Origin: an uncultured Verrucomicrobiota bacterium
GTDB lineage: Bacteria > Verrucomicrobiota > Verrucomicrobiia > Limisphaerales > J093
Assembly (NCBI GenBank): GCA_964396005.1
Contig: CAYNCT010000001.1
Coordinates: forward strand, 19,679-83,678
Reading direction: 5' to 3'
Length of the DNA stretch: 64,000 nt
Below are positions 1-64,000 of this stretch, in pieces (the stretch's first letter is position 1; each line of letters begins with the position of its first letter). The notes under the pieces were generated by a model that saw only the letters and a program-made list of their open reading frames with translations, had not been told where the DNA came from and ran no database searches. The position numbers and the translations under genes are program-made.

Positions 1-1155
1 CCCGAGGCGCCCGGACTGTTTCCGCAGCCGGCGGTCGCCTCCCCCACGCCGCTGTACCTGCTGGCGCGGATGGTGGAGGACGGCGATGTCCCCACCGCGG
101 CCGGCTCGGCGCGGAGCGCCCGGCCGCCGCGGGTTCGCATCGAGACGGCGGTGCTGACCAACCGCGGCAAGGCGGCCGTGCTGACCAGCTACGCGGTGGT
201 TTCGGTGCGGCGAAAGGATGCCCTGCTCGCCCGGCTCCGGTCGGTTCCGTTCAGCCCGCCCCGACTCGAGCGGCTGGGGCGCGGGCTGTTCAAGCTGGTT
301 TGCGACGCCGGATTGCAGGCAGCGCTGGACCAGGGCCCGGGCGCCTTCCGCGACACCCCGCTTGTTGTGGTGCATGATGCCGTGGCGGCGCAGTTGCCCT
401 GGGAGACGCTGCGGGTGGCCGACTGGGCGCCCGCGCTGGCAGGCGGGCTCACGCGCCAGCACCTCGACGCCAACCTCTCGGTCGCGAAGTGGCTCGAGGA
501 GCGCGCGGCGGACGAGCACCTGGAGGTCCTGCTGGTGACGAATCCGACGGGCGATCTGTTGGGCAGCGAGCGCGAGGGGCTGGTGCTGCAGGCGCTGCTC
601 CAAACCATTCCCCACGTCCGCGTCACCACCCGGCGCCGCGCCGAGGCCACGAAAGCCCAACTGCTGGCGGACTTCCGCAGCGGGCGATTCGACGTGATTC
701 ACTACGCCGGCCACGCTTTCTTTTCGCCCCAGCATCCCGGACGTTCCGGGCTTATGTGCTCCGGCCGGGAGATTCTCGCCGGAACCGACCTGGCCGGGCT
801 GGGCAACCTGCCCGCCCTGATTTTCTTCAACGCTTGCGAAAGCGGCCGGCTCGGTGGACGCGGCCGGCTGGGCAGCCGCCCGACGGTGCGCCGGCCGGGC
901 CGAAACAATCTCAGCGTGGCCGCGGCCTTCATCCGCGGCGGCGTGGCCAATTTTCTCGGCACCTACTGGCCCGTGGGCGATCGGGAGGCACAGCGGTTTG
1001 CCGAGGCGTTCTATCCCTTGCTGGTACAGGGCGCCACGATCGGCGAAGCCGTGCTGGCCGGGCGGCGCGCCCTCGAAGCCGCAGGCTCGGTGGACTGGGC
1101 GGGCTACCTCCTCTACGGCAACCCGGGGTTCACGCTCAAGCGGCGCCCGACCTGA
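1..1155 (+). CDS. CHAT domain-containing protein (caspase-like peptidase fold), 5' end outside the window
   Basis: Frame 1 is open from base 1, with no stop before the listed ATG at 70, so the gene is truncated by the window edge. The C-terminal half shows the CHAT His/Cys context 'DVIHYAGHAFF' and 'LIFFNACESG'. Confidence 0.8.
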   Translation, partial: PEAPGLFPQPAVASPTPLYLLARMVEDGDVPTAAGSARSARPPRVRIETAVLTNRGKAAVLTSYAVVSVRRKDALLARLRSVPFSPPRLERLGRGLFKLVCDAGLQAALDQGPGAFRDTPLVVVHDAVAAQLPWETLRVADWAPALAGGLTRQHLDANLSVAKWLEERAADEHLEVLLVTNPTGDLLGSEREGLVLQALLQTIPHVRVTTRRRAEATKAQLLADFRSGRFDVIHYAGHAFFSPQHPGRSGLMCSGREILAGTDLAGLGNLPALIFFNACESGRLGGRGRLGSRPTVRRPGRNNLSVAAAFIRGGVANFLGTYWPVGDREAQRFAEAFYPLLVQGATIGEAVLAGRRALEAAGSVDWAGYLLYGNPGFTLKRRPT

Positions 1156-1671
1156 TCTCGATCGCTGTTCGTTCTACCAAAAGACGGACCGCGTTCCGGA
1201 CGCCGTCGCTTCGCGAGAATTCTCTTCCGCCCCGGGGACGATGTGGGCGGGGCCGAACCGACGAGACCGCAAGCGCGACCGGCCGCCGGGCGAATGGTTC
1301 GCGTCGAACGGGGCCGTTGCGCCCACGATGAAAACCCGGTTGGGAAGTTGATTCCGGACGTTTTACTGTTACCCGAAACTTTAGCCTGCCGCACGGGAAT
1401 CCAATTCTGGGTCAAGTTCGAGGCCAGTTAAGTTCACCCGCAAGGGGAGAGTTGACCTGGTGCTCTGCGAGCCAGCGACCGCTCGCCGCTGTCGGCTTCA
1501 AGGCTGAACGATCAGAACCTCGATTCGTCTGGATTTCGCCGGTTTTTGCGGGGATTTCAGGTTTCGTGCCGAAACCCTCGCCAAGGATTGTGCCTGTCAC
1601 CAAGCTGTCACTTGACCATGCCTGCCGCCTACGTTAAACCTGTTTCTCAGTTGTAGTTTAACTAACGAGCC

Positions 1672-2589
1672 ATGAGCATGATCATGCACCCGGCAGGCCG
1701 CCCGGGCCGGTACCTTTCCGGCGGCATCCTCGTCCTTGGTCTGGTTTGTCCGGCGGCCTTCGGCCAGTTGGCGCTCTATGAGAGCTTCCACTCGGCCGTC
1801 TGGCACCAAACCACGGCATCCCCTTCGTTTGACCGCAGTAACGCCGGACACTATTTCGCCGCGCGGATCACCGTGACCGACCCTGCCGACGCCACCGAAG
1901 CCACAATGAAGGTCGGTTCATCGGTGGTCACGTTGACGCCGGTCCCCGGCTCTGAGCAGCAGTTGCTCGGATACAGCAGCTTCTACGGCCCCGGGAATCA
2001 CGCGACCTTCGACGCCAATTTCCCGCCCGGAGCCAGCTACGATTACGAAATCACCTCGGGAAGCCTGACGGGCGAAAAGGGCACGATCGTCCAACCTGAC
2101 CCGCTGCCCTGGCCCGATACGGTGCCGGTCTTCGCCGACTTCGATAACTTGATTTCACCGGGCGTGGACGTGAACAATGCCACCTTTTCGTGGGGTGGTT
2201 GGACTGCCGCCCCGAGTTACCCATCCTCGATTTTCTTTCAAATTTGGGATGGCCCCAATTCCCTTTGGATCGTCGCGCTGCCGACCACCGACACGAGCTA
2301 CACGGTGCCGCCCGGAGTGCTGACGGCCGGCTCGATGTACCAAGCCGAGTTAGTCTTCAGTTCGCGGCTGGATTCAGGTCTCGGCAGTTGGCAGGACGCG
2401 GGCCTGGTTGAAGGGCTCGCCGGCTACGACTTTAAGACCACGGTTGATTTCATGGCGGTTCCTGAACCGGCGACCTTTGCCGTGGTGGGCGGATCGGGCT
2501 TGGTCGGCTTTGCGCTGTGGCGAAAGCGGGCAACGCGGTCCCGGGGCCGGCTGGCGGGCGGCGCTTGCGGTGACCGCCCGGTCGCTTGA
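1672..2589 (+). CDS. PEP-CTERM sorting domain-containing secreted protein
   Basis: N-terminal hydrophobic signal-like segment 'GGILVLGLVCPAAFG'. Near the C-terminus, 'VPEPATFAVVGGSGLVGFALWRKR' gives the PEP motif, a TM helix and a basic cluster. Confidence 0.75.
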   Translation: MSMIMHPAGRPGRYLSGGILVLGLVCPAAFGQLALYESFHSAVWHQTTASPSFDRSNAGHYFAARITVTDPADATEATMKVGSSVVTLTPVPGSEQQLLGYSSFYGPGNHATFDANFPPGASYDYEITSGSLTGEKGTIVQPDPLPWPDTVPVFADFDNLISPGVDVNNATFSWGGWTAAPSYPSSIFFQIWDGPNSLWIVALPTTDTSYTVPPGVLTAGSMYQAELVFSSRLDSGLGSWQDAGLVEGLAGYDFKTTVDFMAVPEPATFAVVGGSGLVGFALWRKRATRSRGRLAGGACGDRPVA

Positions 2590-2749
2590 GCCGGTTTGAA
2601 CTCCACGCGCGGGCCCGCGTTCCGCGGGTGTCACTGGCTCTGGGTCGCTCTCGCCGGTCGTTGCCCGCAGGCGCTGTAAGTAGGACTTCGGCCGCAGCCG
2701 CCCGCTGATTTCGCTTCTGCCCGGGAGCGGCGCGCAACATCCTCCCGGC

Positions 2750-4150
2750 ATGTCCATCAGGCTGAGATTTCTGGGCGCGGCTGGCGGGGTCACCGGTTCC
2801 GCGTACCTCGTGGAGACGGAGCGGGCGCGGGTTTTGGTGGACTGCGGCCTGTTCCAGGGCGGCCACGAGGTCCACGAGGGTAACCAACTCCCGGCCGGGC
2901 TTGACGTGGCACAACTGGACGCCGTCCTGCTGACCCACGCGCATCTGGATCACACCGGCCGATTGCCGCTGCTGGCAACGGCGGGCTATCGCGGGCCGGT
3001 GTACTGCACGCCCGCCTCGATCGAAATGACCAGCCTGATCCTGCACGACTCCGCCCGCGTGCAGGCGCACGACCTCGTCCGCACCAACCGCCAGCGCGAG
3101 CGCGCGGGCGAACCTCCGCTGGCGCCGCTCTACGGCACGGCCGAGGTCGAGCGCATTCTCGGCCAGTTTCAGGGAGTCCCGTACGATGAACCGGTCGAGG
3201 TCGCCCCCGGCATCCGGGCGCGGTGGGTTGAGGCGGGGCATGTGCTCGGCTCGGCGAGCATCCAGCTCTGCGTCGCCAACGCCGGGCAAACCGTCCGGTT
3301 GGTGTTTTCCGGCGACCTCGGTCCCAAGGGCGCTCCCATCTTGAGAGACGCGGCGGGTTTTGACGCCGCCGATGTGGTGGTGCTCGAGTCCACCTACGGC
3401 GACCACGATCACCGGCCGTTCCTCGAGACGGTCGCCGAGTTCGAGCAGGCGGTGCTCGAGGCGGTGGCCCGGAAAAGCAAGATCCTCGTGCCCGCTTTCG
3501 CGGTGGGCCGCACGCAACTTCTCCTTTACCTCCTGGCGCAGATGTTCCGCCGCGGCATGGTGCCCAAGTTCCCGATTCACATCGACAGCCCCATGGCCAT
3601 CGAGGCGACGCGCATTTACGAGCGGCACCTCGACCTGTTCGACGAGGAGTTCCAGGCGCTCAACCGCGAACATCCGCTGCGGGAAGACCTCGACTCCGTG
3701 CGCGTCTCCGTCACCGCCGAGGACTCGAAGGCGCTCAATGACTGTCCCGGACCGTGCCTGATTATTGCCGGCGCGGGCATGGCCAACGCGGGCCGCATCC
3801 GCCATCACCTGCGGCAGAACCTCTGGCGCGAGGGCACCTGGGTGCTGATCGTGGGCTATCAGGCGGAAGGCACGCTCGGCCGGGCGCTCGTCGAGGGCGC
3901 GAAGCACGTGACCATCTTCGGCGAAAAGGTCATCGTCCGCGCGCGGGTGGCCACGCTCGGCGGCTTCAGCGCGCACGCCGGCCAGACGGATCTGCTGAAC
4001 TGGCTGGCGCCGATGGCGGGCGGCCTGCCGCGCGTCATCCTCACCCACGGGGAGGAACAGCCGCGTGCAACGCTGGCCGCGAAAATCCGGGACCGCTTTG
4101 GCCTCGCCTGCGAATTGCCGCAGCTCGGCGACGTCGCCCAGCTCCCGTAA
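2750..4150 (+). CDS. MBL-fold metallo-hydrolase, beta-CASP (RNA-metabolising, RNase J/CPSF-like) family
   Basis: 'VLVDCGLFQG' and the HxHxDH motif 'LLTHAHLDHTGRLP'. Downstream beta-CASP-like motifs 'VLESTYGD' and 'GFSAHAGQTDLL'. Length of 466 aa is typical. Confidence 0.85.
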   Translation: MSIRLRFLGAAGGVTGSAYLVETERARVLVDCGLFQGGHEVHEGNQLPAGLDVAQLDAVLLTHAHLDHTGRLPLLATAGYRGPVYCTPASIEMTSLILHDSARVQAHDLVRTNRQRERAGEPPLAPLYGTAEVERILGQFQGVPYDEPVEVAPGIRARWVEAGHVLGSASIQLCVANAGQTVRLVFSGDLGPKGAPILRDAAGFDAADVVVLESTYGDHDHRPFLETVAEFEQAVLEAVARKSKILVPAFAVGRTQLLLYLLAQMFRRGMVPKFPIHIDSPMAIEATRIYERHLDLFDEEFQALNREHPLREDLDSVRVSVTAEDSKALNDCPGPCLIIAGAGMANAGRIRHHLRQNLWREGTWVLIVGYQAEGTLGRALVEGAKHVTIFGEKVIVRARVATLGGFSAHAGQTDLLNWLAPMAGGLPRVILTHGEEQPRATLAAKIRDRFGLACELPQLGDVAQLP

Positions 4151-4281
4151 GACGCCGGTTGATCCCGTCGCCGGGATGCACGCGCCGGCGCCCCGGGCAG
4201 GCTAATCCGCGCTGGCCGCAGGCCCTCGCCGGGCGTACTGTTTGCCCACTGACACCACGCGTCCGAACCAGTTTGCGAGCC

Positions 4282-5445
4282 ATGAAAGCTGCGACAGCCA
4301 ACCCCGACGCTCCGGCCGCCGGCCAGGATTCCCTGGCGGCGGCGTTGGATCGCCGGACGGTGCCCGGCCAGTTGTGGCGGGCCGAGGGCGAGTTCATCCG
4401 CTGCCTGGCGTGCGGCCACCGCTGTCGGCTGGCCGAGGGCCGGCGCGGCATCTGCAAGGTGCGGTTTAACGCGGCCGGCGTGTTGCGGGTGCCGTTCGGT
4501 TACGCGGCCGGCGTGGCGTGCGACCCGATCGAGAAAAAGCCGTTCTTCCATGTCCTCCCCGGCGGCGCGGCGCTGACGTTCGGCACGTTGGGCTGCGATT
4601 TTCACTGCGCCTACTGCCAGAACTGGCTGACCAGCCAGGTGCTCCGCGACCGCGCCGCGGTGGCACGGTTTCACTCCGCGACCCCGGAGCAGCTCGTGGC
4701 CGCGGCGCAGCGGCACGGCGCCCGAATGCTCGTCTCGAGTTACAACGAGCCGCTGATCACGGCGGAATGGGCGGCGGCGGTCTTCGCGCGCGCGAAGCCG
4801 GCGGGCTTGCGGTGCGGCTTTGTCTCGAACGGCAACGGCACCCCCGAGGCGCTCGACTTCCTGGCGCCGTGGCTCGACGCCTGCAAGGTGGATTTGAAGT
4901 GCTTCTCGGAGGCCGGCTATCGCGCGCTCGGCGGCCGGCTCGAACCGGTGAAGGAAACCATTCGCGCCCTGCACCAGCGCGGCATCTGGGTGGAGGTGGT
5001 GACGTTGTTGGTCCCTGGCTTCAACGATGACGATCAGGAACTGACGGCGCTCACGGAATTCATCGCTTCCGTGAGTCCGGACCTTCCGTGGCACGTGACC
5101 GCGTTTCACCCGGACTACCAGATGACCGGGCCACGGCCCACGCAAGCCAGCGACCTGCTGCGCGCGGTCGAGTTCGGCGTCGAAGCCGGGTTGCGCTTCG
5201 TGTATGCCGGCAACCTGCCCGGCCGGGTGGTGCCGTGGGAAGACACCCGGTGCCCGCAGTGCGGGGAGACGCTGATCGCACGCCGCGGCTTCCAGGTGGA
5301 CGCCGATCATCTGAGCGACAGTGGCGCGTGCTTTCGTTGCGGCTGCGTCATTCCGGGCATTTGGAAGCCATGGGCACCCGCGGGGATATTGGCCGCAGAA
5401 CCGAGCACTCCGGCCGCGCAGGCCGCCCCAGAGGACCGGGCATGA
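4282..5445 (+). CDS. amrS: AmmeMemoRadiSam system radical SAM enzyme
   Basis: Radical-SAM CxxxCxxC 'CDFHCAYCQN', N-terminal Cys cluster 'CLACGHRCRLAEGRRGICKVR' and C-terminal 'CPQCGE...CFRCGC'. I chose the ATG at 4282 because the upstream 176 codons of ORF 3754..5445 overlap the MBL gene and look like junk. Confidence 0.85.
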   Translation: MKAATANPDAPAAGQDSLAAALDRRTVPGQLWRAEGEFIRCLACGHRCRLAEGRRGICKVRFNAAGVLRVPFGYAAGVACDPIEKKPFFHVLPGGAALTFGTLGCDFHCAYCQNWLTSQVLRDRAAVARFHSATPEQLVAAAQRHGARMLVSSYNEPLITAEWAAAVFARAKPAGLRCGFVSNGNGTPEALDFLAPWLDACKVDLKCFSEAGYRALGGRLEPVKETIRALHQRGIWVEVVTLLVPGFNDDDQELTALTEFIASVSPDLPWHVTAFHPDYQMTGPRPTQASDLLRAVEFGVEAGLRFVYAGNLPGRVVPWEDTRCPQCGETLIARRGFQVDADHLSDSGACFRCGCVIPGIWKPWAPAGILAAEPSTPAAQAAPEDRA

Positions 5446-6272
5446 AAACCACGGTCCTTACCCCGCACGGGCCACCGGCGGCGACCGACTTCACCCGGCC
5501 CGCGGCCCAGGCCGGCCGCTTTTATCCCGGCGACCCGGAAGAGTTGCGCTGCGACATCGCGGGCTTCCTGCGCGTCGCGGGGATGGCGCCCGACCCGGTG
5601 CCGAAGGCCCTGATCGCCCCGCACGCCGGTTTTCTGTACTCGGGGCCGGTCGCCGGCGCCGCCTACGCCCGCCTCGGCGGTGCCCGGGCCGCGATTCGCC
5701 GCGTGGCGCTGCTCGGTCCGGCGCACTATGCGGAAGTGTCCGGACTCGCCGTGAGCGGCGCAGCCGCGTTCGCCACGCCGCTGGGGCGCGTGCCGGTTGA
5801 GCGCCAAACCGTGAACCGGCTGCGGGAGCTGCCCATCGTGAAGGTGGACGATCGGGCGCACGCGCCGGAACATGCGCTGGAGGTGCAACTGCCTTTCCTG
5901 CAGACGGTGCTGGACGACTTCGCCATCGTGCCGCTGCTGGTGGGCCGGGCGGACGACGCGCACGTTGCCGCGGCGATCGAAGCCGTCGGCGAAGGACCGG
6001 ATGTTTTGATCGTCGTCAGTTCGGACCTGAGCCACTTCCACGATTATCACACGGCGCGCGAGCTCGACGCCCGCACGGCAGACTGCATCACGGCGCTCCG
6101 GGGTGACGAGCTGGATGACGAGGACGCCTGCGGCTACCGAGCGATCCGCGGTCTGCTGCGGGTGGCACGCGCGCGCGGCTGGCGGTGTCGCCAGCTCGAT
6201 TTGAGAAACGCCGGAGACACGGCCGGCCCGCGCCACCGGGTGGTGGGTTACGGCGCGTTCGCGTTCGCTTGA
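5442..6272 (+). CDS. amrB: AmmeMemoRadiSam system protein B (Memo-like)
   Basis: 'GRFYPGDPEEL', 'LIAPHAGFLYSG' and 'HALEVQLPFLQ' are Memo-family strings. The ATG at 5442 overlaps the amrS stop (ATGA), implying translational coupling. Confidence 0.85.
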   Translation: MKTTVLTPHGPPAATDFTRPAAQAGRFYPGDPEELRCDIAGFLRVAGMAPDPVPKALIAPHAGFLYSGPVAGAAYARLGGARAAIRRVALLGPAHYAEVSGLAVSGAAAFATPLGRVPVERQTVNRLRELPIVKVDDRAHAPEHALEVQLPFLQTVLDDFAIVPLLVGRADDAHVAAAIEAVGEGPDVLIVVSSDLSHFHDYHTARELDARTADCITALRGDELDDEDACGYRAIRGLLRVARARGWRCRQLDLRNAGDTAGPRHRVVGYGAFAFA

Positions 6273-6410
6273 ACCCGGCCGTCTCCGGGCAGCCCGCGGG
6301 CCCGCGGAATCAAATGAAAGTCGCTGGCGGGCGGCGTGTCCGCGCGGCGAATCCATCCCGGAGGCGAGTGGCGGGGCGGCGCGCACGGAGCCGGATACGG
6401 GATTCGCCCG

Positions 6411-6449
6411 CCCAAAACAAAAAGCCGCCCGACTCGAAAGCCGGGCGGC
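6411..6449 (-). terminator. Rho-independent terminator downstream of the DUF1559 prepilin-like gene
   Basis: The minus strand reads GCCGCCCGGCT-TTCG-AGTCGGGCGGC (about 11-bp stem, UUCG loop) followed by TTTTTGTTTT. Confidence 0.75.
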
Positions 6450-6471
6450 GGGGCAAAAACCAACGGGCGGA

Positions 6472-7350
6472 TCAGCGGATCAGCAGGGCCGACGTGCGCT
6501 CGGAAATCCACTTCCAATCCACCGGGTTCTTCGGGCTAACCCGAGCCGGCCCAGATTTCGGAACGATGGTCTGGCCATCCTTCCACTTACGGATCTCGGA
6601 GTGTCCGTCCGCGAAAGCAAACCCGCCGGCCATGTTGTGGTAGGTGGCCGGCCAGTCAATCCACTCGGCTCGCTCCATGCCCACGGCGAAACCGGCGTCG
6701 TTGATGCTCTTGTTGTCCTCGTCGAGGATCACCCACGTCTGAGAGGGACCCGGCTCGGTAAAGTCGGTGTTCTTGCCGTAGGTCATCCACCTGCGGCCCA
6801 GCGTGTGGCCATGGTTGTTATCCAGCCACGGACCGTCCACCGCCACGCGCCCACCGCGGGAGGGATTGGTGCCCACGGCCTGGCTCATGGCCACGCTGCG
6901 CGCGGCCGGAACCTTGGTGCCAATCAAAGCGGGATCCCTACCCTGATACTTCCCGACGCGCTTGTCAGCCGGGCACTTGTAGAGCGCCACGGTGGCGCCG
7001 GTGTACGGAGCCAGCAGGGCGTTACTCGCGTTTTTCAGAATGTCCGTGTTGAACTCTTGGAGTCCGCCCGGCCCCCCCTGACCACCGCACCAGTTGTAAA
7101 AGGGCGTGACGTTGCCGTCGTCCGGATTGGGGGGCAGGAATTCGTTGTAGTCACCCGTGTACAGCACCAGGGCTTTGATCAACTGGTTGCCATTGTTCAT
7201 GCACATGATGCCCTGGGCCTTGGTTTTCGCCTTCGACAGCGCGGGCAGGAGCATCCCCGCCAAAATCGCGATGATGGCGATGACGACCAGCAGCTCGATC
7301 AGCGTGAAGCCAGTCCGGCGGCCGGCGTTTGAGGAGTGAAGGACTTTCAT
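6472..7350 (-). CDS. Prepilin-type N-terminal cleavage/methylation domain protein (DUF1559 / H-X9-DG family)
   Basis: '[29 protein letters not shown]' prepilin-like N-terminus and C-terminal '[13 protein letters not shown]' H-X9-DG-type motif. Start moved to ATG 7350 (MKVLHSS...). Confidence 0.85.
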
Positions 7351-7606
7351 AATGATCCAAGTGTTTCCGCAGTCAGTTCGGCTTTGGTAGTCGGACCTCG
7401 TGCGCTCGTCAACGAATAGTTGGCCGAAGAGCCAACGCGCCCAAATGTGCGTCTGGCGGCACATCGAATCGTGCTGGCGCCCGGCCGGAGTACGCGCAGG
7501 AATTGAAACAAATCAGCCCGCCGCCGGGTATCTCCCGTGGTCCGGGCCGCGCGGGCGGAAGGTCCTCCCGCCGGAACCTGGGGCAGCCACGAAACCGCCA
7601 CCGAAC

Positions 7607-7870
7607 ATGAACCTGAACCGCGAACTCGTCCGCCTCGCCAACGCTGAACGCCGCGTCAGCCTGGCCTACCTGCTCCTCTTTGCCTGCGCCGCCGTCATGG
7701 TGGGCAATCTGCTCCGCGAGGCGTTTCACCTGCGGGCCAGGGCGTCGGCGGTGGCCGCGGCGTTCTCCGCCCGCGCGGACCGGCTTGCCGCCCGGACGGG
7801 CCCACCCGCGCCGGCCACCAATCTGACGGTTGCTCCGGCGGTTCCGGCACAACCTGGCGGCCGGTCCTGA
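7607..7870 (+). CDS. Small hypothetical membrane protein
   Basis: 87 codons starting 'MNLNRELV', with one hydrophobic helix 'LAYLLLFACAAVMVGNLL'. Third codon positions are strongly G/C in this frame. No recognisable family. Confidence 0.4.
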   Translation: MNLNRELVRLANAERRVSLAYLLLFACAAVMVGNLLREAFHLRARASAVAAAFSARADRLAARTGPPAPATNLTVAPAVPAQPGGRS

Positions 7871-8091
7871 CCCGGGCTGGCGAGTGAACACCGCCGCGCC
7901 GCCGGCAATTTGGGCGAAACCTTTCCCGGTCCTTGTCGGTCAAAGGGAACGTTCGCCGACCGGTCCGGTTGAATTGGCCGGGCTGAGAAGCCGTCCGCAC
8001 GCTGGCTCCGGGGCGGTTGGCCCGGGTCAACCCGGACTTCTGGGCCAGACCGTTTGACGAAGCCAACCGAATCACGCAGTCTCCCGCACAC

Positions 8092-9606
8092 ATGCAAGTG
8101 ACGCGCAGTCTTCTGGCCGCCTGGATCGCCGTGGCGGCCCTCCCGTTGACCGGCGAAGAACCCCGCACCCGTCAGATGTCGCTGGAGGACTGCATCCAGC
8201 TTGCCCTCCAGCACAATCTGGACATCCAGGTGGTGCGCCGGGAGCCGACCATCGCCGAGTTGAACCTGAGCCTCGCCTACGCCGGCTATGACCCCGTGTT
8301 CAACGCCGGCTACAACCATTTCTTCAATCAGAACCCGGGCTCGTTCAATCCGAACATCAACCTGTTCATCCCGGGCTCCCAGACCGAGGGCGACGCCGTG
8401 AACCTCGGACTGAACGGTCTGCTGCCCACCGGCCTGAGCTACTCTTTAACCGGGCAGTCGGCGGAGAGCGAGGGCAGCCAGCGGACCGTTTTTGGCGGCA
8501 CCGTGGTGGATGTGCCCTTCCAAAACGCGAACAGCAGCGCGGCGATTCAAATGCGCCAGCCGTTGCTCAAAAACTTCTGGATTGATGGCACGCGGCTGAA
8601 CATCACGCTCTCGCGGAAGAATCTGAAGATCTCGGATCTGGCGGTCCGGCGGCAGATCATGGCCACGGTGGCCGCCGTCGAGCAGGCTTACTACCAGTTG
8701 ATCGCGGCGATTGACTCGGTGAACGTGCAGCGCGCCGCCCTGCAATTGGCCGAGAAACTCCTCGCCGAGAACCGCAAGCGCGTCGAGGTGGGGGTCCTCG
8801 CTCCCCTGGATGAGAAGGAGGCGGAGTCGCAGGTCGCCGCCAGCCGCGCGGCGTTGCTGGGCGCGGAGAATTCGGTGACCACCAGCCAGAACGCGCTCAA
8901 ACAGCTCTTCACCAGCAACTACCTCGAGTGGCACGACGTGTTTCTTGAACCCACCGCGAAACTCTCCGCCGTCCCCCAGACCTTCAGTCGGCAGGACAGT
9001 TGGCAACGGGGGCTGAGCCTGCGGCCCGACCTGGAACAAGCCCGAATCGAGCTCGAGAAGAGCAACATTTCGCTGCGCTACACCAAAAACCAGTTGTTCC
9101 CGCAACTCGATGTGGTGGGCAGCTACGGCCAGTCCGGCGCGGGGAACACCTTCGGCGATTCCCTCCGCGGCACGGCGGACGCGGAAGGCAGCCGCTATGG
9201 CTACGGCGTGGAGTTGTCCATTCCGTTGAGCAACCGGGCGGCGCGGCAGCGGCACCGCATTGCCAAGGAGCAGATCGAGCAACAGGTGTTGCGCCTCAAG
9301 CAGCTCGAGCAGTCCATTTTGGTGGAGATTGACAACGCCATCGCCCAGGCGCGCACCAGCCTCCAGCAGGTCGAAGCCAGCCGGGCGGCGGTCGACTTTG
9401 CGGAGCAGGCCCTGGCGGCGGAACAAAAGAAACTCGAGAGCGGCAAGAGCACCAGCTTCCAGGTGCTGACACTTCAACGCACCCTGACCCTGCGCCGCTA
9501 CGAGTATTTGTCCGCCCTCACCGGCTACAATGTCGCGCTCGCGCGGCTCGCCCTCAGCGAAGGCAGTACGCTCGAGCGAAACAATATCACACTCGAAATT
9601 CGCTGA
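8092..9606 (+). CDS. TolC family outer-membrane efflux protein
   Basis: Signal peptide '[21 protein letters not shown]', '[16 protein letters not shown]' and a two-repeat coiled TolC-like sequence. Start moved to ATG 8092. Confidence 0.85.
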
Positions 9607-9635
9607 CGCGCACCGCGCCCGCCGGCCCGGTGTTC

Positions 9636-9830
9636 AGCCGGAACGATTTCAGCGAGGGCAGGCTGGAAGGGGCCACTCGTCCGCCCTGTGGGGCGACCCG
9701 CCCGACGGTCGAGCGCACGAGGCTGCCACTGAAGCAGGTGCGGCTTCTGGGCGCACGGCTGGGCGGCAAGTTGCCGCCCAAAACGGCCAAGTTGGCCGGT
9801 CCACCCAGAACCTACGCCATCGGTCCGGCT
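9636..9830. repeat. 195-bp TIR-flanked intergenic repeat, copy A
   Basis: Aligns over its full length with copies at 14688..14867 and 46094..46288. Left end is AGCCGGAACGA and right end TCGGTCCGGCT, matching 10 of 11 bases as inverted repeats. Carries the conserved core GGCGGCAAGTTGCCGCC. Confidence 0.8.
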
Positions 9831-10777
9831 CAAAACACCTGCTCCACCGTCGCGGTCCTGGCCAGCGGCTCCACCCGGCCGGGGTCCACGTCGCCCGCCA
9901 GCAGCGTCAGCGCGTTGGCCGTTCCTGCGGCCGCCCCCCAACGACACGCTTCCCCCAGGTCGTCGCCCCGCAGCAAACGAGCGGTGACCGCCGCGGTGAA
10001 GGCGTCTCCCGAGCCGATCGGATTGACCACCGGCACGGCCGGCGTGCGGACCCGCCAACACCGCGCGCCATCGCTGGCCAGTGTCGCCGCGGCGCCCGCG
10101 GTGACCACGACCCGGCGCGCGCCCCGGGCGATCAGTTCCCGCATGGCCTCCTGCACGGCCGCTTCGTCCGGCAACGTCCGCCTGGTGGTGGCCGCCAGTT
10201 CGGCGCGATTGGGTTTCACGAGATCCGGCCCGGCCGGCAGCGCTGCCAGCAAGGGCGCGCCCTGGGCATCGACCACGGCCAGCACCCCGCGCGCGCGGGC
10301 CAGCTCGGTCACCCGGCCATACCAATCGGCGGGCCCGCCGGGCGCCAGCGTGCCGGACATCACCACCGCCCGGCACGCGGGAAGGTGGCGCGCCACCCGG
10401 GCCAGCAACTCGTCAAAAGCCTCCGCCGCCACCGCTCGGCTTTCCTCGACCAGTTCGGTGACAGTCCCGTTGCCCTCGTCAATCACCGTCACGCACTGAC
10501 GGGTCGGAGCCTCAACCTCCACGAAGTCCGTTTCGATTCCCAGCTCCACCAACGCCCCCCGCAGCGCCCGGCCGCGCTCGCCGCCGAGGAAGCCGGTCGC
10601 CAGCGGGCGTTCACCCAGCGCGCGCAAGACCTTGGCCACGTTGACCGACTTGCCCGCCGCTCCGTCGGAAGTCGCCGTCGCGCGGTTCACCGCATCGAGC
10701 GTCAGCCGGCGAAACACCATCACCCGCTGCGCCGCCGGCGTGGTGCCCACGCAGAGAATGGAACCGTCGCCACTCAT
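9830..10777 (-). CDS. PfkB-family carbohydrate kinase (1-phosphofructokinase/tagatose-6-P kinase-like)
   Basis: '[14 protein letters not shown]', '[14 protein letters not shown]', '[13 protein letters not shown]' and '[10 protein letters not shown]' are typical of PfkB kinases. Start moved to ATG 10777 (MSGDGS). Confidence 0.85.
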
Positions 10778-10879
10778 GACCGCTTCTCGCGGGAAGCCTG
10801 CTGTTGCACACCCGCGCCGGCCGCGGCGCGAATGTGGCTTGACCACCGCGCCCGGGCGGACGCACGTTTCGTCCGATCC

Positions 10880-11749
10880 ATGCGAGCGCATCCTGAACCA
10901 ACGCCCGGCCGTTTCCGCGCGGGCGGTGGCCCCGGGCGCGGCGGTTTTACGCTCATCGAGTTGCTGGTCGTGATCGGCATCATCGGTGTGCTCGCGAGCA
11001 TGTTGCTCCCGGCGCTCGGGCGCGGCAAGGAACAGGCGCGGTTGATCCAGTGCGTCAGCAACTTGCGCCAGCTCGGCATCGCGATCGAATTGTACAAGGA
11101 CGAGAATCGCTCGCGTTTCCCGTCGGCCACCGCCTACGACGCGGTGGACCCGGAGCAGCCGGGCCTGAAGAGCACGCTGCCGGCCCTGGGCGGGATGAGT
11201 CCGCGCCGCCCGTTCAATCAGGTCGTGCCGCTGGCGGAAGCGCGGCCGCTGTACCCGTATGTGAAGCCGTCAGCGGTGTACCGTTGTTTCCGGGACCGCG
11301 GCCAAAGGCGCCAGTTTTGCCTGCCGGCACCGCGGCCGCTGAAGGAGTCGAATTGGGAGGCGCTGGGCTGCAGCTATCAGTACAACGGCGTCCTGCCCAC
11401 CGTCCTCGAGGGCGGCGGCTTCCGGCAGCCGCCCGCGGGAAACCTCGCCGGCCGGCCGGAGGCGTTTGTCAGCAATCCCTCCCTGTTCATTTTGATGTAC
11501 GAGCCGCCCGCGCGGCTTTACGGCTGCCTCGGCGAACCGCCCGAGTGGTATCAGTGGCATTATTCCTCCGGCCGTTCCGACCTGGACGACCCGGTGTACG
11601 CCCGGCAGCAGTTCATCTCCCCGATCCTGTTTGCCGACGGGCGGTCGGCCTATCACAACTTCTCCCGGGCGCTGGCGCGCGACCCCTACTTTCCCTACGA
11701 GCCGACCGCGAACTGGATCTGGTACGAGCCCGCGGTCAACGCGCGCTAG
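10880..11749 (+). CDS. Prepilin-type N-terminal cleavage/methylation domain protein
   Basis: '[44 protein letters not shown]' and C-terminal '[14 protein letters not shown]'. Only the last ~290 codons of ORF 9530..11749 are used, because the rest is antisense to pfkB. Confidence 0.75.
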
Positions 11750-11763
11750 CCCGCGTCTTTGCC

Positions 11764-12333
11764 ATGCCGGAAAACTGCCCGAAAGAACTGCACTCACCGG
11801 TCAACGGCTTGCTGCCGCTGCGCCAGCGGCTCGTCGTCGGTCTGGCCGGGGCCGGCGTGTCGGGGGCGGCGTTGGGCGAACTCCTTGAGCGCACCGTGGC
11901 CGCCGCCTGCGTCAAGTGCGGCCTGGTCGTCTCGGCGGGCGAACTGGAGACCGCGGCCCTCGCGCCATCCGCCGAGGCATTGACCGAACCGAAGCTGGCG
12001 CGCTTGCGACAAGGCTACTGCGGCCGCCAGGGCTGCGATTCGAACTACTACACGGTCCGGTTGGCAGCGCATCCCCGGGTGGACTGGGATCGCGTGCTGC
12101 TGGGCCCCGCTGAATCAACGCCAGAGCCGGCGCCGGCGCCGCCGACCGAGGAGGAGGCGGCCGCCGCTGCCGCGACCGAGCGCGCCCGCCGCGCCCGCTG
12201 GCGGCGGGTCGGGGCTGGCGTGGCACTCCTGCTCATCCTGCTGGTGATCCGCCATTTCCTCGAGGGCGGGCGCATCCCCCTGCTCCAACCGCAGCCTGAG
12301 TATCGCACCGGCGCCCCGGTGCAGGTCGAATAG
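11764..12333 (+). CDS. Hypothetical protein with C-terminal TM helix
   Basis: Starts 'MPENCPKEL', has Cys pairs 'CVKCG' and 'CGRQGC', and a TM segment 'VGAGVALLLILLVI'. No recognisable family. Confidence 0.45.
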   Translation: MPENCPKELHSPVNGLLPLRQRLVVGLAGAGVSGAALGELLERTVAAACVKCGLVVSAGELETAALAPSAEALTEPKLARLRQGYCGRQGCDSNYYTVRLAAHPRVDWDRVLLGPAESTPEPAPAPPTEEEAAAAAATERARRARWRRVGAGVALLLILLVIRHFLEGGRIPLLQPQPEYRTGAPVQVE

Positions 12334-12343
12334 TCTGCCACTC

Positions 12344-13771
12344 ATGCGACTCGCGCTCCACCTCATCACGCTCAGCCTGGCGCTCGGAACCCTCGCGCTG
12401 CCCGCGCCCGCGCGCGGGGCCGAGGCCCCGGTCATCCGGGTGGGCCTCGCCCAGGCCGACATCACGCCGCCCGTGGGCATCCCGCTGGCCGGCTACTACC
12501 ACGAGCGCGGCGCGACCGGCATTCTGGATCCGCTCTTTTGCAAGGCGCTGTTGCTGGAGTGCGAGGGCCAGCGGGTTGCCCTGGTCACGCTGGACCTCAT
12601 CAGCGTCACCCGGGAGACCACCGACCGCGCTCGCGCGGAGATCGAGCGCGCCACCGGCATCCCGGGCGAATACGTGATGATCGCTGCCACCCATGCCCAC
12701 ACCGGACCGGAGCTGGCGCAGAGCGGCCGGCGCAACGGGGAGCCCGGCGCCAAGGACAATCTGGTGGTGGCGTTCACGGAGGGGCTGCCGGCGCGGATTG
12801 CGGCCACGGTGCGCCTGGCTGGCGAACGCCTCGAGGCCGCCCAACTGAGCGCCGCCCGGGCGCGCTGCGAGGGGCTGACCTTCAACCGCCGGTACTACCT
12901 GCGCGACGGCAGCGTGGGTTGGAACCCCGGCAAGCTTAATCCCGACATCGTGCTGCCGGCCGGCCCCACTGATCCCGAGGTGGGACTCCTGTTGGTCGAA
13001 AAGGCGGGCGCGTCCGGTCCGCGGGAGGTGCTCGCCACCTGCGTGAACTTTGCCATGCACACGGACACCACCGGCGGCACGAAGTTCAGCGCAGACTGGC
13101 CCGGCGCTTTGAGCCGCGTGCTGGCCGGCTACCACGGAGCTGATCACGTGACGCTGGTCACGCTGGGCGCGTGCGGAAATTTGAACCACCTGGACTTCGC
13201 CTGGCGCTGGCCGCAAGGCACGCCGATCGAGCAGCACCGCATCGCCACCATCCTCGGCGCAACGATCTTTCAGGCCCACAAGGAACTTCAACCGGTGGCG
13301 CCGGGCCCGCTGCGGGCGAAGTCGGTGGTCGTGGAGCTCGCCGTGCCCGAGGTCACTCCCGAGCAGGTGGCCGAGGCGCGGGCCACGCTCGCCGCCGTGA
13401 AAGACGACCGCGGCCCAAACTTCATGAAACAGGTGCGCGCTTACCGTGTCTTGGACCTCGCGGCGCGCGCGGGCCGGCCGTTTCGGGTCGAGGTTCAGGG
13501 GCTCGCACTGGGCGATCAGGTGGCCTGGATCAGCCTGCCGGGCGAGGTCTTTGTCGAACTGGGCCTCGCGCTCAAGAAGCGTTCGCCATTCCTGCATACT
13601 CAGGTCATCGAGCTGGCCAACGAGGACATCGGCTACATCCCCGATCGCCGGAGCTATGCCGAGGGCAACTACGAACCCGAGAGCGCCCGCTGCGCGCCGG
13701 GGTCCGGCGAGCGCCTGGTCGAGGCCGCCGTCCGGCTCCTGCAAGAGCTGCATGCGCCCCGCACCCCATGA
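12344..13771 (+). CDS. Neutral/alkaline ceramidase N-terminal-domain-like secreted hydrolase
   Basis: Signal peptide, then 'VGLAQADITPPVGIPLAGYYHERGATGILDPLFCKALLL' and 'IAATHAHTGPE', which match the ceramidase-N pattern. Confidence 0.65.
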   Translation: MRLALHLITLSLALGTLALPAPARGAEAPVIRVGLAQADITPPVGIPLAGYYHERGATGILDPLFCKALLLECEGQRVALVTLDLISVTRETTDRARAEIERATGIPGEYVMIAATHAHTGPELAQSGRRNGEPGAKDNLVVAFTEGLPARIAATVRLAGERLEAAQLSAARARCEGLTFNRRYYLRDGSVGWNPGKLNPDIVLPAGPTDPEVGLLLVEKAGASGPREVLATCVNFAMHTDTTGGTKFSADWPGALSRVLAGYHGADHVTLVTLGACGNLNHLDFAWRWPQGTPIEQHRIATILGATIFQAHKELQPVAPGPLRAKSVVVELAVPEVTPEQVAEARATLAAVKDDRGPNFMKQVRAYRVLDLAARAGRPFRVEVQGLALGDQVAWISLPGEVFVELGLALKKRSPFLHTQVIELANEDIGYIPDRRSYAEGNYEPESARCAPGSGERLVEAAVRLLQELHAPRTP

Positions 13772-14688
13772 GGCCCACGCTTCCCAATCACCGCCAGCAA
13801 CCGCCCTGCAGCCGACGCGAATTTCTCACCGCTCTGCTGGCGGCGCCCGCGCTGGCCGGATGCGCCACCCCGGCGGCTGCCAGGACGCGCTGGCAGGTCG
13901 GCTGTTACACCCGGCCGTGGGATCGGCACGACTACCGCACCGCGCTCGACGCCATCGCCGAAGCCGGGTTCCGGTACGCGGGCATCATGACCGCGCGGGG
14001 CGCGTCCTGGGTCATGATCACCGCGGAAACCTCGCCGGAGCGCGCGGCGGAAATTGGCGCGGCGCTGAAGCAGCGCCGGCTCCGGGCGGTGTCCGTCTAT
14101 GGCGACTACCGGCCGACGCCGACGGTTGCCGACAATGTGAAGGCCCTCGAGCGGCTGATCATGCACTGCGTCGCCTGTGGCTCGCCGGACCTGTTGCTGG
14201 GCGGGGTCGGCGAGGCGGGCTTGCAGGGGCCCTATTACGATGCGATCCGGGAGGTGAGCGCCGTTGCGGCGGCGCACGGCGTGCGGCTGACCATCAAGCC
14301 GCATGGGGACCGGATCGCCACCGGCCCGCAATGCCGCCGCGTCATCGAGGACGTTGCCCGGCCCAACTTCTGCCTCTGGTACGATCCGGGGAACATCCTC
14401 TACTACTCGGACGGCGCGCTGGATCCAGTGAGCGATGCCGCCACGGTGGACGGTTTGGTGGTCGGGATGAGCATCAAAGATTTCCTGCCGCCCAAGAGCG
14501 TGGACGTGACGCCCGGCCGCGGGCGGGTGGATTTCCCGGCAGTCGTCGCGCGCCTGCGGCAGGGCGGGTTCACGGGAGGTCCGCTGGTCGTGGAGTGTGT
14601 CTCGCGGCCGGACCCGCAGGACGTGAAAGCCATCACCGCCGAGGCGCGCCGCGCGCGCGAATTTGTCGAGCGGCTGGTAGCAGCCTGA
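13768..14688 (+). CDS. Sugar phosphate isomerase/epimerase (xylose isomerase-like TIM barrel) with Tat-type signal
   Basis: 'SRREFLTALLAAPALAG' looks like a twin-arginine signal and the remainder is TIM-barrel-like. The ATG at 13768 overlaps the upstream stop (ATGA). Confidence 0.75.
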   Translation: MRPTLPNHRQQPPCSRREFLTALLAAPALAGCATPAAARTRWQVGCYTRPWDRHDYRTALDAIAEAGFRYAGIMTARGASWVMITAETSPERAAEIGAALKQRRLRAVSVYGDYRPTPTVADNVKALERLIMHCVACGSPDLLLGGVGEAGLQGPYYDAIREVSAVAAAHGVRLTIKPHGDRIATGPQCRRVIEDVARPNFCLWYDPGNILYYSDGALDPVSDAATVDGLVVGMSIKDFLPPKSVDVTPGRGRVDFPAVVARLRQGGFTGGPLVVECVSRPDPQDVKAITAEARRAREFVERLVAA

Positions 14689-14867
14689 GCCGGAACGATT
14701 CAATTGAATGCAAGGTGGAACAGGCGACTGGCCCGTTCTGTCGGGCGCCCCGCCCGCCCGTCGAATGCACAAGGCTGCCCCTGACGGGGGCGCGACTGGA
14801 CGGCAAGTTGCCGCCCAGCACGGCCAGGTTGGCCGTTCCACCCAAAACCTGCTGTCTTGTTCCCGCT
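14688..14867. repeat. TIR-flanked intergenic repeat, copy B (180 bp, 15-bp internal deletion)
   Basis: Begins inside the stop codon of the isomerase gene. Left end AGCCGGAACGA, right end TTGTTCCCGCT (9 of 11 bases). Shares the GGTGGAAC...CTGGCCCGT and GGCAAGTTGCCGCCCAG blocks with copy C. Confidence 0.8.
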
Positions 14868-14955
14868 GAACGACGCTCCACAGCGGGCTCGGCGGGCCAG
14901 AATTCACCGCTTGTTGAATCCGCCGCCCGGCCCCATCGTCCGGGTCAACACATTT

Positions 14956-16323
14956 ATGAATCAAACTCCCCCTCGTTCGACCTCCCGCCGGGAATTCCTC
15001 CGCACCACCGCTCGCGTGGCCGCTGTGTCGGCGGTCGCCGGCTCCTCCCTGCCGTGGGTGCATGCCGCTGGCAGCGACCTGATTCAGGTCGCGCTGATCG
15101 GGTGCGGCGGGCGCGGCACCGGGGCGGCAGACAATGCGCTGTCCACGGTCCGGCAAGGCCCGATCAAGCTCGTCGCCATGGCCGAGATCTTCGAGGGCAA
15201 ACTCCAACGGAGCGTCGAGGGACTGAGCCGAAAGTTTCCCGATCAGTTCGATGTTCCGCCCGAGCGCCGGTTCACCGGGTGGGACGGCTACCAGAAGGCC
15301 ATGGACTGCCTGAAGCCGGGAGATGTCGCCATCTTCGCCACGCCACCGGCCTTCCGGTGGGTTCACCTGACCTACGCCATTGAGAAGGGGATCAATGTCT
15401 TCATGGAGAAACCGGTGACGGTGGACGGTCCGACCACCCGCCGGATGTTCGAACTGGCGGCGGCGGCCGATCAGAAAAACCTCAAGGTCGGCGTCGGGCT
15501 GATGGTCCGGCACTGCCGGGGCCGCCAGGAGTTGTGGCAACGGATTCGCGACGGCGAGATCGGCGACCTTGTCCTGATGCGCGGTTACCGCACCGGCGGG
15601 CAGGCGGCGACCACCGGGCCGAAGCCGCCGAACATGTCCGAGTTTCGCTATCAGGTGCAACGGTTCCACAGCTTCCTTTGGTCGGGAGGCGGCCTGTTCA
15701 GCGACTACAACATCCACCAGGTGGACGAGTGCAGTTGGATGAAGGATGCCTGGCCGGTGAGCGCCCACGGCACCGGCGGGCGCCACTTCCGCGGGGATTC
15801 GGTGGACCAGAATTTCGACAGTTACTCCGTTGAGTACACCTATCCGGACGGCACGAAGTTTTACTTCATTGGCCGGCACATGAACGGCTGCCACGAGGAA
15901 TTCGCCAGCTACGCCCACGGGACCAAGGGCGCGGCCATCATCTCCACCGCCGCCCACACGCCGGGCCGCGTCCGCACGTTCAAGGGCCACAACCTGACGC
16001 GCGCCAACCTGCTGTGGGCTTTCCCGCAACCGGAGCCAAGCCCCTACCAGCTCGAGTGGGACGATCTGATCGCGGCGATCCGCGGCAACCAGCCCTACAA
16101 CGAGATCAAGCGCGGCGCCATCGCCAGCCTCGTCACCTCAATGGGCCGCATCGCCGCCCACACGGGCCAAATTGTCCACTACGACGACCTGCTCAACAGC
16201 GACCACGAGTATGCTCCCGGATTGGACAAGCTGGGCGAAGATTCGCCGGCGCCACTGCAGGCCGGGCCCGATGGCAAGTACCCCGTACCGATGCCAGGAC
16301 GGACCCAAGGGCGGGAGTTCTGA
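14956..16323 (+). CDS. Gfo/Idh/MocA family oxidoreductase with Tat signal
   Basis: 'SRREFLRTTARVAAVSAVAG' Tat-like signal, then the Rossmann motif 'VALIGCGGRGTGAA'. Start moved to ATG 14956. Confidence 0.85.
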   Translation: MNQTPPRSTSRREFLRTTARVAAVSAVAGSSLPWVHAAGSDLIQVALIGCGGRGTGAADNALSTVRQGPIKLVAMAEIFEGKLQRSVEGLSRKFPDQFDVPPERRFTGWDGYQKAMDCLKPGDVAIFATPPAFRWVHLTYAIEKGINVFMEKPVTVDGPTTRRMFELAAAADQKNLKVGVGLMVRHCRGRQELWQRIRDGEIGDLVLMRGYRTGGQAATTGPKPPNMSEFRYQVQRFHSFLWSGGGLFSDYNIHQVDECSWMKDAWPVSAHGTGGRHFRGDSVDQNFDSYSVEYTYPDGTKFYFIGRHMNGCHEEFASYAHGTKGAAIISTAAHTPGRVRTFKGHNLTRANLLWAFPQPEPSPYQLEWDDLIAAIRGNQPYNEIKRGAIASLVTSMGRIAAHTGQIVHYDDLLNSDHEYAPGLDKLGEDSPAPLQAGPDGKYPVPMPGRTQGREF

Positions 16324-16383
16324 ACCGCGTGGCACAGCCGCCCGCCCGCAAGACCGTTTCCTCCTCGCGTCGGCTCGAAACGG

Positions 16384-22317
<5,934 letters not shown>

Positions 22318-22494
22318 CAATGACCGCTGCGGGACGGCCACGCGACGCCGCCCGCGGGTCAATAGGTAGGCGGGGAAGGGCGGGGGATCAACTCAAAAAT
22401 CAACCCATCAAGATGGGATGATATAAAAAGGGACCCTACGTTTGAGCCGGGCCTCCCCGGTGCGGCAACCACCGCAGGGAAACGTTGCCGGCGG

Positions 22495-22529
22495 CGAAAA
22501 TAAAAAAGGCGCGGGAGGTCCCGCGCCTG
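22495..22529 (-). terminator. Rho-independent terminator after the PEP-CTERM gene, upstream of metH
   Basis: The minus strand reads AGGCGCGGGA-CC-TCCCGCGCCT followed by TTTTTTATTTT. Confidence 0.8.
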
Positions 22530-22557
22530 TTGATTGTTTGCCCTGGCGGCTCGTCGC

Positions 22558-23634
22558 TTACGACCGACGGCGAACCCACCACAACGCACCCAGCCCAAAA
22601 CCCAGCAGGGCGTACGTGCTCGGCTCCGGAATCACCTGAAAGGCATGCAGGCCGTTGTTGGTGTCGAGGACGAAAAGCATGCCACCGCCAAATGCCACCG
22701 AGCCCACGCCATTACCGTTGGTGTTGTCCACCGGCAGCGTCTCGGTGTCGAGCAGCACGGGCGTGCCGCCCTTAATGTCGAAGAGATGCACCTTGTCCGG
22801 TCCCGCCACCAGGTCAATGCCGGCGAGCCAGCCGTGGGCGACGTCCACCCCGATGATGGTGAGGCTGGTGGGGACGCCGTCGGCTGCGCCGAAGTTGCCC
22901 ACCGTCGTTCCCGCGAACGGCGACACGCCGGTGTTGACGTCAATGTGTCGCAGGGTTCGGCCCAACGCGGTGCCCCAGAAAGTGTTGCCCGAGCCGAGCG
23001 CCACCCCCAGGCCGATGTCCCCGTCGCCCGCGTCCGTATCAATCGGCAGGCCGGTGAAGTTGAGGCCGTCGCTGGTGATCAATACGGCGGCGTCGCCACC
23101 ACCCCGGGCTGCGAGCAGGACCTGCGTGTTATCGCCGGCGCCGCGCACGTCCAGCGTGTCGCCGAAACGCTTGGAATTGCCCACGCCGGTAACGAATCCC
23201 GCCGAGGGGTCACCGCTGAACGCGACGGTCGGCGTCGCGTTTTCATCCGCCCAGCGGTACAGTTTGAAAGGTGTGGTCAGCGTGTCCGTCGAGAGATTGC
23301 CCAGATAGATTGCGCCGTCGTCTGCCACCCCCAACATGCTACCCGCGAACGTACCCCCGGAAATGATGCCGCTGCTCAGCGACATCGTTCCGACCTCCGC
23401 GCCGGTGTTTGCGTTCAACTTGACGATCTGGAGGCCGCCCGCGCGGTTGACCAGCAGCACGTTGCCGGTCAGTGGATTGTAATCCATGCCCCGCTGGGTG
23501 TTATCGGTGGTCAGATACGACCGCGAGCCCGGATTGAGGCTCCACAGGGGTTGGAGCTCCACTTGGGCCAACGCGGAAACCGCGGCGGCACTGGTGGCCG
23601 CCACGCTGGCGAGCAGGAGAGTGTTGGTTCTCAT
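22558..23634 (-). CDS. PEP-CTERM sorting domain-containing secreted protein (beta-propeller-like repeats)
   Basis: Signal peptide 'MRTNTLLLASVAATSAAAVSALA'. C-terminal 'VIPEPSTYALLGFGLGALWWVRRRS' gives the PEP motif, a TM helix and an Arg cluster. Confidence 0.8.
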   Translation of the reverse strand: MRTNTLLLASVAATSAAAVSALAQVELQPLWSLNPGSRSYLTTDNTQRGMDYNPLTGNVLLVNRAGGLQIVKLNANTGAEVGTMSLSSGIISGGTFAGSMLGVADDGAIYLGNLSTDTLTTPFKLYRWADENATPTVAFSGDPSAGFVTGVGNSKRFGDTLDVRGAGDNTQVLLAARGGGDAAVLITSDGLNFTGLPIDTDAGDGDIGLGVALGSGNTFWGTALGRTLRHIDVNTGVSPFAGTTVGNFGAADGVPTSLTIIGVDVAHGWLAGIDLVAGPDKVHLFDIKGGTPVLLDTETLPVDNTNGNGVGSVAFGGGMLFVLDTNNGLHAFQVIPEPSTYALLGFGLGALWWVRRRS

Positions 23635-23933
23635 AGGTCAGGTCAGTTTGGCGAGAGAAAGGTGGCAAGGCTGCCAATGGCGTCAACCCCAAAATCCCGT
23701 GCATCCACAGGTTGGCCGGCCTGTTCACGGATGGGTATGGGCTGGGCTGGCAGGCCATGCGGCAACGAAGAGACAAGCGCTGGCGCCAGCCGCTTTCCAT
23801 GCTCCGAGCCGCCGGGTTGGCTATCAGCACCGCGGGGACGCTTGCCGGCTGGCGGGCTGGCGTGCCCCGGCAACCCGTCCGTGCCCGACATTGCGGGCTT
23901 TCATTCCGGCGGCCGGTCGTTACGCTGGGGGGC

Positions 23934-25427
23934 ATGAAGACAACCCACACGCGCCCCCTGACGCTCCTGATCGTCGCGTTGGCCCTGGTGGCGGACCTGC
24001 CGCTGGCAGCGCAGCAACACCGCGCCACCCGTCTGGGCAATCCCGAAACCCGGTTCGCGCCCCCGCTGACCTCGCCCCAGCAGCTCCGTGCCCTACTGAC
24101 GAGCGAAGAAATGCGGGCGGATGTGGAGTCCATTCTCGCGCAGGGAGGCTATCGGGGCGACGTGGGCGACTTTCGCCGCGCCGCGGCGTCGAACGAGATT
24201 TACGAGATCCGCATGCACCCGGGCACCATCATGCCCTACATGTCGGCGCGCAAGCACGGCCGGCCGGTGGCGCTAAAAGAGGTCTTATGGGCGGGCAAGG
24301 AACCGTTTGAGGCCTATGCGTTCCTGTTCACCTCGCGTGGCCAGCGGTACCGCTGCGTGACGCCCAAGCCGTGCAGCAACTTCTTCACGGAAGAGCTCGG
24401 CCCCGAACCGCCTCCGATGCTCGGGCTCCGCACCGTGGCCCCGACTTCCGTGAGCCGGTGTGCCCCCTTCGAGGTCGCGCTGGTGGTCACCAATGCCGGG
24501 CGCGTGCCGTTGACCGGCGTCCGGCTAACCGGAGAGCTCCCGCCCGGGTTGCGGCCGGTCCGAGCCGACGCCGCGCCAGCGTGGGACGCCGGCACGCTGG
24601 CACCGGGCGCCACGCGAGAGTTCCGGTATGAGGTCGAAGCCGAGTCCGCCGGCGACCTGGCCCTCCGCGCGCGCGCGACCTCGGCCGAAGGCGGCCGCGC
24701 GGAGGCAATCGCCACCACCACGGTGCGCGCTCCGGTGCTGACCCTTGAATGCGAGACCCTGAAGACGCTCCTGCTGGGGCGTCCGCTGGACGTCTGCCTG
24801 ACCGTCCGCAACACCGGTGATACGAACGAACCGCGGGCGGTGGTTCGCCTGCAGCTCCCGGAAGCCAGCAAAATCACGGGTGTGAGCGAAGGCGGGGTGG
24901 CCTCCCCGGTGGATGTGATTTGGGAACTCGGGGATCTGGCCCCGGGCGCCACCAAGGTGCTGTGCGCCACGTTGCGGGCGGTGGACGTCGGCGAATTCTT
25001 TGTCCAGGCCTCGGCCACCGGCGCTTGCGCCCCGCCCGCCGAATCCGCGTGCGCCACCCAGGTGGCCGGCATCCCGGCCATTCTGCTCGAAGTCGTGGAC
25101 GCCGAGGATCCGGTGCCAGTTGGGGAAAACGTCACCTACCAGATCCGGGTTACCAATCAGGGCTCGGCCCCCGGCACCAACGTGCGGATCGCCTGCGCTT
25201 TGCCCGCGAACCAGCAGTTCGTCTCCGGCGCAGGCAGGACGGAAGTCAGCGTCGCCGGGCAAACCTTGACCTTCGCGCCTCTCGCCGTTTTGGCGCCGAA
25301 AGACCGGGCCGAGTGGCAGGTGGTGGCCCGGGCCACCGGGGCCGGTGACACCCGCTTCGAGGTGAAACTGACCAGCGACCAGTTCACCCAACCGATCGAG
25401 GAGACCGAGTCCACCACGCACTACTGA
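23934..25427 (+). CDS. DUF11 / conserved-repeat-domain secreted protein
   Basis: Signal 'LLIVALALVADLPLAAQ'. Repeated modules 'VALVVTNAGRVPLTGVRLTGELPPGL', 'LTVRNTGD' and 'VTYQIRVTNQGSAPGTNVRIACALP' are typical of DUF11 repeats. Start moved to ATG 23934. Confidence 0.7.
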   Translation: MKTTHTRPLTLLIVALALVADLPLAAQQHRATRLGNPETRFAPPLTSPQQLRALLTSEEMRADVESILAQGGYRGDVGDFRRAAASNEIYEIRMHPGTIMPYMSARKHGRPVALKEVLWAGKEPFEAYAFLFTSRGQRYRCVTPKPCSNFFTEELGPEPPPMLGLRTVAPTSVSRCAPFEVALVVTNAGRVPLTGVRLTGELPPGLRPVRADAAPAWDAGTLAPGATREFRYEVEAESAGDLALRARATSAEGGRAEAIATTTVRAPVLTLECETLKTLLLGRPLDVCLTVRNTGDTNEPRAVVRLQLPEASKITGVSEGGVASPVDVIWELGDLAPGATKVLCATLRAVDVGEFFVQASATGACAPPAESACATQVAGIPAILLEVVDAEDPVPVGENVTYQIRVTNQGSAPGTNVRIACALPANQQFVSGAGRTEVSVAGQTLTFAPLAVLAPKDRAEWQVVARATGAGDTRFEVKLTSDQFTQPIEETESTTHY

Positions 25428-25543
25428 GCAGCCCGGAGGTGGACGGTCAGGGCTTCTCCAAGAGCCGCTGATTCGCGCAGAACGCCGTTGCCGGCTGGCG
25501 CGACACTTGACCCGGCGGCAGTGGATTTCCATGCTGCCGGCCG

Positions 25544-26929
25544 ATGGCCCTCGCCGCCCAAGTCCTCTCCGATCTCACCCGGCTCCTCGGCCCCGAGCGT
25601 GTCCTCACCGCGCCCGAAGACCTCATTCCCTACTCATTTGACGGCACGGCGGCGTTGCGCCACTCCCCGGGAGGCGTGGTGTTCGTCCGCTCAACCGAGG
25701 AGGTGGCCGCGGTACTCCGGTTGGCCAACGAGACCCGCACGCCGGTCGTTACCCGCGGCTCGGGCACCGGCCTCAGCGGCGGCTCCGTGCCGTTGCCGGA
25801 CGGCAATTGCCTGGTTCTCGGCCTGGTGAAGATGGATCGCATCCTCGAAGTGGACCGCGCGAATCTGACCCTGCTCTGCGAGGCCGGCGCTCTGACCCAG
25901 ACCATCGCCGACGCCGCTCTCGGCGCGGGCCTGTTCTATCCGCCCGATCCCGGCTCGATGAAGATTTCCACCATCGGCGGCAACGTGGCCGAAAACTCCG
26001 GCGGCCTGCGCGGGCTCAAGTATGGTGTCACCCGCAATTACGTGATGGGGTTGGAGGTGGTGCTGCCCGACGGCGAAGTGCTCTGGACCGGCAACAAATG
26101 CGTGAAGGACGTGGCGGGCTACTCGTTGCGCGACCTGTTCATCGGCTCGGAAGGCACGCTGGGCGTGATCACCAAGGTCCTGCTGCGGCTGATCCCCAAA
26201 CCGGCGGCCAAGCAGACGCTCCTTGCCACGTTCGCGCAAATGGACCAGGCCGCGCAAACCGTGTCCGACATCATCGCGGCGCAAATCATCCCCTGCACGC
26301 TCGAGTTCCTCGACCGCACCACCATCGCCTGCGTGGACGATTACGCCCGAATCGGTCTGCCCCGCGACTGCGAGGCGCTCTTGCTGATGGAAACCGACGG
26401 CCACGCGGCCGTGGTTGCCGGGGAGGCGGCGCAGATGGCGGAGATCGCGCGGAAGAACGGCTGCGTCGAAGTGCGGATTGCGCAAACGGAGGCCGAGGCA
26501 GCCCGGCTGGCTTCGGCCCGGCGCACGGCCTTTTCGGCGCTGGCGCGCGTGGCCCCCACCACGATTCTGGAGGACATCACCGTGCCGCGCAGCGAACTGG
26601 CGAAAATGGTCCGCTTCGTGGAGGTCGTGGCCAGAAAACACCGGTTGCGCGTGGGCACGTTCGGCCACATGGGCGATGGCAACCTGCACCCGACCTTTCT
26701 CACCGACGAGCGTGACGCCGACGAGATGCACCGGGTCGAGGAGGCCTTCAAGGAACTCTTCGCCGAAGCGATTCGCCTCGGCGGGACGATCACCGGCGAG
26801 CACGGCGTCGGGGTCGCGAAAAAGCCATTTCTGCCCGCCTTTGCCGGCGAGGCTTCCCTGCGCGTGATGCGCGAGCTGCGCCGGGCGCTGGACCCGAACG
26901 GCATCCTCAATCCCGGCAAGGTGTTCTGA
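25544..26929 (+). CDS. FAD-binding oxidoreductase (glycolate oxidase GlcD-like)
   Basis: 'VVTRGSGTGLSGGSVP', 'STIGGNVAENSGGLRGLKYG' and C-terminal 'GEHGVGVAKKPFL...DPNGILNPGKVF' are FAD-linked oxidase signatures. Confidence 0.85.
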   Translation: MALAAQVLSDLTRLLGPERVLTAPEDLIPYSFDGTAALRHSPGGVVFVRSTEEVAAVLRLANETRTPVVTRGSGTGLSGGSVPLPDGNCLVLGLVKMDRILEVDRANLTLLCEAGALTQTIADAALGAGLFYPPDPGSMKISTIGGNVAENSGGLRGLKYGVTRNYVMGLEVVLPDGEVLWTGNKCVKDVAGYSLRDLFIGSEGTLGVITKVLLRLIPKPAAKQTLLATFAQMDQAAQTVSDIIAAQIIPCTLEFLDRTTIACVDDYARIGLPRDCEALLLMETDGHAAVVAGEAAQMAEIARKNGCVEVRIAQTEAEAARLASARRTAFSALARVAPTTILEDITVPRSELAKMVRFVEVVARKHRLRVGTFGHMGDGNLHPTFLTDERDADEMHRVEEAFKELFAEAIRLGGTITGEHGVGVAKKPFLPAFAGEASLRVMRELRRALDPNGILNPGKVF

Positions 26930-26935
26930 CCGGCC

Positions 26936-27964
26936 TCAGCGGGTATCCGAACGCTCGCGCCCGTTCTTCCAAGCGTCGAGTTCGGCGAGGCTCCAAAACT
27001 CGCCGGCCGCAAGTTGCGCGGCCAGGGCATCCGTGCGAACCTGCGCGCCCGCCGGGGTCAGGTGCCAGCCGGTGTCACTGAAGTGCTCGCGCACCGCGTG
27101 AACGCCCAGGGCCGGATCCTTGAGGACCGGCAGCAATGCCGCGACGTCCCGGAGAAACGACGCGCTGGTGCGGCGGAACTCCTCGAGCACCGCCGGCTCA
27201 ACGCACGCCCACGGAAGCGCGTAGCAGACACGGACCTCGCGCGCCTCAGCCCAGCGGACCAGGGCGGCCAGCAGCGCCCGACCGTCGGCGGACAAGCCGG
27301 GCGCGCCCGGTTGAATCAGGGCGAACTCCCGAAAATCGCGCGCCTCCTGCCAGCCACTGGCGTGAATCTCCGGTGCGGCATAGCGGTAGAGCGGTTTGCG
27401 GAGGAGGACCTTGCCCAACAGCGTGAAGGCGTGATACGCGCCCGGGCGCATCGCGACGAGACTGTCCACCCACGGCACCGGCGCGCCGGTGAGATCGCTG
27501 GCGGCAATGAGGCGCGGCTCGCCGAGGGCGAGGCCCATTTGCGCCGCGAGATCGGGAGCGGTGAAGGGCGTGGTGAGCAGTTCGGGCTCCATCGCCACGA
27601 TCAGCGTGTCCCCGGGGCGGGCTTCGCGAGCGGCGATGGCCAGGAGGAAGGGCGCCTCCATGCCTGCGTGCAATCCGAAATTGACCAGCCGCACACCGTG
27701 GCGGTCGAGCATCCGCTCGCCATCCACGGAAAACGCCGCGCTCGAGCCGCCCGCCAGCAGGTGACGCGGCGCCGGCGCTGGCGCGGCGGCCAGGCGGGCC
27801 GACCACGCCCGTTTGACGTCAATGGCGTGACGGTAGAAGCACACCTCGGGGTTCCAGCGCACGGTATAGAGCGCGGCGGCGCCCAGCGCGACGAGCGCCA
27901 GCAGGAGCAGCGCGAAAGCCTGGCACGGCCAGCCCCGGCTAGAAGGCGAAGTAGATGAAGGCAT
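26936..27964 (-). CDS. Hypothetical membrane-anchored protein, likely partner of the adjacent MBOAT acyltransferase
   Basis: Single N-terminal TM 'AFALLLLALVALGAAALY'. Lies directly downstream of, and overlapping, the MBOAT gene. No family recognised, so the role is inferred from context only. The start is uncertain. Confidence 0.45.
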   Translation of the reverse strand: MPSSTSPSSRGWPCQAFALLLLALVALGAAALYTVRWNPEVCFYRHAIDVKRAWSARLAAAPAPAPRHLLAGGSSAAFSVDGERMLDRHGVRLVNFGLHAGMEAPFLLAIAAREARPGDTLIVAMEPELLTTPFTAPDLAAQMGLALGEPRLIAASDLTGAPVPWVDSLVAMRPGAYHAFTLLGKVLLRKPLYRYAAPEIHASGWQEARDFREFALIQPGAPGLSADGRALLAALVRWAEAREVRVCYALPWACVEPAVLEEFRRTSASFLRDVAALLPVLKDPALGVHAVREHFSDTGWHLTPAGAQVRTDALAAQLAAGEFWSLAELDAWKNGRERSDTR

Positions 27965-29345
27965 TGTTCTTGCCCGGCGCCAGCAGGACGGTGAGCACCA
28001 CCAGCAGCGCCACCACCCAGGGCCGGCGCAGCAACGCAAACGGCTCCTGCCAGCGGCGCACCGACAGCCACTCCAGCGTCAGGGTCACTCCGGCCAGCGC
28101 GAACAGCGACAGCAGCACCGTGAGTTCTCCGGAGTTCAGCGTGGTGAGCGCCGCGCGGAGAGCGGCGGGCGAGTAGGCCGTTGGCGTCAGCAACGTCAGG
28201 TACTTCGCCCAGAGCGCGTCGGGCCGCAACTCGTAAAACGCGAGCCACGCGAGAAACGCGACCCCCACGGTCCCGGCCCAGCCCGCCGGCGCGGGCACGG
28301 TCCAGCGGGCCGCCAGGCGGATCCCGATGAGGCACGCGCCGTGCAGCGCGCCCCAGACGATGAAGTTCCACCCGGCCCCGTGCCAGATGCCGGAGACCAG
28401 GAAGACCAGCGCGAGATTGAACGCCCACCGTCGGGTCCGCCCGCCACCGAGGGGGATGTACACGTAATCGCGGAACCAGTTGCTGAGCGTCACGTGCCAG
28501 CGCCGCCAGAACTCCTGGATGCTCGTCGCGCAGTAGGGGCTGAGGAAGTTCAACGTGAGCCGCACCCCCAGGCACTGCGCCACGCCGTAAGCCACCAGAC
28601 TGTAACCGGCAAAGTCGTAGTAGATGCGCAGGCCGAAGATCGCGTTGGCCACCCAGATCATGAAGGGGTTGCTGGCCGAGCCCATGAACGGCGGCATCCA
28701 CCTCGCCAGGTTGTCGGCCAGGCACAGCTTGAAGTACAGGCCCACCGCCACCCAGGTCACGCCCGCGTTGATCTGCGCCGGCTCCCACCGAAACCGAAAC
28801 GTCTCCATCTGGGGCAGGAGATCGCGCCGGCGCTCGATGGGACCGGCGACGATCTGCGGGAAGAAGCCGACGAAATTGATGAAGTCTACAACGCGCGGGA
28901 GCGGCTCCCGGAAGGCCAGCGTGTCCAGGACAAAACCGATCTTTTGAAACGTGTAGAAGGACAGCCCCACCGGAATCAACAGGTCCCGCAGCGAGTCCAC
29001 GCGCAGCCCCAGCACGCCGTTCACCACAAAGTTCGAGTACTTGTAGTACGCCAGCGGCGCGAGCAGCAGCGGAATGAGGACCAACAGGTACTTGCGCGGC
29101 GCCCGGGCGTCGTGGCGCAGAATCCAGTACAGACCGCCATAGGAAAGCAGCGCCACCGCAAGCCAGATAACGAATGTCAGCCAGCTCACGCACAGCAGCA
29201 GAAACATCCCCAGCGCCATCAAGGCGACGCGATCAAACCGCGCCAGGCTGCCGGGACGCCAACGCGCCCACGCCCCGCGCACGGCCAGCACCGTCGCGAG
29301 CCCCACGAACAGCCAGCCCCAAAAACGCAACTCGGCGAAGTTCAT
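27939..29345 (-). CDS. MBOAT family O-acyltransferase (AlgI/DltB-like)
   Basis: Polytopic membrane protein with 'FWRRWHVTLSNWFRDYVYIPLGG' and 'GIWHGAGWNFIVWG', which are MBOAT hallmark regions including the conserved His. Confidence 0.85.
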   Translation of the reverse strand: MNFAELRFWGWLFVGLATVLAVRGAWARWRPGSLARFDRVALMALGMFLLLCVSWLTFVIWLAVALLSYGGLYWILRHDARAPRKYLLVLIPLLLAPLAYYKYSNFVVNGVLGLRVDSLRDLLIPVGLSFYTFQKIGFVLDTLAFREPLPRVVDFINFVGFFPQIVAGPIERRRDLLPQMETFRFRWEPAQINAGVTWVAVGLYFKLCLADNLARWMPPFMGSASNPFMIWVANAIFGLRIYYDFAGYSLVAYGVAQCLGVRLTLNFLSPYCATSIQEFWRRWHVTLSNWFRDYVYIPLGGGRTRRWAFNLALVFLVSGIWHGAGWNFIVWGALHGACLIGIRLAARWTVPAPAGWAGTVGVAFLAWLAFYELRPDALWAKYLTLLTPTAYSPAALRAALTTLNSGELTVLLSLFALAGVTLTLEWLSVRRWQEPFALLRRPWVVALLVVLTVLLAPGKNNAFIYFAF

Positions 29346-29441
29346 GCGCGGCGATTCGCCGAGGCGGCGTCCGGCACCGCGCCGCGGCAGAGAGGCGATG
29401 GACGGCGGACCGGCATCGGCGACGACCGGGACGGGCCGGGT

Positions 29442-29819
29442 TCAGTCGGTGATCTCAAGCTGGAAGCTCGGCGACAGCCGGCTGTCCTTCCGCGGCCGCG
29501 GGATGCTGTCGTACAGGTAATCAAACTTGAGCCGGTAGGTCACAAACCGCTGGTTCGCCGGGACGGGGATGACGCCCTCCCAACGGTTGGTGGTGAGCGG
29601 CACCCGCTCCATCGGATGGAAGTCCATGCCGACGACAATAAAAGGCGTGAACGAGTCCTTGCGAATCGAGCGCTGGTTGCTGTCCCACTTGGCCTCGATG
29701 GTGTAGAGGCCATCGGGCGAACGTGGGGCGGAGCGGGGCGTCATGTTCGTGATCCGCGTCGAGGTGCAACCGGCCAGCAGGGCCGCGGACAGGCCCAGCG
29801 TCAACCACCGTGTCAGCAT
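29442..29819 (-). CDS. Small lipoprotein, hypothetical
   Basis: The lipobox 'LSAALLAGC' follows 'MLTRWLTLG'. Length is 125 aa. Confidence 0.55.
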   Translation of the reverse strand: MLTRWLTLGLSAALLAGCTSTRITNMTPRSAPRSPDGLYTIEAKWDSNQRSIRKDSFTPFIVVGMDFHPMERVPLTTNRWEGVIPVPANQRFVTYRLKFDYLYDSIPRPRKDSRLSPSFQLEITD

Positions 29820-29895
29820 GGCAAAGCGTTACTGACGGTCCGCGGCCAAGTAAAGCGGCTTCTGGACGGTCGCGGTCGCCCGCGCCGCGCGGCTG

Positions 29896-29925
29896 CAACA
29901 AAAAGGCCCCGCGCGATGCGGGGCC
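29896..29925 (-). terminator. Rho-independent terminator downstream of nrdJ
   Basis: The minus strand reads GGCCCCGC-ATCGC-GCGGGGCC followed by TTTTTGTTG. Confidence 0.7.
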
Positions 29926-29960
29926 AGTCGTTGGGAGCGCCGCAGACATGGGCGCGTGGC

Positions 29961-32900
29961 TTACGAGCAGCCGAGGCTTTCGCCGCAGTTGAGGCACTTG
30001 AAACAGGCGCCGTTCCGCACCGTCTCCAGACCGCAGTTCGGGCAGAGAGGCGCGTCCCCCTGGTTGACGAAGGTGCTCGTCAGCCGCGTCTGGCCGGTGG
30101 CGCCCTCACCCGGCCGCCCGATCACGTCGCCCTTACCGCCCGCGCGGATTTCGACCGTGTCGTCCGCCGTGGGCAGATCGGGCACGGAGCGGTTGACGTG
30201 TTCCTTGAGCTTCTCCTGCAGGTCCGGCATCGGCAGTTCCTGCTGCCCGCGGTCCGGCGTGTACTGCTCGCGGTAGCCGGGCAGGAACTGAAACGCCAGC
30301 CAGCGGAAGATGTAGTCGGTGAGGGACGACGCTGTGGGGATTTCGCGGTTCTTGGTGAAGCCGCTGGGCTCAAAGCGCTGATGGGAGAATTTCTTCACCA
30401 GCGTCTCCAAGGGCACGCCGTATTGCAGGGCGATGCTCGTCAGCGTGGCCACGGTGTCCATGAGCCCGCCAATGGTCGAGCCCTCCTTGGCCATGGTGAC
30501 GAACAACTCGCCGGGCTGGCCGTCGGCGAAGAGACCGACATTCAGGTAGCCCTCGTGATTGGCGACGCTGAACTTGTGGTTCACCGCGACGCGCGTTTCC
30601 GGCAGGCGGCGGCGCAGCGGCTTGCCGGTGTTCTTTTGCAGGCGGGACACCAGCGCCTCCAGCTCTTTGACACGGACGAGGGCCGCCTCGAGTTCGACGC
30701 CGGCTGTCGAGCCGACGCCCGAGCCCGCCTGACGGGTGTTGAGCGGCTGGCTGCGCTTGGAGCCGTCGCGGTAGATGGCCACGCATTTGAGCCCCATCTT
30801 CCACGCCTCGACGTAGGTCTGGCGGATGTCCTCCACGGTGGCCTCGTGCGGCATGTTGACGGTCTTGCTGATGGCACCGGAAATGAACGGCTGGGCGGCC
30901 GCCATCATTTTCAGATGGGCCAGATAGTGAATACTGCGCTGGCCGCGGTGGGCCTTGAAGGCGCAGTCGAAGACCGGCAGGTGCTCCGGCTTTAGCCCGC
31001 TGGCGTAGGTGGTGCCCGGCGCCAGGCGGCCCTCGGCCACCAGCGGATCATCCGCCGCCGGCGAGAAGTCCTCGATGGTGTCGAATTCCTTCACATGGTT
31101 CGTGATGCGGGTGATCGCCTCCTCCGAGTAGCCCAGCCGCCGCAAGGCATCCGGCACCGTGCGGTTGACAATCTTGAGCGAGCCGCCGCCGGCGAGGACC
31201 TTGTATTTGACCAGCGCGATGTCGGGCTCGATCCCGGTGGTGTCGCAGTCCATGAGGAACGCGATGGTGCCCGTGGGAGCGAGCACCGTGACCTGCGCGT
31301 TGCGGTAGCCGTGTTCACGGCCCCGCGCGAGGGCGCGGTCCCAGCACTGGCGGGACTCCTCCTTGAGGTAACCAAATTCCTCGCTCGGTTGGATGTCCTC
31401 CACCGCCGCACGGTGGAGCTGAATGACGCCGAGCATGGATTCGACATTATCCCGGGCGACCGGGCGGGACACGCCGGCGCAACGAGCATCCCGGTAGCCG
31501 GCGAAGGGGCCTTTAATGGCGGCGATTTCCGCGCTCTGTTCGTAGGCGTGGCCGGTCATGATGGCGGTCAGGGCGCCGGCCAGCGCGCGGCCTTCGTCCG
31601 AGTCGTAGGGCAGGCCGTAGTCCATGATGAGCGAGCCCAGGTTCGCATAGCCGAGGCCCAGCGTGCGGAAGACGTGCGAGTTCTCGGCGATGTCGCGCGT
31701 CGGGTAGCTGGCGTTATCCACCAGGATTTCCTGGGCCGTGATGAAGATGCGGACGGCCGCCTTGAAGCGCTCGATGTCGAAGCGCCCGTCCTCGCGCTTG
31801 AATTTCATCAGGTTGAGCGACGCCAGGTTGCAGGCGGTGTTGTTGAGGAAGACATACTCGCTGCACGGGTTGGTCGAGTGGATGGGCTCGGTGCCCTTGC
31901 AGGTGTGCCATTTTTGAATCGCGCCGTCGTACTGCAGCCCCGGATCGCCGCACACCCAGGTGCCTTCGGCCACCTGGCTGAGCAACGCTGCCGCGTTCTT
32001 CCGTTCGAGGGGCTGCCCGGTGGTGACCGACCGTGTCCACCATTCCTGGCGGGCGGGGTCGGCGGCGGTGGCCGCCGCCATGAAGGCGTCGCTCACCCGC
32101 ACCGAGAGGTTCTCGTTCTGGTACATCACGGAGCCGTAGGCGGCGCCGTTGAACGAGCCCTCGTAGCCCTGCTCGATCAGCGCCCACGCCTTCTTCTCCT
32201 CGTTCATTTTGGCCGTGATGAACTCCTCGATGTCGCCATGCCAGTCGCGCAAGGTGTTCATCTTCGCGGCGCGGCGGGTCTTGCCGCCGGACTTCACCAC
32301 ATTGGCCACCTGGTCATACACCTTGAGGAAGCTCATGGGCCCGCTGGGCCGGCCGCCTCCGGAGAGTTTTTCGCGCGAGCTGCGGATGGGGGACAGGTCC
32401 GTGCCCGTGCCCGACCCGAACTTGAAGAGCATCGCCTCGGAATAGGCGAGCTGCATGATGCTCTCCATGTTGTCATCCACGCTCTGGATAAAGCACGCGC
32501 TGCACTGGGGGTATTCGTACTGGGTGCCGGCGCGGCGCGCCTCCCGGGCCTTCGGGTCCCAGTACCAGTTGCCCCGATCGGAATTCTTGCCGATCCCGTA
32601 CTGGTGGTAGAGCCCCACGTTGAACCACACCGGCGAGTTGAAAGCGCCGTACTGGTTGACGCACAGCCAGGTCAGCTCGTCGTAGAACACCTCGCCGTCC
32701 GCCTTGCTGAAATACCCGTCTTTCACCCCCCAGTCCGCGATGGTTCGCGTCACGCGATGGATCAACTGCCGCACCGACTGCTCCCGTTCCGCCTTGGCCG
32801 GGTCGCCATAGAAGTATTTCGAGCACACCACCTTGGTCGCGAGCTGCGACCAGTTTTTCGGCACCTCGACGTTGTCCTGCTTGAAGATGGCCTTGCCGGA

Positions 32901-33101
32901 ATCATCCGTGATTTCGGCCGTGCGACGTTCCCATTCGATCTGATCAAAGGGCTTGACGTTGGGGTCACTGAACACGCGCGGAATGCGCAGAGAACGGCGC
33001 GCCGAGGCGGCCGCACGACGGGACGAACGGGCCGGAGCCGGCCGACGGCGGCCGGAGGTCCCGGAAACAGGCGACAAGACTGGATGTGGCGTGTCAATCA
33101 T
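29961..33101 (-). CDS. nrdJ: Adenosylcobalamin-dependent ribonucleotide reductase (class II)
   Basis: 1046 aa with 'FDQIEWERRTAEI', 'VCSKYFYG', 'NPCSEYVFLNNTACNLASLNL' and 'GGLKCVAIYRDGSK', plus a C-terminal Cys-rich tail 'CPNCG...CFKCLNCG'. Confidence 0.9.
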   Translation of the reverse strand: MIDTPHPVLSPVSGTSGRRRPAPARSSRRAAASARRSLRIPRVFSDPNVKPFDQIEWERRTAEITDDSGKAIFKQDNVEVPKNWSQLATKVVCSKYFYGDPAKAEREQSVRQLIHRVTRTIADWGVKDGYFSKADGEVFYDELTWLCVNQYGAFNSPVWFNVGLYHQYGIGKNSDRGNWYWDPKAREARRAGTQYEYPQCSACFIQSVDDNMESIMQLAYSEAMLFKFGSGTGTDLSPIRSSREKLSGGGRPSGPMSFLKVYDQVANVVKSGGKTRRAAKMNTLRDWHGDIEEFITAKMNEEKKAWALIEQGYEGSFNGAAYGSVMYQNENLSVRVSDAFMAAATAADPARQEWWTRSVTTGQPLERKNAAALLSQVAEGTWVCGDPGLQYDGAIQKWHTCKGTEPIHSTNPCSEYVFLNNTACNLASLNLMKFKREDGRFDIERFKAAVRIFITAQEILVDNASYPTRDIAENSHVFRTLGLGYANLGSLIMDYGLPYDSDEGRALAGALTAIMTGHAYEQSAEIAAIKGPFAGYRDARCAGVSRPVARDNVESMLGVIQLHRAAVEDIQPSEEFGYLKEESRQCWDRALARGREHGYRNAQVTVLAPTGTIAFLMDCDTTGIEPDIALVKYKVLAGGGSLKIVNRTVPDALRRLGYSEEAITRITNHVKEFDTIEDFSPAADDPLVAEGRLAPGTTYASGLKPEHLPVFDCAFKAHRGQRSIHYLAHLKMMAAAQPFISGAISKTVNMPHEATVEDIRQTYVEAWKMGLKCVAIYRDGSKRSQPLNTRQAGSGVGSTAGVELEAALVRVKELEALVSRLQKNTGKPLRRRLPETRVAVNHKFSVANHEGYLNVGLFADGQPGELFVTMAKEGSTIGGLMDTVATLTSIALQYGVPLETLVKKFSHQRFEPSGFTKNREIPTASSLTDYIFRWLAFQFLPGYREQYTPDRGQQELPMPDLQEKLKEHVNRSVPDLPTADDTVEIRAGGKGDVIGRPGEGATGQTRLTSTFVNQGDAPLCPNCGLETVRNGACFKCLNCGESLGCS

Positions 33102-33403
33102 AGCGGCTGGTTGGTTGAAATATCGTGGTTCTCACCCCCGGGCAAACCCCTGTTTGCTCGAGTCCAAGAACCGCCCGCTCCGCCCGGAAAAGCCCTTCAC
33201 CGAGACTTTAGCGCCCGCGACAAGAGCCCAACCGGTTGGGCAGGGGGCGAGAATTTAATACCACATATTGTGGCTGCAAGGGTTTTTCTGAAAATTTTCA
33301 AAACTGCGACAAAGGCTCGGAAAAGGGCCGTTTTTTGGCTCCGTTACCCCCTCTGCGGGTGGTGGAAACCGCCCCGGGGGAACCCCTCCAAAGCCCGTGC
33401 CGC

Positions 33404-35794
33404 CTACCGGCCCGGCGCCAGGGTTGCTCGGAGCCAGTCGTACGCCCGGCGGCGCGTTTCCGGCGGAAAGTCATGCCCGCCATCGGGTGTTTCCAAAACT
33501 AACCGGTCCGCCCGCCTGTACAGCCCGTACACCGGCCGCGCAGCCAGGACGCAGTCGTGGACGCCGGACAACTCGAAGTTGTCGTCGCCGACCGGGGCGC
33601 TGATGAAGACCGGACGCGGCGCCACGGCGGCGAGCACTTCCGTGAAGTCGAACGGCATTTGCTTCGGATCCGCCCCGTACTCGCGGGCGATGCGCGGCAT
33701 ATAGCCGGCGTGACTCCAGCCGGCGAGATTGCCGCCCTGGTACTTGAAGAACGAGTTGAAGCCGCAGCTTGTCACCACCGCTTTCACCCGCGGATCCAGC
33801 GCCGCCAGGAACAGCGCGTTGTGGCCGCCGAGGGAGTGGCCGATGACGCCCAGCCTCCGGGCATCCACTTCCGGCAGTGCCGCCAGCACGTCCAACGCGG
33901 CGCGGTGGTTGACGATGCCCTTCATGGTCGCGCTCGCATACCCCAGAGCGTACGGGTTGACGGCATAGTCGCCGAAGTTGGGGTAATCCGGGGCCAGCGT
34001 CACAAAGCCCAGTTCCGCCAGCTCGCGGGCATAGGCCAGATTCGGGCTGCCGCCCAGGCCCGCCGGCTCGTCTTTGCCCAAAGGCGTGGTTTGGTGGAGG
34101 CACAACATGGCCGGAGCTTGGCCGGTCAAGCCGCGCGGAATCAGCAGCCAGGCTGGAACAAGATCACCATCCGGGGAACGCACGTTGATGCGGCGCCGCG
34201 TGAAGGCGGCCGTTCGTTCCTCGTTGACCACCTCGCAACGCGCGCGGCCGGTGACCCGCGACGGCGGTGGCGGTCCCATCACGCGCAACATGGCCGCGTG
34301 AATCTCGCCGCGCCGCCGCTCCCACGCTTGGCGGGTGCGAATCGGGACCGCGCGGCCTCCCGCGGTCCGACGCAGAAGCAGATGCAGCTTGTCGGGCTGG
34401 AACCACGCCGCGCTCCGGGTTACCGGCGCGAGCAGACGCGCAATCCCCGCTTTCAACTCGAACTCGCTGGGCGGGCCCACCCGCGACATCGTCGGTTCAT
34501 AACCGCCCTCGCTGAGGGAAGCGTCGCAACCGATATATCCCGGCCCGCTCTCGCCGTACGCCGCCACCGCCACAAACGCGTCCGGACGCAGGCTTTGCGC
34601 GTAAAGCTGATACTCGACGAACGCCTCGCCCGGCAGATGCAGACTGGTGACCGGGCCGAGGGACAGCCGACTGATCTCGACCGCGGGGTTCGCCCGCAAC
34701 CGCTCGAGCCAGGCGAGGTCCAGCGCTGCCTTCAGGCGGGTGGTGGCGGCCGCCCGGGGATCCGCCAGGTTGGCGCGCGACCGTCCGGCGGACCACTCCG
34801 GTTCGACGCGGGCGCGGAACCGGACCCGGGTGGTTCGCCAGTCGAGCCGCGTGGCCGGTCGGGTTTCGGTCGCGGCCACCGCGGCGCGCATCGCCGTCAG
34901 GATGCGGTCGGAGAGCGCTGCGCGCAGGGCGGGCGAACCGTCGTTGTACTTGCCGGCGGTGATGTTGCCCCCGCAGCCGGTAAAGTAGATTTGCGGCACG
35001 CCCTCCTCCTGTTCGAGCCGGCGCCGGGCCAGCCCCACGGTGTCGGCGGTGGCACGGCCATCGCCGTAGTAGCTCATGGGGTGGGAGGCGTAGTAGTGCA
35101 GCCGCACCAGCGGTCGCGCGCCGTCGAGCAACGTGATGGTGCGCAACCACGGGTCAATCAACCCCTCGGGCGCGGCCTGCAGGGCGGGATCCTGCGTGCT
35201 GCTGAAGCGGGGGTGGATGGCGCCGTCGGCCAGCCGCACGCGGCGGTTCGACGCAAACTGCTCGACCCGGGCGCGGCCGAAGCCCACGTGCGTGAACGGT
35301 TGCAGTCGCTCGCCCGCGGCGCGAACTGTGGCCGCCAGCCGGTCGGTGACCGCTTCGAGGAAACTCAAATCCAGATGCGCGGGCGGGTTGTGGGTGCGGC
35401 GCAGCAACCGCTCGGCGTCAGCGTCAGCGATCGGCGCGTTGTGTTGGTGAACGGTGTGAACGGTGACGTGGCTCTCCGGCACGCCCGCCCCGGCCGCCAG
35501 CTTCCGGCGGAACGCCTCGTAGGCGCCGTTCTGCAGCAGGCACCAATCCACCGCGCACAACACATAGCGGCGCGGCCCGTCGGCGAGGATCACCCCTTTG
35601 GCGAGCAGCGGATCATCCACGGCCTCCAGTGGCCGGATCCAGCCACCGCACAGCGGATGCCCGAGCGGGGGCGTCACGTCGCAGTCGAAGGCCGCCACCC
35701 GGAGCGCGGGCGCCCCCGTGAGTCCGACACTGAACACGCCGGCCAGCAGCGCGAGCCAACCGGGCCGCCGACCGCTGATGCCCGGCAACCGCAT
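33404..35794 (-). CDS. Fusion protein: ceramidase-N-like hydrolase domain plus alpha/beta hydrolase domain
   Basis: The N-terminal half, with 'FDCDVTPPLGHPLCGGW' and 'VHTVHQHNAP', is paralogous to 12344..13771. The C-terminal half has the nucleophile elbow 'GVIGHSLGGHNALF', as in dienelactone hydrolases and esterases. Confidence 0.7.
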   Translation of the reverse strand: MRLPGISGRRPGWLALLAGVFSVGLTGAPALRVAAFDCDVTPPLGHPLCGGWIRPLEAVDDPLLAKGVILADGPRRYVLCAVDWCLLQNGAYEAFRRKLAAGAGVPESHVTVHTVHQHNAPIADADAERLLRRTHNPPAHLDLSFLEAVTDRLAATVRAAGERLQPFTHVGFGRARVEQFASNRRVRLADGAIHPRFSSTQDPALQAAPEGLIDPWLRTITLLDGARPLVRLHYYASHPMSYYGDGRATADTVGLARRRLEQEEGVPQIYFTGCGGNITAGKYNDGSPALRAALSDRILTAMRAAVAATETRPATRLDWRTTRVRFRARVEPEWSAGRSRANLADPRAAATTRLKAALDLAWLERLRANPAVEISRLSLGPVTSLHLPGEAFVEYQLYAQSLRPDAFVAVAAYGESGPGYIGCDASLSEGGYEPTMSRVGPPSEFELKAGIARLLAPVTRSAAWFQPDKLHLLLRRTAGGRAVPIRTRQAWERRRGEIHAAMLRVMGPPPPSRVTGRARCEVVNEERTAAFTRRRINVRSPDGDLVPAWLLIPRGLTGQAPAMLCLHQTTPLGKDEPAGLGGSPNLAYARELAELGFVTLAPDYPNFGDYAVNPYALGYASATMKGIVNHRAALDVLAALPEVDARRLGVIGHSLGGHNALFLAALDPRVKAVVTSCGFNSFFKYQGGNLAGWSHAGYMPRIAREYGADPKQMPFDFTEVLAAVAPRPVFISAPVGDDNFELSGVHDCVLAARPVYGLYRRADRLVLETPDGGHDFPPETRRRAYDWLRATLAPGR

Positions 35795-35797
35795 CGC

Positions 35798-36541
35798 CTA
35801 GCGGGCGACCGCGTCGAGCCGCTTCACCTTCAGATTGCGGTAGCGGACAAACTGGCGCGTGAGGTCGCCGCCGCCGTGGACCTGCAGGCCGATGCGCCCC
35901 CGGTCCGGCAACCGCTTCTGGGTATCGGTCCACTCCATGATCTTCACGTCGCCAATCCAGGTGGTGATCGTGGGCGGATTGCCCACGATGCGGGCGCGGA
36001 GCCGGTTCCACTGGCCGTGTCGCCAGTGTTGCGGCCAGTCCGCCGGCTGAATCGCCAGCGGGAAAGCGTTGGTTCGCGCCTTGATCCGGTCCGGGGCGCC
36101 GTCGAAGTTGAAGTTGCTGGTCCCGCCGCCCCCGAGGCCCTCGAGGTAAATGCCCATCAGATTGCCGCGGCCGTGGTAGTCAATCATCGCCTGGTACGCC
36201 TTGCCGTCCTCGGTGCTGCGCAGAAACAAACCCGAGTCCGGGCCAAAGTCGTTGTTCATCTCCAGCTCGATCTCGAAGTCGCCGAACATTTCATCCGTCA
36301 GGAGAAGGCCGCCGTTGCCGGGCACGTCTTGCGACCCCACGATGGCGCCCTCCTGAACGACCCATTTGCCGCCAGAGGTGTTGCCGCTGGCGCGGCTGTG
36401 ACCGCTCCGGGCGCTGATGTGCCAACCTTGGAGCGTTTGGCCGTCGAAGAGGCTCTCGAAGTCGGCGGCGAAGGCCAGGACCGCCGCGACGCCGGCGACG
36501 CCCAACGAGGCGAGCCCGGGGAAGGAACGCGGAGTTTTCAT
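35798..36541 (-). CDS. DUF1080 (3-keto-disaccharide hydrolase-like) domain protein
   Basis: 'FESLFDGQTLQGW', 'WVVQEGAIVG', 'FGDFEIELEM' and 'GRIGLQVHG' are DUF1080 strings. Start moved to ATG 36541. Confidence 0.8.
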   Translation of the reverse strand: MKTPRSFPGLASLGVAGVAAVLAFAADFESLFDGQTLQGWHISARSGHSRASGNTSGGKWVVQEGAIVGSQDVPGNGGLLLTDEMFGDFEIELEMNNDFGPDSGLFLRSTEDGKAYQAMIDYHGRGNLMGIYLEGLGGGGTSNFNFDGAPDRIKARTNAFPLAIQPADWPQHWRHGQWNRLRARIVGNPPTITTWIGDVKIMEWTDTQKRLPDRGRIGLQVHGGGDLTRQFVRYRNLKVKRLDAVAR

Positions 36542-36601
36542 ACGGCGAGCGTGGCGGGACGCGGACGGGAAATGCAAGCCGGGAAGCACCCCGCGCGCCC
36601 C

Positions 36602-36638
36602 GAAAACAAATCGGCCCCCGAGATTCTCGAGGGCCGAT
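36602..36638 (-). terminator. Rho-independent terminator downstream of the PA14 giant gene
   Basis: The minus strand reads ATCGGCCC...GGGCCGAT (an inner CTCGAG palindrome extends the stem) followed by TTGTTTTC. Confidence 0.6.
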
Positions 36639-36689
36639 CGGAAGGGACATGGCCGGGCCGCCAGGCAGCCCGGTCACCGACTCAGCCGG

Positions 36690-39600
36690 TTACTGGCGCA
36701 CGCGGTAAAACACGTTAGCCGGCCCGAGCGGAAACGTCGCCGGGCTTGTCGCCCCGGCCACCGGCGTCCAGGTCGTCAAGTCGCTGGAGGCTTCCAGCGT
36801 CCCGCCAGCCGGCTGCCAGGCGATCACCAGGCTCGCGCCGCTGCGCTGGATGGTGAGGGTGGGTGCCACGGGCGGCGGCGCGGTTTCCGACAGGTACCGC
36901 ACAGCGTTCATGAACATCTTCGCGCCATCCTCGGTGAGGTCGTAGATGCCGGCGCCCTGACTGGTGATGCCCTGCTCGCGGCTGCCGGTCAGGAACACCA
37001 GGCGCCGCCCGCCGAGGACGTCCGCGGACGCGTTGCCCAGGGTGGCGCCGGCATTCCACTCCCCGATGATCATGCCGTTCACCGTGGGATCGGTCGCCGT
37101 GGCCACGGTCGCCAGGACCCGGCCGTTCCCGGCCACCGGGTCGGTATTCACCGAGATGCCCCGCTGAATCACCCCGTTGAAACTCACCAGCGTGGCGTAC
37201 GGATTGACCATCCGGTTGTCAGGCCCGAGGGCGATGCCCTCGAAGACCGGGTGCGCTGGCTCGGTGACCAGCAACGAGATCGTCCCGGCGGTATCGGGAA
37301 TCGTGCCGCCGGTCGTGAAGCCCAGCCGGCTGCTGCGGAGAACGTAGCCGCCCAAAATCATCATCGGTTTGGTGATCCCATTCCAGGCCGCGGTGGAGGC
37401 CGCGCTCTGATAGTCGCCGCTGGGCACCGAACGGCTGATGATCACCAAATCAAACGTGTTCAGTAGCGCGGTGTCCGGAGTGCCGGACGTCACGATCCGG
37501 GTAATGACGTAACCATTCTGCGCCAGCAGCCGGGTGTAAGCCGCATCCGGCGCCTCCGTGAAGCCCGCCGCGGCCGCGTCGCCGGACGGCTGGGTGTCAC
37601 CCGGATGGAAGCTTACCCACGCGATCTTCGGGCCGTTCAGGAAGCCGGTGCCCACCGTGTAGGACCACGCGTATTCGATACCGTTGTTGTAGCCGAGCAC
37701 GACACGGACCGTGCTGTTGGCCGGATAGGGCGACGGGGGCGAGTAGCGCACGGTGGTCGTGCCTCCCGCCAGACTGGTCTGCGGCGTCACGTCCGCGCCG
37801 TTGACTCGCAGCGTGACCGGCCCCGAGTAGTTGCCGATGACCGCCTCAATGCCGGCGTCCCGTGCCACGCCGCCCGCGCCGCGCGCGGGGGTGACGGACC
37901 GCAAGATCGGTTGGGCCGGGCCGGTGTACTGGCGGTACACCTTGAGGTGCAGCGCACGGTTGCGATCGTTCAGGAGGGTCGAAGAATTGCCCTGCATCTC
38001 CACGTGGTGCAGTTCGCAGTTCGCGCCGCCTTCGCCCTCAAACCAGAGCAGGCGGATCGGGTAGATCCCATCCTGCGCGACCACGAAATCGCAGGCGCTC
38101 TGGGGCAGGTCCGCCGTGGCCCCGCGGCCGCCGTCGAATTGCCCCAATACCGGCGCGGCGAGGTCCGCCGGGTCCGTTCCCCCCAGCAACTTGAAACCAT
38201 CGTCGCTGTTGACGCCGAAACGGTAGATGCCTGCTTTTAGTTCCACGTACCCCACGGCCGTGCCCGCGATCCAGTTCTGCATGGCGGTGTCGCCCGCGGC
38301 AATGCCGGGAATTTCCGCGTCAGGGAAGTTCGCGCTGAGGGCCAGCGGATCGTTGCCGGCGGTAAAGGCGCCGGCGTTGGCCGGTGCGGTTTGATTCCAG
38401 TTGATGACCTCCACCTCGTGCAGTCCGCCCGGGAGTGAACCCGGAAACGCGCCGTTTTCGTAAGGGGCCTGGGTGGCCGGATCAACGTAGCCGCGCGCGA
38501 TCTGCGTCTCGGCCGTCGCGATGGTGTTCGCGTTGCCGGGACGCGGCACCGGCGCGCCAGTCTGACTGTCAATCATCTGGTAGATGTCCACGGCAAAGCC
38601 GGAGGTTGAGCGATTGACCTGATCGGCCGGCACCGCCTGCCCCGCCTGGAGCACCGGCAGCGCCGAGTAGTCCCGGACGGTGAACCGCCAGGTCTGCGCC
38701 AGTTGATTCGCCGGGCTGGCCGTGTCACTAAACCGCAGCTCGGCTTGCACGCTCTGGCCCGAGGGCCAGAGACCCGACGGCTGGTACTTCACCGTGGTCA
38801 CGTCCCCGGTCTTGCTGACCGTGGCGGCGACCTCCTGCCCGTTGACCAGCAGCCTGGCCGAGCCCGCGGCCACCGCCGTGTCCTGATCCGTAATCTGCGC
38901 CTGGATTGCCAGCCCGGGCCACACGTTCACCGCGTCCGGCAGCGGCAACACCGCCACACTCGGCGGCGTTGAGCGCAGACGGCTGTAGGCGCGAATGGCC
39001 TTCGGGTTCGTGCGGTCGTTAACGAGGATCTTCGTGGGCGGCGAGGCCGTGAAGTCCTCGGAGAAGAACTCGACGCTCGCTCCGCCGCCGCCCTCGTACC
39101 AAATCAGGCGCACGGGATAGAGGCCGTCCTGCTCGACGCTGACGTAGAACATCGAGTCGGCGGCGCCGCGGCCGCCGCTGAAAACGCCCAGTTGTTTGGC
39201 CGCCGTGCCGTGGCCGGCGGTGAGGCGGAAGCCGTCGTCGCTGTTGACGCCCAGGCGGTGGAGGCCGGCCGTGAGCTCGAGGTAACCGACAATTTCGGCG
39301 GCCATGTTGTCCGTGTTGTCCGGACTGTCGGGGTCGGTGCCGGGGATACCCGGGATCGGCTGGTCAGGGGACGCCGGGGTGGACGTATCCGTAAAGTTGC
39401 CGGCCTGGGCCTGGGTGCCGGTACCCGGCCGCGCCTCCTGGTTCCAGTTCACCACGGTGACCGGGTGCGTACCGCGCGGGCCGGAGCCGGCGACCGCGTA
39501 GTTCGCCAGGGCGTTGCCACTGATCGGATCCCCCAGCCGGCCGGCGAGTTGATCCTCCGCCCGCTGCGTGTTGTTGGGCAGGTCCAGCGTCGGCCAGGAG

Positions 39601-40724
39601 GCCGTGTCGCGCGCCTGCACGACGCGGGCCAGGAAGCCGGACGTGGTGGTGTCCACCCGTTCCGTCGGCACCGCATCCGCCGGCGTGAGGTTGGCGAACA
39701 CCTCCACCGTGAAGTTCAGCGTACTGGTGGTGGGCGTGGCCGGGGTGCCGTCATCGGTGAACCCGAGGAGCGCCGTATGCGCCGAGCCCGAAGGCAGGAA
39801 CGGCAGGGCCCGGTAGCGCACGGTCGTGGTATCGCCGGATTTCGAAACCGTAGGCGTCACCGGCGCGCCATCGAACATGAGGCTGATCGAGTCGGCTTTG
39901 ACCCGCGTGACCGAGCCATCGAGGATGGTGAAGTTCACGCCGAACACATCCCCGCGCGAAGCGGTGAGGATGGGTTTCTCGGGGTAGGGCACCACGACCA
40001 CGCCATACATGTTCTGGCCGTTGTTGTTGGCTTGTTTGAGCTGGAAGGTGCCGGCCTCGAAAACCTTCAGGTAGATGCTGGCCCATTGGTTCACGCCCTG
40101 ACCGGGCCCCGCGCCATCGGCGCCTTCATCCATGCCGATGTGGTCCGGCCAGTCGGGGTTGCCATGACGGTTGTGTCCCGTCTTCACCGGCTGCCACCCC
40201 TCGTCCACCACCCAGCGCATGTCCGGCTCCGGGGCCCCGGTGCGGGTCAGCGACCAGTCGGGGTGATTGGGCGGGTTGGCGTTGCTGCCGTCGCCCAGAC
40301 GATCGTCAATGAGCAGGTACACGAACGACTTCTTGTTGATGGTTACATCGAGCGTGTACGCCGCGTTGTCGCGGTTGTCGTTGCCGCTCATGATGTACTC
40401 GCCGCCCAGCAGATACTGCGGAATCAGCAGCGTCGGCGTTGCCCCGGTCCACTGATGGTTGCGGTCCACAAAGGCGGGCACTTCTTCGCCAAAGACCGGG
40501 ACGGTGAAGGGCGCGCCGACGGCAATACCCGGGATGGGTTCCCCGGCCACCGTGGCCTCCCACGTGACACCGGTCCATTTGGCAACGATGGTATCGGTGG
40601 GTTCCTCGTCCCCACCCGTTTCCACCACGTCGGTAATCACCGGCAAACCCCAAGCGAGGGGTGTACAACAGACGGCCGCCACCACCCCGAGGGCGGTGCG
40701 GCCCAAGATGCGGAATCGTGTCAT
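36690..40724 (-). CDS. Giant secreted protein with two PA14-like domains and Ig-like/beta-sandwich repeats
   Basis: Signal 'ALGVVAAVCCTPLAWG'. There are two PA14-like modules. One reads 'LELTAGLHRLGVNSDDGFRLTAG...DGLYPVRLIWYEGGGGASVEF'. The other reads 'VELKAGIYRFGVNSDDGFKLLGG...DGIYPIRLLWFEGEGGANCEL'. Start moved to ATG 40724. Confidence 0.75.
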   Translation of the reverse strand: MTRFRILGRTALGVVAAVCCTPLAWGLPVITDVVETGGDEEPTDTIVAKWTGVTWEATVAGEPIPGIAVGAPFTVPVFGEEVPAFVDRNHQWTGATPTLLIPQYLLGGEYIMSGNDNRDNAAYTLDVTINKKSFVYLLIDDRLGDGSNANPPNHPDWSLTRTGAPEPDMRWVVDEGWQPVKTGHNRHGNPDWPDHIGMDEGADGAGPGQGVNQWASIYLKVFEAGTFQLKQANNNGQNMYGVVVVPYPEKPILTASRGDVFGVNFTILDGSVTRVKADSISLMFDGAPVTPTVSKSGDTTTVRYRALPFLPSGSAHTALLGFTDDGTPATPTTSTLNFTVEVFANLTPADAVPTERVDTTTSGFLARVVQARDTASWPTLDLPNNTQRAEDQLAGRLGDPISGNALANYAVAGSGPRGTHPVTVVNWNQEARPGTGTQAQAGNFTDTSTPASPDQPIPGIPGTDPDSPDNTDNMAAEIVGYLELTAGLHRLGVNSDDGFRLTAGHGTAAKQLGVFSGGRGAADSMFYVSVEQDGLYPVRLIWYEGGGGASVEFFSEDFTASPPTKILVNDRTNPKAIRAYSRLRSTPPSVAVLPLPDAVNVWPGLAIQAQITDQDTAVAAGSARLLVNGQEVAATVSKTGDVTTVKYQPSGLWPSGQSVQAELRFSDTASPANQLAQTWRFTVRDYSALPVLQAGQAVPADQVNRSTSGFAVDIYQMIDSQTGAPVPRPGNANTIATAETQIARGYVDPATQAPYENGAFPGSLPGGLHEVEVINWNQTAPANAGAFTAGNDPLALSANFPDAEIPGIAAGDTAMQNWIAGTAVGYVELKAGIYRFGVNSDDGFKLLGGTDPADLAAPVLGQFDGGRGATADLPQSACDFVVAQDGIYPIRLLWFEGEGGANCELHHVEMQGNSSTLLNDRNRALHLKVYRQYTGPAQPILRSVTPARGAGGVARDAGIEAVIGNYSGPVTLRVNGADVTPQTSLAGGTTTVRYSPPSPYPANSTVRVVLGYNNGIEYAWSYTVGTGFLNGPKIAWVSFHPGDTQPSGDAAAAGFTEAPDAAYTRLLAQNGYVITRIVTSGTPDTALLNTFDLVIISRSVPSGDYQSAASTAAWNGITKPMMILGGYVLRSSRLGFTTGGTIPDTAGTISLLVTEPAHPVFEGIALGPDNRMVNPYATLVSFNGVIQRGISVNTDPVAGNGRVLATVATATDPTVNGMIIGEWNAGATLGNASADVLGGRRLVFLTGSREQGITSQGAGIYDLTEDGAKMFMNAVRYLSETAPPPVAPTLTIQRSGASLVIAWQPAGGTLEASSDLTTWTPVAGATSPATFPLGPANVFYRVRQ

Positions 40725-40916
40725 AGGATGCGGTTGATGTTGACTGCGGTTGAACCAGGTTCTGCGCCCGCCGAGCCCGGCCCCCACCGGTCCACGGCGG
40801 GCTCCGGCCGAAATTGCCCGGGCTCGCGGGCAAAACGGCGTCGGTCAAGGCTTGGAACTGAAATGAGAATGGCTGTTCCCGCGTCCGGACCGCAAGCAAT
40901 TCCGAACCGCGGCGCC

Positions 40917-41208
40917 GCGCTGCGTCGCGGCCAGCATGCGGCGCCGGCACAGCGGCGCCCTACCGCGCGGCCGGGTGGACGGCGCCGACGCAGCGGCGCC
41001 CGACCACCGGAACGCGGACTCCAGTCCGTTCATCACCCTCATGCCTTGCGGCCGGTAGGGCCGCGCTGTGTCGCGGCCGGGAGCGGCGCCGGCACAGCGG
41101 CGACCTACCGCGCGGCCGGGTGGACGGCGCCGACGCAGCGGCGCCCTACCAACCGGGGCGCGGGCTTCAATCCGCTCAGCACCTCATGCCTTGTCCCCGG
41201 TAACACCC
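40917..41208. repeat. Two-unit tandem repeat (period ~146 bp) containing four GGCGCCG-N6-CGGCGCC hairpins
   Basis: Unit 1 starts GCGCTGCGTCGCGGCC at 40917 and unit 2 starts GCGCTGTGTCGCGGCC at 41063. Both carry GGCGCCGGCACAGCGGCGCC and GGCGCCGACGCAGCGGCGCC and end in ...CTCATGCCTTG. Confidence 0.8.
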
Positions 41209-41307
41209 CGCTGCGAGGCGCCAGCCCGGCTGCCGACTTGGCGCGAGATCCACCGGCGCGGTGGTGGATAGAGAGCCGCACACACTCCCATCCAAACCGG
41301 GACGGGA

Positions 41308-42621
41308 TCAGCCGTCGCCGGGCGGCGTATGCGGCATCCGCTCATGCACGATGCACGCGGTCACCACATCCGCGGCGACGTTGACGACCGTTCGCGCCAT
41401 GTCCAGCAGGCGGTCCGCGCCGAGGATCAAGGCGATGCCGTCCGCCGGGATGCGAAAGGTCGTCATCAACGCCACGATCAGCGGCAACGACGCCCCCGGT
41501 ATGCCCGCGACCGCCACGGCGCTCAGCACGGTGAGGAGCAGGAGCGTGACCTGGTCGCCGAGCGAGAGAGGCACGCCATAGACCTGTGCCACAAACAACA
41601 CCACGCAGCCCTCGTACAAGGCGGTGCCGCTCATGTTCATCGTCGCGCCCAGCGGCAGGACAAAGCCGGCGGTGCTGGCGGACACGCCCAGGTTCTCGCG
41701 CGTCACGGCGATCGTGGTGGGCAGCGTGGCATTGCTGGAGCTGGTGGAAAAGGCGGTCACCAGCACCGTGCGGATGGCGCGGAAAAACACGCCGGGAGAG
41801 CGCCGGGTGAAGGCCTTCAGCAACAGCGTCATCGTGCCGAAGAGATGCAGGGCCAACCCGCCCAGCACGCAGGCGACGAACAAGGACAACGCCTTGAGCA
41901 CCTCCAGGCCCGCCTTCATGACCTGGCTGGCGAGCATCGCGGCGACGGCCCAGGGGGCCAGCACCATCGCGAAGTGGACCAGGGTGGTCATGAGTCCCGT
42001 CACGGTCTCGACCACCGCCTGGGTTTGGCGCCGGCGCGTTTCGTCGAGCCGGGTGCCCGCCGCGCCCAACAGGATCGCGAAGAGGATGAGGGGCAGGATT
42101 TGGAACTCCACCACCGCTTTAAGCAGATTCCGCGGCATGAACATCTCCACCAATTCCCGGAAGCTGAGGCGCGGCATGGTGGCCGCCCGGGCTTGGACCT
42201 CCCGGGATTGCTCCGCGGCCTGCGACAGGAGTTGCGCCTTCACCTCCGCCGGAATGCCGCGGCCGGGTTGAACGGTGTTCATGAGGAACAAGCCGATGGC
42301 CAGCCCCACAGCCATGTTCACGAAGAACACGGCGAAGGTGCGCGCGGCCAGCGGTCCCAGGCGCTCGAGTCGGCCGAGCTGAATCACGCCCAGCACCAGC
42401 GAGGAAAAGATCAACGGAATAACGACAAAGAAGAGCAGCCGCAGAAAAATCTGGCCGAACGGATCCAGCACCTCGGCGGCCAACCAGGCGGTCGCGGCAG
42501 CGGGCGACTCCCCGCGGCCGGCGACGAAACGAGCGCCGAGGCCGAAGACCATCCCGGCCACCATGCCCCACATGATGCGCGTGGCGAGCCGGTCGGACTG
42601 GGAAGCGGGCCGCGGAGCCAT
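41308..42621 (-). CDS. Dicarboxylate/amino acid:cation symporter (DAACS family)
   Basis: Polytopic protein with 'FSTSSSNATLP', 'GATMNMSGTALYE' and 'GIPGASL', which match GltP/DctA-type motifs. Start moved to ATG 42621 (438 aa) to avoid overlapping the divergent gene. Confidence 0.85.
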   Translation of the reverse strand: MAPRPASQSDRLATRIMWGMVAGMVFGLGARFVAGRGESPAAATAWLAAEVLDPFGQIFLRLLFFVVIPLIFSSLVLGVIQLGRLERLGPLAARTFAVFFVNMAVGLAIGLFLMNTVQPGRGIPAEVKAQLLSQAAEQSREVQARAATMPRLSFRELVEMFMPRNLLKAVVEFQILPLILFAILLGAAGTRLDETRRRQTQAVVETVTGLMTTLVHFAMVLAPWAVAAMLASQVMKAGLEVLKALSLFVACVLGGLALHLFGTMTLLLKAFTRRSPGVFFRAIRTVLVTAFSTSSSNATLPTTIAVTRENLGVSASTAGFVLPLGATMNMSGTALYEGCVVLFVAQVYGVPLSLGDQVTLLLLTVLSAVAVAGIPGASLPLIVALMTTFRIPADGIALILGADRLLDMARTVVNVAADVVTACIVHERMPHTPPGDG

Positions 42622-42744
42622 TGTGGACGGCAGGGTGCGGGGAACGACCGCGCGCGGCAAATCCGAAACGGGGGGCGCCGCGAGCGGGGCAGCAGTCGAG
42701 ATTTTCGTTGTGATAAGCGAGCCGGCCGGGCGAACGTCCGCGGC

Positions 42745-43815
42745 ATGTTGCAATTCATTCGTTATGGCTGGCCGGGAATCGGCCGGTGTCGGGTCCCGTG
42801 GAGACTCGTGTTGGTGGGGGTCTGGCTGGCGACGCTGGTCGGCGCGGCGCGCGCGCACGACATCGCCGAGGAGATGGCAGAAGCGGCGCAGGTCTTCCTG
42901 AAATCGCTCGGTCCGGAGCAGCGGGCGCGCGCGGTGTATGAACTGAAGGATCCGCAGCGGCTGGACTGGCACTTCATCCCGCGCGAGCGCCGGGGCGTGC
43001 CGCTGAAAGCGCTCGATGCCGGGCAACGCCATTTGGTGTACCGCTTGTTAAGCTCGGGCCTGAGCCACCGGGGATTCCTCAAGGCCACGACCATCATGTC
43101 GCTGGAGACCGTTTTGCGCGACCTGGAGCAGGGCCGCGGCCCGGTGCGCGATCCCGAGTTGTATTACGTGACGATCTTCGGCGAACCCGCCGCGCGCGGC
43201 ACGTGGGGCTGGCGCATCGAAGGGCATCATCTCTCGCTGAACTTCACGCTGGTCGAGGGCGCTGTCGTCGCCACCGCCCCGGCCATGATGGGCAGCAACC
43301 CGGCCGAAGTCCGGGCCGGCCCGCAACAGGGCTTGCGCGTGTTGGGGCGCGAGGAGGATCTCGGCCGCGCGCTGGCTCGGTCGCTCGATGAAGCCCAGCG
43401 GCGGGAAGGCATCCTCCCGGGCAGCGCGCCCGCCGACATCATCCTCGGTCCGGGTCGCAAGGCGGAGCCGCTGCGGCCGCTGGGTCTCAATGCCGCGCGG
43501 CTCAACACCGAGCAGCGGGCCTTGCTGAAGGAACTGCTGGACGAATACGTGCGGCGCTATCGAGTCGAGGTCGCCGACGAGACCTTGAAAGCGATTGCCG
43601 CCGCCGGCCCGGAGAACCTCTGGTTCGCGTGGATGGGCGGTTTGGAGAAAGGCGAGGGGCACTACTACCGCGTGCAAGGCCCCTCCTTTATTCTCGAATA
43701 CGACAACACCCAGAATAACGCCAACCACATCCACACGACCTGGCGCGACTTGAAGAACGACTTTGGCGAGGATGCCCTGCGCCGGCATTACGAGGAGACG
43801 CCGCACCCGCACTGA
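42745..43815 (+). CDS. DUF3500 domain-containing protein
   Basis: Signal-like 'WRLVLVGVWLATLVGAARA', then 'RLDWHFIPRERRG', 'WGWRIEGHHLSLNFT' and 'YYRVQGPSFILEYDNTQNNANHIHTTWRD'. Confidence 0.8.
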   Translation: MLQFIRYGWPGIGRCRVPWRLVLVGVWLATLVGAARAHDIAEEMAEAAQVFLKSLGPEQRARAVYELKDPQRLDWHFIPRERRGVPLKALDAGQRHLVYRLLSSGLSHRGFLKATTIMSLETVLRDLEQGRGPVRDPELYYVTIFGEPAARGTWGWRIEGHHLSLNFTLVEGAVVATAPAMMGSNPAEVRAGPQQGLRVLGREEDLGRALARSLDEAQRREGILPGSAPADIILGPGRKAEPLRPLGLNAARLNTEQRALLKELLDEYVRRYRVEVADETLKAIAAAGPENLWFAWMGGLEKGEGHYYRVQGPSFILEYDNTQNNANHIHTTWRDLKNDFGEDALRRHYEETPHPH

Positions 43816-43851
43816 CCACGGGGCCCGGCCGGCCGCCTTCGCCCTGCGCCA

Positions 43852-44343
43852 TCACGCGCAGGCGACTCCCTCGCGGGCCAGCAGGCGGCGCTTCCACTCG
43901 AGGCCGGCCGAAAATCCGCCCAGCCGACGGTTGGCGGCGAGCACGCGATGACAGGGGATGAACAGCGGGATGGGGTTGGCGCCGCACGCCTGCCCGACCG
44001 CGCGCGCGGCGGTGGGCCGGCCCACCCGCCGGGCCAGTTCCCCGTAGCTCCGGATTTGGCCGGCGCCGATGCGCCGCAACTCCGCCCAGACGCGTTGCTG
44101 GAAGGCGGTTCCCGCGGAGGTGTCGAGCGGCGGCGGGTCGGTGATGGGCTGGCCCTGGAGCGCGCGCCGGACCTCGCGGGTGGTGGCTTTCAACCACGCG
44201 CGTTGAACGGCGGTCAGGGGGGTGCCATGAACGGCCGTCGAGGCCGGGGTCGCCTGACCGGGAAAGCTCAGTTGCACCAGGCCACGATCCGAAAAGCGGG
44301 CGGTGAACACCCCATCGGGAGTCTCGATGGTGGCAACGGTCAT
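43852..44343 (-). CDS. ogt: Methylated-DNA--protein-cysteine methyltransferase
   Basis: 'FQQRVWAELRRIGAGQIRSYGELA' and the active-site 'IPCHRVL'. Start moved to ATG 44343. Confidence 0.9.
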   Translation of the reverse strand: MTVATIETPDGVFTARFSDRGLVQLSFPGQATPASTAVHGTPLTAVQRAWLKATTREVRRALQGQPITDPPPLDTSAGTAFQQRVWAELRRIGAGQIRSYGELARRVGRPTAARAVGQACGANPIPLFIPCHRVLAANRRLGGFSAGLEWKRRLLAREGVACA

Positions 44344-44837
44344 CGCGACTGGTTGGCGAAGTAGAAGTACACGAGGCCCCACAGGATGGCGAGGAAGAGG
44401 GCAAACAAGGCCAGGAAACGATTGCGCGCGATGCGCTTCTCGTAGCGCAAAGCCGGCAGGCCGTGGATGCTGCCGGCGGCCAGATAGCTGACCAGCTTGG
44501 ACGTGGGCGGCTGGCGGCCGCGCAGGCGGGTCCACCACCGCCGGACGGCGGCGAGGAGATCGTATTTGCGCACGCCCAGTTCGTTGAAGTGCGAGGCGGT
44601 GGTCTCGCCCTCAAAGGGATTGGCCGAATGCGGGTGCGGAATTTCCTCGAAATGGGGCGGGCCGCCGGCGGGGTCGGCCGGGGGAAGAGGCGTGGTCGAG
44701 CGACGGTAGCGGGGAGCCGGCGCGCCGCCGTCGGCTGCGGTCAACTGACGGATCTCCCCCTCGAGGGCCGCCAGCCGCTGCTTGAGCTGGCGCTCGCGTT
44801 CCTCGATGGGATCTCGCTTCTTGCCAAACCAGCCCAT
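44340..44837 (-). CDS. Hypothetical membrane protein
   Basis: 'MGWFGKKRDPIEERERQLKQRLAALEGEI' looks like a coiled coil and 'FLALFALFLAILWGLVYFYF' is a C-terminal TM. The gene overlaps the ogt start by 4 nt. Confidence 0.45.
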   Translation of the reverse strand: MGWFGKKRDPIEERERQLKQRLAALEGEIRQLTAADGGAPAPRYRRSTTPLPPADPAGGPPHFEEIPHPHSANPFEGETTASHFNELGVRKYDLLAAVRRWWTRLRGRQPPTSKLVSYLAAGSIHGLPALRYEKRIARNRFLALFALFLAILWGLVYFYFANQSR

Positions 44838-44850
44838 GAGCGGGTGGTGG

Positions 44851-45531
44851 TCAGCCCCGGAGCAGCACGATGACGAGGGCAACGCCAATGACCAGCAACA
44901 CGGCCGCCACCGGCCAGGTCAGGGCGAACCCCAGCCGGGCGAGTTCGCGGAGGCTGCGCCCGGCCAGCCCGTCCGGCGCGGCGACCGGGCCGGCGGCGCC
45001 CGCACTGGCAGGCAATTTGCCGTCCAGCAGCGGCCATTTGAGCCGGGCGGAATTCCACTCCATGCGGGCGTTTTCCAGCGTGGTCAGCGCACGGGTCAAC
45101 TCCTGTTCCCACGCTTCCTGCGTCCACTGGGTTTCGTTGATCGCCTGAATTTTGGCGAGGGCATCCTGGAATTCCGCCAGCGTCCGGCCCATTTGCTCGG
45201 CGTCCCGCCGGGCGCGGAAGGTGGCCTCCTCGAGAAGGCCGACGCCCCGCGTGAGGGCCTGGAGCATTTCGGCGCGGCCGGTTTCAAACTCGGCGCGCCG
45301 GCGGCGGGCTTCCTCGAGGCGGGCGCGTTCGTGTTCGATTTCCTCCTGAGCGCGCTTCAGTTCGGCGAGGCGTTTCTGGGCCTCGGTGGCGCGGGCCTCG
45401 AGCTCCGCCCGCGTCGGGGGACGGGTGGCCACGCCGGTGCCCGGGACGGTCGCGGAACTGGCGAGCCGTAAGGCCTGCGCGGTTTGCACGTCGCGGTCCA
45501 CGAATTCCGACTCGTCGAAGACAGAAGCCAT
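44851..45531 (-). CDS. Hypothetical coiled-coil protein with C-terminal TM anchor
   Basis: Long heptad-like region 'ELEARATEAQKRLAELKRAQEEIEHERARLEEARRRR' and C-terminal TM 'WPVAAVLLVIGVALVIVLL'. Confidence 0.45.
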   Translation of the reverse strand: MASVFDESEFVDRDVQTAQALRLASSATVPGTGVATRPPTRAELEARATEAQKRLAELKRAQEEIEHERARLEEARRRRAEFETGRAEMLQALTRGVGLLEEATFRARRDAEQMGRTLAEFQDALAKIQAINETQWTQEAWEQELTRALTTLENARMEWNSARLKWPLLDGKLPASAGAAGPVAAPDGLAGRSLRELARLGFALTWPVAAVLLVIGVALVIVLLRG

Positions 45532-45644
45532 AGGCCGACTCTAACACTGACCCCCGGGGTGTAAAGGTTGGCGAGGCCGATGTGAACAAGTGGGCGCAAC
45601 ACCGCACTCCGCTGTTGCGATTGCGGTGCGGCCGCGCCTGCGAG

Positions 45645-46109
45645 TCATCCGATGCGGAAGGAGATCTTCGCCACCAACTCCGGCCCGAACGCGTGCTGCA
45701 AGCGCGCGAGGATTTCGCGTCGGCGATAGCGCACGATCTCGTCCAGCCAGACGCTGCTGTCCACGTTCACGAACAGGGTGCCGTTGCGAAGACCGGCCGG
45801 CTGCGCGTGGACCGCAACCGTCGGATCCACCAAGTGGTCCCACGCTGTGAACACTTCCGCTTCGGCCACGCGCCGGTCGAGATTCAGGTTGGCGATGACG
45901 CGACCCAGGACAACCGCCACAGACTGGCGGTTGTCGGCCCACGCCCGCTCGAGGGGTTCGAGATCAATCCCGCGCCACTCGGCCAGGACGGTTTGCCGGG
46001 CATCGCGAGACACCGGCGGTGTCGGCCGGGCTGCGAAGAACGGGCGCGGCACCGAGGATCGGAGCCGGACGGGGCGACGGTTGGCAGAATCTGAGCCGGA
46101 ACGATTCAA
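45645..46109 (-). CDS. DUF721 (DciA-like) domain protein
   Basis: 'VFTAWDHLVDPTVAVHAQPAGLRNGTLFVNVDSSVWLDEIVRYRRREILARL' matches the DUF721 pattern. The start is uncertain because the listed TTG start lies inside repeat copy C and internal GTG starts are possible. Confidence 0.6.
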   Translation of the reverse strand: MNRSGSDSANRRPVRLRSSVPRPFFAARPTPPVSRDARQTVLAEWRGIDLEPLERAWADNRQSVAVVLGRVIANLNLDRRVAEAEVFTAWDHLVDPTVAVHAQPAGLRNGTLFVNVDSSVWLDEIVRYRRREILARLQHAFGPELVAKISFRIG

Positions 46110-46288
46110 TTGAATTCAGGGTGGAACGGGCCACTGGCCCGTTCGGTTGGGCGACCCGCCCGGCCGTCGAACGCACGAGGCGGCCACTGAACCGTCTGCG
46201 GCTGCCGCGCGCCCGGCTGGGCGGCAAGTTGCCGCCCAGAACGGTCAGGTTGGCCGTGCCACCCAAAACCTACCGCCTCGTTCCGGCT
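46094..46288. repeat. 195-bp TIR-flanked intergenic repeat, copy C (perfect 11-bp TIR)
   Basis: Left end AGCCGGAACGA and right end TCGTTCCGGCT are exact reverse complements. The interior aligns with copies A and B. Confidence 0.85.
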
Positions 46289-46337
46289 GGGGGCAAGCGG
46301 AAGGCAGCGGTGGAGATGCGGGCAAGGCCCGACGGCT

Positions 46338-48413
46338 TCACGCCTTGGCCACCTTTTCGTCCAGAACCAGCACGCCGTGCGGGGGCAGGTCGTAGTTGCC
46401 GGTGAAGGTGTTGGCGGTGAGGTAGTCGTGCATGGGCTTGTAGAACGTGATCCGGACGGGCGTGCTCTGGTGATTGAGCAGGAAATAGATGCGGGTGTCG
46501 TCGCGCTGCCGCACGCTCACTTCGACGTTCTCCGGCACCTTCAAAAGCGCCGCGACGCCGCACAACTGCCGGAGCCAGTTGACGAGGTCGCCGTAAAACG
46601 CCTGGCCCGACATGAAGCCGACGTAGATGGCACGGCCGGCGCCGTAGGCGTTGGTGGTCAGCGCCGGGCGGCCGGCGTAAAAATCGCGGCCAAACGTCGC
46701 CAGCACCTCGCACTCGCGCGGCTCGATGAGGTCGCACCAGATGCGGGCCGTGTGCAGATGGGTGGTCGGAAACGCGCCCTTGAAGTTGAGGACGTTTTCC
46801 TCTTCCGGCGGGATCGGGTCGAATTCCTGCACCTCCAGCCCGAACAGGTCGGTCAGGTCGTGCGGGAAGCCCGTGTCCGGCGCGATGTCGTGTTCGTCCA
46901 CCAGCCCGGTGTTGAAGGTGCTCACGAGGGTGCCGCCGTTCTGCACATAGAGCTTCAGGCGGTCCGCCTCCCCGGCGTCGAGCAGGTGGAGCGAAGGGGC
47001 GAAGACGATCTTGTACTTCTGCAACGCGGCGGAGTCCTGGTCATCGCGAGGCGGGCGGGCGAAGTCCACCGGGATGTTTTTGTCATGGAGCGCGTTGTAG
47101 AAAAGCATCATGTGCTCGCGCAGCCGGAACGCCTTGGTGTGCTGTTGGGGCTGCTTAAGTTTCCACTCGTTGGGATGGCTGTGGAGGATGCAGGTCTCCG
47201 CGACCACCCGGGTGCCCTTGAGCACGGGCGCGAGCAGCTTCATCTCCTCGCCAATCTGGCTGATTTCGCGGAAGACGCGGTTGTCGCCGCGGCCGTCGTG
47301 GGTGAGGACGCCGCCATAGAACTTCTCGGAGCCGATGCGCGGCGAGCGCCAGAAGAAATACAGCACGCCGTCCGCGCCCCGCGACAGGAGCTGGTAGGTG
47401 AACAGGCGCACCACGCCGGGGCGGAGCAGCGAGTTGACGTCCTGCCAGTTCACGTTGCCGGCCTTCTGCTCGATGACCCAGAAGCCCTCGCCCCCGCCGG
47501 GCAGCCGGATGTTCGACCGCTTGAGCGAGCGCATGATGTCGAACTCGACGGCGTTCTCGGAGGGCTTGTGTTTGAGCGTGGCGTAGGTGTCGAGCGAAAC
47601 GAAATCGAGCGCCTCGGCCATGTCGAAATGGTCGTAATGCCGCGTCAGGGCGCGCAGGTTGGTGGTGACCGGGACCGCCGGCGTGATCTGGTGCAGGATG
47701 TCGGCCTGCATCCGCACGAACGAGACGCAGGTATCGCTGGCGAAGCGCATCCAATCGAGCACCAGCGCCGGGTTGTGAACGGTCGGCGCCACGCGGGGCA
47801 TCGGCACGTCCTCGAACCGGCTGACCACCTGGCCCCAGAAGCGCAAGCCCAGGCAGTTGTTCAAATTCTCGACCGTCTCGTATTTGGCCTGCAGCCAGCG
47901 ATGCCAGTCGCGCGCGGCGTCGTCGTTGAACGAGAACTCCGTGCCGTGGCCGCCGATGCCGTTGTCAATCTGCCAGGCGATGAGCTGCGGATGCCCGCCC
48001 AGCGCCCGGGCCAGGGCGGTGACGATGCCGGCAGCCTTCTGCCAGTAGAGGTCGCTGTTCATGCAGTAGGCGTGCCGGGTCCCCTCGTACCGTTTGAGAC
48101 CGTGCTCGTCCACCGGCAGGATTTCCGGATACTTGCGGGCCATCCACACCGGCGGCGCCGCAGTGGGCGTGCCGAGCACCACCTGGATCTGGTGCAGCTT
48201 CATCACGTCCATGGCGCGGCGCATCCACTCGAAATCGTACTGCCCCTCCTCGCGCTCGTAGAGCCCCCAGCAGAACTCCCCCATGCGGACGACGTTCACG
48301 CCGGCGGCGACCATCAACTGGGCGTCACGTTCCCAGCGCGCCTCCGGGTTCTGCTCGGTGCCGGCGTAGGGATAGACCCAGTGCTCCGGGTGGTAATCAA
48401 CGCCAAAGTACAT
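46338..48413 (-). CDS. Beta-galactosidase, glycoside hydrolase family 42
   Basis: 'MYFGVDYHPEHW', 'GVNVVRMGEFCW', 'VVLGTPTAAPPVWM' and 'WQIDNGIGGHG' are typical of GH42. Length is 691 aa. Confidence 0.9.
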   Translation of the reverse strand: MYFGVDYHPEHWVYPYAGTEQNPEARWERDAQLMVAAGVNVVRMGEFCWGLYEREEGQYDFEWMRRAMDVMKLHQIQVVLGTPTAAPPVWMARKYPEILPVDEHGLKRYEGTRHAYCMNSDLYWQKAAGIVTALARALGGHPQLIAWQIDNGIGGHGTEFSFNDDAARDWHRWLQAKYETVENLNNCLGLRFWGQVVSRFEDVPMPRVAPTVHNPALVLDWMRFASDTCVSFVRMQADILHQITPAVPVTTNLRALTRHYDHFDMAEALDFVSLDTYATLKHKPSENAVEFDIMRSLKRSNIRLPGGGEGFWVIEQKAGNVNWQDVNSLLRPGVVRLFTYQLLSRGADGVLYFFWRSPRIGSEKFYGGVLTHDGRGDNRVFREISQIGEEMKLLAPVLKGTRVVAETCILHSHPNEWKLKQPQQHTKAFRLREHMMLFYNALHDKNIPVDFARPPRDDQDSAALQKYKIVFAPSLHLLDAGEADRLKLYVQNGGTLVSTFNTGLVDEHDIAPDTGFPHDLTDLFGLEVQEFDPIPPEEENVLNFKGAFPTTHLHTARIWCDLIEPRECEVLATFGRDFYAGRPALTTNAYGAGRAIYVGFMSGQAFYGDLVNWLRQLCGVAALLKVPENVEVSVRQRDDTRIYFLLNHQSTPVRITFYKPMHDYLTANTFTGNYDLPPHGVLVLDEKVAKA

Positions 48414-48708
48414 CGGTTGCTGCGGGTTGGTTGATTGAGTTCAGGTTGGCCTTAAAGCTAAAGCGCGTCGCGACCGTGGCAACAGAAATCCCGGCCGCCC
48501 GGTGAAGCCGGGGTTGCCCCGATGCGATGGAAACCTGGCAGCCGGACATGGTCCGTTGCCCCCCGCGCTGGTATTGCCCGGGCCTTTCACCCTGAACACC
48601 ATCAGGCCGTTGGGCCTGGCCTTCTGAGGCTCGCTGGCGTTTATCGCCCTCCGGCCTGATGGCCGACCTGCTGACCGGCCGCGTCCGCACGCCAGCCTGA
48701 ACCGGGTA

Positions 48709-49020
48709 TTGCCACACGCAACAATCGGTCTTACCACCGTCGGCCTGACGACCGTTTCACCCAAACTGCCGGGGAGCCTGCTTCGGGAAATCGAGCAGGA
48801 AGCCGCGGCGCGTGGCGTGCCCAAGTCCGCCGTCCTCCGCGACAGCCTGGAACGCACGTTGCGAAGGGGCCGAGCGGCTAAAAAGAAAGTCTCGCGCCTG
48901 GTTCTTATGGGCGACTGGGGGGCCAGTTCCGCGGCCCGCCGGACACCTCGACCACCCCCCCGGTATCTCGAACCAGCCATCCTCGCCGGTCACCACCGTG
49001 GAAAAAAGAAATCTCGGTGA
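48709..49020 (+). CDS. Ribbon-helix-helix (CopG-like) antitoxin candidate
   Basis: 'VSPKLPGSLLREIEQEAAARGVPKSAVLRDSLERTL' fits the RHH beta-strand plus two helices. The stop overlaps the start of the downstream PIN gene (GTGATG). Confidence 0.55.
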   Translation: MPHATIGLTTVGLTTVSPKLPGSLLREIEQEAAARGVPKSAVLRDSLERTLRRGRAAKKKVSRLVLMGDWGASSAARRTPRPPPRYLEPAILAGHHRGKKKSR

Positions 49021-49421
49021 TGCCCGGCCCAACCAGCGCGTTGCTGAATGCCGGTGACAAACATCACGCAGGGACGCGTGAAGTCTGGGCGCGACTCGAA
49101 CCGCCGGTCCACACCTGCGAGGGGGTGCTCTCCGAAGCGCAACACGTGCTGAGACGGCCGGGGGAAAACCCGCGAGCCGAGCTGGAATTTTTGCGGCAGG
49201 GCGTCTTCAACGTGGCGTTCAGCGTCGAAGACGAGGTTGGGCGGTTGCTGGAACTCCAACGCACCTACGCAGACGTGCCGATGTCCCTGGCCGAAGCCTG
49301 CCTCGTGCGCGGGTCGGAGTTGCATGGACATTCCCGGGTGCTGACGACCGACCCGGATTTCCGCACCTACCGCCGCAACCGGCGGCAGGTGATCCCGCTG
49401 GTCGCCTCACCGCGCCTCTGA
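49017..49421 (+). CDS. PIN-domain (VapC-like) toxin candidate
   Basis: 'TSALLNAGDKHH', 'SLAEACLV' and 'VLTTDPDFRTYRR' resemble VapC. The expected first acidic residue (LDT...) reads 'GPT' here. Confidence 0.6.
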   Translation: MMPGPTSALLNAGDKHHAGTREVWARLEPPVHTCEGVLSEAQHVLRRPGENPRAELEFLRQGVFNVAFSVEDEVGRLLELQRTYADVPMSLAEACLVRGSELHGHSRVLTTDPDFRTYRRNRRQVIPLVASPRL

Positions 49422-49586
49422 CGGCCAGGGGGAAGTGCGCCAGAAACGACCCGGCCACCGGGAGCTTGCGGGCAGAGCCTCGGCACCCGCGCGAACCACG
49501 CCAGCGCTCCCGGCCGAATGCGACCCGGCCCCGACCCGGGCCCAGCGCGGCCCGGCAGATCGTGGCGGGTACCGCGCGGCTCGCGA

Positions 49587-52500
49587 TCATTGCCGGACCC
49601 GATAGAAGCGCGCGGCGAGCGTCGGCTGCAGGAGCAGGGGCGAACTGGCGTTCTCCTCGCCCCACGGCCCCACTACCGAGCCCGCTGATTCGAGGGTCCC
49701 GTTAGCCCAGGTGAGAACCACCTGACTGCCCTGGCGCGAGATGCTCAGGGTCGGCGGCTGCGTGGTCCGCGTGATCAGACCGTAGTGGGTCAGAATCTCC
49801 TCGGGCGTCAGCGGCCGGGGATAGACGGCGACTTCGTCCAGGTCGCCTTCAAAGTAGGCTGCCGGCTCGGGCGAGGTGAGTTGGTCGCCGCCGATGCTCA
49901 ACGGGCGAAGGTCGTTGACCGCAAACGGTCCGCCGCTCTTCCCGGCAAGCCGGCCGTTCACGTACAAGCGTTTGGTTTGGCCGTCGAAGGTCCCAACCAA
50001 ATGAGTCCAGGCTTCCGGTTCGATCTCCGGGCCGTCGGCCGCGTCCCAGCCGGACAAGTCGCCGCGGCCGGTGAGAAAACGCCAGCGGTTGGCGGGGCTG
50101 GCGACCAGGGCGTAGCCGCGTTGCGGCCCGTCCACGCGGGAAGTCACGGCCGCGCGCTGGGTGGCCGCCCCGCCGGTCACGCGCGCCCAAACCTCAACAC
50201 TGAATCGCGGCGGGTTGAGGGCCGGACTGAAGGGCACTTCGACGCGCGACGCGCCCGCGCGCACGAAGTGAGCGGCCGGGTTGTTCGAGTCCACGCCGGT
50301 AATTCCCAGCACCACGCCGCTCAGGTAGGTGCCCGGGCGACCGCCGGCAGCATCCAACGCGGTGACGCCGTTGGTCTCGCCGAGCCGCCAGTACGAGGCA
50401 GCCCCCGCCGCCCGGACCGCGTCCGCGTAGGAAGTGTCCGGGAGGGTCACGATGGTTAGCGAGGCCGCGTCGCTGAACCTGGCGCCGAGGGCGTTGCCGA
50501 CGCGGACGCGGTAGTTGCCGGCGTTTGCTTGGGTCACGTCGGCGAGGGTCAGGGTCGCGTTGGTTTGACCGGTCAGGTCGGCTCCATTGAACTGCCATTG
50601 GTAGGCCAGCGGGGGGCTGCCCGAGGCCAGGACCTGAAAAGTGACCGTGTAACCGGGGAAGGCGGCGAGCGAATCGGGCGACTCGAGAATGGCAGGCGGC
50701 AGCAGTCGGCCCACGCCGGCGCCGTAGTGAGCCACCACTCGGTCGGGGCTCAACGGATGGTCGTACAGCGCAACTTCGTCGAGGTCGCCGTCGAAGAAAG
50801 CGTCGCCAATCAGACCAGCGCCGCCGTCGAACGAATCGGCGCCCAAGCGCACCGGCCAACCGGTTGCCGGCAGGTAGGTGGCAGTAGCGTGCCCAACTTG
50901 CGCTCCATTCACGAACAACCGTTGCACGGCTCCGTCCCAAGTGCCGACGACATGCGCCCAAGCGCCCCGGGTAGCCGGCAGTCCGCTCACGACGCTGACG
51001 CCGGCCGGATCGGCCAGGGCAAACTCCCACCGCCCCGTGGGCGAGACTTCCAGTCGAAAGCCCCGCGAGGGTTGCCGGGCGAGGGAGCCGACCAGGGTGC
51101 GATGCGTGTTCGGCGCGTCCGCGAGGCGGGCCCAGGCTTCGACGCTAAACGGGGCGGCCAAGACGGGCAGTTCGGGCGGTGCTTCCACCCACGAGAAATA
51201 GCCCGCCGTGTACCAGAACGCCGTGTCGGGGTCGCCTGCCAGGGCACCGGGCTGCCCGAGGCCGACATTGCTGTAAACCTCGGCGTGATAGCCGGAGCTG
51301 GCGTCGCGGGCGACGAGGCCGGTGCGCTCGCCCAGCCGCCAGTACGCGAGCGGCCGGTCGGTCATAACGGCGGCCGGATAACTGTCGGGCGGCGGCACCT
51401 CGACCATGAGCCACGCGGCCTCGCTGAAGGTCGTCCCGCGCGAAGTAGCGACGCGGACGCGGTAGCTCCCGGCGTTGGTGAGCTGGAGGTTCGGAATCGA
51501 GAGGGCGGCGTTGGTCGCCTGGGCGAGGTCGGCGCCATTGCGCTGCCACTGATAGAGCAGATTCGTGCCGCCGGTCGCCACCACGGAGAAGCGCGCAGTG
51601 CCGCCGGCGTAATTGGTGGTCGGCCGCGGCGGCTCGAGAATGACCGGCCAGCCCTCCGGCTCGACGGTCAAGACCGCTTCAAAGCTGACGGCAGTGGCCG
51701 CGTCGTTGAACACGCGGGCGCGGTAGCTTCCCGCCTGGAGCAGGGTGAGGTTGGTCAGGATGAGGGACGAGGTGTTGGCGCCGGGCAAATCCACGCCGTT
51801 CCGCTGCCACTGGTAGCGGAGGGGAAGCGAACCGGCGGCGGCGACGGAGAAGGTGACCGTGGCACCGACATAGTTGGTCGCACTCACCGGATTTTCGACG
51901 ATCGTCGGACCGACGGGTTTGGGCGCGGGCCGGCCCGCCGCGAGGAAGTGATCGAGCACATCCCCGTCCGCCAACGCGTTGGTGTAGATGGCGACTTCAT
52001 CCACGTCCCCGCGGAGGAAGGCCGACCCCAAAGCCAGTTCGTTGCCGCCGGCCCCAATCCGCAAAGGACGGGCCGTGTTGGGAAGGAAGTTCGTGCGCTG
52101 GATGGCCACGAGCGTGGCGTCCACGTACAGGCGGGCAAACACGCCGTCGTAGGAAGCCACCAGATGCTCCCACTGGTTGCGGACGGTCGGCCCCGGCAGC
52201 AGCGCCGGTCCGGCCGATCCGGTGCCCAGCCAGAAGCGCCAGCGATCCGCGCCATCCTTGCCCAGCGCCCAGCCGCGGGCGCTCAGGGTATCTTCCAGGT
52301 CCCGACTGGAAACCGCCTCGCCGCCCGGCGGGCCGCCGAAGGTCGGGTTGGCCCAGCATTCGACGGTGAAGGTCGGGCAGTTGAGTGCGGGGAGAAAGGG
52401 GACCTCGATTTTATCGTCGGCACCATCGAACGCGGCGGCGGTGTTGGTGGGCGCCGTGAGCAACGCGCCGGGACGTCCGCCCTGGGTTCCGTTGAGGTAC

Positions 52501-53387
52501 TGCCCGTTGGCCGTCGAGCCCAGACTCCCGAGATTCACGGCCACGGTTGGCGCGGCCGGTGGTGGTTCGTTCAGGCGCCAGTAGCCGCGAGGTTGTGAGT
52601 TCATCACGAAGGCAGCGTAATTGGCCCCGGCCGAGAAATGCGCCCAAACCTCGCTCGCCGGCAGGGCGCGCCGGTAGATGGCCACCTCATCCAGACCGCC
52701 CGGGAAAAAGTCGGTCGGGACTCCGAAGGCACCGGACGACGCCCCGAGGCGCTGGGGGTTGGTCTGATTCATCTCGGCCCGGCCGTTCAGGGAGCCCGCA
52801 AGCTGACCATTGATGTAGAGGCGATTGGCGGCGGTGGTGCCGGCGCTCTCGTACACGCCCACGACATGCGTCCACTCGCCGATCCGGGCGGCCGGACCGG
52901 TCACGACGTTGAAGCCCTCGGACAGTGAGCCGCGCCCGGTGCGGAACTGCCAGCGACCGGCCTCGTCCACATAGAACACGTAGCCGAAGCGATTCGGACC
53001 GTTGACCTGCAAAGAGGAAACCGGACACCGGAGGCCCGTGCCGCCCGTGACCATGGCCCAGAACTCGATGGTGACCGTGAAGGCATCGTTGAGGGCGGGG
53101 TGGTTGGAAATCTCGGCGTGCTGCCCGGCGGACGGGCTGAAAAAAGCGGACGTGTCGGTGCTGTTGGGAATCGCCCCGGGTTGTCCCAGGGCCACGCCGC
53201 CGAGGTACGTGCCGTTGAGGCGCGCGCCCTCCGTGCCCCAATTGATCGCCGTCGAGGGCACGGGCGGGGGCGTTGGCTCAGTCAGCCGCCAATAGGCCAC
53301 CGGCCGGTTGGTTTGGACCTGCTCCTCATAACCGGCGAGCGCCGGGAGAGGCGCGAACAGCCAGGGAATCAACAACGCAGGTTTCAT
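49587..53387 (-). CDS. Giant secreted LamG-like (concanavalin A-like lectin) and Ig-like repeat protein
   Basis: Signal 'MKPALLIPWLFAPLPALAG'. At least four LamG-type modules end in 'LDEVA(I/V/L)Y'. Three Ig-like modules read 'YQWQ(R/F)NG.DL...AG.YRVRV'. Start moved to ATG 53387. Confidence 0.8.
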   Translation of the reverse strand: MKPALLIPWLFAPLPALAGYEEQVQTNRPVAYWRLTEPTPPPVPSTAINWGTEGARLNGTYLGGVALGQPGAIPNSTDTSAFFSPSAGQHAEISNHPALNDAFTVTIEFWAMVTGGTGLRCPVSSLQVNGPNRFGYVFYVDEAGRWQFRTGRGSLSEGFNVVTGPAARIGEWTHVVGVYESAGTTAANRLYINGQLAGSLNGRAEMNQTNPQRLGASSGAFGVPTDFFPGGLDEVAIYRRALPASEVWAHFSAGANYAAFVMNSQPRGYWRLNEPPPAAPTVAVNLGSLGSTANGQYLNGTQGGRPGALLTAPTNTAAAFDGADDKIEVPFLPALNCPTFTVECWANPTFGGPPGGEAVSSRDLEDTLSARGWALGKDGADRWRFWLGTGSAGPALLPGPTVRNQWEHLVASYDGVFARLYVDATLVAIQRTNFLPNTARPLRIGAGGNELALGSAFLRGDVDEVAIYTNALADGDVLDHFLAAGRPAPKPVGPTIVENPVSATNYVGATVTFSVAAAGSLPLRYQWQRNGVDLPGANTSSLILTNLTLLQAGSYRARVFNDAATAVSFEAVLTVEPEGWPVILEPPRPTTNYAGGTARFSVVATGGTNLLYQWQRNGADLAQATNAALSIPNLQLTNAGSYRVRVATSRGTTFSEAAWLMVEVPPPDSYPAAVMTDRPLAYWRLGERTGLVARDASSGYHAEVYSNVGLGQPGALAGDPDTAFWYTAGYFSWVEAPPELPVLAAPFSVEAWARLADAPNTHRTLVGSLARQPSRGFRLEVSPTGRWEFALADPAGVSVVSGLPATRGAWAHVVGTWDGAVQRLFVNGAQVGHATATYLPATGWPVRLGADSFDGGAGLIGDAFFDGDLDEVALYDHPLSPDRVVAHYGAGVGRLLPPAILESPDSLAAFPGYTVTFQVLASGSPPLAYQWQFNGADLTGQTNATLTLADVTQANAGNYRVRVGNALGARFSDAASLTIVTLPDTSYADAVRAAGAASYWRLGETNGVTALDAAGGRPGTYLSGVVLGITGVDSNNPAAHFVRAGASRVEVPFSPALNPPRFSVEVWARVTGGAATQRAAVTSRVDGPQRGYALVASPANRWRFLTGRGDLSGWDAADGPEIEPEAWTHLVGTFDGQTKRLYVNGRLAGKSGGPFAVNDLRPLSIGGDQLTSPEPAAYFEGDLDEVAVYPRPLTPEEILTHYGLITRTTQPPTLSISRQGSQVVLTWANGTLESAGSVVGPWGEENASSPLLLQPTLAARFYRVRQ

Positions 53388-53566
53388 TACGGGTGCCACC
53401 GCCTCCCCAATGAAACAACTTGCGGGCCAAAAGTCGCGCGGGAAGCGCGGGGCTTGACGTGGGGCGGGGCGCACCGGCGGCGGCAACAAATGGCGGGACC
53501 CCCGGCGACGATTGGGTCACACTGCCGCCGGGATCGCGCCACGCGCACACCAGGCCGGTCCTCGGA

Positions 53567-54490
53567 ATGAAGCATTACGTGTTCATTGACTACGCCACGC
53601 AGGGCTACATCGCCCTGGTCGGGGTGCTGACCCTGTTCTTCCACAATGCAACGGTGCCGGAGTGGCCGTGGCTCCTCGCCCTTCACGGGTTGGCGCTGGC
53701 GCTGGTTCACGGGCTGATTCAGTGGGGCGCGCGGTATCCGGACCAAACCGCGATCAATTTGTTGCGGCACTTTTATCCGGTACTGCTGTACACCGGGTTC
53801 TACCGCGAAACGGGGATGTTGAACCGCATGTTCGTACCGGACTACCTCGACGAGCACTTCATCCTGCTCGAACAGCGCCTCTTCGGCGGACAACCGTGTT
53901 TGCGGCTCATGCAGATGCTGCCGCACTTGTGGGTCAGCGAGGTGTTTTACGCCTCCTACTTTTCCTACTACGTGATGATCGTTGGGGTGGGGCTGGCGCT
54001 TTTCTGGAGGAGCCGGCAGCACTTCTTTCATTACGTCTCGGTGAATTCCTTTGTTTTTTACTGCTGTTACCTCACGTACATCCTGCTGCCGGTGATGGGG
54101 CCGCGGGCGTTTTTTCGGGAAATTGACGGCTTCGAACTGCCGGCGGCCATCCAGGCGCTGGCCGGAGATCCCAGCTATCCGGAAGCGGTGAAAGCCGGCC
54201 CCTTCTTCCTGCTCATGGCCTGGATCTACCGGAACTTCGAGAGCCCGGGCGCCGCGTTCCCGAGCAGCCACGTGGCCATCGCCCTCTGCACGGTCTGGTT
54301 TTCGTTCCGCTACCTGCCCCGCATCCGTTGGCCGCATCTGATTGTGGCCATGCTGCTGTGCATCTCGACGGTGTATTGCCGGTACCACTACGTTGTGGAT
54401 GTGATCGCCGGGGTGGCGACGATGGCGATCCTCGTGCCGCTCGGAGACTGGCTGTACCGGCGGTACGCCGGCCACCCGGAGGAGCGATAG
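53567..54490 (+). CDS. PAP2-superfamily membrane protein (phosphatase or sphingolipid-synthase-like)
   Basis: Polytopic membrane protein with C-terminal PAP2 motifs 'FPSSHVA' and 'RYHYVVDVIAG'. Start moved to ATG 53567. Confidence 0.7.
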   Translation: MKHYVFIDYATQGYIALVGVLTLFFHNATVPEWPWLLALHGLALALVHGLIQWGARYPDQTAINLLRHFYPVLLYTGFYRETGMLNRMFVPDYLDEHFILLEQRLFGGQPCLRLMQMLPHLWVSEVFYASYFSYYVMIVGVGLALFWRSRQHFFHYVSVNSFVFYCCYLTYILLPVMGPRAFFREIDGFELPAAIQALAGDPSYPEAVKAGPFFLLMAWIYRNFESPGAAFPSSHVAIALCTVWFSFRYLPRIRWPHLIVAMLLCISTVYCRYHYVVDVIAGVATMAILVPLGDWLYRRYAGHPEER

Positions 54491-54562
54491 TCGGACGCGC
54501 CGTGATGCTCGCCGCGTCGGGAAAACCTCGTGCGGCAGGGTCACGTGCCAGTTCCTTCGGAC

Positions 54563-54598
54563 CACAAAACAAAACGGCGGACCGTCTTCAGGTCCGCC
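54563..54598 (-). terminator. Rho-independent terminator downstream of rplI
   Basis: The minus strand reads GGCGGACC-TGAAGAC-GGTCCGCC followed by GTTTTGTTTTG. Confidence 0.75.
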
Positions 54599-54631
54599 GT
54601 GGAGATTCAGGCGCAACTTGCGCGGCTCGCG

Positions 54632-55240
54632 TCAGGCCTTCCGCTCCGCCTTCGGTTTGGCGACCTTCGCGGCCGGCTTCTCGCCGGCTCCGGCACGCGG
54701 CGCGCGGGCGGGACGCCCTTCCCGGTCGCGCGGCGGGCGACTCTCTTCGGCAGGCTTGGCCACCGGCGGGACAGGTTCGGCGGGCGTCGAGCTTTCGATC
54801 AACACCTTGAGCTTGGGCTTCACGTCGGCGTGAAGATGCAGGTCAACTTCGTGTTCCCCGAGCGAGCGCAGCGGTTGGTCGAGGTGAATCTTCTTCTTGT
54901 CGAGCGCCACGTCGCATTGCTTCTTGAGTTCGTCGGCAATCGTCCCGGAGGTGACGGACCCAAACATCCGGCCATCGGCGCCGGTCTTCACGGTAATCTT
55001 GAGGGTGATCTTGCTCAGGGAAGCGGCCAGCTCGTTCATCGAGTTCAGGTCGTGCGCTTCGCGGATGGCGCGACGCTGCCGGAGTGCTTCCAGGCGCCGC
55101 TTGTTGGCGGCGGTAAGCGGGATCGCCAGGCCTTGCGGCAGCAGGTAATTGCGCGCGTAGCCGGCCGCGACCTTCACGTGGTCGGATTCGGCGCCGAGGC
55201 CGACGATGTTGTGGGTAAGGATGACTTCGGTCTTTGCCAT
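54632..55240 (-). CDS. rplI: 50S ribosomal protein L9 with Lys/Pro/Ala-rich C-terminal extension
   Basis: 'MAKTEVILTHNIVGLGAESDHVKVAAGYARNYLLPQGLA' is a canonical L9 N-terminus. Start moved to ATG 55240. Confidence 0.9.
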   Translation of the reverse strand: MAKTEVILTHNIVGLGAESDHVKVAAGYARNYLLPQGLAIPLTAANKRRLEALRQRRAIREAHDLNSMNELAASLSKITLKITVKTGADGRMFGSVTSGTIADELKKQCDVALDKKKIHLDQPLRSLGEHEVDLHLHADVKPKLKVLIESSTPAEPVPPVAKPAEESRPPRDREGRPARAPRAGAGEKPAAKVAKPKAERKA

Positions 55241-55289
55241 ACGAAAGGGATCGGATTGAGCAGGGAGAGTGGCGTCAGGCCGGCGGTGA

Positions 55290-55751
55290 TCAAAAGGGGA
55301 CGTCGTCCTCGTCCGGAGCCGGAGCGTCGGCGGGCGCGGGCGGCGGGGCGCTGACGTTACCTTGCGCGGTGGTCCGCGGGGCGGCAGCCGGGGCGTCAGG
55401 CGCTCCTTCAGCAGCGCGATTGGAATCAAGGAAGGAGAACGACTCGAGCACGACGCCCAACCGGCTGCGCTTCTGGCCGGTCTGTTTGTCGTCCCACTGG
55501 TCCAGCTTCAGGCGTCCCTCGATCAAGAGGGCGCGACCTTTGCGCAGATACTGCCCGAGCACCTCGGCCTGTTTGCCGAACGCGTCCACATCCACAAAGG
55601 TCACTTCTTCCCGCTTTTGGCCATCCTCACCTGTCCAGGAACGATTGATGGCGAGGCCCAGCTTGGCGATGGCCAATCCCTTGGGAGTGTACCGGAGATC
55701 GGGGTCGCGGGTCAGATTGCCCGCAAGAATGACTTTGTTGAAACTGGCCAT
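55290..55751 (-). CDS. ssb: Single-stranded DNA-binding protein
   Basis: 'MASFNKVILAGNLTRDPDLRYTPKG' OB-fold N-terminus and an acidic tail ending 'DEDDVPF'. Confidence 0.9.
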   Translation of the reverse strand: MASFNKVILAGNLTRDPDLRYTPKGLAIAKLGLAINRSWTGEDGQKREEVTFVDVDAFGKQAEVLGQYLRKGRALLIEGRLKLDQWDDKQTGQKRSRLGVVLESFSFLDSNRAAEGAPDAPAAAPRTTAQGNVSAPPPAPADAPAPDEDDVPF

Positions 55752-55769
55752 GGCAGGCGGCCCGGGGAA

Positions 55770-56102
55770 TCAGGCGGTGGCGGAGGCTGCGGCTTCCGGT
55801 TTGCCTTCCTTCGCTGCCACGAAGAACAAGGCGCGGAACACGTCCTCGTTGGTGGCGAAGCGCGTCCGCAGCGGCGCGATGGCATTCGTCGGGGCCGAAA
55901 AGATAATGTTCACGTAGTACCCGCTGGTGCGCCGTTTGTTGGTGACGCGGGCGAACGGCTGCTTGTCCATCTTCTGGACCGTTTCGATCTTGCCGCCCTG
56001 GGCAGTGATTTCCGCCCGGACCTTCTCGATCAACTCCAGCACGTTCTCCTCCTTGCCGGAGGTGTTCAGGATAAACAAGCCTTCGTAACGTTGCACTCGC
56101 AT
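55770..56102 (-). CDS. rpsF: 30S ribosomal protein S6
   Basis: 'YEGLFILNTSGKEENV' is S6-like. Length is 110 aa and the gene lies immediately upstream of ssb. Confidence 0.85.
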   Translation of the reverse strand: MRVQRYEGLFILNTSGKEENVLELIEKVRAEITAQGGKIETVQKMDKQPFARVTNKRRTSGYYVNIIFSAPTNAIAPLRTRFATNEDVFRALFFVAAKEGKPEAAASATA

Positions 56103-56107
56103 GTCTT

Positions 56108-56704
56108 CTACTTGGTCGGGGCGGAAACCACCCCGTTAAACCGATTCATTGCCGTCCCGACGCCCTCGAACAACCAGCACTTCGCCGCGTCGGCCGCGCG
56201 TGCCAGCACTTCATCAAACAGCCGGGCCTCGTCCGCCGTGAACCGCCCGAGCACATGATCCGCAATCTGGCGGTCGTCCGGTTGGCGTCGGCCGATTCCC
56301 AGCCTCAACCGCGCGAAATTCCGCGTGCCGAGGTGCTGCTCGACGGACTCCAAGCCGTGGTGCCCACCGGCGCTGCCTTCAGGCCGCAGTCGCACCACGC
56401 CCAGGGGCAAATCCGCGTCGTCCACCACCACCAACAGCCGCTCCGACCCGATCCGGTAAAACTGCGCCACCGGGCCGACCGCGGCGCCGCTCCGGTTCAT
56501 GTACGTCTGCGGCTGACAGAGCAGTACCCTTCGGCCGTCCACCACCCCCTGCGCCAACCGCGCCTGACAACCGGTTTCCAAGCGCCAAGACCATCCCCAG
56601 CCGCCAGCCAGTCGCTCCACCACCGCAAAGCCCGCGTTGTGGCGAGTGCCGGCATATTGGCGGCCGGGGTTGCCCAAGCCGACGATGAGTTGAGCATCCT
56701 CCAT
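56108..56704 (-). CDS. pth: Peptidyl-tRNA hydrolase
   Basis: 'LIVGLGNPGRQYAGTRHNAGF' and 'GHHGLES' are Pth signatures. Start moved to ATG 56704. Confidence 0.9.
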   Translation of the reverse strand: MEDAQLIVGLGNPGRQYAGTRHNAGFAVVERLAGGWGWSWRLETGCQARLAQGVVDGRRVLLCQPQTYMNRSGAAVGPVAQFYRIGSERLLVVVDDADLPLGVVRLRPEGSAGGHHGLESVEQHLGTRNFARLRLGIGRRQPDDRQIADHVLGRFTADEARLFDEVLARAADAAKCWLFEGVGTAMNRFNGVVSAPTK

Positions 56705-56758
56705 CGGCTCCGAAAGGAACCACAAGACGGCGGGTCCCCGGTCGGCCGTCCGCCACGG

Positions 56759-57517
56759 CTACTTTTTCTTCTCGGCCGGCTTTTCGGATTTCTTCTCGGC
56801 CGGCTTGTCGGCGGCCTTTTCGGCGCCCGCCTTCGCGGGGGCTTTCTCGCCCGGCTTCGCTGCCTCGCCCGCGCCCTCTTCCTTCTTCTCTTTGATCACT
56901 TCCGGCTCGCCCGCCGCGGCTTCCTGCGCCGCGGCCGCCGCTTCCTCCGCTTCGGACACCGGCGCGGCCACCGCTAGGACCGACACGTGCTTGTCTCCCA
57001 GCACTTCCACGCCGGCTGGGGGCTGGATGTCGCCGATGTGAATTGCCTGCCCAATGTCCAAATGCGAGACGTCCAGAGTCAGGGCCTCCGGGAGGTCACG
57101 GGGCAGCGCCCGCACCTTGACGCGGAACAGGACGTGCTCGAGCACTCCGCCGTTCTTGACGCCGATCGCCTCTCCCACCGCCTCCACGGGCACCGCCACG
57201 GTCACCCTCTCGTCGGCCGCCACCTCGTGAAAATCCACATGCAGGACCCGCCCCGTTAGCGGATGGTGTTGCACTTCCTGCACCAGCGCGAGCCGTTCGG
57301 GTCCCCCGTCGCCTTCGACCGTAAGGTCCACCAGAATGTTTTCCCCGTGGGCTCGGTGCAGGAGGTCCTCCAGCTCCTTGTTCACCAGTTCCAGGTTTTG
57401 CGCCGCCCGGTGGCGACCGTAAATGACGGCCGGCACGCGCTCCGCGCTTCGCAATTTCTTCACGCCCAAGCGACCCGTCGCGGTGCGCGGATGGGCTTTC
57501 AACGGTACGGACTTCAT
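56759..57517 (-). CDS. rplY: 50S ribosomal protein L25 / general stress protein Ctc
   Basis: 'LKAHPRTATGRLGVKKLRSAERVPAVIYG' is an L25 N-terminus. The long form carries a Lys/Glu/Ala-rich tail. Confidence 0.9.
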   Translation of the reverse strand: MKSVPLKAHPRTATGRLGVKKLRSAERVPAVIYGRHRAAQNLELVNKELEDLLHRAHGENILVDLTVEGDGGPERLALVQEVQHHPLTGRVLHVDFHEVAADERVTVAVPVEAVGEAIGVKNGGVLEHVLFRVKVRALPRDLPEALTLDVSHLDIGQAIHIGDIQPPAGVEVLGDKHVSVLAVAAPVSEAEEAAAAAQEAAAGEPEVIKEKKEEGAGEAAKPGEKAPAKAGAEKAADKPAEKKSEKPAEKKK

Positions 57518-57559
57518 GCTGCTTCGTTTGCCTCGATCAATTCGCGGACCGGGTGGGGA

Positions 57560-58504
57560 TCAGTCGGCCCGCCCGCCGCGAAACTCAAAAAGCGAAGTCA
57601 CCGACGAATTGGTGTGGATGCGCTTGATGGCTTCGCCCAGTAAGCCGGCGACCGACAGGGTGGTGATGTTCACCCCCGCAATCGCCGGGCAGTGGACGGT
57701 ATCAGTGGTGATCAGTTCGTCAATATTCGATTTGCGCAGTCGTTCGATCCCCAGCGGGCCCAGAATTGCGTGCGACACGCACGCCAGCACCCGGCGCGCC
57801 CCCTGCCGTTTGAGCAGCGCCGCCGCCGTGGTCAGCGTTCCGGCCGTTTCCGTCAGGTCGTCCACCAACAGCACGTTCCGCCCCGCCACCTCCCCGATCA
57901 GCGTCAGCGAGTCCACCTCCGTCGCGTTCCGGCGTCGCTTGACCACGATCCCCAGCTCCGTTCCCAGCACCTGCGAATACGCGTAGGCCATCTTCACCCC
58001 GCCCACGTCCGGGCTGACCACCATCAAATCCTCCAGCGCTTTGGACCGCAGGTAATCGTACATCACCGGCGCCGCGTACAGATGATCCACCGGGATGTCG
58101 AAGAAGCCCTGAATCTGCTGGGCGTGCAGGTCCATGGTGAGCACCCGGTTGGCTCCCGCGGCCGTCAGCAGGTTGGCCACCAGCTTCGCCGTGATCGGCA
58201 CCCGCGGCTGGTCCTTGCGATCCTGCCGCGCGTACCCGTAAAACGGCAGCACGGCCGTAATCCGCTTGGCGCTGGCCCGCCGCAGCGCGTCCATCATAAT
58301 GAACAACTCCATCAGGTGGTGATTCGCCGGCGGGCTGGAGGACTGCACGACGAAGGTGTCTTCGCCCCGCACGTTCTCGTCAATTTTGACGAACGTCTCC
58401 TCGTCCGGGAACTGCACGATCGTGCAGCGGCCCGGCTCGATGCCCACCGACTGGCAGATCGCCCGGGCCAGCGCCGGATTGGAACTCCCGCTGAATATTT
58501 TCAC
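57560..58504 (-). CDS. prs: Ribose-phosphate pyrophosphokinase
   Basis: 'KIFSGSSNPALA', 'PFYGYARQDRK' and 'VLLVDDLTETAGTL' are Prs signatures. A GTG start at 58504 (VKIFSG) is preferred over the ORF-track ATG at 58609, which would add 35 non-homologous residues. Confidence 0.85.
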   Translation of the reverse strand: MKIFSGSSNPALARAICQSVGIEPGRCTIVQFPDEETFVKIDENVRGEDTFVVQSSSPPANHHLMELFIMMDALRRASAKRITAVLPFYGYARQDRKDQPRVPITAKLVANLLTAAGANRVLTMDLHAQQIQGFFDIPVDHLYAAPVMYDYLRSKALEDLMVVSPDVGGVKMAYAYSQVLGTELGIVVKRRRNATEVDSLTLIGEVAGRNVLLVDDLTETAGTLTTAAALLKRQGARRVLACVSHAILGPLGIERLRKSNIDELITTDTVHCPAIAGVNITTLSVAGLLGEAIKRIHTNSSVTSLFEFRGGRAD

Positions 58505-58664
58505 GTCTGGGTTGGTTTGCCTCGCGGCCGCCGACCGCCAACCACGCGCGCTGCGCAGCTCGGGCCGGGGGACCAGCAAAGCGGCGACATTACCCGCCGC
58601 CCTGACCACCGCAAGCGGGATTGCCCGGCGCGCGCCAGTGGGGCGGGCACCACGCTGCTTCAGA

Positions 58665-61600
58665 TCAAAGCAGGTTCACTCCCCGCCGTTTGGCGGCCTT
58701 CCGCAACTGCTCCAGGGCCTCCGCGAACTGCGACCCGGTCACGCGGGCTGCAAACTCGGCAAACGCCTCGTTCGTGAACGCGGATCGCAGGACGTCCCGG
58801 TTGGCTGCCAGGCAATCGGCGGCGCCGGGGTCTGCATCGGCCAGCAACGGCAGCATCTGGCCGGCGACCCGCCGCCACTCGCCGGGGTTGAACTCGACCT
58901 CAGGCTCATCGCGAGCAGCGGCGCGCTCCGAGCGTGACTTGAGCCGCGGCTTGAGTTCCAGCACCAGTTCGCCCAAGAGGCGCTCGGCCGCCGCCCAACA
59001 GGTCTCGATCCGCGCCGGGTCCGTCGCCTCACGCATCGCGCGCTCCAGGTCCCCGGTGGCCCGCGCCAGCTCCACCGCGCCAATCTCCTCGGCTGCACGG
59101 CCCAGATGCCCCGCCACGCGTTCGGCGGCGACGGAATCGCCCTGGATCAGCAAATCCCGGATTTCGTCCGTGGCGTGGGCGTATTGCTCGACAAACTGGC
59201 GCAAGCTCTGGAGAAAAGCCTTCCGCTCCCCGCCCGCCCGGCGCAGGCCGTCCGCGGCATCCAGACCTTCGATCTCTGCGAATTCACTCGCCTCGGTGGC
59301 CGCGGCGGGCTCGCTGGCCGAGGTGGCCGGCTGGCCTTGTGGGGTGGCGGACTGCCCGACCGGCACCGGCTCGGCCGCGAAAGATTCCGCGCCAGCCGCG
59401 GGCGCGCCGTCCAGGGCCGGGGTGTCGGCGGCCGATGTCGGCTGCGGCTCAGGTTCAGCCGGCGGGAGTTTCCCGGTGGTAGGTCCGCCAGAGGGTGGCG
59501 TCTTGTCGGTGGGAACCGAAGTTAACACCGGGTCCTTATCGGGCGGCTGCGGCGCCTCGCTGGAGGTCAGTTCAGCCCCAAACAAGGGAAGCTGTTCTTC
59601 CCGTGGCACCCGCCGGCGGCGTGCCGATTTGGGCGGTCGGGCAACTGCAATCGGTGCCTCGCTGGGCGGCGGCGGTGCGTGTTCCCGCGGGGCGGGTTCG
59701 ATCTCCGCCTCGGGAGCGGCCGCGGAGCCGTCGTTGCTGGCAGGCCGGCCGGTGTCCCTGGTGGGAGCCGCTCCCGCAGTCCGGTCCGTTTCCGGCACGG
59801 CTGCCGCCTCGGTTAAGGCAGCCAGGGACGGAGCTTCAATTGCTGCGGGAAGTTCAGAGGGCCGCTCGGGCGAGGCCGCCTGATCTGGACCGGAGGTTGG
59901 CGACGTGGCAGGGTTCGGCTGGGGTTCCGCGTCCGGGGTGGCAGTCGGGAAATTCCCGGTCTCAGCGGTGATGTCTGGCTCGGACTCGCTACCTCCGAGG
60001 GAGTCGGCCGCCGGCGCCTCGAGGTCGCGGACGGGGGCTTCGGTCGGGGCATCAGCCACCGCCGGAGAGTTCGCGACGGCGGTTGCGGGCGGGGAAATTA
60101 CATCGGGCGTGTCGGCCGCGGCCGGCGGGGCCGACGCCACGGCCGGCCCCGGCGCGGGCGGATCGGCGGCCGGCGCGGGCGCAGCCGCTCGGGGCGCGGC
60201 CAGCGCCGCGGCCAGTGCCACGGCGGTCTGCCGGGCTTCATTCCGGGCCGCGGTGAGCTCGGCCTCCAGGCGCTTGGTCGCAGTGACATCGCTCAAGACG
60301 CCGAAGATCTCGAGCGGTCGCCCGGCGTCGTCCTTGATCACGCGCCCGGTGGTACGGAGCCAGACGACGCGGCCATCCGCCGGCCGCCGATACGCGTAAG
60401 TGGCCTCGTACCCGATACGGTGCCCGGTGGCGACTTGTTGCAGTTCCTCGAGCGCGGCGCGGGCCGCCGATTCGTCCGCGGCTTGGGCATGCGCGAACCA
60501 ATCTTCCACAAGCCGGAAGCGATGCGCGGGCTGCGGCGGGTCGCCCATCAGGGCTTCGGCGCGCGGCGACGAGTGGAACGTGGCGCTGCCGTCGAGCGGC
60601 ACCCGCCAACTGGCGAACCCGGTCAGTTCGAGCACGGTCTCGGACAGGAACCGCGCGCGCTGCAACTCGGCCATCTGCCGGTGGAGTTCTCGCTCGGCTT
60701 CTTTTTGCGCCGTGATGTCGGTTAACACCCCCACGAGGCCCCCGGGCTCGCCGTTGGGCAGGCGGTAGCCTTCAACCGCGTAAACGACCGTCCGCGCCGA
60801 GCCGTCGGCTTGAACGATAGGCAGTTCGTAGCTGCGGCGACCGCCTTCGGCGATCACCGCCTGATCTTCCGCGAGAAACGTCCGCCGGGTTTCTTCGGGC
60901 AGATCCGGCAGTTCCATCACGGTCTTCCCGCGCAGCGACTCGACGGGGAGGCCGAAAGTGACCTGGTAGGCCCGGTTGCTGGTCACGAAGCGCGCGTGGG
61001 CATCTTTGAGGAAAACCGGGTGAGGAATGGCATCCAGGAGCGCCTGCGGAAGCGCCTGATCCGCGGGCCGCGGCGGCGGCTCAACCGGCGGCGCGGGAGG
61101 CGTCGGGGCAACGACCGTTTCGCGGATCCAGCAGCAAACGGGCGATCCCCCCTCCGGCGAAGGCAGCGGGGCGATCCGGATTTCAGCGGGGAATTCGCCC
61201 GCTGCCGCGCGGACGCCCGTCAGTTGCAGCGCCGATTGGGCCAGCGAGCGGCTGGCGGCGGCGAGCAACGCCGCCAATCCGGGCACGAGCGTGTTGATGC
61301 TCTGGCCGCCCAACTCGGCGGCGCGCCGCGCGAAGAGCCGCTCCGCGGCGCCATTGACCCGCTGGATGTTTCCCTGCCGATCCACGAGCACGCCGGCTTC
61401 CGGCGCCGCGTCAAACAAGGAACGAAAGCGGTCGCTGTCTCGCGCGGCTCGGAGGTCCGCCTCGGACGCCGCCGCAGCAGCCGCGCGGGCTGTGCGGCGC
61501 CAATGCACGGCGGCGGCGGCAGCGGCCGCCAACAGCACGGTCACGAGCGAATGGAAGGCCACGGTCCCGGTGTGGCGCCAGCCCGCTCGCGGTCGGATCG

Positions 61601-62381
61601 CCAGCCGAAGCTCGAGATTCGCCAGGCGCACCGGCTCGATCAGCGCGTCCGCAGGTGCGGCGCGGAAGGTGGAAGTGATCGTGGCGGCCGGCTGGAGTGG
61701 CGCCGCGACGGTGGAGAGCGCAAACTGGTAATCGGCCGCGGTCAGATCCTCGAGCCGGGCAGCAAGGAGCAGGTCCCGGAAGCGTGCGGCGACGGTCGCC
61801 AGTCCCCACGCCTGCTCACGTCCGCCAGGTCCGCCGAGGAAAACCGGCTGGCGCACCAGCAGCCCCGGCAGTCCGTCGGCAAGGAGGACCGGCCCGGTCA
61901 CCGTCGCGCTACGCTGCCGCAGGCTCAATAGCGCCGCCTCGCGGCCGAGCGGATCGGTCATCAGATTCCGCCCCAGTAACCGTTCGTAGCCCGTGCCGGG
62001 CGCGACCGCCGTGGTCACGCCGCCCGGCTGCAGTTCGATGGTCGCCAGGGCGGGATGCCGCTCGAGCAGTTCGGTCGCGGTTCGTTGGAAGTTCGGCGCG
62101 CGGCCGTTGCCTTCGCGCACGGACCGGGCAATTTGTTCCGCCGCGCCCAAAGCGGCGGAGAACCCGAGCTCCAACGCCGCGAGCCGGGCCCGCGCCTCGG
62201 CCCGGGCGGCCGCGCGGGCACGCTCGAAACGGAGTTCCGCGGCGCGCCACGTGATCGCGGCACCGGCCAGCAGACACACCCCAAACACCAGGAGCGGTGC
62301 GGAAACACGGCGGCCGGATGGGCGCTGCGGATCGAGGGGTTGGAGCACGGAGGGATTCATCGGCGCAAACGACCGCGGCAA
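58665..62381 (-). CDS. Membrane sensor protein: CHASE domain, three PAS-like modules, long disordered region, C-terminal HPt-like domain
   Basis: N-terminal TM, then a periplasmic CHASE-like segment ('LLERHPALATIELQPGG...LVRQPVF') and a second TM. PAS-like modules include 'FRSLFDAAPEAGVLVDRQGNIQRVN', 'LLDAIPHPVFLKDAHARFVTSNRAY' and a third. About 330 Pro/Ala/Glu-rich residues follow. The C-terminal helical segment 'AERVAGHLGRAAEEIGA' resembles the HPt motif HxLKGxxxxxG. No HisKA or HATPase motifs (H, N, G1, G2 boxes) are seen. Confidence 0.7.
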   Translation of the reverse strand: MPRSFAPMNPSVLQPLDPQRPSGRRVSAPLLVFGVCLLAGAAITWRAAELRFERARAAARAEARARLAALELGFSAALGAAEQIARSVREGNGRAPNFQRTATELLERHPALATIELQPGGVTTAVAPGTGYERLLGRNLMTDPLGREAALLSLRQRSATVTGPVLLADGLPGLLVRQPVFLGGPGGREQAWGLATVAARFRDLLLAARLEDLTAADYQFALSTVAAPLQPAATITSTFRAAPADALIEPVRLANLELRLAIRPRAGWRHTGTVAFHSLVTVLLAAAAAAAVHWRRTARAAAAAASEADLRAARDSDRFRSLFDAAPEAGVLVDRQGNIQRVNGAAERLFARRAAELGGQSINTLVPGLAALLAAASRSLAQSALQLTGVRAAAGEFPAEIRIAPLPSPEGGSPVCCWIRETVVAPTPPAPPVEPPPRPADQALPQALLDAIPHPVFLKDAHARFVTSNRAYQVTFGLPVESLRGKTVMELPDLPEETRRTFLAEDQAVIAEGGRRSYELPIVQADGSARTVVYAVEGYRLPNGEPGGLVGVLTDITAQKEAERELHRQMAELQRARFLSETVLELTGFASWRVPLDGSATFHSSPRAEALMGDPPQPAHRFRLVEDWFAHAQAADESAARAALEELQQVATGHRIGYEATYAYRRPADGRVVWLRTTGRVIKDDAGRPLEIFGVLSDVTATKRLEAELTAARNEARQTAVALAAALAAPRAAAPAPAADPPAPGPAVASAPPAAADTPDVISPPATAVANSPAVADAPTEAPVRDLEAPAADSLGGSESEPDITAETGNFPTATPDAEPQPNPATSPTSGPDQAASPERPSELPAAIEAPSLAALTEAAAVPETDRTAGAAPTRDTGRPASNDGSAAAPEAEIEPAPREHAPPPPSEAPIAVARPPKSARRRRVPREEQLPLFGAELTSSEAPQPPDKDPVLTSVPTDKTPPSGGPTTGKLPPAEPEPQPTSAADTPALDGAPAAGAESFAAEPVPVGQSATPQGQPATSASEPAAATEASEFAEIEGLDAADGLRRAGGERKAFLQSLRQFVEQYAHATDEIRDLLIQGDSVAAERVAGHLGRAAEEIGAVELARATGDLERAMREATDPARIETCWAAAERLLGELVLELKPRLKSRSERAAARDEPEVEFNPGEWRRVAGQMLPLLADADPGAADCLAANRDVLRSAFTNEAFAEFAARVTGSQFAEALEQLRKAAKRRGVNLL

Positions 62382-62535
62382 CGAAGGGCGCCGCAGAAGG
62401 CCGGGGCGCGGGAAGGCCCACGGCGGAACTCACGGGGTCGGCGTCGCTGCGAGGTCACGCCGGCAGCGTAACCGAACTCGCCGACCTTGGGAACTCGTTT
62501 GACGACCGCCGCGATCGTGCCAGCGGGCGGCGCGG

Positions 62536-63312
62536 CTACTCGCGCAGCTCGAGGTCGAACTCCAGGCGGGTGCGAGCGTCGTTGCGCTCGTTCCGGATTT
62601 CCATGGACTTGAGCTGCCACCGCTTCTTGCCGGAGGCGTCGGCCACTTTTTTGAAGCTGCCGATCGAAAACTCCTTCACCTGCTTGCCGGCCGCGTCGTA
62701 GGCCTCCGCGCGGAGAATGGTCTGGTGCTCCGAGTCCACCCATGACCGCACGCGAGCATAGCCCTGCTCGGGGTTCGGATTGACGCTCTCCAGGACCCGG
62801 CACGCCCGGCCCTTGCGCATCTCCCGTTTGACAATCTGCTGCGTGGGCCAGTGAAGAAACTCCAGGCCGAGGTCGGTGAGCCAGAACTCGGAGCCGGCAA
62901 AGGGCACGTTCGATTCCGCGCCCGGCCTGGCCGGTCCCGGCGCCGCCGGCGCCACCGCATGCTGATAGGCGTTGGGACGCCCCGGGCCGCCCGTGACCAC
63001 CAACGTCTCGGCCGGTTGTCCCTCAGGCGTGAACGCCTGGTAGATGCTCTGCCAGGAATCCGGGTGTTCGACGAAGCGCAGGCGCACCGGGATCTCCGCG
63101 AACCATTTGCCGGCGGGATTGCGCAGGCGCAGCACGCCATTGCCTTCGATCGGGCGGAGTAGTTTGAGTTCCGCCGCCAGCACCCGGCCCTCCTCTTCCG
63201 GGGCCAGGCGTTCCGCGGCCCGACCCACGGCGGGCAGCAAGCAACAGGCAACCAGGGCCAGAGCCGCGCACCCGAAATGGGGCCGGCGGGAGGCGGTTCG
63301 ATTGGCGGTCAT
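62536..63312 (-). CDS. Outer-membrane lipoprotein-sorting (LolA-like) domain protein
   Basis: Signal 'AALALVACCLLPAVGRAA', then 'FAGSEFWLTDLGLEFLHW' and 'WQLKSMEIRN', which resemble the LolA-like outer-membrane lipoprotein-sorting family. Confidence 0.6.
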   Translation of the reverse strand: MTANRTASRRPHFGCAALALVACCLLPAVGRAAERLAPEEEGRVLAAELKLLRPIEGNGVLRLRNPAGKWFAEIPVRLRFVEHPDSWQSIYQAFTPEGQPAETLVVTGGPGRPNAYQHAVAPAAPGPARPGAESNVPFAGSEFWLTDLGLEFLHWPTQQIVKREMRKGRACRVLESVNPNPEQGYARVRSWVDSEHQTILRAEAYDAAGKQVKEFSIGSFKKVADASGKKRWQLKSMEIRNERNDARTRLEFDLELRE

Positions 63313-64000
63313 AAAGTTGAGCGGGGGTGCGGGCGGGACGGCCCCCGGCCGGGCGGTCGCAGCGCCAGCTTCAGGGCGTCCGCGATGCGACTCGCGAAGT
63401 GCGCCTTGAGTTTGGCGCGCACTTCCGGCGGCACCTCGGTCCAGTCTTTCCGGTTTTGCGCCGGCAGGATCACCTCGCGCAGGCCCGCACGCGCGGCAGC
63501 CAGCACCTTCTCCTTGATCCCGCCGACCGGCAGGACCCGTCCGCGCAGACTGATCTCCCCGGTCATGGCGAGATCGGAGCGCACCCGTCGCTGGGTCAGC
63601 AACGAAGCCAGGGCCACCACGATCGTCAAGCCCGCGCTGGGGCCGTCCTTGGGCGTCGCGCCGGCGGGGACGTGAACGTGGATGTCGTGCTTTTCAAAGT
63701 CCTTCGTCTCAAGGCCGAGGGGGCCGCCCTGGCTGCGCAGGTAACTCAGGGCGGTGGTGGCGCTTTCCTTCATCACCTCGCCCAGGGAACCGGTCAGCAG
63801 CAACTTGTTGCTGCCGGGCATCCGCGTGGCCTCGATGAACAGAATCTCGCCGCCGACGGGCGTCCACGCCAGGCCGGTGGCGATTCCGGCCACGCGCAAG
63901 ATTTCCGCGTTTTCGGGCAGAAACTTCGCCGGCCCGAGGCAGGTGACCAGGTCGGCGGGACGAAACACCACCGCGCGCCGGGCGCCGCCCCGGGCGACCA
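63309..64000 (-). CDS. lon: ATP-dependent Lon protease, C-terminal proteolytic domain (5' part beyond the window)
   Basis: 'GLAWTPVGGEILFIEA', 'HVPAGATPKDGPSAGLTIVVAL' (catalytic Ser) and 'MTGEISLRGRVLPVGGIKEKVLAA' (catalytic Lys). The frame stays open to the window end. Confidence 0.9.
   Translation of the reverse strand, partial: VARGGARRAVVFRPADLVTCLGPAKFLPENAEILRVAGIATGLAWTPVGGEILFIEATRMPGSNKLLLTGSLGEVMKESATTALSYLRSQGGPLGLETKDFEKHDIHVHVPAGATPKDGPSAGLTIVVALASLLTQRRVRSDLAMTGEISLRGRVLPVGGIKEKVLAAARAGLREVILPAQNRKDWTEVPPEVRAKLKAHFASRIADALKLALRPPGRGPSRPHPRSTL

Follow-up and report, generated by a model that had tools for sequence, protein, structure and literature searches.

A short hairpin-rich repeat at gene ends in Limisphaerales DNA is very probably a MITE with TNA target-site duplications

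Introduction

A repeat with inverted ends occurs three times in the 64,000-nucleotide stretch of Verrucomicrobiota DNA analysed here (the window, meaning that whole stretch), and the question raised by the locus is whether those ends are the ends of a transposing DNA element or the closing stem of a structured RNA of about 190 nt, both of which an earlier note on the same DNA had put forward. The answer reached here is that the repeat is very probably a MITE, a non-coding DNA transposon of about 193 bp with 10-bp terminal inverted repeats (TIRs) GCCGGAACGA / TCGTTCCGGC, because it has such TIRs, direct duplications of its target, many copies, a case of nesting, an absence from a syntenic locus and no coding capacity. 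As such it is a new MITE family of a well-known kind and not a new kind of system. Its interior is a set of covarying hairpins with fixed loops.

The element and its boundaries

Copies A (9636-9830), B (14688-14867) and C (46094-46288), all on the + strand, were found by the repeat finder at 75-88% identity end to end. That the window holds these three is borne out by their alignment and by scanning it from end to end with a covariance model, unfiltered, which returned A, B and C only, at 123-150 bits, the next match standing at 15 bits; with a profile made from the same copies, their E-values are 4e-62 to 4e-55. When 20-nt flanks are included in the three-copy alignment the mean column identity is 84% within the element with no similarity outside it, and since the flanks are mutually unrelated the alignment ends at the element ends.

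Copy C starts with AGCCGGAACGA and finishes with TCGTTCCGGCT, which are complementary as had been described; the corresponding terminal positions are complementary at 10 of 11 in copy A and at 9 of 11 in copy B, which in addition carries a single 15-nt internal deletion, and the alignment agrees with the earlier description on these points. The length of 11 bp given for the terminal repeat does not stand, however, in that its outermost A...T are the A and T of a 3-bp TNA target-site duplication. Without the duplication the element proper runs GCCGGAACGA...TCGTTCCGGC, with a TIR of 10 bp that is perfect in C and holds at 9/10 positions in A and 8/10 in B, and TIR variants found in other subfamilies retain the inverted symmetry. 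The element length is 178-193 bp.

Placed on these boundaries, copy C proper occupies 46095-46287 (+, 193 bp, core 74% GC), with its left TIR GCCGGAACGA at 46095-46104 and its right TIR TCGTTCCGGC at 46278-46287, and is flanked by the triplets TGA (46092-46094) and TGG (46288-46290), an imperfect duplication. Copy A proper (9637-9829, +) lies between two TCA triplets at 9634-9636 and 9830-9832, and copy B proper (14689-14866, +, 178 bp, lacking 15 nt at the tip of the central hairpin) between two TGA triplets at 14686-14688 and 14867-14869. The copy cores are 71-74% G+C, the window 67.6%. The element has no coding capacity: the ORFs crossing the copies are not the same from copy to copy, and the one such ORF tested, at 45582-46091 (+) and antisense to dciA, has no Pfam domain.

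Target-site duplications and gene ends

Seventeen independent insertions could be compared at their junctions, drawn from the window and from public Verrucomicrobiota MAGs and metagenomes. Perfect 3-bp direct repeats lie exactly at the junctions, just outside GCCGG...CCGGC when copies are aligned with their flanks, in ten of them, whereas 48 other offset combinations taken as a control yield 0-2 perfect matches each; read as inverted repeats, the flanks of the same 17 give 0 matches. The target-site duplications for which the earlier note had proposed to look are thus present. The identical triplets are TCA (copy A and L037), TGA (copy B and the diverged L015b), TTA (L012 and the L011 type), TAA (L018 and L045), TTG (L036) and TAC (L024), and so eight of the ten perfect duplications are TGA, TCA, TTA or TAA. 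The duplications are imperfect in the other seven insertions, five matching at two of three positions, including copy C with its TGA/TGG, and two being poor.

The three copies are strictly intergenic, as had been claimed, with the neighbouring ORFs checked by Pfam and found to be ordinary genes of 306-691 aa. On the left of copy A is an OEP/TolC-like gene (+) that stops at 9606, and on its right a pfkB-family kinase gene (-), whose TGA stop codon at 9830-9832 abuts the element and is its right-hand TCA duplication. Copy B lies between a xylose-isomerase-like TIM-barrel (AP_endonuc_2) gene (+), the TGA stop of which at 14686-14688 is the left-hand duplication, and a Gfo/Idh/MocA oxidoreductase gene (+, ATG at 14956). 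Copy C lies between a GH42 beta-galactosidase gene (-, stop at 46338) and dciA (-), 50 nt beyond the GH42 stop and upstream of dciA. The observation that the copies abut or overlap stop codons therefore holds, and in A and B the duplicated triplet is itself the stop codon of the neighbour. Elsewhere the stop codon of a long ORF overlaps the element junction in L036 and in L019. Most copies are at 3' ends of genes and few at 5' ends, and beside gene 3' ends they occur in both orientations with no bias. The shared orientation of the three window copies, correctly reported as all + strand, carries no meaning with respect to transcription, given that C is antisense to both its neighbours, B is sense to them and A sits between convergent genes.

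The association with stop codons follows from the target, because every TNA triplet, read on one of the two strands, is TAA or TGA, and this in genomes of 68% G+C. Stop codons would then be frequent and tolerated targets, the duplication restoring the stop and leaving the gene intact. A TNA target that funnels insertions to stop codons in a 68% G+C genome offers a testable case of harmless loading of gene 3' ends.

Dispersal, nesting and absence from a syntenic locus

A census of copies was made with a 22-mer from the most conserved hairpin as bait. A single scan of the GTDB genome set returned 28 loci and a single scan of the JGI metagenome set 26, the genuine copies then being sorted by profile search. 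Matches to the 22-mer in Comamonas, Thermoanaerobaculia, Lentisphaeraceae and a few metagenome contigs fall within genes and are chance. The Limisphaerales MAG JBKBTZ01 carries copies at at least 17 loci, full-length or truncated by contig ends, with many of them breaking contigs, and others were found in the MAGs DAONTI01 and CAYXPA01 and in several JGI/ENA metagenomes, with unrelated flanks each time, so the further genomic copies that the earlier note had wished to see counted do exist, dispersed at unrelated loci in several genomes. Loci identical to the source locus occur in two JGI samples (3300037501 and 3300043177), and the nearest homologues of a flanking protein belong to Verrucomicrobia MAGs and to a contig labelled Pedosphaerales. 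The DNA itself comes from a member of the Limisphaerales/Pedosphaerales group of Verrucomicrobiota. The repeat is an element of soil and water Verrucomicrobiota.

Insertion at the level of DNA is seen in JBKBTZ01, where five complete copies have flanks in common, over 60 nt to the left and 32 nt to the right. These flanks form another MITE-like element, which has a 22-bp TIR GGGCGCATCTCAGTATTTTGCA and 8-9-bp duplications of its own (ATCGGACC, TGGCCGCGG, CCGGAAAAA), within which the repeat has inserted at a TTA. Several of the copies cut by contig ends bear the same outer-element end, and the resulting composite of 286 bp has multiplied after nesting in this genome. No empty copy of the outer element was present among the loci fetched.

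Presence and absence at one locus point the same way. In GCA_016716505.1 gene order around copy B is kept (the Gfo/Idh/MocA protein being 91% identical) and the spacer is 131 nt, against 267 nt in the window, and has no similarity to the element. Copy B is missing from the syntenic spacer at L057/L058/L059, the L057 spacer being too diverged for a base-exact insertion point. Over 2.9 kb, L045 and L049/L029 share 99.9% identity, but they diverge from a point inside the element. In an all-against-all BLAST of the loci for occupied and empty pairs, only copy B against L057 and the L045/L049 difference emerged, and to this extent the insertion polymorphism that the earlier note had thought worth checking is found.

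With the duplications, dispersed copies, nesting and syntenic absence taken together, the reading of the terminal repeats as transposition ends is the one that fits. In the mechanism proposed, a DDE transposase supplied in trans would bind the element ends and cut the element out, a staggered cut of 3 nt would let the element reinsert at a TNA triplet, and repair of the stagger would leave the flanking TNA direct repeat. The family of this enzyme, like any role of the hairpins, we infer: by analogy with other elements that duplicate 3 bp at TNA, the mobilising enzyme is probably a DDE transposase that is IS5-family or PIF/Harbinger-like. Pairs of TIRs 0.5-3 kb apart in the window and 60 fetched loci were at the level of noise. 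A phmmer search with an approximate E. coli IS5 InsH sequence gave no match among 2,558 ORFs of the window and fetched loci, nor did blastn against PLSDB plasmids find an autonomous partner, and IMG/VR viral contigs gave 0 matches. The autonomous IS with the same termini that the earlier note had suggested seeking was thus not found in the window, the fetched loci, or these plasmid and viral sets.

Internal hairpins and what they may be for

The interior of the element is highly structured, as had been suspected from its hairpin blocks. The predicted fold of copy C, at -113.9 kcal/mol (z = -5.4), has five hairpins and two further stems, the terminal one and one in which GGUGGA pairs with GCCACC. 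The conserved core (46120-46263, +) is closed by the pairing of GGTGGA (46120-46125) with GCCACC (46258-46263), and encloses in turn a hairpin ACGGGCC-ACT-GGCCCGT at 46126-46142 (+), which bears the GGAACG/CGTTC motif shared with the TIRs; a hairpin at 46144-46166 (+) with the 10-bp stem CGGTTGGGCG-ACC-CGCCCGGCCG, which has the most compensatory changes of any helix; a variable central hairpin at 46167-46216 (+), the tip of which is the position of the 15-nt deletion in copy B; a hairpin GGGCGGC-AAGTT-GCCGCCC at 46219-46237 (+); and a hairpin ACGGTC-AGGTT-GGCCGT at 46241-46257 (+). There are six occurrences of the GGAACG/CGTTCC motif: each TIR has one, as does each arm of the first hairpin, and the rest are in the last hairpin together with the adjoining CCACC arm. 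The element thus holds sub-terminal palindromes related to its own ends.

Across 20 full-length copies, pairing in the internal helices is 92-99%. Changes on both sides are seen at 12 pairs, a number reached by 0 of 500 shuffles, with slid controls at 3-9 pairs. With four diverged relatives added, 94.9% of positions are paired and 11 pairs (32 cells) show double changes, the slid controls giving 1-11 cells. The loops are nearly invariant, being ACT/ACC (ACY) or AAGTT/AGGTT (RRGTT), and in the L028 type one 10-bp stem is almost wholly replaced with the ACY loop retained. Conservation is 0.92 for paired columns against 0.76 for unpaired ones. In the full-length alignments (A2, and the greater part of A4) the two 3' hairpins hardly vary, in part through ascertainment, since the bait 22-mer came from there; in L028b, L035b and L015b, relatives found by adjacency, these two hairpins do vary, and are compensated.

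The terminal helix behaves otherwise. Over the same 20 full-length copies it is 75-83% paired, the lowest of all helices, and its departures are almost all mismatches. Covariation, when checked as the earlier note had proposed, is therefore a property of the internal helices and not of the terminal repeats. The ends evolve in the manner of ends recognised by a protein, as judged from this mismatch pattern and from L015b, which has different yet inverted ends ACCCGAAAAAC...AATTCGGGT with its perfect TGA duplication.

Hairpin covariation and the survival of the core in tandem copies with decayed ends (the L028 type) exceed the needs of a purely selfish, structure-indifferent MITE. The compensation may come from recognition of hairpin DNA in transposition, from template switching in palindromes, or from selection at the RNA level. 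The hairpins would most likely serve as structured recognition sites in transposition, or else be neutral to mildly useful RNA or DNA hairpins on read-through from either side.

Alternative readings

One extension of the MITE reading is that the five-hairpin core of about 145 nt (GGTGGA...CCACC, loops ACY/RRGTT) is a functional module under selection of its own, which the MITE merely distributes. This is unlikely, and is hinted at by the compensation in all five helices, the L028 tandem copies with decayed ends, the minimal modules in the MAG JACQWK01, and the right halves that lie upstream of DUF1559 pilin-like genes. If true, the core could be a platform on DNA to which a host protein or the transposase binds, or an RNA structure that acts at gene ends in either direction.

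The structured RNA reading, in which the copies are non-coding RNA genes or cis-acting RNA elements of about 190 nt, closed by the terminal repeats and arising by duplication instead of transposition, is improbable. In its favour are several of the observations set out above, namely the strong fold of copy C, accompanied by z-scores of -3.7 for copy A and -3.0 for copy B, the paired and doubly changed internal helices, the nearly invariant loops, and a core kept where the ends have decayed. Yet the putative closing stem is the worst-conserved helix and accumulates mismatches without compensation, so that a role for the terminal repeats as the closing stem, the second of the two readings in the earlier note, is not supported by the pair counts. 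The reverse strand of copy C folds equally well (z = -6.0), and single stem changes of the G-U and A-C types are balanced (15 and 13 cells), so that neither strand is favoured; the orientation relative to transcribed neighbours is mixed; and scanning copy C revealed no sigma-70-like promoter and no intrinsic terminator. The flanking 3-bp direct repeats and the nesting in another MITE speak for insertion of DNA. Rfam gave 0 matches in the window at gathering thresholds, the best for copy C by E-value being M23 RNA at 24 bits against a threshold of 41.2, which agrees with the earlier failure to recognise a known Rfam family. Nothing indicates a strand-specific RNA gene.

Also very improbable is a repeat of REPIN/REP-like or IS200/IS605-derived (PATE) type, whose hairpins would be recognised by a Y1 transposase (RAYT or TnpA) and which would move in single-stranded form. 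Such an enzyme would maintain conserved loops and compensating stems of the sort seen here, and REP-like palindromes are at hand, in that GTAG-tagged ones lie at 40914-41193 in the window and others cluster with decayed copies in L028. However, Y1 transposases of the IS200/IS605 and RAYT kinds are not known to make target-site duplications or to need TIRs, and insert beside a fixed tetra- or pentanucleotide, whereas the repeat has inverted ends and duplicated flanking triplets with a variable middle base. Nor do its hairpins carry a GTAG or CGTC tag, by which REPs are defined (PMC3733652). A REP or REPIN identity in the strict sense is rejected, the element having 193 bp with TIRs, duplications and untagged hairpins as against a tagged palindrome of 20-40 nt without duplication and with an associated RAYT gene, and likewise a PATE, for which sub-terminal hairpins and a fixed target of 4-5 nt on the left only would be expected in place of TIRs and of duplications on both sides with a varying middle base.

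That the repeat is an array of palindromic operators for a dimeric host DNA-binding protein, spread passively by a MITE or independently of one, is extremely improbable, since operators would be expected to be conserved in sequence and not compensated, position relative to genes is inconsistent (mostly 3' ends, few 5'), and none of the copies has a candidate binding protein linked to it. Three observations speak for it: the sixfold GGAACG/CGTTCC motif; a two-hairpin module of about 50 nt that stands alone in JACQWK01 and in 2 of 5 cases precedes the start of a co-oriented gene by 25-31 nt; and, in L034, right halves that precede two DUF1559/pilin-like paralogues by 16 nt.

Two other identities were considered and set aside. 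Integron attC sites have R''/R' core sites of the form RYYYAAC...GTTRRRY and lie downstream of small cassettes; the ends of the repeat, GCCGGAAC...GTTCCGGC, do not fit that consensus and its neighbours are ordinary genes and not cassettes. An ECF-type promoter (GGAAC-N16-17-CGT) within the two-hairpin module was also examined by eye, and the spacings do not fit. As a separate observation, one of the two genes that start 25-31 nt beyond a JACQWK01 module has an N-terminus that is, by eye, putatively ECF sigma factor-like.

Significance

With the MITE reading preferred, the repeat represents a well-delimited family, with clear ends, target and structure, in a phylum for which no small mobile repeats were found described. 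It accounts for repeat-induced contig breaks in Limisphaerales MAGs, and is a handy strain-level polymorphism marker in these uncultured bacteria. Through its covarying hairpins of fixed loop one could look for the transposase, or for a host factor that would read them.

Comparison with known systems

A full-text search of the literature found no description of MITEs from Verrucomicrobia or of the repeat sequence itself, and no paper pairing MITE, TNA and IS5; a large 2024 survey of MITEs makes no mention of Verrucomicrobiota (PMC11602168). By the general usage for prokaryotes a MITE has 50-800 bp, a TIR of at least 10 bp, a target-site duplication of 2-10 bp, an intergenic location and a stable transcript fold (PMC11602168, PMC10969869), and the repeat has the size, the TIR, the duplication, the location and the predicted fold of this description. 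MITEs are typically A+T-rich and integrate in A+T-rich regions (PMC10969869), whereas the repeat is strongly G+C-rich and only its 3-bp target contains A/T.

Two well-described bacterial repeats invite comparison. The Correia elements of Neisseria (CREE/NEMIS) duplicate TA. Like the repeat they are small MITEs with TIRs at gene boundaries, and one account gives them 100-160 bp and co-transcription into hairpins able to affect neighbouring genes (PMC2649163). They differ in having 26-bp TIRs that create promoters and sites for IHF and RNase III binding, none of which is seen for the repeat. The bcr1 element of the Bacillus cereus group, of about 155 bp, has a cruciform-like, multi-hairpin structure maintained by compensatory base changes, and shares with the repeat its mobility, short flanking direct repeats, a distribution that is not conserved, and a compensated multi-hairpin structure (PMC3184786). 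In contrast to the repeat, bcr1 has 5-bp direct repeats, is A+T-rich and has a known transcript; the two sequences are unrelated.

There remain the Tourist-type MITEs of PIF/Harbinger and the MITEs of the IS5 family (IS1031, IS427 and ISL2 groups). IS1031-group elements duplicate 3 bp and have GAG ends, with which the GCCGG... ends of the repeat do not match. Canonical Harbinger elements have 3-bp duplications and group phylogenetically with the IS5 family (PMC12730594). From both kinds the repeat is set apart by its G+C content of 71-74%, by its Verrucomicrobiota host and by a cognate transposase not found in the DNA searched, while in being short and non-coding, with short TIRs and a 3-bp T-N-A duplication, it is like them.

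Composite, truncated and decayed copies

The Limisphaerales MAG JBKBTZ01, which is rich in copies of the element, carries a second MITE-like element of about 92 bp without its passenger, and the passenger is the element itself. This outer element has 22-bp terminal inverted repeats (GGGCGCATCTCAGTATTTTGCA) and target duplications of 8-9 bp (ATCGGACC, TGGCCGCGG, CCGGAAAAA), and in all of its copies seen the 194-bp element is nested at a TTA; the outer element with its passenger occupies L007 2254-2539, L011 299-584, L027 1866-2151, L022 6657-6942 and L026 4271-4556 (L numbers denote loci fetched from public MAG and metagenome collections). No outer element without the passenger is found among the fetched loci, and the form that has multiplied in JBKBTZ01 is the 286-bp composite of the outer element and the nested 194-bp element.

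Three loci, L045, L049 and L029, represent one locus from different samples and are 99.9% identical over 2.9 kb, but differ in the element portions compared (L045 6161-6354, L049 1-192 and L029 3166-3285). The element is full in L045, whereas L049 and L029 retain the right ~72 nt alone, joined at CTAG to unrelated, A+T-richer sequence, and this junction could have arisen through a further insertion, through a deletion or during assembly. Right halves that include the right terminal repeat also occur at L034 3825-3898 and 5794-5867, each preceding, by 16 nt, the ATG start codon of one of two adjacent paralogous genes encoding prepilin-type N-terminal methylation / DUF1559-like proteins. The upstream sequence shared by the two genes reaches past the element, and therefore a gene together with its leader has undergone segmental duplication.

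In the groundwater MAG JACQWK01 only a module of about 50 nt is present, made up of the last two (3') hairpins of the element core and CCACCC (L002 521-571, L010 3916-3973, L016 1031-1080, L020 3-57 and L023 5957-6008). The 5' cut-off point is identical in all these copies; the loop is a different one (TGGTA), and one stem carries a compensated pair (GGCC to GGGC). Co-oriented genes start 31 nt downstream of the module in L010 and 25 nt downstream in L016, and the predicted N-terminus of the latter gene, judged by eye, looks like that of a putative ECF-type sigma factor. Two copies of the element, both flanked by poor target duplications, have in common on their right side the sequence TTAGAGCGTTT (L001 4070-4083 and L015 240-252), whose reverse complement, AAACGCTCTAA, is similar to the ACGCTCTAA found after the JACQWK01 modules; this flank may be a preferred target or a portion of yet another repeat.

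A 1-kb intergenic repeat cluster lies at L028 2713-3724 in the MAG DAONTI01. Here two tandem core copies with decayed ends (2798-3026 and 3228-3457) are 89% identical, and their differences in two hairpins are compensated. Six small REP-like palindromes, GATGCCGCSCCTMCGGSGCT, occur in the same cluster in both orientations.

The dciA start and a further repeat in the window

The longest dciA ORF (window 45645-46109, minus strand) begins at a TTG within copy C, the copy at 46094-46288, but translation probably starts at a GTG some 75-90 nt further in (...SRDARQTVLAEWRG...). Automatic annotation could therefore make dciA too long, with its 5' end falsely placed inside the MITE.

Elsewhere in the window, at 40914-41193, a 145-bp unit is repeated 1.9 times with 88% matches in an intergenic region flanked by two minus-strand genes. 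Every unit contains two palindromes with the pattern GGCGCCG-N6-CGGCGCC and then CTACC; on the opposite strand this reads as GGTAG and a stem-loop, resembling GTAG-tagged REP elements.
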